From: Longimicrobiales bacterium | GTDB taxonomy: Bacteria; Gemmatimonadota; Gemmatimonadetes; Longimicrobiales; Gaopeijiaceae | Length of the DNA stretch: 64,000 bases | Direction of reading: 5' to 3' | Assembly (NCBI GenBank): GCA_965198065.1 | Contig: CBDAON010000004.1 | Span: 2,080,001-2,144,000, forward strand | Shown: one piece after another, positions 1 through 64,000 of the stretch | How the letters are laid out: each line of letters starts with the position of its first letter | Position numbering within the stretch: position 1 is the stretch's first letter | The notes under the pieces: generated by a model | The model's input: only the letters and a program-made list of their open reading frames with translations | Told to the model about the DNA's origin: nothing | Databases searched by the model: none | Position numbers and translations under genes: made by a program

Positions 1-957
1 CTGCGGGCGCAGGGGGATCAACCACCGGCCGAACCGCCGGCCGACTGGGGGCCGATCTCCATCAACATGGAGGAGATCGAGTATCCCCATCCCGTGCACC
101 TCCTGAACCTCAATCTGTATGGGCAGGACGTCCGGATCGCGTATATGGATGTGCCGCCGGTCGGGCCGCCCAACGGCCGGACCGTGGTGTTCCTTCACGG
201 TGGGAGCTACTACGGCTGGTATTGGAAAGAACAGATCGAGGCCCTCCGTAACGAGGGCTTCCGTGTCGTCGTGAAGGATCGGCTCGGGTGGGGCAAGTCC
301 TCCAAGCCAATCCTTCCCTACAGCATCAGCCTGCACGCCTCGAACACGGCACGGGTCCTCGAGCACCTGAGGATCTCCGAAGCGGCGGTCGTGGGTCATT
401 CGATCGGGGGGCAGATGGCCACCCGTTTCGCCTTTCTCTACCCGGAGATGACGACGCACCTCGTCCTGGTCAATGCCGTCGGTCTCACCGACAACCGAGC
501 GGGCCGTGGCTTCCGCCCGATGAGCGGGGAGATCGAGGTGGATGCGGATCCTCAGGAGGTCTACGAATCAGGCGTGCGAACCGATCTGAACCGCTATGTG
601 AATTGGAGACCGCAGTTCATGGAACACCTCCGCATTCGCTATGGACAGGCCTTGAGTGGCGAGTGGCCACGGCTCCGGTACGTTCGCTCTCTGGGAGGCA
701 ACCTCCGCTCGATCGACAGCGTGGTGAACGACTGGCCCCACATCCAGACGAAGGCCATGGTGCTCGGTGGGGCGGAAGATGGGCCGAACTTCCCGGAGAA
801 TGCCCGGAGGGCGGCTGAGTCGCTCCCGAACGCCGAGCTCGTGCTCATCCCGAACGTGGGTCACAACCCGCACGAAGAGGTGCCCGAGATCGTGAACGCA
901 GAGCTGATCCGGTTCCTCTCCTCGGACCCGGACGAACCCGCTTTGGAGGACTGGTAG
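1..957 (+). CDS. alpha/beta-fold hydrolase (5' end outside window)
   Basis: Frame open from base 1 (LRAQGIKPPAEPP...) into the 67..957 ORF; HGG oxyanion region, GHSIGG nucleophile elbow, C-terminal GHNPH. Confidence 0.85.
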   Translation: MRAQGDQPPAEPPADWGPISINMEEIEYPHPVHLLNLNLYGQDVRIAYMDVPPVGPPNGRTVVFLHGGSYYGWYWKEQIEALRNEGFRVVVKDRLGWGKSSKPILPYSISLHASNTARVLEHLRISEAAVVGHSIGGQMATRFAFLYPEMTTHLVLVNAVGLTDNRAGRGFRPMSGEIEVDADPQEVYESGVRTDLNRYVNWRPQFMEHLRIRYGQALSGEWPRLRYVRSLGGNLRSIDSVVNDWPHIQTKAMVLGGAEDGPNFPENARRAAESLPNAELVLIPNVGHNPHEEVPEIVNAELIRFLSSDPDEPALEDW

Positions 958-1103
958 GAGCCACTCGCGCTCCCGACCCCGTCGTTCCGCCGGGTAGCCG
1001 GGCGACCCCGTCACCTCCGGCGGAGCGCGTAGGCGAGCTTGGACCTCCCTCGGCGCACCGCCCCCACCGAACCTCAATACAAGGGAAAACGCTCCGCGAG
1101 AAC

Positions 1104-1493
1104 CTATTTGACTACGGCGGTCCCGAGGGGGAAGCTCGCGGGGTTTCGGTCCAAGTCGTAGAGAACGTGATCTACGGCGTCTCCCGGGATCGCGCCGACG
1201 AGCGGCTTGAGGGTAAACGGAGTTGGCGAATCATCGGGCTCGGGCTCAATCGAAATCACGGCGGTACCGCCTGCGAGGTTCGTGGGAAATACGAGCCCGA
1301 TGGGGGCGTTCCCCAGGAAGTCCTCCCCCGGAAAATGCGGTTCTGGGTTGGGGCCCGAGAAGGGCGCCGCCTCGTCGGCACCCGACGGCGAGGTAAAACG
1401 TCCGGTGGTCACCGGAACCCCGTCGATGACGGCCCACCCCTCGTAATGCCAGCCGCCCGGAAGGGCGGGCAGGCTCAAAGACGGGCTCGGCCC
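1104..1493 (-). pseudogene. 3' part of a secreted RskA-like (anti-sigma-K C-terminal-like) domain protein, 5' end cut by IS
   Basis: LSLPALPGGWHYEGWAVIDGVPVTTGRF...PGEDFL...ISIEPEPD; frame is open up to the IS end at 1494 and no 5' part follows the IS. Confidence 0.55.
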
Positions 1494-1522
1494 TGACCTG
1501 CCCCGAAGAGCGGTACCACAAC

Positions 1523-2411
1523 CTATGTTAGTCCCAGCACCTGTGGAGGGCGGTGAAGGACGGGCATCCTCAGGAACCAGGGCGACGGCTTAATCGCCTC
1601 AGGGGCCGGGGGAAAGCCGCCGCAGGCGCTGTGGGGTCGGACGGTATCGTACTCGCGCCTCCATTGCTCGACCAGCACGGCCGCCTCCGCCAACGAGCAG
1701 AAGATCTCCCCGTTCAACAGCTCGTCCCTGAGCTTGCCGTTGAAGCTCTCGTTGTAGCCGTTCTCCCACGGGCTGCCCGGCTCGATAAAGAGCGTCTCGA
1801 CGCCCACGCGCCCCAACCACCGCCGCACGGGCTTCGCGGTGAACTCCGGTCCGTTGTCCGACCTCAGATACTCGGGAGGGCCCGTGTCGGACGAACAGAT
1901 CGTCCAGCACCTCGAGCACGTCGTGCGAGCGGATCTTGCGAGCCACCACGATCGCCAGGCACTCCCTCGTGTGCTCGTCCAGCACTGTCAGCAGCTTCAG
2001 CGCACGCCCGTCGTGCGTCCTCGAGGCCACGAAGTCGTACGACCAGACGTGGCCCCGATACAGCGGCCTCAGCCGGATGCACGATCCGTCGTTGAGCCAC
2101 AGCCGACCTCGCTTCGGCTGCCGCTCCGGGACCTTCAGCCCCTCCTGCCTCCAGATCCGCTCCACCCGCTTGTGCTTCACCCCCCAGCCCTCGATGCGGA
2201 GCGTGTCCGTGACGCGTCGCTAGCCGTAGCGGCCGAATCGACTCGCGAGTCGCACGATATCACCTCGGAGCGCCCCCTCGTCACTCGCCACTTTCCTCGC
2301 CCGGCGCTGGGTCGTGCGTGGCTGCCCGAGCACCCGGCACGCTCTCCTCTCCGACGCCCCGAGCTGCTGACGTACACGCACCACACAACGTCGTCGGCCC
2401 TCGGGGCTCAG
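1523..2411 (-). pseudogene. IS3 transposase OrfB (DDE), disrupted
   Basis: HVWSYDF, SDNGPEF and PGSPWENGYNESFNGKLRDE motifs in different frames; in-frame TAG at ~2220-2222 and a frameshift near 1880. Confidence 0.88.
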
Positions 2412-2686
2412 AAGTTTCCCTTGGCCGCTTCCTCCACGATCAGCTTGTCCAGTGTCAAGTCCGCCACTGCTCGCTTCAGGCGCCCGTTCTCGCGCTCGAG
2501 CTCCTTCAGGCGCCGTGCCTGGCTCACCTTCATCCCGCCGTACTCCCGCCTCCACCGGTAGTACGTCTGCTCGGTGATGCCGAGCTCCCCCCTGATCAGC
2601 TTCACGGATTTGCCGCCGGCCAGACCGACCTCTGCCTCCCGCACTGCAGTGATGATCTGCTCCGGAGTGTGTCGCTTCCTTCCCAT
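2408..2686 (-). CDS. IS3 transposase OrfA (HTH)
   Basis: MGRKRHTPEQII...EQTYYRWRREYGGM...LKELERENGRLK. Confidence 0.9.
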   Translation of the reverse strand: MGRKRHTPEQIITAVREAEVGLAGGKSVKLIRGELGITEQTYYRWRREYGGMKVSQARRLKELERENGRLKRAVADLTLDKLIVEEAAKGNF

Positions 2687-2765
2687 CCTGACCTCCTCGC
2701 TGAACGCTTCCGACCAGGTCCGATCCTAACATTACGCCTGGTCTCGTTTCAGCGGGTCAGGTCAA

Positions 2766-2888
2766 TACCGGGAAAGCCTCGTTACCTTTCTCCGCGGCCG
2801 TGGTTTCTCTGTCACCATTCCGTTGGAGGGCCTCTCCTTCGGGAGACAACTTCAGCGTTTGAAGATCCTAGGGCTAATCGGGGAATGA
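2766..2888 (+). pseudogene. C-terminal fragment resembling DUF6884 proteins
   Basis: YRESLVTFLRGRGFSVTIPLEGLSFGRQLQRLKILGLIGE*; ATGA overlap with the next gene start at 2885. Confidence 0.5.
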
Positions 2889-2955
2889 ACTCAGACGTAG
2901 ACCGGGTCTACGAACTCGTTGGCGTCTTGGCAACGCTACCGGGTCAAGGTCAGTC
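2885..2955 (+). pseudogene. N-terminal fragment of a translationally coupled gene, cut by IS
   Basis: MNSDVDRVYELVGVLATLPGQGQ, interrupted at the IS end at 2956. Confidence 0.4.
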
Positions 2956-4242
2956 TGACCTGCCCCCAAAAGCGGTACCACCTAGAGTGTTAGTCCAAGC
3001 ACCTCCTTTTGGCTGGGGGGTGGTCCAAGAAGCAGAGGTAGGTTGAGCAGCTTTGGGTCTGGCCGGATCGCTTCGGGGGCCGGGGGTCGATAACCCAGAG
3101 AGCTGTGCGGTCGATGCGTGTTGTATTCGCGCCGCCACTGCTCGATCAGCACCTTCGCCTCCTCCAGCGAATGGAAGATTTCGCGCTTCAGCAGCTCGTT
3201 TCGGAGCGTGCCGTTAAAGCTCTCATTGTAGCCGTTCTCCCACGGGCTGCCCGGCTCGATGAACAGCGTCTTCACGCCTAGCTCACCGAGCCACTGCCGA
3301 ACCACTCGGGCCGTGAACTCCGGACCGTTGTCGGAGCGAAGATTCGCCGGTGGACCGTGCTCGGCAAACAGCTCGCTCAGCGTCTGCAGAACATCGTCCG
3401 CCTGAAGCCTGCGAGTCACCACGATCGCCAGGCACTCCCGGCTGTACTCATCCAGCACCGTCAGCATCTTGAGCGGCCGTCCATCATGCGTCCGGTCCGC
3501 CACGAAGTCATACGCCCATACATGGTGTCGGTACAGGGGCCGCAGTCGGATACAAGAACCGTCGGTCAGCCACAGCCTTCCCTCGTTTCGGCTGCTTACT
3601 TGGCACCTTGAGCCCCTCCTGTCTCCAGATCCGCTCCACCCGCTTGTGGTTCACGGCCCAGCCCTCCGTCCTCAGCATCCCCGTCACCATCCGGTACCCG
3701 CAGCGCCCGAACCTGCGAGCCACCTTCACCACGTCCTCTCTCAGCACCTCCTCATCTTCGCTTCGCTTCGGTATCCGACGCTGCGTCGAGCGTGCCTGGC
3801 CCAACACCCGGCACGCCTTGCGCTCACTCACCCCAAGCCGCTGGCGTACTTGCACCACGCAGCGTCTGCGCCGCTCGGGGCTTAGAAGTTTCCCTCGGAG
3901 GCTTCCTTCAAGATCAGCTTGTCCAGCGTCAGCTCTGCCACCGCCCGCTTCAGCTGTTGGTTCTCCTTCCCTCGAGCTCCTTGAGACGCTTCGCCTGGCT
4001 CAGCTTCATTCCCCCGTACTCCCGCCGCCATCGGTAGTACGTTTGCTCGCTCACCCCCAGGTCTCGCCACACCTCTTTGGTCGTATTGCCGTTCGCCAGG
4101 GCCACCTCCGCCTTGCGTAGCCGGTTGATGATCTGTGCCGGACTCAGCCTCTTTGGTGCGGCCATTGTGCCCTCCCCTTTCGTGTCTTGACCCCGTCCAG
4201 ATTCTAAAACTGGACTCGGTCTCGTTTTAGGGGGGTAGATCA
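2956..4242 (-). mobile_element. IS3-family element type 2, copy 1 (frameshifted)
   Basis: TGACCTGCCCCCAAAAGCGGTACC...GGTCTCGTTTTAGGGGGGTAGATCA ends; orfA (ATG 4165) frameshifted near 3970; orfB frameshifted by an extra C near 3580. Confidence 0.92.
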
Positions 4243-4440
4243 GACCTCGGCCAGGTCCCGGAACGAGACACACCGGTAGAGGCCCACATCGGCGAGGGCG
4301 CGGCCGCACCGTTCCGGAAAGGAGATTGACTCGCGGTCGTTGTGTGCATCGTACTCCCGGCGATGGCCATCCCGCATGCGGCCGGGAGCACGGGTCTCCG
4401 GCGTGGGACGCGGGTCCGCTTCGATCGCACGGTCGAACAT
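4243..4440 (-). pseudogene. N-terminal fragment of a plasmid/ICE-type hypothetical gene, cut by IS
   Basis: ORF ...ALADVGLYRCVSFRDLAEV ends at the IS boundary and lies directly downstream of the ArdC fragment. Confidence 0.35.
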
Positions 4441-4462
4441 CTCTCCAGCTCCTTCCTCGGCG

Positions 4463-4752
4463 TCAGCGGCCCGGACCGAAGCTCCCGGTCGGGACCGGCA
4501 GCGGGAGTTCCGGCCTTACAGTGTGCTGCGGGATGGGAGCGCGGGTGGCGGCCACCGGAGTGGGCTCGCGCTCGGCCTCGCGCTCGCGGCTCCGCGTCAG
4601 CACGAAGTCGGAGATCTTCTGCGCGTCGGCCGCGGCGCGGCGGATCTCGCGGGGATCTTCCTTGAGGGCGGCGACCCACCCCTCGACGTAGGCGGCACCC
4701 CGGCTCGGATCGTGGCCCACCCCCACGCGCTCGCCCGTCATCATCGCACTGA
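4463..4752 (-). pseudogene. ardC: ArdC-like antirestriction protein, C-terminal fragment
   Basis: SAMMTGERVGVGHDPSRGAAYVEGWVAALKEDPREIRRAAADAQKISDFVL resembles the ArdC C-terminal region; 5' part absent. Confidence 0.7.
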
Positions 4753-4780
4753 CGATTGCGGTACGTTTGTAACTGACTAT

Positions 4781-4882
4781 CGGGGTATCCCTGCGGGTCA
4801 AGACGCACCGGCGGTCGTGGTGACAGCCTATCGACCGGACCCCACGAGATGGGACGAGACGTGGCGAAGGAGACAGACATGA
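4781..4882 (+). pseudogene. DUF4258-like putative toxin, C-terminal fragment
   Basis: GIPAGQDAPAVVVTAYRPDPTRWDETWRRR*; ATGA overlap with the partner gene. Confidence 0.6.
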
Positions 4883-5097
4883 CCACGAAATTGACCAAGC
4901 GACTCGTTCGTGAAGGCGACTTCGTCGCCGAGGTGGACGTATACCTCATTGAGGAAGAGGGCGGCTGGTCACCGTACCTCTCTCTGGAGGACGCAGGTAA
5001 GCTCGATGCGGTCAGGGAGGCGCTGCGCGCGGGCGACATCACGCGCGGTGCCCAACTCGCAACCCGCCTCTACCGGCTCACGCCGGTCGAAGCGTGA
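4879..5097 (+). CDS. small putative antitoxin, partner of DUF4258-like toxin
   Basis: AAGGAG RBS; MTTKLTKRLVREGDFVAEVDVYLIEEEGGWSPYLSLEDAGKLDAVREALRAGD; coupled to the toxin fragment. Confidence 0.6.
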   Translation: MTTKLTKRLVREGDFVAEVDVYLIEEEGGWSPYLSLEDAGKLDAVREALRAGDITRGAQLATRLYRLTPVEA

Positions 5098-6041
5098 GCG
5101 CGCTCGACCAGCTTTTTGAGAGATGGCCCGGCTGTGCGAAACCTGATGACGACGTTGCCCAGCATGCCCCTATTGCCGGGCCATACGCCGCGTCGCACCG
5201 TGTGCAGGCGCTCGCGCAATGGACTGACTCCCTGACGCGGGTCGCAGAGCAGCGGTGGCACCACGGGGTTTCAGGCGCGGCCGTGGCGTTGATGGCGGCG
5301 ACGGCGATGCTGCTCCCCGGACTGGCCGTCGCGCAAGACGTCTACTTGCGCGCCGGGATCGACCTGAGCCGGCCGGCCGACACGCACTTCACCGACGCAG
5401 ACTGTGCGAGCATGGTCCCGGCCGCGCTGTACGGCTGCGGCCTGGGCGGCGATGGCGCGCCGCTCCGATCGGTGGGGGACGTCGGCACGGTTGCAGGCGT
5501 TGAGCTTGGGCTCGGGTACACCGTGGCGCCCGCCGTGCGACTGGAGGCCCTCCTGACTTACCAGCCGCGATTCACGTTCGATGGCCAGGCCAACTTCCTG
5601 GAGCCAGACCGTCAGCAATCCGTGTCCGTGGATCTGTCCTCGCTGTCCGGGATCCTGGCCGTGTATGCGGATCTCCCAGGCTTGGGGGTGCGCCCGCTCG
5701 GCCCGTTCAGCCCCTTCGTAGGCGGTGGCCTCGGGGCGGCCCGCGTGGCCAGCGGTGAGACGCGCATGACGTTTCCGAAGACGCGGACCCTCGTGCCGGG
5801 CACCCGCCGAACGGGGTTGACCTGGAGGCTGACGGCCGGCTTGGGGATGTCGTGGGGCGAGCGGGCGACGCTCGATCTCGCGTGGCGGTACACGGATACC
5901 GGTGTCATCGAGACCGGCGCCGGCCAGGGCCGGGTCGAATGGCGCGACGGCAGCCGGGACCCGGTGGTGCTCGATCTGGCGCCGACACAGGCCCAGTTGC
6001 GGAGCCACGGGCTGCACCTGTCTCTGCGGTATGAGCTCTGA
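5094..6041 (+). CDS. outer-membrane beta-barrel protein (OmpA-like transmembrane/opacity family); true start may be near 5292
   Basis: Signal peptide ...LLPGLAVAQD, amphipathic strands, PFVGGGLGAARV, LDLAWRYTDTG, C-terminal LSLRYEL. Confidence 0.75.
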   Translation: MSALDQLFERWPGCAKPDDDVAQHAPIAGPYAASHRVQALAQWTDSLTRVAEQRWHHGVSGAAVALMAATAMLLPGLAVAQDVYLRAGIDLSRPADTHFTDADCASMVPAALYGCGLGGDGAPLRSVGDVGTVAGVELGLGYTVAPAVRLEALLTYQPRFTFDGQANFLEPDRQQSVSVDLSSLSGILAVYADLPGLGVRPLGPFSPFVGGGLGAARVASGETRMTFPKTRTLVPGTRRTGLTWRLTAGLGMSWGERATLDLAWRYTDTGVIETGAGQGRVEWRDGSRDPVVLDLAPTQAQLRSHGLHLSLRYEL

Positions 6042-6144
6042 TCGGGATCATCGATTCTGGCATCACGCAGGGCTGTAGCCCGTGGTGTCACTTTTGTTCC
6101 CGAGGAGTGGGTGGATCGTCTCACCGGGGTGGAGGTAGGTAGCT

Positions 6145-7599
6145 GTGAGTTCAGTCGCCTACAGCGTGGTGATGACGTCCGAAGTCGCCGCCGTGTTGAG
6201 AGGACATCTTCTGCAACACATCAGGAATGGGCAGCGGCAGGAGGACCTCTGTTTCGCCTTGTGGAAGCCGAGCACCGGCAAGACGCGAACGACCGCGGTG
6301 TTGACGGAGGTCGTTCTTCCGATCGCGAACGAAAGACAACTGCATGGCGGCGCGAGTTTTTTGCCTAACTATCTGGACCGGGTGGCGGAGGCTGCGATGT
6401 CGAGGAAAGCCGGCATCGCGTTGCTACACAGCCACTTCACGCCGGGATGGCAGGGAATGAGCGGGGAGGACGTGGACACGGAGCGAAGCACGGCGCCTTC
6501 GATACTTGGGGAGACGGGCCTGCCGCTGATCGGTCTGACCATGGGAACCGATGGGGCACTGAGCGCGCGTTTCTGGACACGGGTCGGGCGACGGGAGTAC
6601 GAACGGCGGTGGTGTGGGAGCGTTCGCATGGTCGGGGACGACTTTGACGTGACGTTCATGGAAAAGCTGGCACCTAAGCCGAGGTTCAAGGAAATGCTGA
6701 AGAGGACCTACTCGGCTTGGGGCGAGGAGAAGCAGCACACGCTCGCCCGGCTGCATTGCGGAGTGGTCGGGGTCGGAAGCGTGGGCGCGATCGTAGCGGA
6801 GAGCCTGGCCCGGATGGGTGTTGAGACCATCAGCCTGATCGACTTCGACACGGTGGAAGAACACAACCTGGATCGGCTTCTCCACGCGAGCGTGGATGAC
6901 ATCGGGTGGTGCAAGGTGGACGTGGCGGGCGAGCACCTGCGCAAGCACGCGACTGCCGACGATGTAGACGTGAGGCTGAACAGGAAGTCGGTGACAAGGG
7001 AGAGCGGCCTAAGGGCGGCGCTGGATTGCGACGTGCTGTTCAGTTGCGTGGATCGGCCCTGGCCGAGACAGGTGCTGAACATGGTGGCGTTCGCGCACCA
7101 CATCCCGGTCGTAGACGGAGGCGTGCACGTCCGCGTCAAGCCGGACGGGTCGATGCGATGGGCCGAGTGGGGCGCACACGTCGCGGTACCGGGCAGGGCG
7201 TGTCTGGAATGCCTCGGCCAGTTCGATCCGGCGAACGTCACGCTAGAGCGGCAAGGTCTGCTTGACGATCCGACGTACATCGAGCGGCTTCCCGGAGACC
7301 ATGTGCTGCGACGGAACGAGAACGTGTTCGGGTTCGCGCTGTCTGCGAGCGGAATGATGATCTGTCAGTTTCTGAGCATGGTCGTGCGACCTGTCGGGAT
7401 TGGTAATCCGGGGACCCAGACCTATCATTTCGCAACCGGGATGATGGACAGCGATGTAAGTTCCGCGTGTACTGCAGAGTGCCTGTACTACGAGCACATG
7501 GGCATGGGGGATCGCTTTCCATTCCCAGTGGTGGAGGCCGACGAAACGAAAGTTGAGCCGAGCGTTGGGGGGGGCGTGGTGGGCGAAATGGCGTCGTAG
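6145..7599 (+). CDS. JAB/JAMM peptidase-like domain fused to ThiF/E1-like adenylyltransferase
   Basis: GGAGGT RBS; N-terminal QED...HSH-x8-S-x2-D; C-terminal GVGSVG, DFDTVEEHNLDR, SCVD, CLEC and a distal C-x3-C. Confidence 0.85.
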   Translation: MSSVAYSVVMTSEVAAVLRGHLLQHIRNGQRQEDLCFALWKPSTGKTRTTAVLTEVVLPIANERQLHGGASFLPNYLDRVAEAAMSRKAGIALLHSHFTPGWQGMSGEDVDTERSTAPSILGETGLPLIGLTMGTDGALSARFWTRVGRREYERRWCGSVRMVGDDFDVTFMEKLAPKPRFKEMLKRTYSAWGEEKQHTLARLHCGVVGVGSVGAIVAESLARMGVETISLIDFDTVEEHNLDRLLHASVDDIGWCKVDVAGEHLRKHATADDVDVRLNRKSVTRESGLRAALDCDVLFSCVDRPWPRQVLNMVAFAHHIPVVDGGVHVRVKPDGSMRWAEWGAHVAVPGRACLECLGQFDPANVTLERQGLLDDPTYIERLPGDHVLRRNENVFGFALSASGMMICQFLSMVVRPVGIGNPGTQTYHFATGMMDSDVSSACTAECLYYEHMGMGDRFPFPVVEADETKVEPSVGGGVVGEMAS

Positions 7600-7727
7600 G
7601 GTGAGGAATTGGTTATGGTTTGGGGGAAGAGCTGGTTCCGATGCGGGGAGAGGCTCTGGATGAATCTGGAGAGGCGACTGACCTGAGGACATCGGCTCGA
7701 ACGAGGTAGAGAAAAGGGGCAACAGCG

Positions 7728-7902
7728 GGGACCGTCGCGGCGACCGACAGCCAACCGCGGCGTGCTCGCCTACTCGCTCTCGGGCGCGGACACGCAAGCT
7801 TTCGCGATCGGCTAGCCGGGCGAGATCCGGTGGAAGCTGGGATCAGGCTCGACCACCGACGGCAAGGATGGCAACGCGGAAGAGACGCCGACCACCAACG
7901 AC
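7728..7902 (+). pseudogene. cadherin-like domain remnant
   Basis: With one frameshift reads GTVAATD/ANRGVLAYSLSGADTQAFAIG*PGEIRWK...TDGKDGNAEETPTTND. Confidence 0.45.
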
Positions 7903-8254
7903 CCTTTGCCTTGGACATCGAGCGGGTCCGGTGAAACGATGTGCCCGAAACCTCAGGTCAGCGGATACTGCGCAGGCGCAGCTTGCGCTCTAGCTCCCAT
8001 CACGATCCAGCAGTCATCCGCCGACATTTCGGCTGAACGGCGAGCCCGCAGGACCAGGTTGAATGCCATTGAATTGGGAGGATAAGCGAGTTGATCAGGA
8101 ACAGAAGAAGCGCGAAGCAGCGGCGAAACTCCGTTCTCGAAAGTCTGGAGATAACACGCGAAGGCGGTAGTACGACTTATGCTGCGAAGCTTGCGGCGGA
8201 ACCATTGGGCGGAACGGCCAAGGTCTGCACGATCACGCACTACTGCCGGACGAC

Positions 8255-9364
8255 TGACCTGCCCCCAAAAGCGGTACCACCTAGAGTGTTAGTCCAAGCA
8301 CCTCCTTTTGGCTGGGGGGTGGTCCAAGAAGCAGAGGTAGGTTGAGCAGCTTTGGGTCTGGCCGGATCGCTTCGGGGGCCGGGGGTCGATAACCCAGAGA
8401 GCTGTGCGGTCGATGCGTGTTGTATTCGCGCCGCCACTGCTCGATCAGCACCTTCGCCTCCTCCAGCGAATAGAAGATTTCGCGCTTCAGCAGCTCGTTT
8501 CAGAGCGTGCCGTTAAAGCTCTCATTGTAGCCGTTCTCCCACGGGCTGCCCGGCTCGATGAACAGCGTCTTCACGCCTAGCTCACCGAGCCACTGCCGGC
8601 CGTCCATCATGCGTCCGGTCCGCCACGAAGTCATACGCCCATACATGGTGTCGGTACAGGGGCCGCAGTCGGATACAAGAACCGTCGGTCAGCCACAGCC
8701 TTCCTCGTTTCGGCTGCTTACTTGGCACCTTGAGCCCCTCCTGTCTCCAGATCCGCTCCACCCGCTTGTGGTTCACGGCCCAGCCCTCCGTCCTCAGCAT
8801 CCCCGTCACCATCCGGTACCCGCAGCGCCCGAACCTGCGAGCCACCTTCACCACGTCCTCTCTCAGCGCCTCCTCATCTTCGCTTCGCTTCGGTATCCGA
8901 CGCTGCGTCGAGCGTGCCTGGCCCAACACCCGGCACGCCTTGCGCTCACTCACCCCAAGCCGCTGGCGTACTTGCACCACGCAGCGTCTGCGCCACTCGG
9001 GGCTCAGTAGTTTCCCTCGGAGGCTTCCTTCAAGATCAGCTTGTCCAGCGTCAGCTCTGCCACCGCCCGCTTCAGCTGTTGGTTCTCCTTCCCTCGAGCT
9101 CCTTGAGACGCTTCGCCTGGCTCAGCTTCATTCCCCCGTACTCCCGCCGCCATCGGTAGTACGTTTGCTCGCTCACCCCCAGGTCTCGCCACACCTCTTT
9201 GGTCGTATTGCCGTTCGCCAGGGCCACCTCCGCCTTGCGTAGCCGGTTGATGATCTGTGCCGGACTCAGCCTCTTTGGTGCGGCCATTGTGCCCTCCCCT
9301 TTCGTGTCTTGACCCCGTCCAGATTCTAAAACTGGACTCGGTCTCGTTTTAGGGGGGTAGATCA
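8255..9364 (-). mobile_element. IS3-family element type 2, copy 2 (internal deletion)
   Basis: Near-identical to 2956-4242, same orientation; lacks 176 bp of orfB (equivalent to 3300-3475); same orfA frameshift. Confidence 0.92.
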
Positions 9365-9376
9365 GTAGCACCACGC

Positions 9377-9416
9377 GGGGCCATAGCTCAGTTGGGAGAG
9401 CGCCTGCTTTGCAAGC
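9377..9416 (+). repeat. tRNA-Ala(TGC) 5' half, att core copy 1
   Basis: GGGGCCATAGCTCAGTTGGGAGAGCGCCTGCTTTGCAAGC, identical to 18473-18512. Confidence 0.95.
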
Positions 9417-9521
9417 CCCTTTCTGGCGTTGGTGGGCGTCGGTCAGCGCTGGAATCGTTGAATCGAGCGTTGGTGAGCGCTGGCCAGCGTCGGTGGGCGT
9501 TGGCGCAGTTTTTGGCACAGT
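9417..9521 (+). repeat. conserved att arm following the tRNA half, copy 1
   Basis: Highly similar to 13658-13762; internal GCGTYGGT repeats and tandem TGGCGCAGT/TGGCACAGT. Confidence 0.85.
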
Positions 9522-9865
9522 CTTCTCAGCGCGAGTCCGCCAGGAATCATCGGACGAACTGACGCTGAGCGTTCGGGGTGCATGGCCGATTGCTCCACTC
9601 CTCTGAGAGCACCAGAGGAGCCCTGAGAGTTGCTGCGGCTCGGCGCCGAGCCGTCTCCCGCGTGTTTCCCTCGCCGCTGAAATCCCACAACCCAGGCGCC
9701 TTCTCGGAGCGCCTACCCATTGAGTGTCCGTAGGGGTTGGGTGCGCCGCTTGGTCAAGAATGAAGTGGTCGGATGGGGAGACCCGCCAACTCCTGAAGCA
9801 CCGAGCGGATGCGCGAACTGAATCAGAATGGCGGAGACCCCTGGCACCTGTGGCGATTCGGAGCA

Positions 9866-9883
9866 GTAATGATTATCTGTTAC
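9866..9883 (+). promoter_or_regulatory. possible Fur/Zur-family operator
   Basis: GTAATGATTATCTGTTAC, an AT-rich imperfect palindrome sharing TAATGATWATC with the Fur box, ~70 bp upstream of a metal-uptake operon. Confidence 0.4.
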
Positions 9884-9951
9884 CATCCCGCTGGAGCTGC
9901 CGTGGGCGTCGGACGGTCTCAAGTGAGGAGCGAAGGGAGGATCATCCGGCC

Positions 9952-11208
9952 ATGCACCGAAGGCTGCTCTCGCACGTGTGTCTGGCGGCGGTCTGCGCCG
10001 CCTCCGCCGGGCGTGCCCCATCGGTTCAGGCGCAGTCTGCCTTCCGGACGGAGACGACGGTGGAGACCGTACCGGCGCCCCGGCAAGCGCCGCAGCAGCA
10101 GGGCTTCATGAACGTCGGGTTCGTCGGGATGGTGGATTTCGGGTGGTCCACGGAGCCGGACGTGGCCTCGCTCCAGCTTGGCGCGCACGACCCCAAGGTC
10201 CGGGGCTTCACCATTCCCAACGCCGAGCTGACGCTGAATGGGGCGGTGGACCCCTTCTTTCAGGGATTCTCGGCCTTCGTGTACCAGGTGGACGAGGAAG
10301 GGGAGACCGGCGTCGAGCTCGAGGAGATGTACTTCCTGACGATGTCATTACCGTGGAACCTCCAGCTCAAGGGCGGCCAGTTTTTTGCCGAATTCGGCCG
10401 GCAGAACCCGCAGCACCCCCACTCGTGGGCGTTCGTGGACCAGCCCCTGGTGCTCACTCGTCTGCTTGGCCCGGACGGGCTTCGAAGTCAGGGAGCGAGG
10501 CTCTCCTGGCTCCTGCCCACAGCCTGGTACGTCGACACGATGCTGTCGGTTCTGAACAGCGCCGGGGAAGCCGCGTTCAGCTTTCGCTCCGATGAGTCGT
10601 CCGAGATCCACGGGGGCGTGGTCGCGGGGCGCGACGTGCAGGGGGTAGGAGAACTCCTCCTCCTCCCTCGGATCGCGACGTCCGTCGACCTGACGGATAC
10701 TCAGACCGTGCTGGCGGGCGCCTCCGGCGCATTCGGTCCGAACAACTCGGGTCTGGGAGCCCGGACACGGGTCTTCGGCGTGGACGTCTTCTGGAGGTGG
10801 CGCTCCGCGTTCGCTTTCCAGGGGTTTCCCTTCGTGTCGTTCCAGGCCGAGGCGCTCGGCCGCCAGTACGAGGCCGTGGAGCGCGAATCGCCGGAGGATC
10901 CCGATGTGGCGTTGCCTTCGGAGACCCTGAGAGATTGGGGCACGTACGCGGAGATCCTCTGGGGGATCCGGCCGCGTTGGGTCGCGGGCGTGCGGGGAGA
11001 CCTGGTGAGCGGTGAGGACGCCGCGTTCGAGTCCGATCTCCGCAAGGATCGGTACCGGCTTTCGCCGAGCGTCACCTGGTATCCTAGCGAGTTCTCGAAG
11101 GTTCGCCTGCAGTACAACCTGGATGACCGGGAGGGGCTTGGTACGGATCATTCCGTGTGGATGCAGGCGGAGTTCATTCTGGGGGCCCACGCGGCCCATC
11201 AGTTCTAG
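9952..11208 (+). CDS. outer-membrane beta-barrel protein of Zn/Mn-uptake operon
   Basis: GGGAGG RBS, signal peptide, GAVDPFF, FGRQNPQHPHSW, C-terminal GAHAAHQF; directly upstream of a metal-binding SBP. Confidence 0.75.
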   Translation: MHRRLLSHVCLAAVCAASAGRAPSVQAQSAFRTETTVETVPAPRQAPQQQGFMNVGFVGMVDFGWSTEPDVASLQLGAHDPKVRGFTIPNAELTLNGAVDPFFQGFSAFVYQVDEEGETGVELEEMYFLTMSLPWNLQLKGGQFFAEFGRQNPQHPHSWAFVDQPLVLTRLLGPDGLRSQGARLSWLLPTAWYVDTMLSVLNSAGEAAFSFRSDESSEIHGGVVAGRDVQGVGELLLLPRIATSVDLTDTQTVLAGASGAFGPNNSGLGARTRVFGVDVFWRWRSAFAFQGFPFVSFQAEALGRQYEAVERESPEDPDVALPSETLRDWGTYAEILWGIRPRWVAGVRGDLVSGEDAAFESDLRKDRYRLSPSVTWYPSEFSKVRLQYNLDDREGLGTDHSVWMQAEFILGAHAAHQF

Positions 11209-11224
11209 CCCGAAGGAGATGGCC

Positions 11225-12148
11225 ATGAACGGAGTCGCTCGGATCCTCGGCGTCGTGGGCTGGCTAACGGCGTACGGGATGGGTGCGCCCCTCGCGGGCC
11301 AGCTGAGGGTCATCGCGACCACGCCGGATCTCGCGGCGCTCGCCCGGGAGATCGGTGGGAATCGAGTCGACGTGCAGGCTCTGGCGAAGCCCACCGAGGA
11401 TCCACACTTCGTGGACGCGAGGCCCAGCTACATCGTGACCCTCAACCGGGCCGACGTCCTCGTCGAGGGGGGCGCGGACCTCGAGATCGGCTGGCTGCCC
11501 CCGCTTCTCCAGAGTGCTAGAAACGCCAAGCTAACGGCCGGAGCCCCCGGGCGCATTCCCGCTTCCTCTGTGGTCACCATGCTCGAGGTGCCCGCCACGC
11601 TGGACCGCTCGCGCGGGGACGTCCATGCCCTCGGAAACCCCCACTTCATGCTCGACCCGGTGAACGTGCGCCTGATCGGAGCCCTGATAGCAGACCGTTT
11701 AGCGCAGGTGGACCCTCCCTCGGCATCGGTGTACCGGAACAACCTTCAGGACTTCAACGCACGGCTCGACACGAAGCTGGCGGAATGGCAACGCCGGCTC
11801 GCTCCACTTGCGGGCGCGGAGATCGTCACGTACCACCGGGATTTCGTCTATCTGGCAGATCGGTTCAACCTGAACGTCGTGGCCACTCTGGAGGAGAGGC
11901 CCGGGATCGCGCCCTCGCCCGCGCATCTTGCCGACGTGATCGCCACGATGCGGTCCGGAGGCGTACGCGCGATCCTCGTGCAGCCGTTCCAGAACCGTAG
12001 GACCGCCGAGACCGTAGCCCGGCAAACGGGTGCGGTGGTCCTGGACATGCCGCAGCAGCCGGGGGTATTGCGCGGAACGGACGGCTACTTCGATCTGATG
12101 GATTACCTCGTCGGCGCGCTCGCGGGCGGGCTGAGTGAGGGTGGGTGA
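11225..12148 (+). CDS. metal ABC transporter substrate-binding protein (ZnuA/TroA family)
   Basis: AAGGAG RBS; EDPHFV, GNPHFMLDP, TYHRDF, PGIAPSPAHL motifs. Confidence 0.9.
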   Translation: MNGVARILGVVGWLTAYGMGAPLAGQLRVIATTPDLAALAREIGGNRVDVQALAKPTEDPHFVDARPSYIVTLNRADVLVEGGADLEIGWLPPLLQSARNAKLTAGAPGRIPASSVVTMLEVPATLDRSRGDVHALGNPHFMLDPVNVRLIGALIADRLAQVDPPSASVYRNNLQDFNARLDTKLAEWQRRLAPLAGAEIVTYHRDFVYLADRFNLNVVATLEERPGIAPSPAHLADVIATMRSGGVRAILVQPFQNRRTAETVARQTGAVVLDMPQQPGVLRGTDGYFDLMDYLVGALAGGLSEGG

Positions 12149-12978
12149 GCTTGGACCTCGAGATTGCATGGGCCGTTATGAAATGGCCGCTTGTGGCCCT
12201 CCTCGTGCTTCCCCCCCTGCTTGTCTATCTCGGCCTGCACGTGGTTCTACGCGAGGTGATCTTCGTGGACCTCGCGCTGGCGCAGGTCGCGGCCCTGGGC
12301 ACAAGCCTCGCGCTGCTCATCGGATACGACTTCCGCGACAGCCCCACGTTTTGGATCTCCCTGGGTGTTGCGTTCCTGGGGGCCGCCCTCTTCAGCTGGA
12401 CCCGGGGCCGGGAGAAGGGACCGGTTCCCCAGGAGGCAATCATCGGGATCACGTTCGTCGTCGCGGCCGCGGGCGTGATTCTCCTTCTCAGCAGGGTGGC
12501 GGGTGGGCGGGAAGAGCTCGAGCACCTGCTCACGGGCGACATCCTGAACGTGACGACCGGGGAGGTGGGGCAGCGGGCCCTCCTGTTTGCAGTACTGGGA
12601 GGATTCTACACGGCCTTCCATGAGCGCTTCGCCCTCATCTCCACCAATCCGGAGGAAGCCTTTGCCCGAGGAACGCGTGTTCGCCTGTGGGACTTCCTCT
12701 TCTACGCGGCCTTCTCCCTCGTGGTCGTGAGCTTCGTTCGGGTGGCTGGGGTCCTGGTCACCTTCGCCTATCTCATCGTACCAGCGGTCTGCGCGGTCAC
12801 TCTCGTCGGCGGATGGCTCAGGCGGCTCGCCGTGGGCTCGGGCATCGCGGTCGCGGCGAGCGTCCTGGGCCTGGGCGCGTCCTACTGGTGGGACCTGCCC
12901 ACCGGTGCTGCGGTCGTATGCACTTCGGGGGTGGTGCTCGTCCTGGTCATGACTTCTTCGACCCTACGGGGGTCCTGA
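12145..12978 (+). CDS. metal ABC transporter permease (ZnuB family)
   Basis: Multi-TM; LGLHVVLREVIFVDLALAQ, GVLVTFAYLIVPA, DLPTGAAVV; GTGA overlap. Confidence 0.88.
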   Translation: MSLDLEIAWAVMKWPLVALLVLPPLLVYLGLHVVLREVIFVDLALAQVAALGTSLALLIGYDFRDSPTFWISLGVAFLGAALFSWTRGREKGPVPQEAIIGITFVVAAAGVILLLSRVAGGREELEHLLTGDILNVTTGEVGQRALLFAVLGGFYTAFHERFALISTNPEEAFARGTRVRLWDFLFYAAFSLVVVSFVRVAGVLVTFAYLIVPAVCAVTLVGGWLRRLAVGSGIAVAASVLGLGASYWWDLPTGAAVVCTSGVVLVLVMTSSTLRGS

Positions 12979-13096
12979 ACGAAGGACGCGCTCTAACTCG
13001 CCGCTCCGACGGCCTCCCGAACCTCTCCGGCCGGCTCCGTCGCCGGATAGCGAAGCGGTGTCAGGGTCTGATTGAGACCATCCTTGGAGATGTCCT

Positions 13097-13497
13097 ATGG
13101 TAGGGAAAGACCCAGTGCGTGGTAGTTTTGATCGGTGCGAGGCCGCGGGGAACTTCGCAGAGCAGTTCTATGCTGTCTTTCTCAACTCATCACCCGAGAT
13201 CGGACCGCTGTTTGCGATGACGGATTTCGAGAACCAGCGAAAGCTGCTCCGAGCGACTGTGTACATCATGGTCACGCGGAGCGTAGACGACGTTCAAGCG
13301 CGAGAGACGCTGGAGAGGATCGGCTATTCGCATGGACGCACGCAACTTGAGCATTAGACCGGAGTTGTACGAAGTCTGGCTAGACAGCGTGTGCCAGACC
13401 GTGAAGCAAATGGATCCGGACTGGACAATCGGAAGTCGAACGTGAGTGGCGTGATCGGTTACGACCGGGTATTGATTTGATTACGTCCTTCTACTGA
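13097..13497 (+). pseudogene. single-domain globin with two frameshifts
   Basis: SFDRC...FYAVFLNSSPEIGPLFAMTDFENQRKLL...SHGR; continues in shifted frames as SIRPELYEVWLDSV...DPDWT and EVEREWRDRLRPGIDLITSFY*. Confidence 0.8.
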
Positions 13498-13618
13498 CAA
13501 AGCATCTTCAGGCAGTTATCGCGTCAGCAATCGCTTGTTAGCACGCGCCTTGCTCGCGTGGGTGAGCACGTGCCCGAACCGCGCAAAGGACGTAACATAC
13601 TAAGCAGTAAGGACTTAC

Positions 13619-13657
13619 GGGGCCATAGCTAGTTGGGAGAGCGCCTGCTTTGCAAGC
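13619..13657 (+). repeat. tRNA-Ala(TGC) 5' half, att core copy 2 (1-bp deletion)
   Basis: GGGGCCATAGCT-AGTTGGGAGAGCGCCTGCTTTGCAAGC. Confidence 0.93.
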
Positions 13658-13762
13658 CCCTTTCTGGCGTTGGTGGGCGTCCGTAGGCGCTGGAATCGTT
13701 GAATCGAGCGTTGGTCAGAGTGTGCCAGCGTCGGTGGGCGCTGGCGCAGTTTTTGGCACAGT
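13658..13762 (+). repeat. conserved att arm following the tRNA half, copy 2
   Basis: Highly similar to 9417-9521. Confidence 0.85.
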
Positions 13763-13865
13763 TTTCAGTACCTTGACCTACAGGGGTGATGCAAGCGGAT
13801 CGGAGAGCAACTCCGATGGCACTGAAGCCCTGTTCGTGACGGAGAAGACGGGGATCGGGTAAAGC

Positions 13866-15040
13866 GTGAGCGCCAAGAGTCGCCTCCGTAAGATCCTGCG
13901 GTCGATCGCGGTAGCGGGCGCAGTCTTTGGCGTCGTTATGGGCCTCTACGCCAGCACATTCGTCCTGTCGTACGGCGCGTTGTTCGCCGATGCCGATCCT
14001 CTCCTAGTGACGGATGTTGGTCGGGTTACCCCGGCACTCGTTGAAGCGATATACGAGGTTCAAGACGTCGATGAGATTGGGGCTGCCCTCGCCGACGCGA
14101 GAGAGCGGGGCCTCAAAGTGTCAATCGCGGGGAGTCGACACAGCCAGGGGGGGCAAACGTACGCGGAGGGCGGGGTCGTTCTGTCCATGCGTGGGTTCAA
14201 TCGCATCCTCGCGGTTGACCCGGTGGGCCAGACCATAACTGTAGAGAGTGGAGCTACGTGGGACGAAGTCCAGCGAGCGCAAGGCATCGCCATGATGATT
14301 GCTCGCCCATCGATCGATCCAGATCCCGACGAATTCTTGAGGGAGATGGTGGTCGTGACGTGGCGTCGCGACGCCCCCGGCATCGATGGGGAGTTTGAAT
14401 TGACCGAAGAAGAGCGAGTTCTGCGCGACCGATTCTTCTTCGGCCTTTCGCGGAGATTCGATTGGGCGAAGTCTCTGCGATGGAACCTGCAGAAGCGGTG
14501 GAGCCCACCCTCTCGGAGATTCAGCTGATCTCACGGAACAATGCGATGCGCCCGCCGCTCGCTCCCGTGGCATTCCTCGACTACGAGTCGCCGTCGGACA
14601 CCGACATCCTGCAAGAGTACTTCGTTCCCGTGGACAGCTTCGTCGCGTTCATGGATCGGTCTCGAAGCATCTTCGAGGAGGGAGACGTCAATCTGTTGAG
14701 CGCGACCGTGAGATTCGTGACGCCCGACTCTACCGCGATGCTGGCTTATGCTCCCCGCGAAGAAATGTTTGCCGTTGCCCACCTGACGAATGTTGGACTG
14801 AGCCCCTCGGATCAAGCGAGGACCGAACGAGTCACGCAGGATCTCGTCACGAGTCCCCTCGATTTTTTGGGCACGTATTACCTGACGTATCAACTTTACC
14901 CTACAGTGACGCAGCTTCGGCGAGCATACCCGACGGCGGATAGTGCCTTCTCGCGAAAGAGATTCTATGATCCGACGGAGCTATTCAGTTCTATGAACGA
15001 TACGCGGGTTCGTAGGGATCGGCCTGAGACCCGCGAATAA
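13866..15040 (+). pseudogene. FAD-binding oxidoreductase (PCMH type), internally deleted and frameshifted
   Basis: SIAGSRHSQGGQ, ITVESGATWDEVQ then an abrupt jump at ~14280; frameshift at ~14497; TDILQEYFVP and GTYYLTYQLY in the second frame. Confidence 0.8.
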
Positions 15041-15076
15041 GCGTGTGGTTACCTCCTCCCCCGTAAGAGAAAAGAG

Positions 15077-16744
15077 ATGGCCTACGACACCGACGACGTC
15101 GCTCTTCACGCGGCCTACTACTGGGAGAAGACCACGCCGGACCGGATCTGGCTGACGCAGCCTGCCCCCGGCGGACGTATCGAGGAGTACACCTGGAGGT
15201 CGGCGATGGACGAGGCGCGGCGCATGGCGGCGCATCTCCTTTCCGTCGATCTCTCTCCCGGGAGCCACGTGGCGCTCTTCTCCAAGAACTCCGCGTGGTG
15301 GGTCATGGCCGACCTCGCGATCTGGATGGCCGGCCACGTCTCCGTCCCGGTCTACCCAACGCTGACGCCGCAAACGATTCGCCAGATCCTCGAGCACTCG
15401 GAGGCCCGGCTCGTCTTCATCGGCAAGCTCGACGATTTCGCCTCGATGGAGCCCGGCATCCCGGCCGACCTGCCGCGCATCCTGACGCCCTGCGCGCCGG
15501 AGACGCACGGCGATCGCTGGGAGGACGTCGTCGCGCGGACCGAGCCGCTGCTGGAGGACGTCAGGCGAGGCGAGGACGAGCTCGGAACGATCATCTACAC
15601 CTCGGGAACCACGGGCATCCCGAAGGGCGTGATGCACTCCTTCGGGAGCATGGGCGTCGGGGCGCGCGGCGCCATCGCAAGCGTGAGCGTGAAGTCCGAC
15701 GACCGGATGCTCTCCTACCTACCGCTCGCACACGCGTTCGAGCGCTGGCACGTCGAGACGGTCTCGCTCTTGGCAGGATTCCAGATCTTCTTCGCCGACA
15801 GCCCGGACAGCTTCGTGCAAGACCTCCGGCGCGCTCGCCCCACCCTCTTTATCTCGGTGCCGCGGCTCTGGCAGAAGTTCCAGGCGGGCGTCTTCAAGAA
15901 GACGAAGCCGGACCGGCTCGCCCGCCTGCTCAAGGTCCCGATTGTCGGACGCATCGTCCGCAGGAAGGTGCTCGAGGGTCTCGGTCTGGACGCCGTACGC
16001 GTTGCCGGATCCGGATCGGCGCCGATTCCCGGTGAGCTGATCGAGTGGTACCGCGACCTGGGCCTAGAGCTGATCGAGGGCTACGGCATGACCGAGAACT
16101 TCTGCTACTCTCACCAAAGCCGTCAGGACGAGGTGCGACCGGGATACGTCGGGCGCGCGTACGAGGACGTCGAGTGCAGGATCAGCGACGAAGGCGAGGT
16201 CCTGGTCAAGAGCCCGGCCAGCATGCTGGGCTACTACAAAATGCCGGAGGAGAGCGTGGCGTCGTTCACGGAAGACGGGTTCCTCAAGACCGGCGACCGC
16301 GGCGAGATCGACGAGCGAGGACGGCTTCGGATCACCGGGCGCGTCAAGGAGCTCTTCAAGACGAGCAAGGGCAAGTACGTCGCGCCAGCACCCATCGAGA
16401 GCAAGCTGCTCGTCCACGAGGCGATCGAGATGGTCTGCGTCGCCGGTAACGGCCAGCCCCAACCACATGCCATCGTCATGCTCTCGGACGAGGCTCGGAG
16501 CCGCGCCGAAGGATCTGGCCGGGAGGAGGTCGAGCGCGCGCTGACGGAGCACCTGCAGAGAGTCAATCCGGAGCTCGATCACCACGAGAAGCTCAGCTTT
16601 CTCTCGATCGTGCCGGACGTGTGGGCCGTGGAGAACGGCTTCCTGACGCCGACGCTGAAGCTGAAGCGTGTGGTCATCGACGACACCTACGGTCCGTCGA
16701 TCGCGAGCTGGTACGCGCGGAAGACCAGAATTCTCTGGATCTGA
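15077..16744 (+). CDS. long-chain fatty acid-CoA ligase (AMP-binding)
   Basis: IIYTSGTTGIPKG, EGYGMTE, LKTGDRG, ITGRVKELFKTSKGKYVAP, LTPTLKLKR. Confidence 0.92.
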   Translation: MAYDTDDVALHAAYYWEKTTPDRIWLTQPAPGGRIEEYTWRSAMDEARRMAAHLLSVDLSPGSHVALFSKNSAWWVMADLAIWMAGHVSVPVYPTLTPQTIRQILEHSEARLVFIGKLDDFASMEPGIPADLPRILTPCAPETHGDRWEDVVARTEPLLEDVRRGEDELGTIIYTSGTTGIPKGVMHSFGSMGVGARGAIASVSVKSDDRMLSYLPLAHAFERWHVETVSLLAGFQIFFADSPDSFVQDLRRARPTLFISVPRLWQKFQAGVFKKTKPDRLARLLKVPIVGRIVRRKVLEGLGLDAVRVAGSGSAPIPGELIEWYRDLGLELIEGYGMTENFCYSHQSRQDEVRPGYVGRAYEDVECRISDEGEVLVKSPASMLGYYKMPEESVASFTEDGFLKTGDRGEIDERGRLRITGRVKELFKTSKGKYVAPAPIESKLLVHEAIEMVCVAGNGQPQPHAIVMLSDEARSRAEGSGREEVERALTEHLQRVNPELDHHEKLSFLSIVPDVWAVENGFLTPTLKLKRVVIDDTYGPSIASWYARKTRILWI

Positions 16745-16835
16745 CGCGAGCGTCACGGAAGCTTTCTTACGATTCGCGCAACGCCGACTGACTCCCGAGC
16801 CCACCGTTCCACTCCTGCACCTGGGGCTAGCTCGC

Positions 16836-18341
16836 ATGAACCCACAGGCTGAAGTCGGTCCTGCACCAACTGCGTACCAGAGGCTCCGGCGGGGGCTGGC
16901 TTTTCTCATGTGGCTTTTCTTTCGTCGAGTGGAGGTGGTGGGTCTGGAGGACCTCCCCAACGACCGGGGCGGCATCTTGGTCGCTTGGCACCCCAACGCG
17001 CTCATCGACCCAGCGCTGATTCTCAGCGCCTTCCCCGGGCAGGTCGTGTTCGGGGCTCGGCACGGCCTCTTTCAGTTACCTTTGATCGGCCACCTCATGC
17101 GAGCCATCGGCACCGTCCCGATTTACCGTCGTCAGGATACCTCCGAAGGGGACACGGAGGTCGCCAGGAGGAAGAACTCTGACAGTCTCGCGGCGCTGGC
17201 CGACCGAATCGCCGCCGGATCGTTCTCTGCGCTCTTCCCCGAGGGCATCTCTCACGACGCCCCCTTTCTGCAGGATATCAAGACCGGGGCCGCCCGTTTG
17301 TATTACCAGGCCCGCATGCGCACCGAGGGCCATCGACCACCGCCGGCACTGATACCCGTCGGACTCCACTACGCGAAAAAGCACCTGTTCCGGTCCAAGG
17401 CTCTGGTGGTGTTCCATCCGCCGCTCACGCTCCTGGCGGAGCTCGATGTCACCCCGCCGGACGAAGAGGATCCCGAGAAACTTCGGGAGTTGGCGCGCAA
17501 GCTGACTCGGGAAGTCGAGCGCTCTCTCAAGGCCGCAGTCCTCGAGACCGAAAGCTGGGAGCTTCACAGCCTCCACCACCGCACCGCGAAGCTCATCCGC
17601 GCGGAGCGTGCCCACCGCGCCGAGGCGAACCCTGGTGCGATCACGATGGATGAGGAGGTGTTGGGATTCGCGCGCGTGTGGACGGCCCGTCAGCATCTTA
17701 TCGGCTCGCATCCCGAGCGGGATGAGCAGTTGACGAAGCGAGTCAAGAGATACGACAGGATGCTGAGAGCACTCGCCATCGAGGACCACGAGATCGACTA
17801 CCCCCCGCCCGTGATCGGCGGCTGGCTCTTGGCTGGTCTCATGCTTAAGGCGGTCTCCGTGGTCGTACTGCTGCCGCCCTTCCTGCTGTTCGGGGCGCTC
17901 GTGAACCTCCCACCCGCGTTGCTGGTCATCGCGGGGGCGCGGCGGGCGGCAAAGGAGCCCAAGGACATCGCGTCGCTGAAGCTGCTCGGCGGCGTGGTTG
18001 CGTATCCGCTGGCGTGGGCCATCTGGGCGTTGCTCGCGGGATGGGGGATCGTCCAGGCGCAGACGATCGCCCCCTGGGTGCCAGCCCAACCGATTCTCGG
18101 CGGCGCCGTCATGCTGGCGCTCTGTGTGGCCAGCGCGGTCGTGATGCTCCTGTACTGGGAGTTGGCCGTCGGAACCTTGCGCGCCTTGCGCGTGCGCCTG
18201 ACCAGGGGGCGGCACGGTCGGGCGTTGACTCGCCTGCGAGCGGAGCGGTCACGCCTCTGTGACGAGATCTTGGCTTTCGCGGAAGGAGTCGAGTTGCCGG
18301 GGCAGGTTCTGCCTAGCGGACGGCTGTCCCGCAACCGCTGA
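16836..18341 (+). CDS. glycerol-3-phosphate/lysophospholipid acyltransferase (PlsC-like) with C-terminal TM region
   Basis: HPNALID (HX4D), LFPEGISH, IPVGLHY motifs. Confidence 0.85.
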   Translation: MNPQAEVGPAPTAYQRLRRGLAFLMWLFFRRVEVVGLEDLPNDRGGILVAWHPNALIDPALILSAFPGQVVFGARHGLFQLPLIGHLMRAIGTVPIYRRQDTSEGDTEVARRKNSDSLAALADRIAAGSFSALFPEGISHDAPFLQDIKTGAARLYYQARMRTEGHRPPPALIPVGLHYAKKHLFRSKALVVFHPPLTLLAELDVTPPDEEDPEKLRELARKLTREVERSLKAAVLETESWELHSLHHRTAKLIRAERAHRAEANPGAITMDEEVLGFARVWTARQHLIGSHPERDEQLTKRVKRYDRMLRALAIEDHEIDYPPPVIGGWLLAGLMLKAVSVVVLLPPFLLFGALVNLPPALLVIAGARRAAKEPKDIASLKLLGGVVAYPLAWAIWALLAGWGIVQAQTIAPWVPAQPILGGAVMLALCVASAVVMLLYWELAVGTLRALRVRLTRGRHGRALTRLRAERSRLCDEILAFAEGVELPGQVLPSGRLSRNR

Positions 18342-18472
18342 GCCAAACGCGTGCGGCGCTCGGTTCGAACCCTCCGATCGACCCACGGCCCGCGCCCGTG
18401 TGGTTTTTGGCACAGTTGGAGTATGGGCCCGATGACGCAAAGGACGGAAAGCACCAACTAGAAGGGACTTAG

Positions 18473-18545
18473 GGGGCCATAGCTCAGTTGGGAGAGCGCC
18501 TGCTTTGCAAGCAGGAGGTCACGGGTTCGAATCCCGTTGGCTCCA
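18473..18545 (+). tRNA. tRNA-Ala(TGC), intact, CCA not encoded
   Basis: 73-nt cloverleaf; anticodon loop TTTGCAA; GGTTCGAATCC T-arm; G3:U70 pair in acceptor stem. Confidence 0.97.
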
Positions 18546-18572
18546 TTGAAGTTACGGGATATGCTTAGTCGG

Positions 18573-18595
18573 ATTCCCGCTATTTATTCCCGCTA
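18573..18595 (+). repeat. direct repeat ATTCCCGCTA x2 (possible integrase arm sites)
   Basis: 18573-18582 and 18586-18595, between the tRNA and the integrase stop codon. Confidence 0.5.
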
Positions 18596-18602
18596 ATTGG
18601 GC

Positions 18603-19670
18603 TCAGGAGCGGGCTCTCCGCCGGCGCTCGAGGGCCTTCCGGAGTTGCCCCTCGTCGGCCCGCTGGTAGCACTGCAGCACCGTCTGGGCCGTCTTCCAGC
18701 CGCCGAGTTCGCAGAGCACCTTGAGCGGCTGGTTCATCAGGTCCGAAGCGAACTTCCGCCTCAGGGAGTGCCAGCCGCGGCCACGCTTCGGCGCGAGCCC
18801 GGCGAGCTCTTGCGCCTTCTCCCACCAGTCGCGCGCCAGCGAACGGCTCACGCACTTCGACGGGTCCTTCGGCGCTGGCAGTAGGGGAGCGTCTCCGATC
18901 CCGGGGTTCTCCCTCCGTGCCTCTTCCAGGGCACCAAGCGCTTCGGTGCTCACCGGGGTCCGGTGCTCGTACCCGGTCTTCTCATGCTCCCCACGCCACC
19001 GGATCACGCCGGCTTCCAGGTCGATGTCCGACCATCCAAGCTGCCGGATCGCACCGATGCGGTGTCCCGTCTCGTGCGCCAGCACCAGAGCCACGCGAAA
19101 GCGCCAGCCCATCGCTATCGACACTCCCAGCAGGGCCTCGTATTCCGCCTCAGTGAGCAGCACCCGGACCGGGTTTTTTTCCCTGGGTGGCTTCAGGCCT
19201 TTCAGAGGGTTTGCATCGAGGAGGAGCCTGCCCTCCTCGTCTCTCGAGTTCACGGCCCAGTTGAAGACCGCGAGCAGGAACCTCACGTCGTATTCGATGG
19301 TTCGATCGGACACCGGCTTGCCGCTCGGTCCGGCATTGCCCGCACGCCGCGCCCGGATGAACCGATCCCAGTCACGCTGGGACAGTGTGGCTGGTTTCCG
19401 GTCCCTGCCGAAGAACTTGAGGAACATCCTCATCGCGGCCCGATCGTACCTTCGGGACCGCTCGCTCTTGGTGGGAGTCACCTCTTCACCGTAGATGTCA
19501 AAAAGCGTCTTCAGGGTGAGTGGCTTGGGCTCGGCATTCGCCTTGTCCTGGAGTTCCGACGGTGTGCTGCCGGCAGCGACTTCGTCCGCCTGCCTCTTGG
19601 CCCGGGCCCAGTCTTGATGCCCGAGCGATCTACTCAACCTGCGCCCGTCCTCCCGCCACTCGATCTGGAT
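18603..19670 (-). CDS. tyrosine recombinase/integrase, apparently 5'-truncated
   Basis: ETGHRIGA (R), HEKTG (K), WHSLRRK (HxxR), LGGWK (W), LQCYQ (Y); frame extends to IQIEWREDGRR at ~19670 without a good start codon. Confidence 0.85.
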   Translation of the reverse strand: MQIEWREDGRRLSRSLGHQDWARAKRQADEVAAGSTPSELQDKANAEPKPLTLKTLFDIYGEEVTPTKSERSRRYDRAAMRMFLKFFGRDRKPATLSQRDWDRFIRARRAGNAGPSGKPVSDRTIEYDVRFLLAVFNWAVNSRDEEGRLLLDANPLKGLKPPREKNPVRVLLTEAEYEALLGVSIAMGWRFRVALVLAHETGHRIGAIRQLGWSDIDLEAGVIRWRGEHEKTGYEHRTPVSTEALGALEEARRENPGIGDAPLLPAPKDPSKCVSRSLARDWWEKAQELAGLAPKRGRGWHSLRRKFASDLMNQPLKVLCELGGWKTAQTVLQCYQRADEGQLRKALERRRRARS

Positions 19671-19726
19671 GGGAAATCCGTTTCGCCCCGGTGGACATAA
19701 TGGGGGGGCAGAGCACCGTCTCTAAA

Positions 19727-19759
19727 GATGTAACCCGTTTGTAATAAACGGTTTACATC
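19727..19759. repeat. AT-rich palindrome, 14-bp arms with 5-bp spacer
   Basis: GATGTAACCCGTTT-GTAAT-AAACGGTTTACATC, one mismatch. Confidence 0.75.
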
Positions 19760-19799
19760 ACTTATCGCAGCAGTCCGAACGGAACCGAGCCAGTGGGCG

Positions 19800-20160
19800 A
19801 CGACCTCGCCGACCTGACGTCGCTGGATCTCGGCGGCAATCGACTCTCGGGACCAATTCCCCCCGAACTCGGCAACATCACCAGCCTGGATTTCCTGAAA
19901 TCTCAGCGGTAACCATCTGACCAGCCTGCCGCCCCGCGTGTTCGAACGGCTCTCCAGGCTGGGAACGTTGTCTGGGGGGAAACGAACTGGACGTGTTGCC
20001 CGAAGGTGCGTTTCTCGGCCTTTCGAGCCTGAGCTTTCTGTACTTGGGAAACAATCCGGGATCGCCTTTCGAGTTGACCCTACAGATCCAGCGCACCGAC
20101 GACGAAGATCTCCGGGCCCCGGGGCCCGCCAACATCACGGTAAGCGTGCGGGAGGGAGCG
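19800..20160 (+). pseudogene. leucine-rich-repeat protein remnant
   Basis: LTSLDLGGNRLSGPIPPELGNITSL / LSGNHLTSLPPRVFERLSRL / NELDVLPEGAFLGLSSLSFLYLGNNPG across frameshifts. Confidence 0.8.
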
Positions 20161-20833
20161 ATCGGAGGGGCTGCTCGAGCTTCCCTCCTCACCCGAGTGG
20201 GCGTTTCCCCCCAGGCCGGACACACATCACGTGCGGTGGATCGCCAGCCATCCGGAACGTCCCGGCCACCTCTGGCTCGCCATCGAGGCAGGAGCCCTCG
20301 TGAGCACGCCCGACGGGGGCCGGTCCTGGCGGGACCGTGTAGCGGGGGGCCCCTGGGACACCCATGAGCTGGCGATTCATCCTGCCCGACCCGACACCCT
20401 CAGAGTGGCGGCGGGGGACGGGTACTTCGAGAGCCCGGATGGGGGCGGTACCTGGACGACCCCGCGCCGAGGGCTCGAGGTCGGCTATCTGAGGAGCATC
20501 GCGATCGATCCGGGTAGCCCGGATGTCATCGTGGTCTCGGGGGCCACCGGGCCGCGAACGACTTACGTGGCGGGGCGGTCCGACGGCCGCGTGTACCGGC
20601 GGGACGCGCGTGCCGTCGGCGACTCCCCGTGGGAGCGGATCGCCGCGGGCTGGGCCGAGCCTCCGAACACGATCGCGCCGCTGCTCCTGGCCGGCACGCA
20701 GCCCGGGGAACTCTGGGCGGCGGACGAACGGGGGCTCCATCGATCGGAGGACGGGGGACAGAGCTGGTCCAGGCTGGCCAGCTACCCGAGGGGGAGGCCG
20801 AACCACCTGAGGGGGATCGCGGGCGTCGGCTGA
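20160..20833 (+). pseudogene. BNR/sialidase-like beta-propeller glycosyl hydrolase, 5'-truncated
   Basis: PSSPEWAFPPRPDTHHVRWI, STPDGGRSW, ESPDGGGTW, RSEDGGQSW Asp-box motifs; N-terminal half absent. Confidence 0.75.
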
Positions 20834-20834
20834 T

Positions 20835-20960
20835 TCTCCTTCCGAGAGCGCCCGACGGCATTTGCCGTTCGGTCGTCGTACGTCGCGAGCGTCACGTCCC
20901 TTCCGCGCTCCCGGAGCCATCTCGCGGAGGCGAGGGGAAGGCCGTCCAGGGGTTTCCTCG
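20835..20960 (-). pseudogene. possible PIN/VapC toxin C-terminal remnant
   Basis: PLDGLPLASARWLRERGRDVTLATYDDR resembles the VapC TLDALHLAS...LATYD pattern. Confidence 0.35.
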
Positions 20961-21084
20961 ATCCCGCAGGGGGTGCCCCGGCCCCGGGACGGGGCGGGCT
21001 CGCAGAGAGAATGTCCGGGACGGGCCGCGTCCCCTAAATTGTCTCCATCGCCATGAGCCCTCCCTCGTCAGCCCCAGAAAGCCA

Positions 21085-22266
21085 ATGAGACACCCGAACC
21101 GGCGTGCCTTCCTTCAGAGCCTCGCGGCCGCGGCCGGAGCCGCGGCCGTTCCCCGCCTCGCTGACGGTCTGGCGGCGCTCCCGGAAGCGTCCATCGAGGG
21201 CCGCCGGACGCCGCCGACCCGCCGCGTCCAGGCGCTCGTGCGCACGATCGCCGGGACGGGGACGGCGGGATACGAGCCCGAGGGCGCCGATGGACGTGTA
21301 GCGACCACGACACCGGTGAACAATCCGTACGGGGTCGTCGTGGGCCCGGCCGGAGCGCTCTATTTCTGCGAGGTCGACACCGGGCGGACGCGGAGGCTGG
21401 ATCTCGGAACGTCGCGACTCACGACGGTCGCGGGCACGGGAGAGCCGGCGTATTCGGGCGACGGTGGTCCAGCTCCGGCGGCCTCGTTTTCAGCTCCGCA
21501 CGAGATCCGCTTCGATGGGCAGGGGAACCTGTACGTCGTGGAGCGCGACGCCCACGTGGTCCGACGCATCGAGGCGGGATCCGGGCTTGTAGCGACCCTG
21601 GCGGGCACCGGGGAGGCCGGGTTCTCCGGAGACGGCGGCCCCGCGAGCCAGGCGCAGCTCCGCCAGCCCCACAGCATCGCGTTCGACGCCCAAGGCAACC
21701 TCCTCATCTGCGACATCGGGAACCAGCGGGTGCGCCAGGTGGACATGCGCACGCGTACGATCCGAACGATCGGTGGCACAGGCGAGCGAGCGCCCACTCC
21801 GGATCGGGCGCCATTGGAGGGCACGCCGCTACTCGGCCCTCGCTCGATCGACACCGACGACGATGGGAACGCGTACCTCGTGCTCCGGGAGGGGAACGCG
21901 GTCTTTCGGCTCGACCTCTCCGCGGGAACGCTCGAGCGGATTGCCGGAACTGGTGAGCGGGGGTTCACGGGGGACGGCGGGCAGGCGCTGGCCGCCACGT
22001 TCAACGGCCCCAAGGGGATCGCCCACTCGCCGGAGGATCGGAGCCTCTACGTCGTGGATACGGAGAACCACGCGATCCGACGCCTCGACCTCGGCACGGG
22101 CCGGATCGAGACCGTGCTGGGGACGGGCGAGGTGGCGGACGGACCGGACGGGGATCCGCTGCGGTGCAGCCTCGCGCGACCTCACGGGGTGTTCGTCCAC
22201 GAGCGGATCGTGTATGTCACGGACAGCGAGAACCACCGGGTCCGGGCCCTCGAGGGAGCGTTCTGA
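21085..22266 (+). CDS. Tat-exported NHL-repeat beta-propeller protein
   Basis: RRAFLQ twin-arginine signal; repeated IAGTG..GYSGDGGPA...P.GI units. Confidence 0.85.
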   Translation: MRHPNRRAFLQSLAAAAGAAAVPRLADGLAALPEASIEGRRTPPTRRVQALVRTIAGTGTAGYEPEGADGRVATTTPVNNPYGVVVGPAGALYFCEVDTGRTRRLDLGTSRLTTVAGTGEPAYSGDGGPAPAASFSAPHEIRFDGQGNLYVVERDAHVVRRIEAGSGLVATLAGTGEAGFSGDGGPASQAQLRQPHSIAFDAQGNLLICDIGNQRVRQVDMRTRTIRTIGGTGERAPTPDRAPLEGTPLLGPRSIDTDDDGNAYLVLREGNAVFRLDLSAGTLERIAGTGERGFTGDGGQALAATFNGPKGIAHSPEDRSLYVVDTENHAIRRLDLGTGRIETVLGTGEVADGPDGDPLRCSLARPHGVFVHERIVYVTDSENHRVRALEGAF

Positions 22267-22288
22267 TCCCGTCTCGATCGAGTGGCGC

Positions 22289-22993
22289 TCAGCGCAGCCC
22301 GCGCGCCTCGTTCACGTTCACTCCGATAGGGACGCTCCCGGCGTTCTGAATACGGTACGGGGACTCCGGACTCCGCCACGTCCAGTGGCCCATTTCCGTG
22401 AGCTCGGCGGTAATCCCGTCCTCCCGTGTCACGTGAGTCTTCCCCTCGGTGACCTGGACGACGAGCACTGGGTTCCGATGGCGGTGGACGGTCGTCTCTT
22501 CTCCGGGGGCCAAATCGATTCGGTACGACCGGAACCACGCATTCTCGAGGGCCGGCTCTCCGGCCAACCCGTCTGGCCGGTCGGCTGACAGATCTTCCAC
22601 GCCCTGGCTGCTGTTCGGCATCGCGATGATGCGGAAGAGGCCCGGCCCCCGGTTGCTCACGGCGTGTGAGGAGGGTTCCTCAGCGTAGCTCGTGTTGCTC
22701 GACAGCGAGCCGTTCGCCGGGCCGCTACTCCGGTGAATGGAGTTGAGGAGTATGGCAGAGTCGTGGGTATGCACCAGGCTCGTGTCGCCAGGATTGATCT
22801 GGACGTCGAGCACCCGCACGTCCTCGTTGTACACGAACACGGTGCGGTGGCGTGGCTCCTGGAAGAGGTGCACGATGCGCTGCGCGGCGGCCTCTCCCGC
22901 GCCGAGGAGCACGCCGCCGGTCACGAGCGCCAGCGCCGCGAGGGCTCGCCGAGCGGCGGGCGCCGCGGCGGTCGTCCGAAGTCGCTTCGTCAT
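22289..22993 (-). CDS. secreted cupin-like protein
   Basis: Signal peptide; two cupin-type motifs (INPGDTSLVHTH, LAPGEETTVHRH). Confidence 0.65.
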   Translation of the reverse strand: MTKRLRTTAAAPAARRALAALALVTGGVLLGAGEAAAQRIVHLFQEPRHRTVFVYNEDVRVLDVQINPGDTSLVHTHDSAILLNSIHRSSGPANGSLSSNTSYAEEPSSHAVSNRGPGLFRIIAMPNSSQGVEDLSADRPDGLAGEPALENAWFRSYRIDLAPGEETTVHRHRNPVLVVQVTEGKTHVTREDGITAELTEMGHWTWRSPESPYRIQNAGSVPIGVNVNEARGLR

Positions 22994-23265
22994 GGCCGGT
23001 CCCCTCGTTGGGCGCCGATCCGGGATGTCCGTGACGAGCCTCGGACCGAACGCGAGTCCCCGACGGCTACGCTACGTCGTCCGGTGCGGAGTGGGCAAGA
23101 GCGGCCTCGCCGACCCGACGCGGCGGCTCGGCAGGGCCGTTGGGGTCGCGACTATCGCAGTGTTGCTTTGGACACTCGCGTGAGCCATCCTGGAGGGCCG
23201 GCGCGACGAACGCTAGTCGCGCCCTTGCCAGCGCCCGGCGTGACCCCTCACTCAGGGAGGCTCTC

Positions 23266-24102
23266 GTGTCCAGACTGGTCTCGCGACTCCCGGCTCTAGG
23301 CGGCCTCGCGGTTCTCATCCTTCTCCTCCTGCCCGGCGTGGGCGCTGCTCAGGGGTCGATTGCGACCGAGGCTGACCTGATCTACGGACGTGCGCACGGC
23401 TCCGCGCTCGTGGCCGATATCGCGTATCCGCGGAACGGGCAGGACCTTCCCGCGATCATCTACGTGCACGGAGGACGGTGGCGAGGAGGCAGCAAGAACG
23501 GCGGCAGCGCACTCCAGGTCGAGCAATGGGCGGGGTTCGGGTTTTTCGCCATGACGATCGACTACCGCCTGGTCGGTGGCTCGCCCGCTCCGGCGCCCCA
23601 CCAGGACATGCTCACGGCCATCCGCTGGCTGCACGCCCACGCCGGTGAGTACAACGTGGATCCCGATCGCATCTACCTCATCGGGAACTCGTCCGGCGGG
23701 CACCTGGTGGCGCTCGCGGCCACGCTCGGCGACGGACCCTACGAGAAGCTGGGTGACTGGGAAGACGCGCGAAGCGACGTCCGGGCCGTTATCAGTGTGG
23801 CCGGGGCCTACGATCTCAACACGTTGTCTTGGGGGAACCTATGGTCGACGGTCGAATCGGACCTGACCCTCGCGTCGCCAATCCGCCAGATCACGTTGAC
23901 GACGAAGCCCATGCTGATCATCCACTCGGACGATGACCGGTCGGTGCCAGTCGAGCAGGCTGTGGACATGGCTGCTGCGCTCACCGCGGCCGGCGTGCGC
24001 CACGACTTCGTCCACTACCAGGACCGCGGCCACATGTCGATCACGGACTACGTGATCACGGAGACGAGGGCGTTCATCGCCGAGCTCGAGAGCGGCGAGT
24101 AG
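23266..24102 (+). CDS. secreted alpha/beta hydrolase (esterase/lipase)
   Basis: GGGAGG RBS; HGGRW, GNSSGG, HSDDD..VP, GH. Confidence 0.85.
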   Translation: MSRLVSRLPALGGLAVLILLLLPGVGAAQGSIATEADLIYGRAHGSALVADIAYPRNGQDLPAIIYVHGGRWRGGSKNGGSALQVEQWAGFGFFAMTIDYRLVGGSPAPAPHQDMLTAIRWLHAHAGEYNVDPDRIYLIGNSSGGHLVALAATLGDGPYEKLGDWEDARSDVRAVISVAGAYDLNTLSWGNLWSTVESDLTLASPIRQITLTTKPMLIIHSDDDRSVPVEQAVDMAAALTAAGVRHDFVHYQDRGHMSITDYVITETRAFIAELESGE

Positions 24103-24158
24103 GCCGGGGGGGCTTCGCCAAGAGCCCGGCGGCGGGCGCCCCCGCCGCCAGGTCTTCC

Positions 24159-24303
24159 TCAGAACGTGAATAGGACGCCCACCTCCGGCGCCCAATCCGT
24201 CGCTTTGGACGAGGCGCCGATGGCGCTGATCAGCTTCACGATCACGTTCGGCCGCACGTACCACTGGAGTTCGGCGATGAGCTCCACCTCGTCCTCGCTC
24301 CCC
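24159..24303 (-). pseudogene. C-terminal remnant of an outer-membrane beta-barrel protein
   Basis: GSEDEVELIAELQWYVRPNVIVKLISAIGASSKATDWAPEVGVLFTF* with terminal Phe; no 5' part. Confidence 0.5.
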
Positions 24304-24453
24304 TACGGCGAGGCCGAGGGCATGGCGCCAATCGAAGCCACGGGGCCCCGAAATCCGCCTCCCCTTTCGCCTTCGTTCACGTGCGTCTAAAGTCGGCCCG
24401 ATCCCGCCTCGACCCCCGAGGCCCTCCGTACCCCCGCGCGTGAGCGGCACCCC

Positions 24454-26190
24454 GTGACCGGCCTCGACTGGACGATCGTCGCGATCTACTTCGTGGTCGC
24501 AGCCGCGATCGGTCTCGCCCTGGCGAAGCGGGGCGGTCGATCGGTGGCGGACTACTTCGTCGGCGGGCGCTCTCTCCCGTGGTGGCTGGCGGGCACGTCG
24601 ATGGTGGCGACCACGTTCGCTGCGGACACCCCCCTCGCGGTGACCGAGCTCGTCGTTCAGTACGGGGTGGCGGGGAACTGGCTGTGGTGGAACATGGTGA
24701 TGAGCGGGATGCTCACCGTGTTCTTCTATGCCCGGCTCTGGCGGCGGGCGGGCGTCATGACCGACGTGGAGTTCACGGAGCTCCGCTACGGCGGCCGGCC
24801 AGCCGCGATCCTCCGGGGCTTCCGGGCCGCGTACCTTGCGCTCCCCATCAACCTCATCGTGATGGGGTGGGTGAACCTCGCAATGGTCGAGATCGCGGCG
24901 GTCGCGCTCGACATTCCCCGGGCGGGCGCGTTCCTCGTTTGCTTCTTCCTCGCGGCCTTCTACTCGATCGTGTCGGGGCTCTGGGGCGTTGTCGTCACCG
25001 ACCTGTTCCAGTTTGTGCTCGCCTTCGGGGGCGCCGTGATCCTGGCGATATTCGCCGTGGAGGCCGTGGGAGGGATCGCGGGACTGGAGGCCGGGCTCGA
25101 GACGGCGTACGGGTCGGCGGAGGGCGCCATCGCGCTGCTCCCGAACGAGGGTGCCACCTGGATGCCGACGATCACGTTTGCCGTGTACCTCGGAATGAAC
25201 TGGTGGGCCTCCTGGTACCCCGGGGCGGAGCCGGGCGGGGGAGGCTACGTGGCCCAGCGAATCTTCTCCACGCGGACCGAGCGGGACGGGCTCCTCGCGA
25301 CGCTCTGGTTCAACATCGCGCACTACGCGCTGCGGCCGTGGCCCTGGATCCTCGTCGCCCTCGCCTCGACGATCCTCTATACGGACATAGACAACCCGCG
25401 CCAGGGGTACGTCCTCGCCATCGTCGATCTGCTTCCCGCGGGACTCACTGGGCTGGTCATGGCCGGGTTCGCCGCCGCCTACATGTCCACGATCTCGACC
25501 CAGCTGAACTGGGGGGCGAGCTACCTCGTGAACGACTTGTACGCGCGCTTCTACCGGCCGGCGGCGGATGACCGCGAGCTGGTCCGGGTGTCCCGCGCGG
25601 CTACGGGGGCCCTCATGCTCGCGTCGCTCGGGGTCACGTATTTCATGGGATCGATCGAGGGCGCCTGGCGATTCCTCCTGGCCATCGGAGCGGGGACCGG
25701 CCTCGTCCTGATCCTCCGGTGGTATTGGTGGAGGATCAACGCCTGGTCGGAGATCTCGGCCATGCTGGCCTCCCTCGTCGTGAGCCTATGGCTGTGGTTC
25801 GGCGCGGGGCTCGATCCGGACGATCCGGGGCAGTGGGCGATGATCATGCTGGCGACGGTGGGGATCTCGACCGTCACGTGGGTCACGGTGACGTACTTGA
25901 CCAGGCCCGAGACCGACGGCGTGCTCGAGGGCTTCTATCGCCAGGTCCGCCCAGGAGGGCCGGGGTGGTACGCCGTGGCCGAACGGCTCGGGTACGGACG
26001 GGAGGGAGTGGACGGCGGGGCTCTCAACTGGACGAACTGGGTGGCGGGTATCGCGGCGGTCTACTCCGCGCTCTTCGGAACGGGGAAGCTCATCTTCGGC
26101 GAGTGGGGAAACGCGGCCATATTCTTCGCGATTGCCGCGCTCTCGTTCAGCTGGATCGCCCGGAACCTGAAGCGGATGCCGGCGGACTGA
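24454..26190 (+). CDS. sodium:solute symporter family protein
   Basis: DYFVGGRSLPWWLAGTSMVATTFAADT, GGGGYVAQR, AAYMSTIST; many TM helices. Confidence 0.92.
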   Translation: MTGLDWTIVAIYFVVAAAIGLALAKRGGRSVADYFVGGRSLPWWLAGTSMVATTFAADTPLAVTELVVQYGVAGNWLWWNMVMSGMLTVFFYARLWRRAGVMTDVEFTELRYGGRPAAILRGFRAAYLALPINLIVMGWVNLAMVEIAAVALDIPRAGAFLVCFFLAAFYSIVSGLWGVVVTDLFQFVLAFGGAVILAIFAVEAVGGIAGLEAGLETAYGSAEGAIALLPNEGATWMPTITFAVYLGMNWWASWYPGAEPGGGGYVAQRIFSTRTERDGLLATLWFNIAHYALRPWPWILVALASTILYTDIDNPRQGYVLAIVDLLPAGLTGLVMAGFAAAYMSTISTQLNWGASYLVNDLYARFYRPAADDRELVRVSRAATGALMLASLGVTYFMGSIEGAWRFLLAIGAGTGLVLILRWYWWRINAWSEISAMLASLVVSLWLWFGAGLDPDDPGQWAMIMLATVGISTVTWVTVTYLTRPETDGVLEGFYRQVRPGGPGWYAVAERLGYGREGVDGGALNWTNWVAGIAAVYSALFGTGKLIFGEWGNAAIFFAIAALSFSWIARNLKRMPAD

Positions 26191-26248
26191 GCTGCCCCGT
26201 TAGCGCGGATGGCGGAAAGGCGAGGAACCCTTCTCTCTCGCGAGACAG

Positions 26249-27694
26249 CTATCCCGCTCCCACCCTCGACAGCTCCTCCCAGGACGGACCGAACACCTCC
26301 GACTCCGCCGACCGGGGAATGAGCAGGTCGTGGAGCCGGCGCACGAGCCGATCCGTTCCCTCCTCGTCCACCACGACGGTGAAGTTCAGGTCGCTCGCCG
26401 CCTGGCTCACGAGGTGGATCCGGTGTCCTTCGAACACCTCCATCACGGGCCCCATCCGGTGGAGCAGCTCCCGGATCCGGCTCCCGACCAGGCTGACGGC
26501 CGTGCACGGCCGGATGACCTGCACCCGGCAGAACCGGGAGAGGCCCTCCCTTACGGCCGCGAGCTTCTCCTTGTCCAGGAGCGTCGCCTTCGAGTCGAGC
26601 GAGACGGTGACATTCGTTTCAGACGTTGAGACGAGGTCCACCGAGATCCCCTGTTCCTTGAAGACGGCAAAAGCCCGCGCGAGGAAGCCTATCTCGTGCC
26701 ACATTCCGAGCGTCTCCATGGAGATGAGAACCACCTTCCCCTTCCAGGAGATCGCCTTCACCTGGGGGGCACCGGTCGTCCCGTTGGGCTCGATCACCGT
26801 GCTCGGTGATCCGAGATCCATCGTGCTCTTCAGGTGGATCGGAATCCCGGAGTCGCGGAGCGCGCGGATCGCGCGCGGGTGCACGACCCCGCTCCCCGTC
26901 GTCGTGATCTCCTGGGCTTCGTGGTAGTTCAGGCGCTTGAGTAGGCGAGCGGACGGCACGAGCCTCGGATCCGCCGAGAACATCCCGGGAACGTCCGACC
27001 AGATCTCCAGCCGGTCCGCGCCCCACTTTCCGGCGAGGTACGCCGCGGCGGTGTCGGATCCGCCCCGCCCCAGGACGACCGGCTCGCCGGGCTCGGTGCG
27101 GGCCGTGAATCCCTGGGTGAGCCCCACGCCGCTCAGCGCGTCGAGGCGATCCCGAACCGCCGGCTCCAGGTCGGGATCGCATTCGGCCGACAGCCAGATC
27201 GCACTTCCGGACTGACGGTCGGTCACCACCGCGCGCAGAAGCGTGCCCGCGTCGAGCCACTCGACTGGATGGCCCATCGAGACCAGAAAGGCTGCCCCCA
27301 TACGCGTGGACAGACTCTCACCGAACGCGAGGATGCGGGCCCGGACGCGAGGGGTGAACTCCTCCAGGAGGGCCACCCCCTCCGCCGCCTTCCGGAGTTC
27401 CGCGAGCTCCTCGCCCAGAAGGGTGGGGCCGTCCAGCTCCAACTGTCCACAGAGGTCGAAGTGCCGCTCGGTCAGGCGGTCGAGCAGGGACGAGTGACGC
27501 CCTTCCAGCGCCTCGTCCGGGAGCCGCTCGAGCATGTCGGTGATGCCGGCGAGCGCCGAGTGCACGATCAAAATCCGGTGGCCGAGGGCGAGCCGCTCCT
27601 CGACGAGGCCCGCGATCGTGTCCCATCCCTTCCGAGACGAAACGCTCGTGCCGCCGAACTTGAGAACGATCCGCGGGACCGTGTTGCTCGTCAT
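26249..27694 (-). CDS. lysC: aspartate kinase
   Basis: VLKFGGTSV, LGRGGSDT, DVPGMFSADPR, two ACT domains. Confidence 0.9.
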   Translation of the reverse strand: MTSNTVPRIVLKFGGTSVSSRKGWDTIAGLVEERLALGHRILIVHSALAGITDMLERLPDEALEGRHSSLLDRLTERHFDLCGQLELDGPTLLGEELAELRKAAEGVALLEEFTPRVRARILAFGESLSTRMGAAFLVSMGHPVEWLDAGTLLRAVVTDRQSGSAIWLSAECDPDLEPAVRDRLDALSGVGLTQGFTARTEPGEPVVLGRGGSDTAAAYLAGKWGADRLEIWSDVPGMFSADPRLVPSARLLKRLNYHEAQEITTTGSGVVHPRAIRALRDSGIPIHLKSTMDLGSPSTVIEPNGTTGAPQVKAISWKGKVVLISMETLGMWHEIGFLARAFAVFKEQGISVDLVSTSETNVTVSLDSKATLLDKEKLAAVREGLSRFCRVQVIRPCTAVSLVGSRIRELLHRMGPVMEVFEGHRIHLVSQAASDLNFTVVVDEEGTDRLVRRLHDLLIPRSAESEVFGPSWEELSRVGAG

Positions 27695-27867
27695 CTGCTG
27701 GATCCGTGGACTCCTTTCGTGTTCGTGTTCCGGTGCCGTTCAGCATAATCGATTCCGCTCGCAAGGCTATCCGGGCGAGCGCCTGTCACGGGCCGTCGTA
27801 CCCCTGTTAGGTTCACCGAGCTTGCGGGCTCCCGCCACCCGATCGGCCGAGTTACCTGGGGAGACGC

Positions 27868-29316
27868 ATGGGCGCGTTTACCTCGCTGGACATCGTCGTC
27901 CTCCTCGCCTATCTGCTTGGAGTCACGATCTGGGGAGCGTGGCTGGGGCGGCGACAGCGTGGGGGTACCGACTACTTCCTCGGAAACCGGGAGCTCCCCT
28001 GGGGCGCGGTCCTGCTCTCGGTGGTAGCTACCGAGACCAGCACGCTGACCTTCCTCTCGATCCCGGGAGTCGCCTACCTCGGGAACCTCGCCTTCCTCCA
28101 GCTCACGCTCGGCTACCTGGTGGGACGCCTCGTGGTCTCGGTGCTCTTCCTTCCGGCCTATTACAGCGGCGACCTGAACACCGCCTACGCGCTCCTGGAG
28201 AAGAGGTTCGGGATAGCGGCGAGGCGCTTCACATCCGGGATCTTCATGGTGACGCGGCTCCTCGCGGACTCTGTGCGGCTTTTCGCGACCGCCATCCCGC
28301 TGGCCCTGATCACCGGCTGGCCGTACCCCCTCTCGATCACGATCATCGGCGTGCTCACGCTCGTCTACACGTACTTCGGTGGAATCCGGGCCGTGGTCTG
28401 GGTGGACGCGCTCCAGATCGGCCTCTACCTGCTCGGTGCGTTCAGCGCGGTGCTCGTACTCCAGGCGCTGATCCCCGGAGGGTGGGGCGAGGCTCTCGCT
28501 CGGGCCGGCGAGGCGGGAAAGCTGACGTGGCTGGACCTCTCGGTGAATCCGGCCGTCGCCTACACGTTCTGGGCGGGGGTGATCGGAGGGGGATGCCTCT
28601 CCATGGCGTCCCACGGGACCGATCAGCTGATCGTTCAGCGGCTCCTGACCTGCCGCGACCTGAGTGCCTCGCGGAAGGCGCTCGTGGGGAGCGGGGTCGC
28701 CGTCGTCTTCCAGTTCGCCCTCTTCCTCATGGTGGGCGTCGGCCTCTGGGCGTACTACGAGGGGCGAGCGTTCGCGGTATCGGACGAGATCTTCGCCACG
28801 TTCATCATCGAGGAGCTCCCCCCTGGGGTGACGGGCCTGCTCATCGCTGCGGTGTTCGCGGCCGCCATGTCCACGCTCTCGTCCTCGATCAACTCGCTCG
28901 CGGCGGCCTCCACTTACGACTTCTGGGTCCCGCTGACGGGCGGGAGGGGCGACGACGTGCAGGTGCTTCGCGTGGGGCGGGTGTTCACGCTGATCTGGGC
29001 AGGCCTCCTGATCGGGGCGGCAGTCGCGTACGTGCCCCTGGCCGAGGGATCCACGGCGGTGGAGGTGGCGCTCACGATCGCGTCCCTGGTCTACGGTAGC
29101 TTCCTCGGAGCCTTCCTCCTCGGCACCCTGGATCCACGTGCCCGCCAAGGCGGTGTCATCGTCGGGATGGCCGCGGGCATCGTCGTCGTCACCTCGATCT
29201 GGCTGCTGGCGGCGGCTCGGGTGGGCTGGCCGTGGTTCGTTCCGATCGGGGCCCTGGTGTCGATCTCGCTCGGGGCGAGCCTGAGCCGGATCCGGCGCCA
29301 GGAACGCCCGGCGTGA
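27868..29316 (+). CDS. sodium:solute symporter (possible amino-sugar uptake)
   Basis: DYFLGNRELPW, SVVATETS, SHGTDQLIVQR, AAAMSTLSSS. Confidence 0.9.
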   Translation: MGAFTSLDIVVLLAYLLGVTIWGAWLGRRQRGGTDYFLGNRELPWGAVLLSVVATETSTLTFLSIPGVAYLGNLAFLQLTLGYLVGRLVVSVLFLPAYYSGDLNTAYALLEKRFGIAARRFTSGIFMVTRLLADSVRLFATAIPLALITGWPYPLSITIIGVLTLVYTYFGGIRAVVWVDALQIGLYLLGAFSAVLVLQALIPGGWGEALARAGEAGKLTWLDLSVNPAVAYTFWAGVIGGGCLSMASHGTDQLIVQRLLTCRDLSASRKALVGSGVAVVFQFALFLMVGVGLWAYYEGRAFAVSDEIFATFIIEELPPGVTGLLIAAVFAAAMSTLSSSINSLAAASTYDFWVPLTGGRGDDVQVLRVGRVFTLIWAGLLIGAAVAYVPLAEGSTAVEVALTIASLVYGSFLGAFLLGTLDPRARQGGVIVGMAAGIVVVTSIWLLAAARVGWPWFVPIGALVSISLGASLSRIRRQERPA

Positions 29317-30224
29317 CGCCTGCCCCCGTTCGGGTCGTGGGGATCGACGGCGGCGCGACCCGGACGCGCTACCTCCTGGCGGACGCCACGGGCGGGATCC
29401 TGGCCCGTAGCGAGGGGAAGGGGAGCCTCCTCGGGGCCGGCGAGGACCCAAACGTGGCCGACGACCTCGTGCGCGAGGTGGGGGCCCTCGCCTCTCGGGC
29501 GGGAACTGGCCTCCCAGTGGACGCGCTCTGCGCCGGGCTTGCGGGTGCCGCCGGGCGACCGGACGCCAGGGCGCGGCTGCAGGACCGCCTGAGCCAGCTC
29601 GGTGTCTCCAGGCGGGTGAGGATCGTGCCGGATGCCGAGGTCGCGTTCGTGGACGCCTTCGGCGAGGCGGCTGGGATCCTCCTCATCGCGGGAACCGGCT
29701 CGATCGGCCTCGGAAGGGCCGGCGGTGGGGAGCTCGAGCGGGTGGGTGGATGGGGGGCGCTCCTCGGCGATGAGGGGAGCGGATACCGGATCGGGCTGGA
29801 TGGCCTCCAGGCGGCGATCCGGGGAGCGGAGCGCCGTGGCCCGCCGACCGGCCTGAGCGACGCCCTGTTCCGGTCCCTCGGGCTCGAGTCGGTCGCCCGG
29901 GTGCTCGAGTGGGGTCAGGGAGCGGGCAAATCCCGGATCGCGGCCCTGGCCCCGCTCGTGATCCAGGAGGCGGAGCGGGGAGACGCGGTGGCGGTAGAGA
30001 TCGTGGATTGGGCGGTGGCGGGGCTCGTCGGGCACGCCCAGGCGCTCGCGAAGAAGCTCGGGACTCCGGCGCCTCGGCGGGTGGCACTGGTGGGCGGCCT
30101 GATCGAGGAGCGTGGCCCGCTCCGGGCTCGGGTGGCCGAACGCCTCGTGAAGGAAGGCTTCGAGCCGGTCCAGCAGCTGGTCTATCCGGCGCGGGGGGCC
30201 GTGCGCCTGGCCCTTCAGTTGTAG
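29313..30224 (+). CDS. BadF/BadG/BcrA/BcrD-family N-acetylglucosamine/MurNAc kinase
   Basis: GIDGGAT, IAGTGS, GGWGALLGDEGSG; GTGA overlap with the symporter. Confidence 0.85.
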   Translation: MTPAPVRVVGIDGGATRTRYLLADATGGILARSEGKGSLLGAGEDPNVADDLVREVGALASRAGTGLPVDALCAGLAGAAGRPDARARLQDRLSQLGVSRRVRIVPDAEVAFVDAFGEAAGILLIAGTGSIGLGRAGGGELERVGGWGALLGDEGSGYRIGLDGLQAAIRGAERRGPPTGLSDALFRSLGLESVARVLEWGQGAGKSRIAALAPLVIQEAERGDAVAVEIVDWAVAGLVGHAQALAKKLGTPAPRRVALVGGLIEERGPLRARVAERLVKEGFEPVQQLVYPARGAVRLALQL

Positions 30225-30303
30225 TAGGTCGCCGAAGAAGGGGGGCGACCCGCGTGATCCCCCTCACGCGGGTCCGGCTGCACCCGGCTCGCGCGGCGCT
30301 ATC

Positions 30304-31149
30304 TCACGGCAGGAACCTCGCGTACGTGAGCGGCACGGTAAACTCGAACCCCCAGACCGTCCGCAGTCCCGCCGACGACCCCTGGAGTGTTCCGGTCCTC
30401 GTGTTGGCCGCGCGGAGCGAGAGCGTGTGGGGCGTGGTCGGGATGCGAAGCTGGAGCTCGGCGCCCCACACATCTCGGTCCAGGCCGATGTCGGTGAGCC
30501 CGTCCAGCCCGTCGGACTCGAGCGTTCCCGCATCCACCGCGAGCGCGACGTTCGGGGTCAGGTGAAGGAGGAGGCCGACGCCTGCGAACCAGCCCGGCTC
30601 CCCGGTCCCGAGCGTGTCCTGGAACCCGCGAAACTCGACCAGGACCTGGATCGAGTCCCCCGGAAACGTGTCCGGGAGACCGACGCCCACCCGGAGCGAG
30701 AGCTCGCCGTCCAGGCTCTTCCCGGCGCCGTTGTATGCCGCGGTGAGAGCCGCTCCCACCGGTCCGGCCAGGGCCGGCTTCCACCTCAGGAGCCCCTCCC
30801 ACTCGTTGTTGGTGTCGCGATAGAAGTATGAGTGCGACGCGTACTGACCGGCCACGAGCAGACGCCCCGGGAGCGGAAATCCGAGGAGCAGGGTCGGCGA
30901 GTTCTCGACCTGCCGCGGCCCGGGGTCATCTCCCACGAGCCAGAACCGATGGTTGAAGTTGAAGCGGGCGCTGCTCGGCTCGCCGACCCATCCGCCGGAC
31001 AGGTTCGGGGTACGGGCATCCACGCCCTGTGCGTGGAGAGCGGGGGCGGAGAGGACGAGGAGGGAAGCGACGGCGGCCGCGAGGCGCGAGCCGGTCGCAG
31101 CCGAGCGGTGGGGCAGGGCGGGTCGTCGGGGAGCTCGTGGGTGGCTCAT
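30304..31149 (-). CDS. putative outer-membrane beta-barrel protein
   Basis: Signal peptide, FNFNHRF, amphipathic strands, WGFEFTVP. Confidence 0.55.
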   Translation of the reverse strand: MSHPRAPRRPALPHRSAATGSRLAAAVASLLVLSAPALHAQGVDARTPNLSGGWVGEPSSARFNFNHRFWLVGDDPGPRQVENSPTLLLGFPLPGRLLVAGQYASHSYFYRDTNNEWEGLLRWKPALAGPVGAALTAAYNGAGKSLDGELSLRVGVGLPDTFPGDSIQVLVEFRGFQDTLGTGEPGWFAGVGLLLHLTPNVALAVDAGTLESDGLDGLTDIGLDRDVWGAELQLRIPTTPHTLSLRAANTRTGTLQGSSAGLRTVWGFEFTVPLTYARFLP

Positions 31150-31166
31150 TGCATCCTCCTAAATGC

Positions 31167-31679
31167 TCACACTGCGCCGGCTCGACCGCGGTTGCTGCCT
31201 CGGGGATGTCCGTCTATCAACTCCGCGTCCGAGATGGGAATCTCCCGGGTCTCCTTCGCTGTGGTCAGCACGATCGTGGTTCGCGTGGAGGCCACGTTCG
31301 GGATCCGTTGGATGTCGTGATCAAGGAGATCGGCGAGCGCCTCAGTGTCCTTCACGCGAACCTTCACGAAGAAGCAGTCCTCGCCGACCACACGGTGGAC
31401 CTCCTGGACCTCGGGGAGTGAGCAGAGCGCCTCGGTGATCTCGGGGGCCTGCGCCTCCTCGCCCGGCTGGACCCGAACGAACGAGACCAGCCCCCGGCCC
31501 AGGGGGCGCGGATCGATACGCGTCTCGTAACCCTGGATGATGCCGATCTCCTCCATCTTCCGGATCCGGTAGTGGACGGCAGAGGGGGCGAGGTCGATCG
31601 TCCGCGCGATCTCCGCGGCGGGGATGCGCGCGTTTTGTTGCAGGAGGAGCAGGATCCGGCGATCGGTGTCGTCGATCAT
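31167..31679 (-). CDS. Lrp/AsnC family transcriptional regulator
   Basis: MIDDTDRRILLLLQQNARI...HTH...EVHRVVGED. Confidence 0.9.
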   Translation of the reverse strand: MIDDTDRRILLLLQQNARIPAAEIARTIDLAPSAVHYRIRKMEEIGIIQGYETRIDPRPLGRGLVSFVRVQPGEEAQAPEITEALCSLPEVQEVHRVVGEDCFFVKVRVKDTEALADLLDHDIQRIPNVASTRTTIVLTTAKETREIPISDAELIDGHPRGSNRGRAGAV

Positions 31680-31701
31680 GGGTCGAGCCGGCAGTCGGAA
31701 G

Positions 31702-32571
31702 TCATCGGAGCACGTCCTCGAGAGCGGTGGCCGCGTCCGTCTTCTCGTCACGGTACTTTACGATCACGGGTGCGTAGATCTGGATTCCGCGCTCCTCGAC
31801 GAACGGTCCCGAGGCGGGCCGGGAGCCCGGGACCACGACGGCGCCGGACGGCACGGTCAGGGGATTCGCCGCGCCTCCGCGCACCACCTCGCCCCGAACG
31901 AGGTCGAACAGAGGCGTGGCCCCCGTGATCTGGACCCCGGCCGCGAGGACGGCCCGACGCCCGACGACGACCCCCTCGAACACACCGGCGTTTCCACCGA
32001 CGAGCACCTCGTCCTCGATCACGACCGGCCGAAGCCCCACGGGCTCGAGCACCCCTCCGATCTGCGCGCCCGCGCTCACATGAACGCGGCTCCCAATCTG
32101 CGCGCAGGATCCCACGAGCGCGTGTGAGTCAATCATCGTCCCCTCTCCCACCCACGCGCCGACGTTCACGAACGCGGGCGGCATCACGACGACATTAGGC
32201 CCCAGATAAGCTCCGGCCCGAACGGAGCTCCCCCCGGGGACGATCCGCACCCGCTCCTCCACGCCCCGCGTCTCGCGGAGGGGAAGCGTGTCGCGGTCGA
32301 AGTAGCGGAACGGATGGGTGCGCTCCGCGTCCCCCTTGGGAAACGCGACCGTTTCGCCAGCCCGGAAGGCGAGGAGGATGCCCCTCTTCACCCACTCCAC
32401 CGCCTCCCAGCCCTCGGGCCCGCGATGGGCCGCGCGCACCTCACCGGTCTCGAGCAGGCGGAAGAGGCGGGTGACCGCCGCCCTCGCCGCGTCACGATCC
32501 CGGAGCGGCGACTGGGCGGAGAGCGTCCCGATGGCCGACTCGAGCTCGCCCACGCCGTTGCCTGGGCTCAC
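31702..32571 (-). CDS. dapD: tetrahydrodipicolinate N-succinyltransferase
   Basis: EWVKRGILLAF, RIVPGGSSVR, SCAQIG...GGVLEP hexapeptide repeats. Confidence 0.93.
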   Translation of the reverse strand: MSPGNGVGELESAIGTLSAQSPLRDRDAARAAVTRLFRLLETGEVRAAHRGPEGWEAVEWVKRGILLAFRAGETVAFPKGDAERTHPFRYFDRDTLPLRETRGVEERVRIVPGGSSVRAGAYLGPNVVVMPPAFVNVGAWVGEGTMIDSHALVGSCAQIGSRVHVSAGAQIGGVLEPVGLRPVVIEDEVLVGGNAGVFEGVVVGRRAVLAAGVQITGATPLFDLVRGEVVRGGAANPLTVPSGAVVVPGSRPASGPFVEERGIQIYAPVIVKYRDEKTDAATALEDVLR

Positions 32572-33470
32572 GGGCTCGTTCTAAGGAGCCCCGTCTCGCG
32601 GAGCACCCGCCGGAGCGCCTCGAGCGACGCCTGGGAAAGAGGGGCGAGGGGTGAGCGCACCCCGGAGCCCATCCGCCCCATTAGATGGAGGGCCGTCTTC
32701 ACCGGCACCGGGTTGGTCTCGATGAAGTTGACGCGCATGAGGGGAAGGAGCTCGTAGTGCACCCTGCGAGCCTCTCCGATATCGCCAGCCAGGGCCGCGG
32801 AGACGAGCGCCTTCATCCGGGCAGGGGCCTCGTTGGCCGCGACCGAGACCAACCCGTCTCCTCCCAGGGCCATGATCGCGAGGGCCGTCGCGTCGTCGCC
32901 CGAGAGGACGAGGAGCCCCTCCGCGCGGTCCCGCACGAGCGTCATGACCTGGTCGAGGTCTCCCGACGCCTCCTTCACGCCCACGACCGGATCCAGCTCG
33001 GCTAGCCGGAACACGGTCTCGGGCTCGAGGTTGACCCCCGTGCGACCCGGCACGTTGTAGAGCACGACCGGGACACCCTGGCCTGCGAGGGCGACCTCCT
33101 CGTAATGGCGGAAGAGCCCTTCCTGGGAAGGACGGTTGTAGTAAGGGGTGACGAGGAGGAGGCCGCTCGCACCCTCTTCGACCGCCGCGGCCGCGAGCCG
33201 CTTCGAGCGCTCCGTGCTGTTCGTGCCTGCCCCCGCGAAGACGGGAACCCGCCCATCGGCGGCCTGGACACACGCGGCGATCACGCGCCGCTGCTCGTCG
33301 GCGTCCAGGGTGGCACTCTCCCCCGTCGTCCCGCACGGCATGAGGACGTCCGCCCCCTGCTCGATCAGCCAGCCGGCGTGGTGGTCGAGCGCCGCGAAGT
33401 CGATGGAGCCGTCCTCGGCCATGGGGGTCACCACGGCCACGGAGAGCCCGCGGGGGAGCACGCGCTTCAA
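32568..33470 (-). CDS. dapA: 4-hydroxy-tetrahydrodipicolinate synthase
   Basis: CGTTGES, YNVPGRTG, GVKEASG, ETNPVPVK; TTG start overlapping the dapB stop. Confidence 0.93.
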   Translation of the reverse strand: MKRVLPRGLSVAVVTPMAEDGSIDFAALDHHAGWLIEQGADVLMPCGTTGESATLDADEQRRVIAACVQAADGRVPVFAGAGTNSTERSKRLAAAAVEEGASGLLLVTPYYNRPSQEGLFRHYEEVALAGQGVPVVLYNVPGRTGVNLEPETVFRLAELDPVVGVKEASGDLDQVMTLVRDRAEGLLVLSGDDATALAIMALGGDGLVSVAANEAPARMKALVSAALAGDIGEARRVHYELLPLMRVNFIETNPVPVKTALHLMGRMGSGVRSPLAPLSQASLEALRRVLRETGLLRTSP

Positions 33471-34213
33471 GTGAGGAGGTCGTCCATCAGATCGGTCATC
33501 GTGAAGACTCCCGAGCGACCCTCGATCCATTCTGCCGCGAGGACGGCGCCGAGCGCGAAGCCCTTCCGGCTCCGGGCCTCGTGCCGGAGCTCAACGCGGT
33601 CGTCCGGTCCTTCCAGCGCCACCTCGTGAACGCCCGGAACCTCCCCCACACGAGCGACCGAAACCTTGAGTATCGTCGGATCGACGGGGACCCCGGACTG
33701 GAGCTCCGTGGTCCAGCCGTCCTTCCGATCGATCTCGCGTACCAAGAGCTCGGCGAGGGAGCGGGCCGTCCCACCCGGATGGTCCGCCTTGTGCCGGTGA
33801 TGGATCTCCCGGAGGTGCACGTCGAACTCCGGAAGCCTATCGACCAGGCGGCCGGCCAGCTCGACGAGCCGAGTGAACAGGTGCACCCCAACCGAGAAGT
33901 TGGGTGAGTGTACGATCGCCGTACCCGCTTCGCGCACGATCGATTCGACGGCCTGGCGATCCGCTTCCCACCCGGTCGTTCCCACGACCATCCCGACGCC
34001 CAGCTTCGCCGCCTGCCGCACGTTCGCAAGCACGGCCCCGGCCACGGAGAAGTCGATCGCGACGCGGGCTCCCGCGAGCGCTTCGCTCGTGATGGCCCGT
34101 CCATTCAGATTCTCCGGCTCGTCCAGGACGGCGGTGACGGCATGGCCTCGATCCGTCGCGACTTCTCGGACCGCGCGGCCCATCCGACCGTATCCCAGGA
34201 GCGCAACCTTCAT
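33467..34213 (-). CDS. dapB: 4-hydroxy-tetrahydrodipicolinate reductase
   Basis: GYGRMG, VGTTGW, NFSVG, EIHHRHKADHPGGTA. Confidence 0.93.
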   Translation of the reverse strand: MKVALLGYGRMGRAVREVATDRGHAVTAVLDEPENLNGRAITSEALAGARVAIDFSVAGAVLANVRQAAKLGVGMVVGTTGWEADRQAVESIVREAGTAIVHSPNFSVGVHLFTRLVELAGRLVDRLPEFDVHLREIHHRHKADHPGGTARSLAELLVREIDRKDGWTTELQSGVPVDPTILKVSVARVGEVPGVHEVALEGPDDRVELRHEARSRKGFALGAVLAAEWIEGRSGVFTMTDLMDDLLT

Positions 34214-34316
34214 GGCCCGGCCCTGTCGGGAGGCGTGACGTCGGTCAAACTGACAGCGCGGCTGCCATGCAGGTCGTTGCAGCGGGACGATTTGACAGAA
34301 CCCGGCACACTCGGAG

Positions 34317-34333
34317 CTGGCACGTGTCCTGCA
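34317..34333 (+). promoter_or_regulatory. sigma54-type (-24/-12) promoter upstream of Hsp20
   Basis: CTGGCACGTGTCCTGCA, exact GG-N10-GC spacing. Confidence 0.55.
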
Positions 34334-34430
34334 CTAACGGTGGTCACGCGGCGTCCCGGAAGAGAACGACCTCGCCGGCCGACGTAATGTGTCACCTGAA
34401 CTCCGAAGGAGAAAGGAAGGAGGAATGACC

Positions 34431-34889
34431 ATGGCCATCACTCATTATCGCGACCGAAGCTGGCTTTCCCCCTGGCGTGAGCTCGATCAGATGACGAGCC
34501 GCTTTAACCGTCTCTTCTCGGACCGGTGGGTGCCGGACGGCGAGAGCGCAACCTGGCTTCCCCCGGTCAACGTGGAGGAGACCAGTGATGAGCTCGTCCT
34601 GACGGCCGAGCTGCCCGGCCTTCGTGAGGAGGACGTGGACATCCAGCTCGAGAACAGCGTCCTCACCATTCGGGGTCGGAAGGAGGAGACCCGCGAGGAA
34701 GGCCAGGAGGAGCAGCGGTTCCACCTCTGGGAGCGCAGTTACGGTTCGTTCCAGCGCTCCTTCACGCTTCCCCGGGCCGTGTTGGCCGACAAGATCTCGG
34801 CGACGTTCCAGGACGGAGTGCTCCACGTCCGCGTGCCCAAGGCTCCCGAGTCCAAGGGCAGAAAGATCGAGATCCGCTCGGCAACCTGA
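34431..34889 (+). CDS. Hsp20/alpha-crystallin small heat-shock protein (alternative ATG at 34425)
   Basis: PPVNVEE, AELPG, ERSYGSFQRSF, FQDGVLHVRVPK. Confidence 0.93.
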   Translation: MAITHYRDRSWLSPWRELDQMTSRFNRLFSDRWVPDGESATWLPPVNVEETSDELVLTAELPGLREEDVDIQLENSVLTIRGRKEETREEGQEEQRFHLWERSYGSFQRSFTLPRAVLADKISATFQDGVLHVRVPKAPESKGRKIEIRSAT

Positions 34890-34984
34890 TTGCCAGGCGG
34901 CCGCGGGCCCGCCGCCTCCGCTGGACTCTCCCGGCGGGGGCGGTCGTGTTTCGTGGTCTGGCCTTCCGTGCGAACACTCCGGCT

Positions 34985-35815
34985 TCAGGGGTCGAGCACC
35001 GCCCGCAGCTTCTCCAGAAGCTCCTTCGAGCCGGCCGCCACGATCGTGCCCGATTCGGTGGTCTCGATGGGGGCTCCCTCCCGGCGCGTGGCGACCCCGC
35101 CGGCTTCGGCCAGAATGACCCGGCCGGCCGCGACGTCCCACGGGGCGAGCTTCCCTTCCCAGAACGCATCCAGGGATCCCTGGGCCAGATAGCAGAGGTC
35201 CAGGGCCGCCGACCCCCCTCTTCGGATCCCCGAGCACGCCGAGAACACCCGACGAAAATCCTCCAGGTACGCCGGTAGCTCTTCCGGGCGGCGAAAGGGA
35301 AAGCCGGTCCCGACCAAGGCTTCCCCGAGGCCGTGCTCGGACGAGGTTCGGATTCGATGCCCGTTCCGGAACGCCCCACCCGCCCGTTCGGCCCACCACT
35401 TCTCACCCGTGGCCGAGGCCACCACGGCTCCCGCGACCAGGTCCCCCTCCACCGCGACGCCGACGGACGCGGCGTACATCGGGTGCCCGTGGAGGTAGTT
35501 GGTGGTTCCGTCGAGCGGATCCACGATCCAGAGCGGCGCCTCGCCGTCCCTGGTCGCGACAGGGGGGGGGCCCGGAAGCGGATCCGCCTCCCGAGAATGG
35601 GCTTCCTCCGACAGGATGCGGTGACCTGGAAAGCGCTCCCGGATCACGGTGAGTGATGCTCGCTCTGCCTCCGTGTCCACGAACGACACGAAGTCCGACG
35701 GGCCCTTCCTCACGGCGTCGGATATGCGCACGCGACCGCGGTGCTCCCGGTGGACGCCACTCGCGGCTTCGGCGGCCTCCATGGCCGCGTCGAGGAGGTC
35801 GGGAAATGGGCTCAT
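34985..35815 (-). CDS. suhB: inositol monophosphatase family protein
   Basis: WIVDPLDGTTNY, RRGGSAALDL, WDVAAG. Confidence 0.85.
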   Translation of the reverse strand: MSPFPDLLDAAMEAAEAASGVHREHRGRVRISDAVRKGPSDFVSFVDTEAERASLTVIRERFPGHRILSEEAHSREADPLPGPPPVATRDGEAPLWIVDPLDGTTNYLHGHPMYAASVGVAVEGDLVAGAVVASATGEKWWAERAGGAFRNGHRIRTSSEHGLGEALVGTGFPFRRPEELPAYLEDFRRVFSACSGIRRGGSAALDLCYLAQGSLDAFWEGKLAPWDVAAGRVILAEAGGVATRREGAPIETTESGTIVAAGSKELLEKLRAVLDP

Positions 35816-35900
35816 CGAGGGGGTGGGCCGAGGGTCGCCCTGGTTTCGAGGGGGCGCTAACTTAGCGGCTCTTCAACTCCGTGACCAAGCGAGGCGTGGC

Positions 35901-36911
35901 GTGAAGGAGCGCGTCTTCAGCGGGATGCAGCCCAGTGGCGAGGCGCACCTGGGGAATTACCTGGGGGCGCTGCGTCAGTGGGTCCAGCTACAGGAGGAGT
36001 ACGAGTGCTTCTTCTGTATTGTGGACGAGCACGCGATCACGGGAGAGTTCACCCCCGAGGAGCTCCCGGCGCGAACGCTCGACCTCGCGGTGAGCTTCCT
36101 CGCCGTGGGGCTCGATCCCGAGCGGAGCACGATCTTCGTCCAATCCGACGTGCCCGAGCACGCGGCCCTGGCGTGGCTCCTCAACGCCGTAGCGCCCGTT
36201 GGGGACCTGGAGCGGATGACGCAGTACAAGGACAAGTCCGCCCGCCTCGAGTCCATCCCGGCCGGGCTCCTGAACTACCCGATCCTCCAGGCCGCGGACA
36301 TCCTCCTCTACCGGGCCGCCCTCGTTCCAGTGGGTGAGGACCAGCTCCAACACCTCGAGTTCTCGCGCGAGATCGCCCGCCGGTGGAACGCCCGCTTCGG
36401 CGAGCTCTTCCCCGAGCCGAAGCCCATACTGAGCCCGGCGGGGCGGATCCTGGGGCTGGACGGGAGCGCGAAGATGAGCAAGTCCCTGGGAAACACGGTC
36501 GGCATTCTGGCCGATCCCGAGGAGGTCCACGCGCGGGTCCGCACCGCGGTCACGGACCCGCAGCGCGTGAGGAAGAGCGATCCGGGGCGTCCGGAAGTGT
36601 GCAACGTGTATGCGTTGCACGGACACTTCACGGATCCGGCACTCCTCCCCGATATCGCGGACCAGTGCCGTGGGGCCACCCGGGGGTGCGTCGAGTGCAA
36701 GCGGATCCTCTCCGACCACATCGCGTCCCACTTTGCCGAGGCGAGGGAGCGAGCGGCTGAGCTGACGGCGTGGCCCTCACGAGTGCAGGACGTGCTCGAC
36801 GCGGGCGCCGAGCGTGCCCGCGCCGAGGCGCGCGCTACGATGGACGAGGTGCGGCATCGGATGGGGATGGCGTGGCGGGAGCAAATTCCGGCTCCCTCGG
36901 GTCGGGCGTGA
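35901..36911 (+). CDS. trpS: tryptophan-tRNA ligase
   Basis: FSGMQPSG, HLGN, YPILQAADI, VGEDQ, KMSKS. Confidence 0.96.
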   Translation: MKERVFSGMQPSGEAHLGNYLGALRQWVQLQEEYECFFCIVDEHAITGEFTPEELPARTLDLAVSFLAVGLDPERSTIFVQSDVPEHAALAWLLNAVAPVGDLERMTQYKDKSARLESIPAGLLNYPILQAADILLYRAALVPVGEDQLQHLEFSREIARRWNARFGELFPEPKPILSPAGRILGLDGSAKMSKSLGNTVGILADPEEVHARVRTAVTDPQRVRKSDPGRPEVCNVYALHGHFTDPALLPDIADQCRGATRGCVECKRILSDHIASHFAEARERAAELTAWPSRVQDVLDAGAERARAEARATMDEVRHRMGMAWREQIPAPSGRA

Positions 36912-36933
36912 ACCTTCAACGGGGTCCAATCCC

Positions 36934-38076
36934 ATGAGTGAGCCGAAGACGGGCATGACGGACATCTTCAAGGCGGCGATCCAGCGGGGCGCGAGCGACC
37001 TCCACATCAAGGCGGGGGACGTGATCCGGGCTCGGATCCACGGACGGCTCCTTCCGCTCACACAGCAGCGGATGACGCAGGAGCAGGTGAAGGCGCTCGC
37101 GCTCCAGCTGATGCCGCAGGAAAAAGACCGCGCCCGCATCGACGACGACGCGGATTACGACTGCTCGTGGGGGCTTCCGGGCCTCGGCCGCTTCCGCGTG
37201 AACCTGCTCCGCCAACGGGGCTCGTTCATGATCGTCATGCGCGTCATCCCCATCGACGTGCCCTCCCTTGCGGACCTCCGGATGCCCAAGGTTCTGGAGA
37301 AGGTGGCCGAGAACGAGCGGGGGCTCGTGCTCGTGACGGGGACCACCGGATCGGGGAAGAGCTCGACGATGGCGGCCATGGTGCAGCACGTCAACGAGCA
37401 CACGCAGAAGCACATCGTCACCCTCGAGAACCCGATCGAGTTCCTGCACCGGGACAAGAAGAGCTCGATCACGCAGAGGGACATCGGAACGGACACGGAC
37501 TCGTTCGCCACCGGGCTCCGGGCCGCCCTTCGCCAAGACCCGGACGTGATCCTGATCGGGGAGATGCGGGACACCGAGACGATCGACATCGCGCTCAAGG
37601 CCGCGGAGACCGGGCACCTGGTCATCTCGACCGTCCACACCCAGAACGCGGTCCAGACGATCTCCCGCGTGGTTGCCGTGTTCGACAAGTCCGAGCAGGA
37701 GATGCTCAGGATCCGGCTCTCCGAGAGCCTCCAGGGGGTGGTCTCCCAGCGGCTGCTCCCCAGGGCCGAAGGCGAGGGCCGGATCGTGGCGTGCGAGGTC
37801 ATGGTCGTCACGGGCACGATACGGGACTGCATCAAGGATCCCGATCGGGCCGCCGAGATTCCGGACCTGATTGAGGAGGGGCGTCAGCACTACGGGTCCC
37901 AGAGCTTCGATCAGCACCTCCTCGAGTTGGTGCGCGACGGCCTCGTGGACTTCAAGGTGGCGAAGGCCGCCGCCACGAACCCGTCGGACTTCGACCTGAA
38001 GGTCAACTTCCTGGGAGAGAGCGGAGAGGGCGCTGGGAAGGCCCCGGGCGAGGACATGTCCCACTTGTTCGGATGA
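36934..38076 (+). CDS. pilT: PilT/PilU family type IV pilus retraction ATPase
   Basis: ASDLHI, GTTGSGKS, ALRQDPDVILIGEMRD, AAETGHLV. Confidence 0.88.
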   Translation: MSEPKTGMTDIFKAAIQRGASDLHIKAGDVIRARIHGRLLPLTQQRMTQEQVKALALQLMPQEKDRARIDDDADYDCSWGLPGLGRFRVNLLRQRGSFMIVMRVIPIDVPSLADLRMPKVLEKVAENERGLVLVTGTTGSGKSSTMAAMVQHVNEHTQKHIVTLENPIEFLHRDKKSSITQRDIGTDTDSFATGLRAALRQDPDVILIGEMRDTETIDIALKAAETGHLVISTVHTQNAVQTISRVVAVFDKSEQEMLRIRLSESLQGVVSQRLLPRAEGEGRIVACEVMVVTGTIRDCIKDPDRAAEIPDLIEEGRQHYGSQSFDQHLLELVRDGLVDFKVAKAAATNPSDFDLKVNFLGESGEGAGKAPGEDMSHLFG

Positions 38077-38134
38077 CGGGTCGGCGCTTCCGCTGGAGGG
38101 CCCGGCCGGTTCCGGCGGAGCCCGCGGATCGCGG

Positions 38135-39091
38135 ATGACGCGAGCGACAGCGAGATCGGGGGGCGGACCCGACCTCTCGGGAATCCTCGTACCTGTGGTC
38201 ACGCCGTTCGACCGCGAGACAGGGGACGTGGATGCGCCCGCTCTGGTTTCTAACCTGGAAGCGCTCCTCGCGGAGCCGATCCGGGGCGTCGTGTTGGCCG
38301 GCTCGACCGGGGAGGGCGTGCTGCTCGCTCCGGAAGAGCGGCTCGCTCTCGTCCGCGCTGCCCGGGACGTCGTGCCCGAGGACCGTATCCTGCTCGCGGG
38401 CACGGGGCTCGAGTCCACGCGCGCGACTATCCGCCTGACCGAGGCTGCCGCGCGTGCCGGCGCGGACGCGGTGCTCGTCCAGCCCCCGTCGTTCTATCGG
38501 GTTGCGATGGACGTCGCGGCCCTCTCGCGTCACTACCGGGCCGTCGCGGAGGCGTCGCCGGTGCCGCTTGTCCTCTATCAGGTCCCTCCACGGCTTTCGA
38601 CCATCGAGCTTCGGACGGCGCTCGTGGTTGAGCTCTCCGAGCTTCCGAACGTGATCGGGGTCAAGGACTCGCGAGGCGACCTGGAAGGGCTCGCGGCTTG
38701 GGTCACCAACGTCGTGAGAGGGTTCCAGGTGCTGGTGGGAGAGGCGGGAAAGCTCTACGCTGCCCTCGAGATCGGAGCGACGGGGGGAATCCTGGCCGTC
38801 GCAAACCTTGCGCCTGCGGATGCGTGCGAGCTCCACCGGGCCTTTCGGGAAGGGCGGAGCGCGGAGGCCGAACGGATCCAGGAGAGGCTCGGACCGCTGG
38901 TCCGGGTCGTAGTGGGAAGACTCGGTGTTCCCGGCGTGAAGGCGGCCATGGATCTCCTGGGGATGCGTGGGGGCGCGCCGCGCCCTCCCCTTCTGCCACT
39001 GGACGAGGAGGCGGTTGGCCAGGTTCGCCGGGCTCTCGAGACCGCGGGACTGGCACCGGGTCCAGTTCGCCCGGGCATGCTCATCCTCTAA
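38135..39091 (+). CDS. DHDPS-family aldolase (HOGA-like paralog)
   Basis: AGSTGEG, LYQVP, IGVKDS. Confidence 0.82.
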   Translation: MTRATARSGGGPDLSGILVPVVTPFDRETGDVDAPALVSNLEALLAEPIRGVVLAGSTGEGVLLAPEERLALVRAARDVVPEDRILLAGTGLESTRATIRLTEAAARAGADAVLVQPPSFYRVAMDVAALSRHYRAVAEASPVPLVLYQVPPRLSTIELRTALVVELSELPNVIGVKDSRGDLEGLAAWVTNVVRGFQVLVGEAGKLYAALEIGATGGILAVANLAPADACELHRAFREGRSAEAERIQERLGPLVRVVVGRLGVPGVKAAMDLLGMRGGAPRPPLLPLDEEAVGQVRRALETAGLAPGPVRPGMLIL

Positions 39092-39154
39092 GGGCCGGTA
39101 CGGGGGTGGACCGGAGCGGGAACGCCGACGAGCCGCACGGGTGGGGCTGCGCTG

Positions 39155-39184
39155 TTGACACCTCGCCTCGCGTCCACCTAGCTT
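39155..39184 (+). promoter_or_regulatory. sigma70-type promoter for purA
   Basis: TTGACA-N18-TAGCTT. Confidence 0.5.
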
Positions 39185-39217
39185 CTCCCAAAGGATACAG
39201 CGGACTCGTCCGGCTTG

Positions 39218-39244
39218 AGCCCATCCCCCAGGGAGGGCTTTTTT
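39218..39244 (+). terminator. terminator-like hairpin with T-tract in the purA leader
   Basis: AGCCC-ATCCC-CCA-GGGA-GGGCT followed by a T run immediately before the ATG. Confidence 0.5.
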
Positions 39245-39245
39245 C

Positions 39246-40568
39246 ATGCCCATGAGGATCGATTCGAGGGAGCCCGTGAGAGCGACGGATGGTCACCTGG
39301 TGGTCGTGGTCGGCTGCCAGTGGGGCGACGAGGGCAAGGGGAAGATCGTGGACGTCCTCGCCGAGAGCGTGGACGTCGTCGCGCGCTATCAGGGCGGGGC
39401 GAACGCGGGCCACACCGTGCACGTGGGGGAGGAGGAGTTCATCCTCCACCAGATCCCGTCGGGGATCCTCCATCCCGAGAGGCGGTGCCTCCTCGGTAAC
39501 GGAGTCGTGTTGGACCTGATCCAGTTCTTCCAGGAGCACGACGAGCTCGCGGCACGCGGGATTGCCGTGGACGGCAGGGTCGGCGTGAGCTGGCGTGCCC
39601 ACCTGCTCCTGCCGTACCATCGCGTCCTGGATCAGGCGGCCGAGGACCGCGCGGCCGAGTCCAAGATCGGAACGACGGGGAGGGGGATCGGCCCCGCGTA
39701 CCAGGAGAAGGTTTCCCGCCGCGGGATCCGGGTCGCGGACGCGTTCGAAGAGACCCGCTTTCGAGACCTCGTCCTGAGGGGGAGCGACCAGGCGGGCGCG
39801 GCTCTCTCCCAGATGGGCCGACAGGACGACGGCGCGTGGCGGGACGACCTCGAACGGTGCGTCGAGCTCCGGGAGCGCCTGCTCCCCCTGGGCACCGACA
39901 CGGGCCTCGAGATCGAGAGGTCGCTCTCCGCTGGCCAGCGTGTGCTGCTCGAGGGTGCTCAGGGGACGGCGCTGGATCTCGACCACGGCACGTATCCCTA
40001 CGTGACCTCGTCGAACACGACAGCTGGAGCGGCAGCGTTGGGCGTGGGTGTCGGGCCGACCCGGATCGACTCGGTTCTCGGAGTCGTGAAGGCCTACACG
40101 ACGCGAGTCGGGAACGGCCCGCTTCCGACCGCGTTTCCTCCCGAGATGGACGCCCATGTGCGCGAGCTAGGCGGGGAGTTCGGCGCGACGACGGGGCGCC
40201 CCCGCCGATGCGGCTGGTTCGACGCGGTCCTGGCTCGCTATTCGGCGCGTGTGAACGGGCTCACCGGCCTCGCGGTGACGAAGCTGGACGTGCTGGACAC
40301 TCTTCCCCAGATCGGGATTGCTACCGCGTATCGCACCCGCGACGGGGAGACTGAGCACTTTCCCTCCGACACGTGCGGGCTCGAGACCGTGGATCCGGTC
40401 CTCGAGTTCCTGCCCGGATGGCAAGCGGGGACGAGCGAAGCCAAGACGCTCCACGACCTCCCTAAGAACGCACGCCGCTATCTCGATCGGATCGAGGAGA
40501 TTGCGGGCGCCCGCGTGGAGATGGTCTCCGTGGGGACGCGCCGGAGCCAGATCATCCACGTGGGTTGA
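39246..40568 (+). CDS. purA: adenylosuccinate synthetase
   Basis: QWGDEGKGK, GGANAGHT, IGTTGRGIGP, YTTRVG, GATTGRPRRCGW. Confidence 0.97.
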   Translation: MPMRIDSREPVRATDGHLVVVVGCQWGDEGKGKIVDVLAESVDVVARYQGGANAGHTVHVGEEEFILHQIPSGILHPERRCLLGNGVVLDLIQFFQEHDELAARGIAVDGRVGVSWRAHLLLPYHRVLDQAAEDRAAESKIGTTGRGIGPAYQEKVSRRGIRVADAFEETRFRDLVLRGSDQAGAALSQMGRQDDGAWRDDLERCVELRERLLPLGTDTGLEIERSLSAGQRVLLEGAQGTALDLDHGTYPYVTSSNTTAGAAALGVGVGPTRIDSVLGVVKAYTTRVGNGPLPTAFPPEMDAHVRELGGEFGATTGRPRRCGWFDAVLARYSARVNGLTGLAVTKLDVLDTLPQIGIATAYRTRDGETEHFPSDTCGLETVDPVLEFLPGWQAGTSEAKTLHDLPKNARRYLDRIEEIAGARVEMVSVGTRRSQIIHVG

Positions 40569-40637
40569 GGGTGGGGCGCGAAAGGGGGCAGCAGCCGGCC
40601 GCCGCCGCCCCCCCCAAAGCCAGCTGTGCTGAAAGTC

Positions 40638-41657
40638 CTACTCCATGATCCCGCCGGTTGCCCTGAGCTTGACGGCCATGGCGCAGTATCGGGTAACGTT
40701 GAAGTAGTTGACTACGGTCTCGGTCCCGAGGAAATACGGGTTTCGAATGTCGCCGCTCGTGCGTGCCGCGGCTGCATGGGCCCTGAAGTAGCTGTTGTCG
40801 AACTCGGTATGGTTCGACATAAGCGCTACCGCACCGTAAGCGGCTGCGGCGTCCCGGACTTTGGTGGCGGAGGCGATGTACCGGTCGTAGTACGCCGGAT
40901 CGGGATTCGTGAACGAGATCGCCGTTCCCCCCGAATATGCGACCCGGATGGGCTGCCCGTTGTCCCTGAACTCGAACAGGAATGACATCGTGCCCGGCGT
41001 ATGTCCGGGCATGGTGACGATCTGCACCGAAACGTCCCCGACCGAGATCACGCGGCCGTCGGTGCCGTCGTTCTCCGGGCCGCTACGCACCGCGTGAGGA
41101 GATGTGCGAGCTTCGACTGCCGGCCAGTCACCCTCGCCGTACACGATGGTGACGCCGGGAATCGTCTCCTGCAGGTACCTCGCGCCCCCGTCGTGGTCGC
41201 CGTGTGCGTGAGCGAGCAGGACGTAGCGGATGTTGTTCGGATTGAGGCCGAGCCGGCTCAGCCCGCCAGTGATCTCATCGGGCGTCGCGTACTCGTAAAG
41301 CGTGTCGATGATGATGATCTCGCCCGTGTTGGCGACGAGCGCGAACGAGTTGTGAGCCCTCGTGCCGAGGAAGTAGAAGTTATCGCCGATCCGGGCCGGC
41401 TCGGCGTACCAGTTCTCACGGGGAGGCGGGCCCCCTCCACCCCCGCCCCTACCGCCAGTCCTCGGAGGCGGCTGCACGCAAAGGCGGAGGAACGTTCCCG
41501 GAAAGGCCAAGCCTGCTGCGGCCTTGGCGGCCGACTGCAGTCCCTCGACGGTATTCGGCAACGCGGCTGCACCCGGCGCCTGCTGCCCCACCACCGAGGT
41601 GGCGCCCAAGCCCACGAGCAGCACGAGCGCGCCGATGGAAAACGCTGATCTCATCAT
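40638..41657 (-). CDS. secreted MBL-fold metallo-hydrolase (subclass B3-like)
   Basis: HAHGDH, PGHTPG, SNH motifs; signal peptide. Confidence 0.85.
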   Translation of the reverse strand: MMRSAFSIGALVLLVGLGATSVVGQQAPGAAALPNTVEGLQSAAKAAAGLAFPGTFLRLCVQPPPRTGGRGGGGGGPPPRENWYAEPARIGDNFYFLGTRAHNSFALVANTGEIIIIDTLYEYATPDEITGGLSRLGLNPNNIRYVLLAHAHGDHDGGARYLQETIPGVTIVYGEGDWPAVEARTSPHAVRSGPENDGTDGRVISVGDVSVQIVTMPGHTPGTMSFLFEFRDNGQPIRVAYSGGTAISFTNPDPAYYDRYIASATKVRDAAAAYGAVALMSNHTEFDNSYFRAHAAAARTSGDIRNPYFLGTETVVNYFNVTRYCAMAVKLRATGGIME

Positions 41658-42061
41658 GTTCCTCCCTCCGTTTTTGGTAAGATGAAGCTACTGGCCGTCT
41701 TCGCACATCAGCAAGGGATGAAGACTCACGTCGCCGTCAGACCGCGAGCCCCCGACGGCTACTCGTGGGACCGGCCTCCGCCACGGGAGGTCTCCAGGCG
41801 GGGGGTGCGGCGCGCCACGCGGCGGTGGTTGCCGGAGGATGGGACGGCAGGTGAGGGGCGGCAAGGATGGGAGGCCACCAAGCCTACCTAGCTCCTGTCG
41901 CAGACCGCGCGCGCGACCGTGGCCTGGAGCCCCATGGCCTTCCTCCGCTTCACTTCCCGGAAGCCCCCCATTACCTTGAAACGCTCTGTTTCCGCGGTGG
42001 ATAGGGGCCGAGGGGTGCTGAAACGCGCCCGAAGGGAGGCTTCCGTTGGGTTCTCCGATCC

Positions 42062-43282
42062 ATGTTCGATGAGCTGAGCGGGAAGCTCGACTCCGTTCTA
42101 GGACGGTTCCGGGAGCGCGGCGTCCTCACGGAGCCGATGATCCGGGACGGCCTCCGCGAGATCCGCCGGGTCCTCCTCGAGGCGGACGTGAACTACGCGG
42201 TGACGCGCGGGTTCCTCGACCGCGTTCAGGAGAAAGCGCTCGGCGAAGCTGTATTGAAGGCCGTCTCCCCCGGTCAGCAGATAGTGAAGATCGTCCGCGA
42301 CGAGCTCGCGGCCCTGCTCGGAGACGAGTCGCCCCGGATCCGCTGGGCTGGCCGGCCTCCCACCGTCATCCTCGTGGTGGGCCTCCAGGGGTCGGGGAAG
42401 ACGACGACGGCCGGGAAGCTCGCGCGAAGGTTCAAGAGCGAAGGGCGGGAGCCGATGCTCGCGGCGTGCGACCTCCAGAGACCGGCCGCCGTGGAGCAGC
42501 TCCGGACCCTCGCTGGCCGGATCGGCGTGGACTTCCACGGGGGCGAGCCGCGCGGCGACCCCGTCGAGGTCGCGACTGACGCCCTCCGTCTCGCGCGCGA
42601 GCGAAGAAAGGCGGTGCTCCTGGTGGATACCGCGGGTCGGCTCCAGGTGGACGAGCCGATGATGGACGAGATCCGGAGCGTCCGCGCGGCGCTCGACCCC
42701 GACGAGATCCTGCTCATCGCTGACGCGATGACGGGGCAGGAGGCGGTCCGGATCGCCGGGGGGTTCGACCAGGCCCTCGAGGGGCTCGACGACCTGGACC
42801 GGGCGGATCCCCAGAGGTTGGCCGATCGGATTCTCCAGCGCGGGGATGTCGTGGGGCTCGTGGAGCGGGCCGAACGAGCCTTCGACGCGGAGGAGGCGAA
42901 GAAGATCGAGGGAAGGGTGCTCGGTGGTGGCAGGTTCACGCTCGAGGACTTCCTAACTGCCATCGTACAGGTGAGGAAGATGGGCCCCCTCGGCGAGCTC
43001 ATGAAGCTGATTCTCGGCGTCGCGCTCCTGGGCCCGACGACGGACGCCGATCCCAACCGGATCAAACACGTCGAGGCGATCATCCTCTCCATGACGCGGA
43101 AGGAGAGGCGGCGGCCGGAGATCCTGAACGGATCCAGGCGGGCCCGGATCGCCCGGGGGAGCGGTCGGTCGATTGCGGAGGTGAACCGCCTACTCAAACA
43201 GTTCAGGGAACTGCAGAAGGTCATGAAGCAGATGAGGGGGATGCAGGGGGTGCGGCGCATGCCGGGCCTCCTGCCTCGCTGA
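42062..43282 (+). CDS. ffh: signal recognition particle protein Ffh with internal in-frame deletion (possibly pseudogene or artefact)
   Basis: LLEADVN, GLQGSGKTTT, DTAGR, DAMTGQ and M-domain present; TKxD/DARGG/GxGE segment absent at ~42780. Confidence 0.9.
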   Translation: MFDELSGKLDSVLGRFRERGVLTEPMIRDGLREIRRVLLEADVNYAVTRGFLDRVQEKALGEAVLKAVSPGQQIVKIVRDELAALLGDESPRIRWAGRPPTVILVVGLQGSGKTTTAGKLARRFKSEGREPMLAACDLQRPAAVEQLRTLAGRIGVDFHGGEPRGDPVEVATDALRLARERRKAVLLVDTAGRLQVDEPMMDEIRSVRAALDPDEILLIADAMTGQEAVRIAGGFDQALEGLDDLDRADPQRLADRILQRGDVVGLVERAERAFDAEEAKKIEGRVLGGGRFTLEDFLTAIVQVRKMGPLGELMKLILGVALLGPTTDADPNRIKHVEAIILSMTRKERRRPEILNGSRRARIARGSGRSIAEVNRLLKQFRELQKVMKQMRGMQGVRRMPGLLPR

Positions 43283-43375
43283 CAGCGGTCGGCCGCGTAA
43301 CTAGCGAGCGACTCATCCGAGCGGGCCGCTCATCAGAACGAGCCGCTCGCCCAACTGAGAGGAAGAGAACGAGCC

Positions 43376-44008
43376 ATGGCAGTCCGCATCCGACTCCGGC
43401 GACTGGGCCGGAAAAAGAAGCCCCACTATCGGGTCGTCGTGACCGACCGTGCGGCGCCTAGGGAAGGGCGGTTCATCGAGACGCTGGGGCATTACCGGCC
43501 TCTCATGAACCCGGCTCGCCTCGTGCTCGACCTGGAGCGCGTGGACTATTGGATCGGGCAGGGCGCCGTGCCCTCCGAGACCGTGCACTCCCTGATCGAG
43601 AAGGCCCGCAAGGGAGGGGACGACTCCCTCGCCATCGGCGACGTAAACCTCGAGGAGGAACGAGCGAGGAAGACGGAGGCACTCGCCGCTAAACGGGAGG
43701 CCGAGGCGGCGAAGGCGGCGGCCTCGGTGGAGGCGAGGGTGGTGGCGGCCGAGGAGACCGCCCCGGTGGAAGTGGAGGAGGAGGCGGCCGAGGAGACCAC
43801 TGCGGTGGAAGCGAAGGAGGAGGCGGCCGAGGAGACCGCCGCGGCGGAAGCGGAGGTGGCGACGGACGAGGAGACCGCTGCGGTGGAAGCGAAGGAGGCA
43901 GAGGCCCAGGAGACCGCCGCTCAGGAGGGTCCGGACGAGGCGAGCGGGGGGGAGGGCGATGCCGAGGAGGAGGCCGACTCCAGCGAAGAGGCGTCGGAGG
44001 AGGCCTAG
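43376..44008 (+). CDS. rpsP: 30S ribosomal protein S16 with long acidic C-terminal extension
   Basis: MAVRIRLRRLGRKKKPHYRVVV...GRFIETLGHY...GAVPSETV. Confidence 0.95.
   Translation: MAVRIRLRRLGRKKKPHYRVVVTDRAAPREGRFIETLGHYRPLMNPARLVLDLERVDYWIGQGAVPSETVHSLIEKARKGGDDSLAIGDVNLEEERARKTEALAAKREAEAAKAAASVEARVVAAEETAPVEVEEEAAEETTAVEAKEEAAEETAAAEAEVATDEETAAVEAKEAEAQETAAQEGPDEASGGEGDAEEEADSSEEASEEA
43748..43921 (+). repeat. 39-bp tandem repeat (about 4.5 units) in the rpsP tail
   Basis: GCCGAGGAGACC-like starts at 43748, 43787, 43826, 43865, 43904; 13-aa unit AEETxxVEAKEEA. Confidence 0.8.
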
Positions 44009-44030
44009 TTCGGGTCGCCCCGGTCGAACG

Positions 44031-44579
44031 ATGCCTCCCGCCGCTGGCGATCCCGAGTACCTCGTGGTGGGGCACGTCGCCAAGCCGCACGGAATGAAAG
44101 GAGAGGTGTTCGTCTCGCCCCTCACCGAACAGCCGGACGCCATCTACGCGCCCGGTACCCGCCTCCACTTCGCCGATGCCGAAGGGAGAACCCCCGACCC
44201 TGGGCTTCCCGAGGCCCGCATCGCCGAGGTCCGGGCCTATCGAAGAGGGTTCCTGGTTCGCTTCGACGGGACCCGTGACCGCGACGGCGCCGACCTCCTC
44301 CGGGACCGGTACCTGCTCCGCCCGTTTGAGGAGGTCGAGCCGCCCGGCGAGGGGGAGCTCTTCTATCACCAGCTCCTCGGAATGTCGGTGGTCACCCGCG
44401 AAGGGGAGGACGTAGGGACGATCCGAGAGGTCTACGCGCTCCGCCCCGCGGCTCTGCTGGACATCCACGGACCTGACGGCGAGCGCCTGATCCCGTTCAC
44501 GCGGGAGATCGTGGTTGGGTGGGACCTTGGGGCGGGGAAGCTCACGATCGATCCGCTTCCCGGGCTCCTGGATCTCTAG
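44031..44579 (+). CDS. rimM: 16S rRNA processing protein RimM
   Basis: VGHVAKPHGMKGEV, FYHQLLGM, LIPF. Confidence 0.93.
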   Translation: MPPAAGDPEYLVVGHVAKPHGMKGEVFVSPLTEQPDAIYAPGTRLHFADAEGRTPDPGLPEARIAEVRAYRRGFLVRFDGTRDRDGADLLRDRYLLRPFEEVEPPGEGELFYHQLLGMSVVTREGEDVGTIREVYALRPAALLDIHGPDGERLIPFTREIVVGWDLGAGKLTIDPLPGLLDL

Positions 44580-44623
44580 CGGGGTCGCCGACCCGCCGAG
44601 CCGCCTTCCCTCGAGGGCCCACC

Positions 44624-45316
44624 GTGCGAATCCACGTTGTCACGATCTTCCCCGAGTACTTCCGGGAGCCGCTGGCCACGAGCATCCTGGGCCGTGCCCA
44701 GGCCACCGGCGCCGTCGAGTATCGGGTCGTCGATCTCCGGGACTTCACGCACGACCGTCACCGGACGGTGGACGATGTGCCGTACGGAGGTGGCGCCGGG
44801 ATGGTCATGAAGCCAGAGCCGTACTTCGAGGCGGTGGACCACCTCCAGCCGAAGGGTCCGATCGTGCTGCTTTCATCCAGGGGAAGGTTGTTCCGCCACG
44901 AGGAGGCCGTTTGGCTTTCGCTCGAGCCCGAAGTGACACTTCTCTGCGGGCACTACAAGGACGTGGATCAGCGGGTCGCGGAGCACCTCGCGACCGAGGA
45001 GCTCTCGATCGGCGACTTCGTCCTGTCCGGGGGCGAGCCGGCCGCGCTGGTCGTCACGGACGCGGTGGTCCGACTGCTCCCGGGGGTGCTGGGCGACCAC
45101 GAGTCCGCCTCGTCGGATTCGTTCTACGACGAGCCGCTCCTCAGCGTGCCCTCGTGGACACGCCCCCCCGAGTATCGGGGGCACACGGTTCCGGACGTCC
45201 TCCGGGAGGGCGACCACCAGAAGGTCGAGGCGTTTCGCCGCGCGCTCGCCGAGGAGATCACACGGCGAAGACGGCCGGACCTGTGGGAGCGGTTCGGGAA
45301 GGGGCGGAACGCCTGA
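44624..45316 (+). CDS. trmD: tRNA (guanine37-N1)-methyltransferase
   Basis: VDDVPYGGGAGMVM, LCGHYKDVDQR, SIGDFVLSGGE. Confidence 0.95.
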   Translation: MRIHVVTIFPEYFREPLATSILGRAQATGAVEYRVVDLRDFTHDRHRTVDDVPYGGGAGMVMKPEPYFEAVDHLQPKGPIVLLSSRGRLFRHEEAVWLSLEPEVTLLCGHYKDVDQRVAEHLATEELSIGDFVLSGGEPAALVVTDAVVRLLPGVLGDHESASSDSFYDEPLLSVPSWTRPPEYRGHTVPDVLREGDHQKVEAFRRALAEEITRRRRPDLWERFGKGRNA

Positions 45317-45424
45317 ACCGCGTGGCGCAGCCGGGGCAAGCCCGCCCTTCACCGCCGTCCGCGCCCGGGTTATAATCGTCTTCTTCCATAACCGCGCGTA
45401 CGCGGAAAACCGATGGGGGCGACC

Positions 45425-45775
45425 ATGGCGGACCTTCTCAGGCAGTTGCAGGAGGAGCATCAGAGGGAAGAGACGCCGGAATTCGCCCCGGGTGACACCG
45501 TGCGCGTCCTCTATCGGGTTCGCGAGGGGGATAAGGAGCGGATCCAGGTGTTCGAGGGCGTCTGCCTGGGCCGTCGAGGCGGCGGCATGGGCGAGTCGTT
45601 CATGGTCCGGAAGGTCTCGGCGGGGATCGGAGTCGAGCGCATCTTCCCGCTCCATTCTCCGTTCGTGAAAGGGATCGAGGTGGTCCGCAGGGGGCGCGTC
45701 CGGCGCGCGAAGCTCTACTACCTGCGCGGCCTACGCGGAAGAAAAGCCCGCATCCAGGAAAAGCGCGAGGCCTGA
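45425..45775 (+). CDS. rplS: 50S ribosomal protein L19
   Basis: [31 protein letters not shown]. Confidence 0.96.
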
Positions 45776-45791
45776 GCCCGGGGCGTCGACC

Positions 45792-46505
45792 ATGGGTCGG
45801 GTCTCGTCAGGTTGGGAGGATCCGGGTCCCGGAGGGTGGCGACCTGCGAGGCGGCGCGGCGCCGAGCCGGCATCGGGGCGCGACGGTTCCCCGGCGCGCG
45901 ATCCCCTCGAGTACGAGCGCGGGATCTGGGGCCGGGGCGTGGCCTGGCTCGCGGGGGTGGACGAGGCGGGACGCGGGCCGCTCGCGGGCCCGGTGGTGGC
46001 CGCGGCCGTTGTCCTTCCCCGGGGAAGCCACGTGGAGGGGGCCGCTGACTCGAAGACCCTTCCCGCCGCCGCCCGGGAGGACTTCTACCACCGGATCCTG
46101 GCCGCCTCGCTCGCCGTCGGCGTGGGCGCCGCCTCGGTCCGCGAGATCGATCGAATGAACATCCTGAAGGCGACGTCCCGGGCCATGGATCGGGCCGTGA
46201 GGGGCCTCCGGCGCGCTCCCGAGCACATCGTGGTGGATGGCCTCCCCGTGCGCGGCGTGAGCTGGGAGCACGAAGCGGTGGTGGGCGGCGACGAGATCGT
46301 TCACTCGGTCGCCTGCGCCTCGATCGTGGCGAAGGTGCTGCGCGATCGCCTTATGTGCCTGCTCGCCCGCAGGTACCCGGAGTACGGCTGGGAGACCAAC
46401 ATGGGGTACGCGACCCGGCAGCACATTCGCGCCCTGGACGAGTTTGGCCTGTCACCCCACCATCGGGTGACATTCCGTGAGCAGTTGGATCTGGGATTGG
46501 GCTGA
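45792..46505 (+). CDS. rnhB: ribonuclease HII
   Basis: GVDEAGRGPLAGPVV, DSK, VDG, ASIVAKV. Confidence 0.95.
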   Translation: MGRVSSGWEDPGPGGWRPARRRGAEPASGRDGSPARDPLEYERGIWGRGVAWLAGVDEAGRGPLAGPVVAAAVVLPRGSHVEGAADSKTLPAAAREDFYHRILAASLAVGVGAASVREIDRMNILKATSRAMDRAVRGLRRAPEHIVVDGLPVRGVSWEHEAVVGGDEIVHSVACASIVAKVLRDRLMCLLARRYPEYGWETNMGYATRQHIRALDEFGLSPHHRVTFREQLDLGLG

Positions 46506-46524
46506 GCGAATCGGACGGGTTCGA

Positions 46525-46597
46525 GCCTCCGTAGCTTAACTGGTAAAGCAACCGCCTTTTAAGCGGTAGACACCAGGTTCGAGTCCTGGCGGGGGCA
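46525..46597 (+). tRNA. tRNA-Lys(TTT), CCA not encoded
   Basis: 73-nt cloverleaf; anticodon stem ACCGC/GCGGT with loop CTTTTAA; GGTTCGAGTCC T-arm. Confidence 0.92.
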
Positions 46598-46761
46598 CTG
46601 AAGGGTCGATCGGGAGGCGGCTAGGGTCCACGACGAAACCCAGCCGCTCGCCCTTCTCGCGGATTCGTTGATCGAGTGAGAAAAAGCGGAACTCGGGAAC
46701 GTGGGCTCGAGCTTTCCTTCCGGATGCACTTTCGTCCGCGGGACGTCATCAGATGATGTCA

Positions 46762-46799
46762 GAAGAAAAGGCGGCCGGCCCCGAATAGGACCGGCCGCC
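46762..46799 (-). terminator. intrinsic terminator of the NHL gene
   Basis: GGCGGCCGG...CCGGCCGCC stem followed on the minus strand by TTTTCTTC. Confidence 0.6.
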
Positions 46800-46827
46800 C
46801 CCGCCCTCGGATGGCTCCTACGTCGGA

Positions 46828-48096
46828 TCAGGTCCCGCCGTTCAGACGGATGAACTTCTGCACCCGGTGGCCGCTCGACACCTCACCCGTGTACATGTTG
46901 CCCTGGGAGTCGAAGGCCATGTAGTGCAGCCAGTCGAACTGCCCGGCCTGTATCCTGCCGCGGCCCCACGAGTACACGACCTCGAGCGTCTGACGATCGA
47001 GCGTCCAGACCTTGTTGTTGGTCCCGTCCGGCACGTAGATGAAGCGCTGCTCGGTGTCCAGCGGATCGAACTCCACCTCCCAGGTGGACCCGGGTCCGAA
47101 CGTGTCGGGCGCGAGAACGCCCTCCTGGACGAACGTGCCGTCCTTCTGGAAGACCTGGATCCGGTTGCTCGGCCGGTCCGTCACGTAGACGAGACCGTCG
47201 TTCGAGATGGCCACGCCGTGAACCGGCGTCCGCCACGTCCGGGCCGGCGGCGCGTTCGGGTCGTACGGCCCGGGGTTCTCGTCCACCGGCGCCTCACCGT
47301 AGGCGCCCCAGTGCCGAAGGTACTCGCCCGTATCCGCGTTCCAGACCGAAAGGCGACGATTCCCGTATCCGTCCGCGACGAAGATCTCGTTCGTCGTCGG
47401 GTCCACCTCCATGACCGAGGCCCGGTTCACGGAATCCGTATCATTGCTCCCTTCGTTCATTCCCACGGCACCGATCTGGAGCACTAGCTCGCCTTCCTGG
47501 GTGAACTTCATCATGTGGTGGTCGTCACCGCCGTTCCCGGCGACCCAGATGAAGCCGTTGTGATCCGCGTGGATGCCGTGCTCGTTGTTGAACCACACGT
47601 ACTCACCGGTCGGGCTGTCGCCGCCCCACGCCTGGATCACGTTCCCCTCGGGGTCGAACCCGATCACGGGAGGCGCGGTGGTGCAGCAGAGGGACACGAG
47701 GGGATCGCTGCCCCACACGTTGTCCCGAGACGTCTGGGGGGGTGTCGATCCGCCGTTCGTGCCCTGGACGGTGTGCGGCCGATGGATGATCCAGAGGTTG
47801 TCGTTGCTGTCTACCGAGGTCCCGGCAACCTGGCCGATAATCCAGTTGTTGGGCAACGGTTGGGGCCAGAAGGGGTCCACCGCGAACTGCGCCACGCCCT
47901 CTGGCACCTGCGGCCCCGAGGCGTCCGGCGGCATGTTGGGCATCCCGGTCAGCACCCCCTGGGGCGCGCCGCCCGCGGCGCCGCCTCCGGCAGTGTCTCC
48001 GGCCTCGCACCCGGAGAGCAGCACCCCCGACGAGAGCGCGATGCCCAGCCACAGGGAGGGCCCTACGACCCGCTGACCTCTCGAGACTCCTCGCAT
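46828..48096 (-). CDS. NHL-repeat lipoprotein (peptidyl-alpha-hydroxyglycine lyase-like)
   Basis: AGGAGG RBS; lipobox LSGC; FAVDPFWPQPLP, EHGI, VADGYGNRR, VHGV. Confidence 0.82.
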   Translation of the reverse strand: MRGVSRGQRVVGPSLWLGIALSSGVLLSGCEAGDTAGGGAAGGAPQGVLTGMPNMPPDASGPQVPEGVAQFAVDPFWPQPLPNNWIIGQVAGTSVDSNDNLWIIHRPHTVQGTNGGSTPPQTSRDNVWGSDPLVSLCCTTAPPVIGFDPEGNVIQAWGGDSPTGEYVWFNNEHGIHADHNGFIWVAGNGGDDHHMMKFTQEGELVLQIGAVGMNEGSNDTDSVNRASVMEVDPTTNEIFVADGYGNRRLSVWNADTGEYLRHWGAYGEAPVDENPGPYDPNAPPARTWRTPVHGVAISNDGLVYVTDRPSNRIQVFQKDGTFVQEGVLAPDTFGPGSTWEVEFDPLDTEQRFIYVPDGTNNKVWTLDRQTLEVVYSWGRGRIQAGQFDWLHYMAFDSQGNMYTGEVSSGHRVQKFIRLNGGT

Positions 48097-48182
48097 GTGC
48101 GTTTCCTCCTGGGGAGATCCATGGGCGTTCGTGCGAAAACAGTAGGGCACGGCCGAGGGTTTGACCAGCCGGTGGCCTCTCT

Positions 48183-49019
48183 TCACCGCACACCCCCTGG
48201 GAATCCCCCCTCCGCCAGCCCGGAGATTTCCGGCCTCTGGGACCACAAAATGCCCTGCACGAGAAGGACGGTGTCGTCCGTGCGTCCCTCGAGCATGCGC
48301 CTGACCGTGTCCTCGCTGAGCGTGCCCGGATCGCCCCGGGCGAGGGTCTCGGGCGATCCCACCTCCGGTCCCTGGAGCTCACCGGGGTTCGCTTCGGGGG
48401 CAGTGTCCGCAGCCTCGTCTCCAGCACCTCCCGGGTCGGCCGATTCCTCCGACCTTTGCACCGGACCCTCGGCGTCGTCCCTGGCGTCTTCCACCGGTCC
48501 TTCCTCGAACACGAGGGCCATCTCGTCGTAGATCCGCGCTGCGAGGGCGAGATTCCAGAGGGCGTTCTCGTCCTGGGGACCGATGCGGAGGGCGGCCCGA
48601 CTGTGCTCCATCGAGCTCACGAGGAGCGGCACGGCGGAGAAGGGGTCCGAGTCGACGTCGAGGCCCTCGATGAGTCGGTAGGCCAGGTTGTAGTGCGCCC
48701 TCCACACCGCTTCGGGCTCCAGTCCCTCGGTCGCCCTGAGCAGGTGGCGCTCGGCCTCCTCCGAGCCGGTCCCGAGCAGGGCCGTTCCCAGGTTGTATGA
48801 GACCAGGAGGCCCAGGGTCGTAGTGTCGTCCAACCGCGACGCGTAGACTTCCGCCGCCGCCCGGGCCCTGCCTCCACGGAAGAGCCGGTTCCCGCGCTCG
48901 AGGCTGCGCCAGTCCTTGAACACGGCGACCCCGAGCACCATCGCGACCAGGACGCCGAAGGTCCACGCGGCCCTCCGGATCCGGCGCCTCCTCTTGTGCC
49001 GGGCCCAGTCGATGCGCAT
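48183..49019 (-). CDS. TPR-containing BatC-like membrane protein
   Basis: N-terminal TM helix, YNLGTALL, HYNLAY, ALWNLALA; acidic tail. Confidence 0.7.
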   Translation of the reverse strand: MRIDWARHKRRRRIRRAAWTFGVLVAMVLGVAVFKDWRSLERGNRLFRGGRARAAAEVYASRLDDTTTLGLLVSYNLGTALLGTGSEEAERHLLRATEGLEPEAVWRAHYNLAYRLIEGLDVDSDPFSAVPLLVSSMEHSRAALRIGPQDENALWNLALAARIYDEMALVFEEGPVEDARDDAEGPVQRSEESADPGGAGDEAADTAPEANPGELQGPEVGSPETLARGDPGTLSEDTVRRMLEGRTDDTVLLVQGILWSQRPEISGLAEGGFPGGVR

Positions 49020-49020
49020 C

Positions 49021-50055
49021 TCAGCCCTTCCTTCCGGAGGGCACGGGAGGCCGGCGCTCGCGCCCTTCCTCGATGAGGCTGTCGAGAAGGAAGAGGACGA
49101 GGGAGACCGCGACGAGCGCCGAGGCGAAGGTGCCTCCGGCCAGGTTCGCGGACGCGCCCACCGTGGGCGTGCGCGACTCCACGGCGCGCGCGACCCGGTC
49201 CAACCCGAACCCGTCACCAGCGCGGGCGTACTCTCCACCCCCGGCGCTGGCGATCCGCTCGAGGAGGGGCTCTTGGAGCCGCGAGATGTTCCCTCCGGAC
49301 AAGGTGGCGGAGGCCGCCCCGCCCGAACGCCGCCGGGAGGCTACCTCGTCGCCCTCCTCGGTGCCGACGCCGATCGCGTGCACGACGATGCCGCGGGCTC
49401 GAGCGTCTCGAACGGCGCCGATGACCTCGGACTCCGGCTGGCCGGCCTCCCCGTCGGACATCACGATGAGGACGCGCTCGGCCTCTCCGGGGCTCCCCTC
49501 GAGGAGCGCGACGCCCTCCCGGATGCCGGATGAGAGAAGGGAGCCCGGATCCTGCGGGCTCATCAGTGTCGGGGCCACCCCGTCCAGAAGAAACCGGACG
49601 GCACGGAGGTCGCTCGTGAGCGGGGCCAGCACGTAGCTCTTTCCCGCGAACAGGAGCACGCCGACCTGGCTCTCGTCGGCGCGATCGACCAGCTCGCGCG
49701 CGACCTCCATGGCCGTGGCCAGACGGGTCGGCTCCAGGTCGCCGGCCTGCATGGAGGTGGAGACGTCCACGGCTAGGATCACCCTCTTCGGCATTTCGGG
49801 CGCCCCGTCCACGGGCTCCTCGAGACGCTGGGGCTCTGAGGCGGCGAGGGCCACGAGCAGCGTGGCGAGGGCGAGCGCGACGATCCTCGCGTTTCGTCTC
49901 GAATAGAGGTCGAAGCGGGCCACGCGGAGCACCGCTGGCGGGCCGCCCAGGTGGTCGGCCAGGTGACGGAGGCGCCGACCCTGGCTCCGGAACCCGAGGA
50001 AGAGGAGCGCCATCACGGCCCCTCCCATCGCCAGGAGCTCCGGGTGCAGGAGCAT
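49021..50055 (-). CDS. vWA-domain protein (BatB-like)
   Basis: DVSTSM MIDAS, PTRL, APLTSD, VMSDGE, IGVGTEEG. Confidence 0.85.
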   Translation of the reverse strand: MLLHPELLAMGGAVMALLFLGFRSQGRRLRHLADHLGGPPAVLRVARFDLYSRRNARIVALALATLLVALAASEPQRLEEPVDGAPEMPKRVILAVDVSTSMQAGDLEPTRLATAMEVARELVDRADESQVGVLLFAGKSYVLAPLTSDLRAVRFLLDGVAPTLMSPQDPGSLLSSGIREGVALLEGSPGEAERVLIVMSDGEAGQPESEVIGAVRDARARGIVVHAIGVGTEEGDEVASRRRSGGAASATLSGGNISRLQEPLLERIASAGGGEYARAGDGFGLDRVARAVESRTPTVGASANLAGGTFASALVAVSLVLFLLDSLIEEGRERRPPVPSGRKG

Positions 50056-51029
50056 CACGGGATGACCCCCCAACGGGACCCTCTCAGCACCGCGTCGCAC
50101 CCGATCAGGAGCATCACTAGCGCCAGGAACCAGGGGCGCTCGGAGCGGCGCGTCTCGACTTCCGTCACGACTGGCGCCGGCTCCTCGATCCGATCGATTT
50201 CCCGGTAGATCGCGTCCAGACTCGCGGCGCTCGTCGCCTGAAAGTAGCGACCTCCCGTGAGGGACGAGACGCCCTGGAGCACCGTCACAACCTCCTCGGA
50301 GTCGGACCCGGGAACGGCTCCGACGTCACCGGCCTCCTGGTCGGGTGAGATGATGCCGATCGCGTGAATCCGCACGTCCATCGCCGCCGCCGCGCGAGCG
50401 GTCGCGAGGGGCAGAACCCCCGCGGCGTTGTGCGCTCCGTCCGTGAGGAGCACGATGACCCTGGGCTCGCGCTCGGACTCGAGCACGCGCCCGAGGGAGG
50501 TCAGGACGGCTCCCGAGATGTCGGTTCCATTCCTGACCAGGTCGACGGCGAGAGACTCCACGGCGGACACTACGAGAGCTTCGTCGGTCGTGGGAGGAAT
50601 CCGCGTGAACGCTTGCCCTCCAAATCCGACGAGCGCCAGCTCGTCCGAGGGACGGCTCGATGCGAAGCGGACGGCAGCCTCCCGCGCCACCTCGAGCCGG
50701 CTCCGGCCGGTCATGTCTTCCGCGAGCATGGACGTGGAGAGGTCGATGGCCAGCGCGATTGCCATGCCCTCCGACGAGACGCGTTCCTCGACGTAGATTC
50801 GCTCGGGCCCCGCGAGCGCGATGACGAGCGTGACGAGCGTCGCGGCGCGCAGGAGCCTGGGTGCGCCGAGCGCGATCGTCGATCCGGCCGTAGAGTGCCG
50901 AGGAACGAACCGCCCGCGGGCGAGCGAGAACAGCACCCCGCGACCTGCCCACGGCCAGACCCAGGTGGCCCAAAGGGGAAGCAAGAGCAGGAGGTAGAGC
51001 AGATCGGGGTGGGCGAAACCAAATCGCAT
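50055..51029 (-). CDS. vWA-domain protein (BatA-like)
   Basis: FAHPDLL N-terminus, DLSTSMLAED, GTDI, LLTDG, TGGRYFQA. Confidence 0.88.
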   Translation of the reverse strand: MRFGFAHPDLLYLLLLLPLWATWVWPWAGRGVLFSLARGRFVPRHSTAGSTIALGAPRLLRAATLVTLVIALAGPERIYVEERVSSEGMAIALAIDLSTSMLAEDMTGRSRLEVAREAAVRFASSRPSDELALVGFGGQAFTRIPPTTDEALVVSAVESLAVDLVRNGTDISGAVLTSLGRVLESEREPRVIVLLTDGAHNAAGVLPLATARAAAAMDVRIHAIGIISPDQEAGDVGAVPGSDSEEVVTVLQGVSSLTGGRYFQATSAASLDAIYREIDRIEEPAPVVTEVETRRSERPWFLALVMLLIGCDAVLRGSRWGVIP

Positions 51030-51283
51030 CAGGGCTCCTCGATCGGGCGGTCCGCGCGAGCCGTACGGCTTCGCGCCTGGCGGGACCGACGTGCGACAAC
51101 CACGACGCCCGGGCCCACCGATCCGTCCGTGGGCACGCTATCGACCTGGGGCCGGAGTTTCAAGCGCGCGAGGGCTCGACTCGTGACGTCGCTCGTCCCG
51201 GTCTTTGCCGTCGCGCGGTCCCCGATCTAGCTTGCCAGTCACCCGCATTTTCGACTGCCCACATTCGGCAAGGGAGTCGGCTC

Positions 51284-53026
51284 ATGGGCTCCACCGCTCT
51301 GAGGTTCACGGTCGTGTGTGCGTTCCTCGTCGTCCTGCTCGGGGCGGGGTGCAGGGGGGGTGGGGAGCTCGCCGACGCGGACTGGCCGATGTACCGTGGC
51401 GACATGGCGGGGACGGGCTACTCTCCCCTCGTCCAGATCACGCCTGGGAACGTGGGGACGCTGGCGCGAGCGTGGAGCTACTCCATCGAAGCCGCGGCCG
51501 ACGCCGACGGCCAGACACTGGCGCGGGCGCCGAACTCCCAGGCAACCCCGATCGTGCTCGGCGACCGCATGTACGTGCCCGCTGCAGACGGCGTCGTAGC
51601 CCTCGATCCGACGACCGGTCAGGAGGTGTGGCGCCGGCGGATCTCCGGTGACCCTCCGTCCCGGCGAGGGGTCGCCTATTGGCCGGGCGACGGAGAAACA
51701 CCGCCGCGCATTCTGTTCACGTCGGGGAGTCGTCTTCTGGCGGTGGACGCGGAGGAGGGGACGCCGGTTCCCGCCTTCGGGGTCGGGGGCGTGGTGGACC
51801 TTGGGATCCCGTACAACTCCGTGCCGTTCGTCTACGACGACATCGTCGTGGTCGGAGCGAACACGCCCCCCGGGACCGGTGGAGGTGTCGGAAACGCGCG
51901 GGCATTCAGCGCCCTGACGGGCGAAAAGCTTTGGGAGTTCAGCTCCGTCCCCCAACCCGGCTCGGTGGGGAACGACACGTGGGAGGGCGACAGCTGGCAG
52001 GGCCGCCTGGGGGTGAACGCCTGGCCGTTCTACTTCACCATGGACGAGGCGCGAGAGCTCCTCTACCTGCCCCTCGCGTCCCCCATTCCGGGAGCGTACG
52101 GGGGCGACCGGGGCGGCGCGAACCTGTTCGGAAACTCCGTGGTGGCCGTGCGCATCCGGACGGGGGAGTACGTCTGGCACTTCCAGACCATCCACCATGA
52201 TCTGTGGGACGCGGATCCGCCGGCTCCACCCGTCCTGTTCGACATTCCTCGAGGCGCTTCCTCCGTTCCGGCCCTCGGGGTGACCACCAAGTCCGGGTAC
52301 CTCTACATCTTGAATCGGGAGAGCGGGGAGCCAATCTACGGTGTCGAGGAGCGGCCGGTGCCCGCTAGCGACGTGCCCGGTGAGCGCTCCTATCCCACGC
52401 AGCCCTTCCCCGTGAAGCCGCCGCCCCTGGCCCGCGTGAGCTACGGACTGGGAGATTTGGTGACGGCGGACGACACGTCGCCAGAGCACGGCGCCGCCTG
52501 TGCCGCGCTCGTGGCCAGCGTGGGAGAGATCTACAACGCCGGACCATTCACACCGTGGGTGTACCGCCCGGAGGGTGGACCCGAGCGAACCACGCTCCTC
52601 TTTCCGGGGAGCGTCGGGGGTCCGAACTGGGGAGGTGTGGCCTTCGATCCGGGCTCGGGATACCTCTTCCTGTTCAGCCAGGATATCGGATGGCTGGGTT
52701 GGATGGAGAGGGCCGAAGACGGCTCCCCGGGAGACGTCGTCTGGCAGCGGCCGCTGGGGATCACCGAAGGGCTTCCCCCGGACCGCCGCAAAACCGGCCG
52801 GCCGGGACGCGCCGCCGCGATCGTCTCGGGGAGCGGGCTCCTCTTCATCGCTGCCACCGACGACAGCCGCTTCCGCGTGATCGAGGTCGCGACCGGACGC
52901 GAGCTCTGGGTGACGACGTTCGAGCGGAGGGGAAACGCGAATCCGATCACGTACCAGGGACGCGACGGGAGGCAGTACGTGGCCGTCGTTGCCACGGACC
53001 GGGTGGTCGCGTTCGCGCTGCCGTAG
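51284..53026 (+). CDS. PQQ-dependent dehydrogenase (glucose/quinate type) lipoprotein with probable internal deletion
   Basis: DWPMYRGD, QATPI, RRGVAYW, FQTIHHDLWD, GGPNWGG, GRQYVAV; usual CxxPPWG segment absent at ~52728. Confidence 0.85.
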   Translation: MGSTALRFTVVCAFLVVLLGAGCRGGGELADADWPMYRGDMAGTGYSPLVQITPGNVGTLARAWSYSIEAAADADGQTLARAPNSQATPIVLGDRMYVPAADGVVALDPTTGQEVWRRRISGDPPSRRGVAYWPGDGETPPRILFTSGSRLLAVDAEEGTPVPAFGVGGVVDLGIPYNSVPFVYDDIVVVGANTPPGTGGGVGNARAFSALTGEKLWEFSSVPQPGSVGNDTWEGDSWQGRLGVNAWPFYFTMDEARELLYLPLASPIPGAYGGDRGGANLFGNSVVAVRIRTGEYVWHFQTIHHDLWDADPPAPPVLFDIPRGASSVPALGVTTKSGYLYILNRESGEPIYGVEERPVPASDVPGERSYPTQPFPVKPPPLARVSYGLGDLVTADDTSPEHGAACAALVASVGEIYNAGPFTPWVYRPEGGPERTTLLFPGSVGGPNWGGVAFDPGSGYLFLFSQDIGWLGWMERAEDGSPGDVVWQRPLGITEGLPPDRRKTGRPGRAAAIVSGSGLLFIAATDDSRFRVIEVATGRELWVTTFERRGNANPITYQGRDGRQYVAVVATDRVVAFALP

Positions 53027-53128
53027 CTTCGCGTCGGGCGCCTATCCGCCCGAGGGTGCTCGCGGATCCCACAGGGCCGGCGGCGCGGAGCGCTCCGCCC
53101 AACGGGAGCCCCCCGGCCGTTTTGTGGA

Positions 53129-53568
53129 TCAGCCCTCCCGTACGGACGAGACCACCAGCTTGAAGCCATCTGGATCTTGGAGCCGGAACACACGCGCCCC
53201 CCAAGGCATGTCCTTCGGCTCGGACTCCAGGGTGCCGCCCCGCTCCTTGATGCCCCGCCCGATCTCGTCCACGTCCTGGGTCGTAGTCAACTGCATCGAG
53301 AAGCCCTGGCCCTTGACCCGGTCCCATCCCTTCGCGCCGTCGTCCTGAGCGAGCAGGAGCCGAACGCTCCCGGCAACCAGGCTGACGGCGCCGAGCTTGC
53401 CGTCGCGCTCGTGCCTCTCGGCGATCGTGAAGCCCACGACGTCGCGGTACCAGGCTAGGCTCTTCTCGATGTCGTTCACGGTCAGGAGGCGGAGAGCGCG
53501 CGGCCGCGGAGGGACGGCGGCTGCGATTGGTCTCGGCGGTCGACGACTTCGGGGGAACCGGGGGTCAT
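53129..53568 (-). pseudogene. VOC/glyoxalase family protein with frameshift near the 5' end
   Basis: ATG at 53568 gives ...LRGRALSAS*, then a shifted frame continues LTVNDIEKSLAWYRDVVGF...PWGARVFRLQDPDG. Confidence 0.7.
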
Positions 53569-53850
53569 GGGCGGTGCTCCGGGTGGGGGTGGTCGTCTCT
53601 GGTTGCTATAGGATCAATTGGGGCGACCCGTGGCGGATGGCAAGGGCGGCCCGGCTCGGGCTCCGGACGCGACGGAGGCGCGCAGCCGCGGATAGCCCAG
53701 GGCCAAGCTCTGGGGCTTCATGGGTCGGCTCTTCTCTTTCTGGTTCAAGAGCACCCGACCCGCACCCCCGTGGGTTCCGCAAGTGGCTCCCACGGGCCGG
53801 GAACCGGGGCGTTCGACCCAGGGGCGCCGCGCCCGATCCCGCTCTTCCCC

Positions 53851-55875
53851 CTAGCCCTCCCAGGCGTTGTTGTCGCGATCCACGTCGGGGAAGAGCTCGT
53901 CGGGGTCGATTTCGGCCCGTTCCACGGTCGCGCCGGCTGGGAGCGACACTGTGAGAGTGTGCCGCGTGGCTCCCTCGAGCCACACCTCGACCGGGATCGT
54001 CTCCACGAGCGTTTGCCCCCCGGAGAGCTCGAGCTCGATGGTCGCGGGCAAGGGCGCGCTCCCCAGGTCCATCACGGTCACGCGGGCGACCGGAGCGCCC
54101 GCCGCTCCCTGACCCATCTGAACGTCCTCGATCGCGTGATCCAGGTAAGCGGTCTCGTACCAGAAGGGGTGCCAGAACCAGTCCAGATCCCGGCCGGCGA
54201 CGGACTCGACGGTGTTGAAGAAGTCAAGCGGGTCGGGATGCCGGTACATCCACCGGTCGGTGTACTCCCGAAGGGCCTCCCAGACGGTGTCCTGTCCGAT
54301 TAGCGCCTCGAGCGTTTTCAACATCGTGGCCGGCTTCCAATACGACGCGAACGGGTACGTCCCGTTCGGACCGTGCAAATCTGCGTGCCGCATCGACGGG
54401 GTTTCGAAGTCCTCGCCCGCCACGCTCAGGTATGCGTTCTGGTCCGTCCGCCAGTACTCCGGCTCGTCGAAGTAGTCGCCGGTGGCATACCCCTCGATGT
54501 AGGTGGTGAGACCCTCGTCCATCCAGGCGTACGAGGGCTCGTTAGACCCGATCATCATCGGGTACCACATGTGCCCGATCTCGTGGTTGAGCGTCTCGTA
54601 GACCGTGCGTGCCTCCGGAAACGCCCTCACGAACGTGAGCATCGGATACTCCATGCCGCCCACCGGGCCCTCCGCTCCCGTCATCTGCGGCCAGGGATAG
54701 GGGTGCCAACGCTCCGCGTGGAAGGTCACGGCGTGCCGGACGTACTCGGCGGACTCGGACCAGGAGTCCACGGTCGGGCGGTACAGGGCGTGCACGGCGA
54801 CGACCTCGTCCTGGCCGTCGCCATTCGCGTCGGGTGTGATGGCGCGTGTGGCGTCCCACACGTACTCGCTCGACGTGGCGAACGCGAAGTCGCGGACCCC
54901 CTCCGCGCGGAAGCGCCACGTGAGCGTGCCCGTTGGGTCGGTCCTCGTGGCGGTTCCGGCGCCCCGCTCCGACTCTCCGACCACCTGGACGACCTCGTCC
55001 GAGACCAGCGCCCGATCCAATCGATCGAGAATCGTGCCCGGAAAGACTTCGTCACCGTTTTGGAGCGAGCCCGTCGCGCCCACGAGCCACCCCTCGGGCA
55101 CCGTGATCGCCACGTCGAAATCGCCGTACTCGAGGTAGAACTCCCCATTCCCCAGGTAGGGCCACGTGTGCCAACCCTCGAGGTCGTCGTAAACCGCAGC
55201 CTGCGGATACCACTGACCCACGTTGAAGAGCTCGCGATCGATGTGGCCCATGCGCGGGGCCCCCTCCGGGGGCACGACGAAGCTCCAGTCGATATCGAGC
55301 TCGGCGGAGCCCTGGACGGGAATGGCTGCATCCGGGTAGACGGCCATCAGCGTGCCCAGGACCAGGTATCCACCCCGCTGGGGCGTTTGGACCCGGCTCA
55401 GCTCCCGTCCCCCGAGCTCCACTCGCTCGATCGTCATGCCGCCCGTGATCGGCACGGTTCGAGTTCGATCGGCCCCTTCGGAGAAGAGGTTCTGGTAAAG
55501 GTGGAGGATCAGCACGCCAAGGGGCTCCGGCGATCGATTCCGGTACGTGATCGTCTCGCTTCCCTGGAGCGTTGTCGTCTCGGGATCGAGCTCGGCTCGG
55601 ATGTCGTAGTCGACCTCTTGGGTCCAGTAGTTGCGACCGGGGGCCCCCGACTCCGTCCTGGTTCCGGAGGCGATCGCAGCCTGAAATGCCCGGCTCACCG
55701 GAAGGGGCCGGGCGGCCCACCGAACTCCGGGTCTCTCAGCGGCGGCGGCGCCGGGGGCGAACGGTGCCAATACCGGTCCCGGTGCCGGCAACTGGGAGGC
55801 CGTGCCGGTCGCGCATCCGGTCGCCAGCAGGCCGGAGGTCGCCACGAGCCGAAGGGAGCGGAGACCGGAGCGCAC
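53851..55875 (-). CDS. M1-family metallopeptidase lipoprotein
   Basis: AAGGAGGT RBS; LATGC lipobox; GGMEYP, HEIGH...WMDEG. Confidence 0.9.
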   Translation of the reverse strand: MRSGLRSLRLVATSGLLATGCATGTASQLPAPGPVLAPFAPGAAAAERPGVRWAARPLPVSRAFQAAIASGTRTESGAPGRNYWTQEVDYDIRAELDPETTTLQGSETITYRNRSPEPLGVLILHLYQNLFSEGADRTRTVPITGGMTIERVELGGRELSRVQTPQRGGYLVLGTLMAVYPDAAIPVQGSAELDIDWSFVVPPEGAPRMGHIDRELFNVGQWYPQAAVYDDLEGWHTWPYLGNGEFYLEYGDFDVAITVPEGWLVGATGSLQNGDEVFPGTILDRLDRALVSDEVVQVVGESERGAGTATRTDPTGTLTWRFRAEGVRDFAFATSSEYVWDATRAITPDANGDGQDEVVAVHALYRPTVDSWSESAEYVRHAVTFHAERWHPYPWPQMTGAEGPVGGMEYPMLTFVRAFPEARTVYETLNHEIGHMWYPMMIGSNEPSYAWMDEGLTTYIEGYATGDYFDEPEYWRTDQNAYLSVAGEDFETPSMRHADLHGPNGTYPFASYWKPATMLKTLEALIGQDTVWEALREYTDRWMYRHPDPLDFFNTVESVAGRDLDWFWHPFWYETAYLDHAIEDVQMGQGAAGAPVARVTVMDLGSAPLPATIELELSGGQTLVETIPVEVWLEGATRHTLTVSLPAGATVERAEIDPDELFPDVDRDNNAWEG

Positions 55876-56154
55876 ATTCACCTCCTTGGCAGGGCGGCGA
55901 GAGGAAACCCGATGATGCCGATGCGGTCGGAGGCCGGTCCCAGCGTCTGCCCGGCCGGCCTCGATCGGCCCGAAACATATCCCGAGGCCGGCGGTAGAGC
56001 CACGCGTCCCGGAGCCCAACGAGCCGAAGGACGGTGGCGCAGCCGAGGCTCGGACCCGTAGCTTTCTCAGGGTTATAGGCATCGCACCGGGCGCGGACAC
56101 CAACGAGCGTGCGGTTGGCCCGCGCCAATCCGCTTCGAGCAGGAGCCGCCGACG

Positions 56155-56538
56155 TTGGCCACCATCCTGGTCGTGGACGACGACCCCAATACGCGGGTCC
56201 TCCTTAACAAGGTGCTCGGAGATGAGCTGGGCCACTCGCTGGTGTTCGCTCCGGACGGTGAGGCTGCGATCCTCAGGTACAATCGCGTGCGGCCCGAGCT
56301 GGTCATCACGGACCTGGTGATGCCGAACGTGGATGGTCTCAGCCTGATTAGGGAGCTCAAGTCCATGGGCGCGCCGGCCAGCATCATCGCGATTTCCGGA
56401 AAGGCGCCGGAGGGGTTTGAACGCGCGAAGGAAGCGGGGGTGGTGGCGGCCCTTCCCAAGCCGCTCGAACGTGAGGCGCTGGTCTCTGCCGTAGACGCCG
56501 CACTGGCGAGTCCAGATGCCGAGGACCGGATGGATTAG
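56155..56538 (+). CDS. single-domain response regulator (CheY-like)
   Basis: ILVVDDD, ITDLVMP, ISG, LPKP. Confidence 0.88.
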   Translation: MATILVVDDDPNTRVLLNKVLGDELGHSLVFAPDGEAAILRYNRVRPELVITDLVMPNVDGLSLIRELKSMGAPASIIAISGKAPEGFERAKEAGVVAALPKPLEREALVSAVDAALASPDAEDRMD

Positions 56539-56546
56539 GAGGACCG

Positions 56547-57005
56547 ATGCCGTATGGGAAGCCCAGATCGTACCGGGCCGGTCGAACGGGTGGGACGGCC
56601 CTCCTCATGCTCCTCGCGGGCTGCGGGGGTGATGGATCAGCCGGAGGAGGCGGGCCGAATGCCGCGGATCCTGCCGTGGAAGAACCCGCGCGCAGTCGGA
56701 ACGCCCCCGGAGTCCATCAGGTCGGATCGAACGAGTACGAGGTGGTCATACAGGCGTCTGAGGGCGGATACAGCCCCTCGGAGATCCACGTCCCCGTGGG
56801 AGCGCAGGTCACCTTTCGGCTCTTGTCGGTGGATATCCCCCACGGCTTCTTCATCGACGAGACCGGCGTGAAGCTGAGCCCCGTGCCCGAGGAGTACCGG
56901 GAGGCGGTCCACGTCTTCGACAGCGTTCGGGTGCACGACTTCTACTGCGACGAGTACTGCGGCGGAGGTCACGACTTCATGCGCGGGCGAATCATCGTCG
57001 AGTGA
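56547..57005 (+). CDS. CuA-type cupredoxin lipoprotein (cytochrome oxidase subunit II-like)
   Basis: LAGC lipobox; DIPHGF and CDEYCGGGHDFM CuA ligands. Confidence 0.82.
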   Translation: MPYGKPRSYRAGRTGGTALLMLLAGCGGDGSAGGGGPNAADPAVEEPARSRNAPGVHQVGSNEYEVVIQASEGGYSPSEIHVPVGAQVTFRLLSVDIPHGFFIDETGVKLSPVPEEYREAVHVFDSVRVHDFYCDEYCGGGHDFMRGRIIVE

Positions 57006-57075
57006 GGCCGAGGGCTTCTAGGCTGCGGCTACTGGGCCGCGCCTACGAGCGGGAGTGACTCGCCGGGAAGGAGAG

Positions 57076-57957
57076 TTAGCGCGCGACTCCGCCCCCGGGA
57101 GCAGGAGCCTCCTCGGGGAGGGGAACGAAGCGTACCACCGCATCCACGATCCCGCGGGCCGCAAGATCCGGATTGTCCACGATGACCCGGCGATCCGCCG
57201 GGTTCGTCAGGAATCCCGTCTCGATGATCGCGCCGACCGTCATCGGATGGATCGCGTGGTCGTAGCGGCGTGAGTTGAATGCGTAGTAGTTCCGCATTCG
57301 CCTCGGCACGTTTGGCCGGCGCCTGAGGCTCGTCGCCTCCGCGTACGTTTCGGCCAGGACCTCCACGAACTCCGACGCCCGTCTCGTCGCGTCCCTCCTC
57401 GGCGCCCCGACGGTGAACCCGGACACCGCCGGATCGTTGTAGCCGTCCGCGTGAATGGAGATGAAGAGGTCTGCCGAGTACCGCTGGGGAACCGTGGCTG
57501 GAAGGATCTCCACCGCGTACCCCCGCTCCTCAAGGAGGCGCGCAGCGCGTTGGGCGACTTCGAGTGTCACCTCCCACTCGGCCTTGCCGCCGCCGACCGT
57601 ACCGCCGTACCGGAGGTCACGAAGCTCCCTCGGCGCTTCGGACGAGCGCCAATGGCCGGCCTGGAGACCGATAAGGGGCATCGCACGCCGGTCCACGGCA
57701 GCCGCAAGGGCCGGCGTCCCCGCTCCCGCTGGGGAGACGGGGCCTGGGATGTCGAGGGAGCTGCGATCAACCTGGATGGGAGAACTTGCCCGCGCGGGGA
57801 CGACGGGGAGGGATGCCCGATCCAGCGCCGCGACCGGCTCGCGTCGAGCATCGGAGGCGCCGTTCTCGAACGTGAACGAGCCTGACATGGCGAGCGCGGG
57901 GACGAGCAGCCCCATCCCGACCGCGGACCGCCAGGATCCGTTCCTTGGCATCCCCAT
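57076..57957 (-). CDS. N-acetylmuramoyl-L-alanine amidase (Amidase_3)
   Basis: LQAGH, E in AEWEV, FISIHAD, IIETGFLTN. Confidence 0.85.
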   Translation of the reverse strand: MGMPRNGSWRSAVGMGLLVPALAMSGSFTFENGASDARREPVAALDRASLPVVPARASSPIQVDRSSLDIPGPVSPAGAGTPALAAAVDRRAMPLIGLQAGHWRSSEAPRELRDLRYGGTVGGGKAEWEVTLEVAQRAARLLEERGYAVEILPATVPQRYSADLFISIHADGYNDPAVSGFTVGAPRRDATRRASEFVEVLAETYAEATSLRRRPNVPRRMRNYYAFNSRRYDHAIHPMTVGAIIETGFLTNPADRRVIVDNPDLAARGIVDAVVRFVPLPEEAPAPGGGVAR

Positions 57958-58103
57958 GAGCCCAGCTCCTCACCGTGTGCACGGCTCCCTCGGTCCTCTG
58001 CGCCCGGCGAATCACACCTCCCTCCGATCCCCGCCCACCGGCACGTGGGCGTGCCAGACTTTAGAGCGACCCGTTTCGGTCTGTCAATCCGCCTCTCGAC
58101 ACC

Positions 58104-58324
58104 TCAGCGCCGTGATCCGGCTCGCTCTTCCATCTCGGCCTCGAACCAAAGGCTCTCGGAGTCGCGGGTCACCATCGCCAGCGCGACCTACTGTTGGGTC
58201 CAAAAGAAGGGCACGTCCACGAAGGGCAATCGCCGGGTCAACATGCTCCGTGCAACCGCTCGGCCGTCGCCCAGTGTTCGAAGCGAACCCACCGACCGGT
58301 CCTGGAGTCTGCCCAGCGGGCGAT
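58104..58324 (-). pseudogene. eroded C-terminal remnant of an FAD-dependent ferredoxin-reductase/AIF-like oxidoreductase
   Basis: IARWADSRTGRWVRFEHWATAER / VARSML...PFVDVPFFWTQQ* / VALAMVTRDSESLWFEAEME. Confidence 0.65.
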
Positions 58325-58376
58325 GGTGCTTCCGGAGAATCGGTAGGAACGGGGCCGGAGCCGAGCCTCATCCCGA

Positions 58377-58922
58377 TCAGGCTGAGGTTTCGGCCCCTCC
58401 GTATTCGGTGTCCGATACGGCGCCGAGCCAATCGGTGTGCGCGCTTTCCAGGTTCAGCGCCACGTGGACCATCGCGTGGTCAGGGTCCGCCCCGTGCCAG
58501 TGCCGCTTCCCGGGCGGAATGCGCACCACGGACCCCTGCGGGTGTCGCTCGATTGGCCCGCCCTCTCGCTGGAGGAGACACGTTCCCTCCTGGACGAGCA
58601 GGATCTGCGTTCCCGCATGGGCGTGCCAGTAGGTGCGTGCACGGGCAGCGAACCGCACGTAATAGACCCGCGTCGGCCGCTCCGGGGCGCTGTCTGCGAG
58701 CAGGCTGCTGTAGGCTTCGCCCGTGAAGGAGCTCGAGTCCGTCCGCCGGAGAGGAAAGGAGACCGCTTCGCCCGCGCCCCGGCTCGGACCCCCGGCTTCG
58801 GGGCCCCCGGAACCGGAGTCGCCTCCACTTGGATCGTGCCTCACGCGGGTCAAACTAGGACGCGCCTCGTCGGGGGGCCACCGCTGCAGACGGGGCCGGT
58901 GAGCGCCCCACGGCCCCCTCAC
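58377..58922 (-). CDS. cupin domain protein (start uncertain)
   Basis: FTGEAY, ARTYWHAH, QILLVQEG, IPPGKRHWHGA, WLGAVSD. Confidence 0.8.
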   Translation of the reverse strand: MRGPWGAHRPRLQRWPPDEARPSLTRVRHDPSGGDSGSGGPEAGGPSRGAGEAVSFPLRRTDSSSFTGEAYSSLLADSAPERPTRVYYVRFAARARTYWHAHAGTQILLVQEGTCLLQREGGPIERHPQGSVVRIPPGKRHWHGADPDHAMVHVALNLESAHTDWLGAVSDTEYGGAETSA

Positions 58923-58976
58923 CCTTCGATGCCGTTCACGCTACTGTTGTTCCCGGGGCACGACTCCGAGATCGAG

Positions 58977-59570
58977 ATGACCGACGCCGCTCAGCTCCTA
59001 GCCCGCGCGATCGAACGCTTCGACGAGGTGAACGCCCGGGACCCCCGGACTACCCCGGTGGGCGAACGGGAGGAGCCGACGGAGCTGGTCTACGCCCGCC
59101 GCATGACGGTGACGCTGGATCGCTTTGCTCCCGGGGCATCTGATGAGCTTCGCCTGGCCATCCGCGCGCAGCACATCTCCAGGTGGAGCATTCCGCGCTC
59201 CGAGTTTCCCCCGGGTCGAAGCGGGTACAAGGCCTGGAGGACACGCCTGATGGACCACCACGCGGAGCTCGCCGCGGGCATCCTGAGAGACGTCGGTTAT
59301 GGGGAGCCGACGGTCGAGCGAGTGGGCCAGCTCCTCAGGAAGCGGGGCCTCAAGCGAGACCCGGAGGTGCAGACGCTGGAGGACGTGGTCTGTCTAGTGT
59401 TCCTGGAGTATTACTTTGAGGAATTCGCGGCCCAGCACGAGGACGATAAGCTGGTCGAGATCCTTCGCAAGACCTGGGCGAAGATGAGCGAGCGGGGGCG
59501 GACGGAGGCCCGTGGGCTGGAGCTGGGAGCGAGGGGGAAGAAGCTCCTCGCCCGAGCCCTGGGCGAATGA
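58977..59570 (+). CDS. DUF4202-like protein
   Basis: FDEVNARDP, RAQHISRW, QTLEDVVCLVFL, KTWAKMS. Confidence 0.75.
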   Translation: MTDAAQLLARAIERFDEVNARDPRTTPVGEREEPTELVYARRMTVTLDRFAPGASDELRLAIRAQHISRWSIPRSEFPPGRSGYKAWRTRLMDHHAELAAGILRDVGYGEPTVERVGQLLRKRGLKRDPEVQTLEDVVCLVFLEYYFEEFAAQHEDDKLVEILRKTWAKMSERGRTEARGLELGARGKKLLARALGE

Positions 59571-60442
59571 GGGCGGTCCTGGTTGCCCTGGGGGCGGGTG
59601 CCCTGGCGACGGCTGTGGCGGTCGCGCTCTTCTGGCTCTTCGTCATCCCGTGGCCCTGGGACCTCGACGCTCGAAATCCCGAGGCGACCGCGCTCATGGA
59701 GCAGCGGGTCCGCGAAGCCGCGGCGAGCGGCAGCATGCTCTCGATTCGGCAGCAGTGGGTAGCCCTGGACCGCATCTCCCCGAACCTCGTCCGCGCGGTC
59801 ATCGTGGCGGAGGACCACCGCTTCCGGGAGCACGCCGGCGTGGACTGGCGGGCCCTCGCCGAAGAGGTGCGGTGGGATGGTAGCGACAGGTTCAGGTGGT
59901 GGAGTCCCGCCGACCTCGTCTCGCTCGGGCGAGCCGTCGGATATTCCTGGCGGAATCGGGACGAGATCCGCGGGCGGAGCACGATCCCCCAGCAGTTGGC
60001 CAAGAACCTCTACTTCGGGACCGAGCGCTCGTTCATGCGGAAGGGCCTCGAGCTCGTAGCCGCCCGCCGCCTGGAGCGCGCGCTCACGAAGGACCGGATC
60101 CTTGAGCTCTACCTGAACCTGGCGGAATGGGGGCCCGGGATCTTCGGGGCGGAAGCCGCGTCCCTCGCTTACTTTGGACAGGGAGCCGATGCCCTGACCC
60201 TGGAGGAGGGGGCGGCCCTGGCCGCCACGCTGCCTCATCCCCTCACGTCGAACCCCGCACTGTCGCCGGCGCAGATGCGGTGGCGGCAGGCACTCATCCT
60301 CGAGCGGCTGGCGCCTCCCCAGGCAGGCGCCCCCAGGGTCGAGCTTCCTCTACCCCTTCCGCTTCCCCCGCCCGTCCTGATGCCCGGCCCGGAACCCGCG
60401 CCGCGGCTTCCCGCACCTTCTCCGGTCTCCCCGATTCGATGA
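59567..60442 (+). CDS. mtgA: monofunctional peptidoglycan transglycosylase
   Basis: AEDHRFREHAGVD, RGRSTIPQQLAKNL, RKGLE, LYLNLAEWG..IFGAEAAS. Confidence 0.88.
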   Translation: MRAVLVALGAGALATAVAVALFWLFVIPWPWDLDARNPEATALMEQRVREAAASGSMLSIRQQWVALDRISPNLVRAVIVAEDHRFREHAGVDWRALAEEVRWDGSDRFRWWSPADLVSLGRAVGYSWRNRDEIRGRSTIPQQLAKNLYFGTERSFMRKGLELVAARRLERALTKDRILELYLNLAEWGPGIFGAEAASLAYFGQGADALTLEEGAALAATLPHPLTSNPALSPAQMRWRQALILERLAPPQAGAPRVELPLPLPLPPPVLMPGPEPAPRLPAPSPVSPIR

Positions 60443-60999
60443 ACGTCGAGGACGCCATCCGGGCCCGGAGGTCCATCAAGAGCTTCACCCCGCGCCCCAT
60501 CCCTCGAGAGGTCGTCGAGTCGCTTCTCGAGACGGCGGTTCTGGCCCCGAACCACCGCATGACCGAGCCCTGGCGGTTCCTGGTTCTGGGTCCGGACACG
60601 AAGCGCGAATACGCGCGGATCCGCGGGGCCGGAAAGTCGGCCAAGGTGGAGGGCGCCGAGGCGGCGGAGGCGGTCGCGGCAAAGGTCGCGGCCGAGATCG
60701 AGGCCGTCCCGGCGATTGTCGCCTTCACGCAGAGGAATGACCCTCGAGCCGACGTGCGGGAGGAGGACTTCGCGGCGGTCTACATGGGGATCCAGAACCT
60801 CCTCCTCGCGGCCACTGGACTCGGGCTGGGCAGCCACGTGAAGACGGGAGCGGAGCTCGACCTTCCCCAAACGCAGCGGGTGCTAGGTGTGGAGGACGGG
60901 GAGCGAATCGTCGCCGTGGTCCACCTGGGGGAGCCCGCGGACTCGCGCCCGCAGAAGCCTCGGACGCCGGCCCGGGAGCGGACCCGCTGGCTTCCGTGA
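60439..60999 (+). CDS. nitroreductase family protein
   Basis: IRARRSIKSF, APNHRMTEPWRF, QNLLLAA..LGLGS. Confidence 0.9.
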   Translation: MNVEDAIRARRSIKSFTPRPIPREVVESLLETAVLAPNHRMTEPWRFLVLGPDTKREYARIRGAGKSAKVEGAEAAEAVAAKVAAEIEAVPAIVAFTQRNDPRADVREEDFAAVYMGIQNLLLAATGLGLGSHVKTGAELDLPQTQRVLGVEDGERIVAVVHLGEPADSRPQKPRTPARERTRWLP

Positions 61000-61050
61000 G
61001 GCCGGCGGGTCGGACAGGACAATGTGGGCGCCCCGATCCCTCGGGCCGGT

Positions 61051-61641
61051 TCAGGGCAGAAGGAAGTACGCCGGCAGATGCCCGACCACCCGGGCCCACC
61101 GGACGAGCTCGGCCAGGACGAAGACGAGTGGGATCGCCATGCTCTCCCTCAGAGCGACCTCGAAACGGGTGCCCTCGAATGAAGCGGCCGCGTCGGTTCG
61201 CCTTCGCCCACGCTTCGGGAGGAATCGGGGGACCCGTTCCCGGTATCGCGCGTACTCCTCGCCGAACAGCCTCTCCAGCTCCGCCTCCTCGCGACGAATG
61301 GCCGGCCAGTGGGTCGTGAAGAAGACGAGGGCGAAGAGGGCCGCGAGCGTCACCGAGCCGAACGCGAGGCCCGTGCCCGCGAAGCCCAGCAGGCTGAACA
61401 GATAGAGGGGATTGCGGACAAGGGCGTAGGGGCCCGCCGTGACCAGAACGTCGTTCTTCCTTCCGATCACGTAGGCGCTCGCCCAGATCCGGCCTCCGGC
61501 CGCAGCCAGTAGAAGAATCAACCCCGCCGAGACCACGAGCGTTTCGGCGAGCGAGCCCGGGCCGTAGACCGGGCCCGTGACCAGGGCCATGAGCGCCGCC
61601 GGGAGGAGGAGAAGACGCGTCAGCACCAGCCTGGGGTTCAT
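61051..61641 (-). CDS. isoprenylcysteine carboxyl methyltransferase/PEMT-family membrane protein
   Basis: LVTAGPYALVRNPLY, EEAEL..FGEEY..Y..RVPRF. Confidence 0.85.
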   Translation of the reverse strand: MNPRLVLTRLLLLPAALMALVTGPVYGPGSLAETLVVSAGLILLLAAAGGRIWASAYVIGRKNDVLVTAGPYALVRNPLYLFSLLGFAGTGLAFGSVTLAALFALVFFTTHWPAIRREEAELERLFGEEYARYRERVPRFLPKRGRRRTDAAASFEGTRFEVALRESMAIPLVFVLAELVRWARVVGHLPAYFLLP

Positions 61642-61750
61642 GCGCTCTCCGGTTCGAGGTCCACCTGACTGCCGCGTCCTTGACGGCCCGGAACGGTCTG
61701 CGCCAATTCAAGGTACGGGATCCCCACGAGCACCGAGAAGTCGGGACGAG

Positions 61751-64000
61751 ATGTCGGCCATCACGAGCGTGGTCTCCGCGCGCGAACGCACTTCGGGTTC
61801 TCTGGAGACGCTGGATGCGGTGCAGCGGCGGGTCCTCTGGCTCGCGGTCAGCATCGTTCATCACGCGAACAAGGTTCGCCCGAACCGGTCCGGAGTGAAG
61901 GTCGGTGGGCATCAGGCCTCGTCCGCGTCGATGGTCAGCATGATGTCCGCCCTCTACTTCCAGCATCTGGACGCGGCGGATCGAGTGTCGGTCAAGCCCC
62001 ACGCGGCCCCGGTCCTCCACGCGATCGAGTACCTCCTGGGCCGGCTGGACGCCGAGTACCTCACCGAGCTGAGGTCGTACGGAGGGCTCCAGAGCTACCC
62101 CAGCCGCCTCAAGGACCCATTCCCGGTGGACTTTTCGACGGGCTCCGTGGGGATCGGAGCCACGCCCACGATCTGGAGCTCGCTCGCCCATCGCTACGTC
62201 TCCGATCACTTCGACGTGTCCAGGTCCGGACGGCACATCGCCCTGGTGGGCGACGCCGAGCTGGACGAAGGGGCGTGCTGGGAGGCGATCGTGGACCCCA
62301 TGGTCCCGAACATGGGCGACGTGATGTGGGTCGTGGACATGAATCGACAGTCCCTGGACCGGGTCGTTCCCGAGATCGCGGTTGGTCGGATCGAGCGGAT
62401 GTTCGAGTCGGCCGGGTGGCACAGCGTCACCGTAAAGTACGGCTCGCGCCTCGGGGAGATCTTCTCCCGCCCGGGCGGGGAGGTGCTCCGGAGGCGCATC
62501 GATCGCATGTCGAACGAGGAGTACCAGCGCCTCCTCCGTGCCGACCCCGAGGAGCTCCGGGTCCGGCTCCCCAGGGAGGGGTCCGACCGCGGCGACGTTC
62601 GCCGGATCCTAGCCGATCTCGACGATCGGGAGCTACACGCGGCTGTTCGCGACCTGGGCGGTCATGACCTGGGCATGCTCCTGGACGCGTATCGGGAGGC
62701 GGACGCGGTGACCGATCGCCCCTCGGTCATCTTCGCGTACACGGTCAAGGGCTGGAAGCTGCCGGTTGAGGGCCACCCGGGGAACCACTCCGCCCTGCTC
62801 CGAACGCAACAGTGGGAGCAGCTGGCCGTGGAGCTGGGAGCGGACGCCCAGGACCCGTGGCGGAAGTTCGAGCCGGGCTCGGAGGAGGAGAAGGTGTGCC
62901 TCGCGGCCACGGAGCGGCTGGAGCGCGGAGAGGTTCCGCTCCGTCCGGTCCCGGCGATCCCGACGGAACTGAGCGGGAGCCACAGCGGGATGGAATCGAC
63001 GCAGCAGGCGTTCGGCCGGTTGCTCACTGGTCTCGGCCGGGAGGCCCCCGAGGTGGCGAGGCACGTGGTCACGGTAAGCCCCGACGTGGCCTCGTCCACG
63101 AACCTGGGGGGGTGGATCAACAAGGTCGGGATCTGGAACGTGGCCAAGCGAAGGGACTGGTTCGCGGACGACGCGGAGAGAGTCCTGCGCTGGCGGGAAG
63201 GTGAGCGCGGCCAGCACATCGAGCTCGGGATCGCGGAGGCGAACATGGCGGGGCTCCTGAGCGAGCTCGGCCTCACCTGGTCACGGGACGGTCAGCCGCT
63301 CCTCCCCGTCGGGACCCTCTACGATCCGTTTGTGACCCGTACGCTCGAGCCCTGGGCCTTCGGGATCTATGCCGGGGGGCAGTCTATCCTGGTGGGTACG
63401 CCGTCCGGGGTCACCCTCGCTCCCGAAGGTGGGGCACACCAGTCCGTGATCACGCCCTCGATCGGGCTCGAGCAGCCGGGGTGCGTCGCGTGGGAGCCTG
63501 CCTTCTGCCAGGACCTCGAGTGGAGCTTCCTTCACGCGCTGGGCCAGCTCGGACGACCGGGTGGGACAGCGGCGTACTTCCGCCTCTCGACCCGTCTCGT
63601 CGACCAGAATCTGGCGGCGCTCCCGTCTGAACCCGAGGGTCGGGACGAGCGTCGTCGGCGGGTGCTGGAGGGAGGGTACCGGCTGCGCGAGGCCTCACCC
63701 GAGCCGGACGTGACCCTCGTCGGCGTGGGGGCGATGATGACGGAGGTGCTGGCCGCGGCGGACGAGCTTGAGGCCGGCGGCGTCCAAACCGAGGTGGTCT
63801 GCCTCACCTCGCCCGACCTCGTATTCCGCGCCATCCAGGCCCGGCAGGGGCTCCTGCGGCACGAATACGGGTTCCTCGACACCCTGTTCCCTCCGGAGCA
63901 CCGCTCGCCGTTCATCACGGTGCTGGATGGCCACCCGCACACCCTGTCGTTCCTGGCGGCGGTGCGACCCGCCCGGATCGCCTGTCTCGGGGTGAGCGGC
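61751..64000 (+). CDS. pyruvate dehydrogenase E1 (AceE-like)/transketolase-family ThDP enzyme, runs off window end
   Basis: KVGGHQASSAS, GLQSYPSR, STGSVG, GDAELDEG..WEA, DMNRQSLD, GIAE, EGGAHQS; no stop seen before 64000. Confidence 0.85.
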   Translation, partial: MSAITSVVSARERTSGSLETLDAVQRRVLWLAVSIVHHANKVRPNRSGVKVGGHQASSASMVSMMSALYFQHLDAADRVSVKPHAAPVLHAIEYLLGRLDAEYLTELRSYGGLQSYPSRLKDPFPVDFSTGSVGIGATPTIWSSLAHRYVSDHFDVSRSGRHIALVGDAELDEGACWEAIVDPMVPNMGDVMWVVDMNRQSLDRVVPEIAVGRIERMFESAGWHSVTVKYGSRLGEIFSRPGGEVLRRRIDRMSNEEYQRLLRADPEELRVRLPREGSDRGDVRRILADLDDRELHAAVRDLGGHDLGMLLDAYREADAVTDRPSVIFAYTVKGWKLPVEGHPGNHSALLRTQQWEQLAVELGADAQDPWRKFEPGSEEEKVCLAATERLERGEVPLRPVPAIPTELSGSHSGMESTQQAFGRLLTGLGREAPEVARHVVTVSPDVASSTNLGGWINKVGIWNVAKRRDWFADDAERVLRWREGERGQHIELGIAEANMAGLLSELGLTWSRDGQPLLPVGTLYDPFVTRTLEPWAFGIYAGGQSILVGTPSGVTLAPEGGAHQSVITPSIGLEQPGCVAWEPAFCQDLEWSFLHALGQLGRPGGTAAYFRLSTRLVDQNLAALPSEPEGRDERRRRVLEGGYRLREASPEPDVTLVGVGAMMTEVLAAADELEAGGVQTEVVCLTSPDLVFRAIQARQGLLRHEYGFLDTLFPPEHRSPFITVLDGHPHTLSFLAAVRPARIACLGVSG

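Follow-up and report, generated by a model that had tools for sequence, protein, structure and literature searches.

Repeats and arms at tRNA-Ala

The window analysed here, a stretch of 64,000 nucleotides from a Longimicrobiales bacterium, contains an intact tRNA-Ala(TGC) gene (18473-18545, Rfam; on the forward strand, like all features of units A and B below), the sole Ala-TGC gene called in the genome. Nucleotides 1-40 of this gene are copied with 100% identity at 9377-9416, the left junction of a block designated unit A, and a second 5' half is present at 13619-13657, at the junction between unit A and unit B. The preliminary description of this locus had counted three direct copies of the first 40 nt of the gene; all three are there, but the one at 13619 is one base short. 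Each of the two halves is followed by a right arm (P'), so that the junctions consist of a tRNA half plus an arm. The arm of unit A (9417-9521), which ends in the terminal motif CAGTTTTTGGCACAGT and scores against a profile of the arm derived from 49 non-self junctions, is identical to that of unit B (13658-13762) at 98 of 106 aligned positions; its length is about 105 nt, as noted earlier. Three further arm copies were found at C4:1759225, 1761008 and 1773514, the last of which is identical to the arm of unit B at 103 of 105 positions. Contig C4 contains 6 copies of the terminal 12-mer of the arm, where an order-3 Markov model predicts 0.01.

The left arms (P) are less alike. That of unit B, fused to the T run of a terminator-like hairpin (18384-18472), contains the 12-mer at 18404, and its GGCACAGT motif begins 64 nt upstream of the tRNA. 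That of unit A (13582-13618) is truncated to its proximal part and has lost the arm motif. Of the motif said to precede the last two tRNA copies, only the proximal 37-45 nt or so are common to both, the 12-mer being absent ahead of 13619. Because the left arm motif is missing, the junction at 13619 is not the complete attP-like site that had been proposed. Identity with the tRNA halves stops at, or at most 2 nt from, the anticodon loop, both in the window and in relatives, and this loop (18504-18510) is the presumed crossover region. An Rfam scan of 9300-19800 gave nothing significant except the tRNA, a sigma-70 scan of 18250-18700 gave no promoter, and hence none supplied by an element, and a 15-nt stretch of C3 matches the tRNA half at chance level (E 0.19). 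The earlier reading of the sites as att junctions, made by elements that supply a replacement for the tRNA 5' half, holds, as does the view, from geometry, that B is the newer unit.

Cargo and neighbouring elements

Unit A carries genes for a predicted outer-membrane receptor or porin-like protein, a ZnuA-like binding protein and an ABC-3 permease (9952-12978; Pfam and NCBIfam, with Atlas as a lead only), no ATPase being called with this metal-uptake cargo. The first of these genes is present in 5 of 150 family genomes, in none of which an arm or tRNA piece lies within 1.5 kb of it. The cargo genes are followed by a short ORF fragment (13115-13357) without family matches, which to us has a globin-like look and which stands in a different context in run X15. 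Unit B starts with an FAD-linked oxidoreductase gene (13866-15040; PF01565) that is broken into two frames and lacks its middle, the pieces aligning to residues 36-118 and 343-472 of a 486-residue paralogue. A FadD-like acyl-CoA ligase and an acyltransferase complete the unit (15077-18341; Pfam, NCBIfam); the latter had no match at E ≤ 1e-60 in the 150 family genomes. Contigs of runs X14 and X15 depart from the window sequence after 13057, and an X15 contig diverges from it past 14278, inside the oxidoreductase gene. Genes are broken in both blocks, which have a mosaic make-up, and in other strains the genes found here adjoin different DNA. This does not fit the clean cassettes of the preliminary description. 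Its statement that neither block holds a recombinase was borne out by Pfam, NCBIfam, a custom integrase HMM and tblastn with the cognate integrases described below; no integrase remnant was found within A or B.

We considered the possibility that the array is a one-off duplication or a misassembly, since none of the listed contigs from other runs bridges the junction at 13619. Yet 7-8 positions distinguish the arm copies. Run X12, which comes from a study other than that of the best-matching run, shows 2 differences over 9494-13427 and none over most of B; an X14 contig reaches from 14648 into the tRNA, and the same architecture recurs in many relatives. This explanation can practically be set aside. 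Positions 13771-14647 are uncovered in X14, and the seawater runs X1-X9 hold small shares of the window; neither was given evidential weight.

Two neighbouring elements had been overlooked. An insertion-sequence remnant (8255-9364, reverse strand), multi-copy in the genome and presumably of IS3 type, a label that we take from its HTH_21 domain, stops 12 nt short of 9377 and cuts off whatever stood left of the array. IS copies also flank the second arm cluster. Together with the mosaic structure of both blocks, and with the 34 matches to tyrosine recombinases and the roughly 30 tRNA fragments in this IS-rich genome, this might mean that the arms are passive scars and that IS activity and homologous recombination built the blocks, nothing being mobile as a unit. 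We regard this as improbable: the arm motif and its spacing are kept across genera despite divergence of the spacer, and the cargo is accessory and, in relatives, occupies units over their whole length.

Directly behind the tRNA lies the left end of a separate element family with a tyrosine integrase (18546-19669, reverse strand; integrase 18603-19637, PF00589). This family replaces tRNA 3' halves and has ATTCCCGC-type arm repeats; a displaced Ala 3' half with the same repeats in front is present at C4:1219124. As it adjoins the insertion site, this integrase could be thought to drive the array in the manner of an integron integrase. It belongs, however, to a multi-copy family that ends with other repeats and sits after tRNA 3' ends, it lacks the N-terminal 30 or so residues of its paralogues, it is far from the cognate clade and mostly absent from arrays in relatives, and its NCBIfam matches include no integron-integrase model. 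We rejected it as the cognate enzyme and consider such a role very improbable.

Related elements and integrase-less units in Gemmatimonadota

Integrase-encoding elements with the same arms, as the preliminary description had anticipated, are present in relatives, and the arm recurs beside unrelated cargo in the genome of the window and in relatives. In relatives among the Gemmatimonadota, this element family replaces the 5' half of Ala-TGC, Pro-TGG, Val-TAC and Arg-CCT, the arm motif TTTTTGGCACAGT flanking the anticodon loop on both sides. Integrases at least 60% identical to P0001 were found in 6 of 150 family genomes. In the five with the tRNA in view (G077, G139, G024, G012 and G004), the integrase gene is found on the 5' side of Ala-TGC, Pro-TGG or Val-TAC, and the arm motif separates gene and tRNA. 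Six such integrases group together as a single clade (SH-aLRT 100) in a quick 42-row tree, from which the split G004 gene is omitted. The P0001-type tyrosine integrase is the probable cognate enzyme of the arms. In the parent elements, the integrase gene lies immediately upstream of the restored tRNA in divergent orientation; one GGCACAGT motif stands between the two and a second about 95 nt behind the displaced half. The 24-kb element of G077 comprises the integrase, two HTH_17 genes, a D5-type primase-helicase and restriction-modification-like cargo, 9 of its 16 scanned ORFs being without a Pfam match, and locus L087 combines an integrase with a terminase large subunit.

The genome of the window, which is 87.6% complete, yielded no member of the cognate integrase clade; its best match, 38-49% identical and located behind tRNA-Arg(CCG), belongs to another clade. 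The integrase at C4:2066802, at tRNA-Arg(CCG), was rejected as a helper on account of its different clade and different adjoining repeats. Among the matches listed, 11 family genomes have an arm match and only G077 also has the cognate integrase; arm and integrase are combined in one further genome, G012. Viral contigs gave no match to the junction pattern and no relative of P0001, in a single-protein search that reaches close relatives only.

Integrase-less units are common. They account for 15 of 16 delimited units, the two of the window included, in a census of 10-kb flanks that over-samples small units, and 10 of the 15 retain both arms. For 25 of 31 motif-bearing right ends, likewise, the nearest 2 kb contain no cognate integrase. 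The left motif stands at the fixed spacing in 22 of 47 halves, compared with 92 of 6180 random windows. Many of these units hold one intact gene or operon, several left-end subfamilies are common to units with different cargo, arrays reach up to five halves (L035), and L033 contains an empty micro-unit of 144 nt. A two-gene module without Pfam match, which we take to be toxin-antitoxin-like, recurs next to arms in four records, with 70-83% similarity among the copies and with differing neighbours.

Several of these observations also speak for a living, integron-like gene capture, in which visiting autonomous elements would act in trans to excise, transfer and re-insert minimal units of att ends and cargo. 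A further argument comes from a stretch of arm plus HupE cargo that is 98% identical over 1225 nt between G010 and G137, whose background DNA is 72-84% alike. In G010 it follows a Pro half and in G137 an anticodon-arm piece of Arg(CCT), and it moved recently between species. On the other hand, the G137 contig ends within the cargo, so that an integrase may have travelled along; no empty site was found beside the G137 junction, the G010 orthologue of the adjoining gene having no neighbouring tRNA. The two-gene module was gained or lost between L101 and L091 without a left junction. The circular forms and empty sites that the preliminary description had named as a check did not appear, nor did any reliable joint, in six runs, all compared as contigs. 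A joint of 9401 to 18472 in X14 was discarded as an empty site, since its short side has 23 letters and 20 foreign letters lie in between. In G001, of the same genus, the intact tRNA-Ala has no arms, and its flanks are not syntenic. With the small-unit bias of the census, the motif missing from unit A and the rarity of the cognate integrase in arm-bearing genomes also against it, we consider living capture a tentative and rather doubtful reading.

The units of relatives point to another origin. A 7.7-kb integrase-less unit of G010 shares 86 nt, at 89.5% identity, with the DNA upstream of the G139 integrase, and the identity ends at the ribosome-binding site of the integrase. Similarly, the integrase-less neighbour unit in G077 retains 154 nt of the integrase-upstream region at 87% identity. 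The endpoints of the DNA kept vary by unit. Since both units keep this region up to or close to the start of the integrase gene, they likely arose by deletion of the integrase. From these relatives, the same descent may be proposed for A and B.

Origin of the array and known systems

Our preferred interpretation, which we hold to be reasonably probable, is that the array is a stack of integrase-less leftovers of elements serially integrated at tRNA-Ala. Successive elements would enter the anticodon loop, each bringing a new 5' half and shifting the old half, with the older elements, upstream. After integration, the integrase and replication genes would be deleted while ends and cargo are retained, and cargo may be exchanged between ends via the conserved arm. 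With its right arm and a single left-arm motif preserved, unit B could probably be excised or co-mobilised by a visiting autonomous element. Unit A is probably stranded by the loss of its left-arm motif, so that likely only the unit adjoining the tRNA still has ends for renewed movement.

Integrons are polarised arrays of recombinase-less gene units, toxin-antitoxin-like modules included. The present arrays resemble them in these respects, but their sites are of the tRNA-half-plus-arm type, no IntI-type integrase stands beside an attI, the adjoining integrase being the truncated member of the tRNA-3' family, and the helper would be a separate mobile element.

The locus had been put forward as an undescribed gene-capture system, yet both islands with 5' fragments and accreted integrase-less elements have been published. 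A close parallel, as set out in the available portions of the reports, is provided by cis-mobilizable elements (CIMEs) and their site-specific accretion in the ICESt1/ICESt3 model (PMC7563491, PMC5704250): in both cases, units that have no integrase, are bounded by att ends and hold 1-13 kb of cargo are stacked at a target gene. Neither A nor B has integrase or transfer genes. On its right side B retains the arm, and on its left side one arm motif, which is missing from A. The rule given there, by which the elements most remote from the target gene are the most decayed (PMC7563491), fits the window, where genes are broken and the distal unit has no left motif; empty micro-units such as that of L033 are another likeness. 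In contrast with what is described there, the array grows on the tRNA 5' side, the parents bear a primase or terminase, with no relaxase among their annotated ORFs, and no active element adjoins in the window.

According to the part of the Islander report at hand, 159 of 3919 tDNA islands carry a 5' fragment (PMC4383910), displaced upstream in the same orientation with an anticodon-loop crossover, as here. That method requires an integrase in each island and would filter out units such as A and B, which hold none. Tycheposons and tRNA-anchored islands of Prochlorococcus (10.1101/2020.12.28.424599) likewise combine, in the text accessible to us, an integrase with a primase/helicase and cargo or a packaging gene. 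They also form tandem elements between partial tRNAs, with nutrient-uptake cargo and older elements pushed outward. They differ in having their own integrase and a hallmark gene set; an integrase and a replication module are absent from A and B and present in the G077 parent. Pelagiphages, in the excerpt available, restore the tRNA 5' part (10.1101/410191) with tyrosine integrases, a phage-borne 5' piece complementing the host tRNA; these are whole phages, and integrase-less arrays are not described in that excerpt.

The integrase-less majority, the units filled by a single intact gene or operon, the kept left motif and the recent interspecies move suggest that some integrase-less units are living cassettes, not relics, and a trans-mobilised cassette system is possible. 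Conceivably, though we hold this to be unlikely, Gemmatimonadota possess a tRNA-based cassette system in which one tyrosine-integrase clade uses shared arm sites at no fewer than four tRNAs (Ala-TGC, Pro-TGG, Val-TAC, Arg-CCT), the 7-nt anticodon loop determining the target. Single-gene units without an integrase would outnumber their helpers, undergo excision in trans, and exchange both cargo and target via the conserved arm. With the probable enzyme, the arm motif, and intact as well as decayed ends at hand, the choice between relics and living cassettes is directly testable, and an integrase clade that uses one arm at several tRNA loops could serve as a retargetable integration tool. Island finders that demand an integrase miss such units, which in this phylum hold accessory genes for metal uptake, kinases, toxin-antitoxin-like pairs and large enzymes.

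Half-tRNA junctions and the units upstream of tRNA-Ala

The first 40 nt of tRNA-Ala(TGC) occur three times in the window: exactly at 9377, minus one base at 13619, and within the intact gene at 18473, the sole Ala-TGC gene called in the genome. As the preliminary description had it, the halves at 9377 and 13619 are followed by the same 105-nt arm; the two copies agree at 98/106 positions and end in CAGTTTTTGGCACAGT. The 12-mer TTTTTGGCACAG was observed 6 times in the contig (C4), compared with 0.01 expected, five of these sites being arm ends and the sixth, at 18404, lying upstream of the intact tRNA. Since this 12-mer is missing upstream of 13619, where ~37-45 proximal nt are left, the latter junction is incomplete and not the complete attP-like junction initially proposed. 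Three more arms, with unrelated cargo, were found elsewhere in the genome (C4:1759225-1773514), in keeping with the earlier expectation. An 86-nt non-coding stretch (9601-9686) is 87% identical to C4:2458620 and had no match in Rfam.

Unit A, distal to the tRNA, carries genes for a predicted outer-membrane receptor, a ZnuA-like protein and an ABC-3 permease, then a short fragment. Unit B, next to the tRNA, carries genes for a FadD-like ligase and an acyltransferase, preceded by a broken gene for an FAD oxidoreductase. The cargo of both is accessory: none of 150 family genomes has a match to the acyltransferase gene, and the receptor gene is matched in 5 of them, with no arm closer than 1.5 kb. 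Among contigs from other studies, X12 gave a near-exact match to most of both units. In others, genes of the units continue into different DNA: those of X14 and X15 diverged from the window past 13057, and an X15 contig did so past 14278; the X15 acyltransferase is 94% alike, with different flanks. The blocks are real but mosaic. Further upstream, a ThiF-domain gene (6145-7599) with a long unannotated N-terminal part has IS remnants on either side; we guess that it is possibly a defence gene.

The preliminary description was right that neither unit contains a recombinase gene, but it overlooked a tyrosine integrase ending 58 nt behind the tRNA. This protein, ~30 residues shorter at the N terminus than its paralogues, is a member of a multi-copy family whose left end carries ATTCCCGC-type repeats and follows tRNA 3' ends (Ile, Pro). 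Such repeats also precede a displaced tRNA-Ala 3' half (C4:1219083-1219124), which is similar to the 3' half of the tRNA-Ala of a same-genus genome. The integrase belongs to a separate 3'-replacing element, and the window tRNA-Ala may therefore be a chimera, both halves of which were supplied by elements. The same layout is seen in miniature at tRNA-Pro(TGG) (C4:119538-119800), with a GCACAGT left-arm remnant upstream and a scrap of 3'-type integrase downstream.

A probable cognate integrase and its relatives

An integrase-encoding element with the same arms, as had been anticipated, was found in the family genome G077, where it spans 24 kb from half-plus-arm to intact tRNA-Ala. At its tRNA end lies the divergently oriented gene of tyrosine integrase P0001, and it also carries HTH_17, primase-helicase and restriction-modification-like genes; at locus L087, a cognate integrase is accompanied by a terminase. 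Homologues at ≥60% were present in 6 of 150 family genomes, and six P0001-type proteins formed one clade in a quick tree. The tRNA was in view in five of these genomes, all of which shared the P0001 layout and the arm motif. From its position, repetition and association with the integrase, this motif is a putative arm-binding site. No integrase of this clade was found in the genome under study (3.05 Mb, 87.6% complete), which yielded only a scrap of 28 residues and, at tRNA-Arg(CCG), a relative of 38-49% identity.

Matches running through the arm came from no fewer than 11 of the 150 family genomes. A strict pattern was present in 5/156 genomes of the family, 0/144 of two sister families (reversed control, 0), 40 metagenome loci and no viral contig. 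All eight named genomes matching the junction pattern bear Gemmatimonadota names, which points to this phylum as the likely host. The junctions are mostly tRNA-Pro(TGG) halves, with Ala-TGC, Val-TAC and Arg-CCT also represented. Identity with the tRNA stops at the anticodon loop or just past it, and crossover would take place in this loop. At three loci from family genomes (L021, L022, L032), the tRNA-Ala 5'-half junctions belong to a second family, whose arm repeats differ (TGCACAC type).

Contig C4 gave 34 matches to tyrosine recombinases and contains ~30 fragments of half tRNA genes. Additional arrays are suggested by stacked 3' halves of Cys, Leu-TAA and Arg-CCG tRNAs (C4:2707626-2725431, 2803823-2813265 and 1880213-1891923). 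A probably secreted 449-aa protein, with no match in Pfam or NCBIfam, is encoded at least 8 times (C4:117974-119553, 1757547-1760868, 2708197-2709543, 2779547-2786944), the copies being 79-100% alike and two of them lying behind arm copies; homologues adjoin junctions in L030, L083 and L104. A compact 18-tRNA gene cluster (C4:1710874-1713237) is shared with family genome G001.

Decayed elements or mobile cassettes

In a census of delimited units, the cognate integrase was missing from 15/16, units A and B included, and both arms were present in 10 of these 15. The census left out 38 locus records (duplicates, self copies, unrelated tRNA clusters), two of which re-entered as one joined contig, and one unit whose right half was undetected; some near-duplicates stayed in. 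Sizes ranged from 0.14 to 9.2 kb, the flanks of ≤10 kb biasing toward small units. Among right ends with the motif, 25/31 had no cognate integrase within 2 kb, and 4 of the other 6 had been fetched on account of it. The left motif lay upstream of 22/47 halves and 11/21 intact tRNAs, versus 92/6180 random windows. An empty 144-nt unit, its right arm joined to a left arm at the common motif, lies directly upstream of tRNA-Pro (L033:8579-8723). Single serine/threonine kinase genes, often directly after the arm, occupy whole units in L035, L038, L043 and L083.

The array is real, and CIME-like accretion is its probable origin. A G010 unit retains 86 nt that are 89.5% identical to integrase-upstream DNA of G139 and stop at the ribosome-binding site; in G077, the unit next to the element retains 154 nt of such DNA (87%). 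Endpoints differ among units, the left motif is gone in 5/15, and L101 differs from L091 in a module, no left junction being involved. Units A and B would then have lost their integrase; B would be the newer and may still be competent.

We considered the possibility that the units are living cassettes mobilised in trans, which is possible but less likely. In favour of mobility, one intact gene or operon often occupies a whole unit, and a two-gene module was found again beside arms with different neighbours. Arm plus cargo are 98% identical over 1225 nt between G010 (Pro half) and G137 (Arg(CCT) piece), other DNA shared by these genomes being 72-84% identical. The G137 contig stops within the cargo and its first ~10 arm bases differ from G010, so exchange inside the arm would also explain this stretch. 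No circles or empty sites were seen in the contigs of six runs.

Elements of this general kind, accreted CIMEs and 5'-fragment islands, are already known. CIMEs and accretion have been defined (PMC7563491, PMC5704250), Islander lists 5' fragments for 159/3919 islands and makes an integrase obligatory (PMC4383910), tandem tycheposon arrays contain partial tRNAs (10.1101/2020.12.28.424599), pelagiphages restore the 5' part of a tRNA (10.1101/410191), and tRNA fragments have been treated in general (PMC9897764). Titles and abstract openings yielded no report on this Gemmatimonadota element family. What is added here is a probable helper integrase and its range of several tRNAs, which make the question clearly testable.
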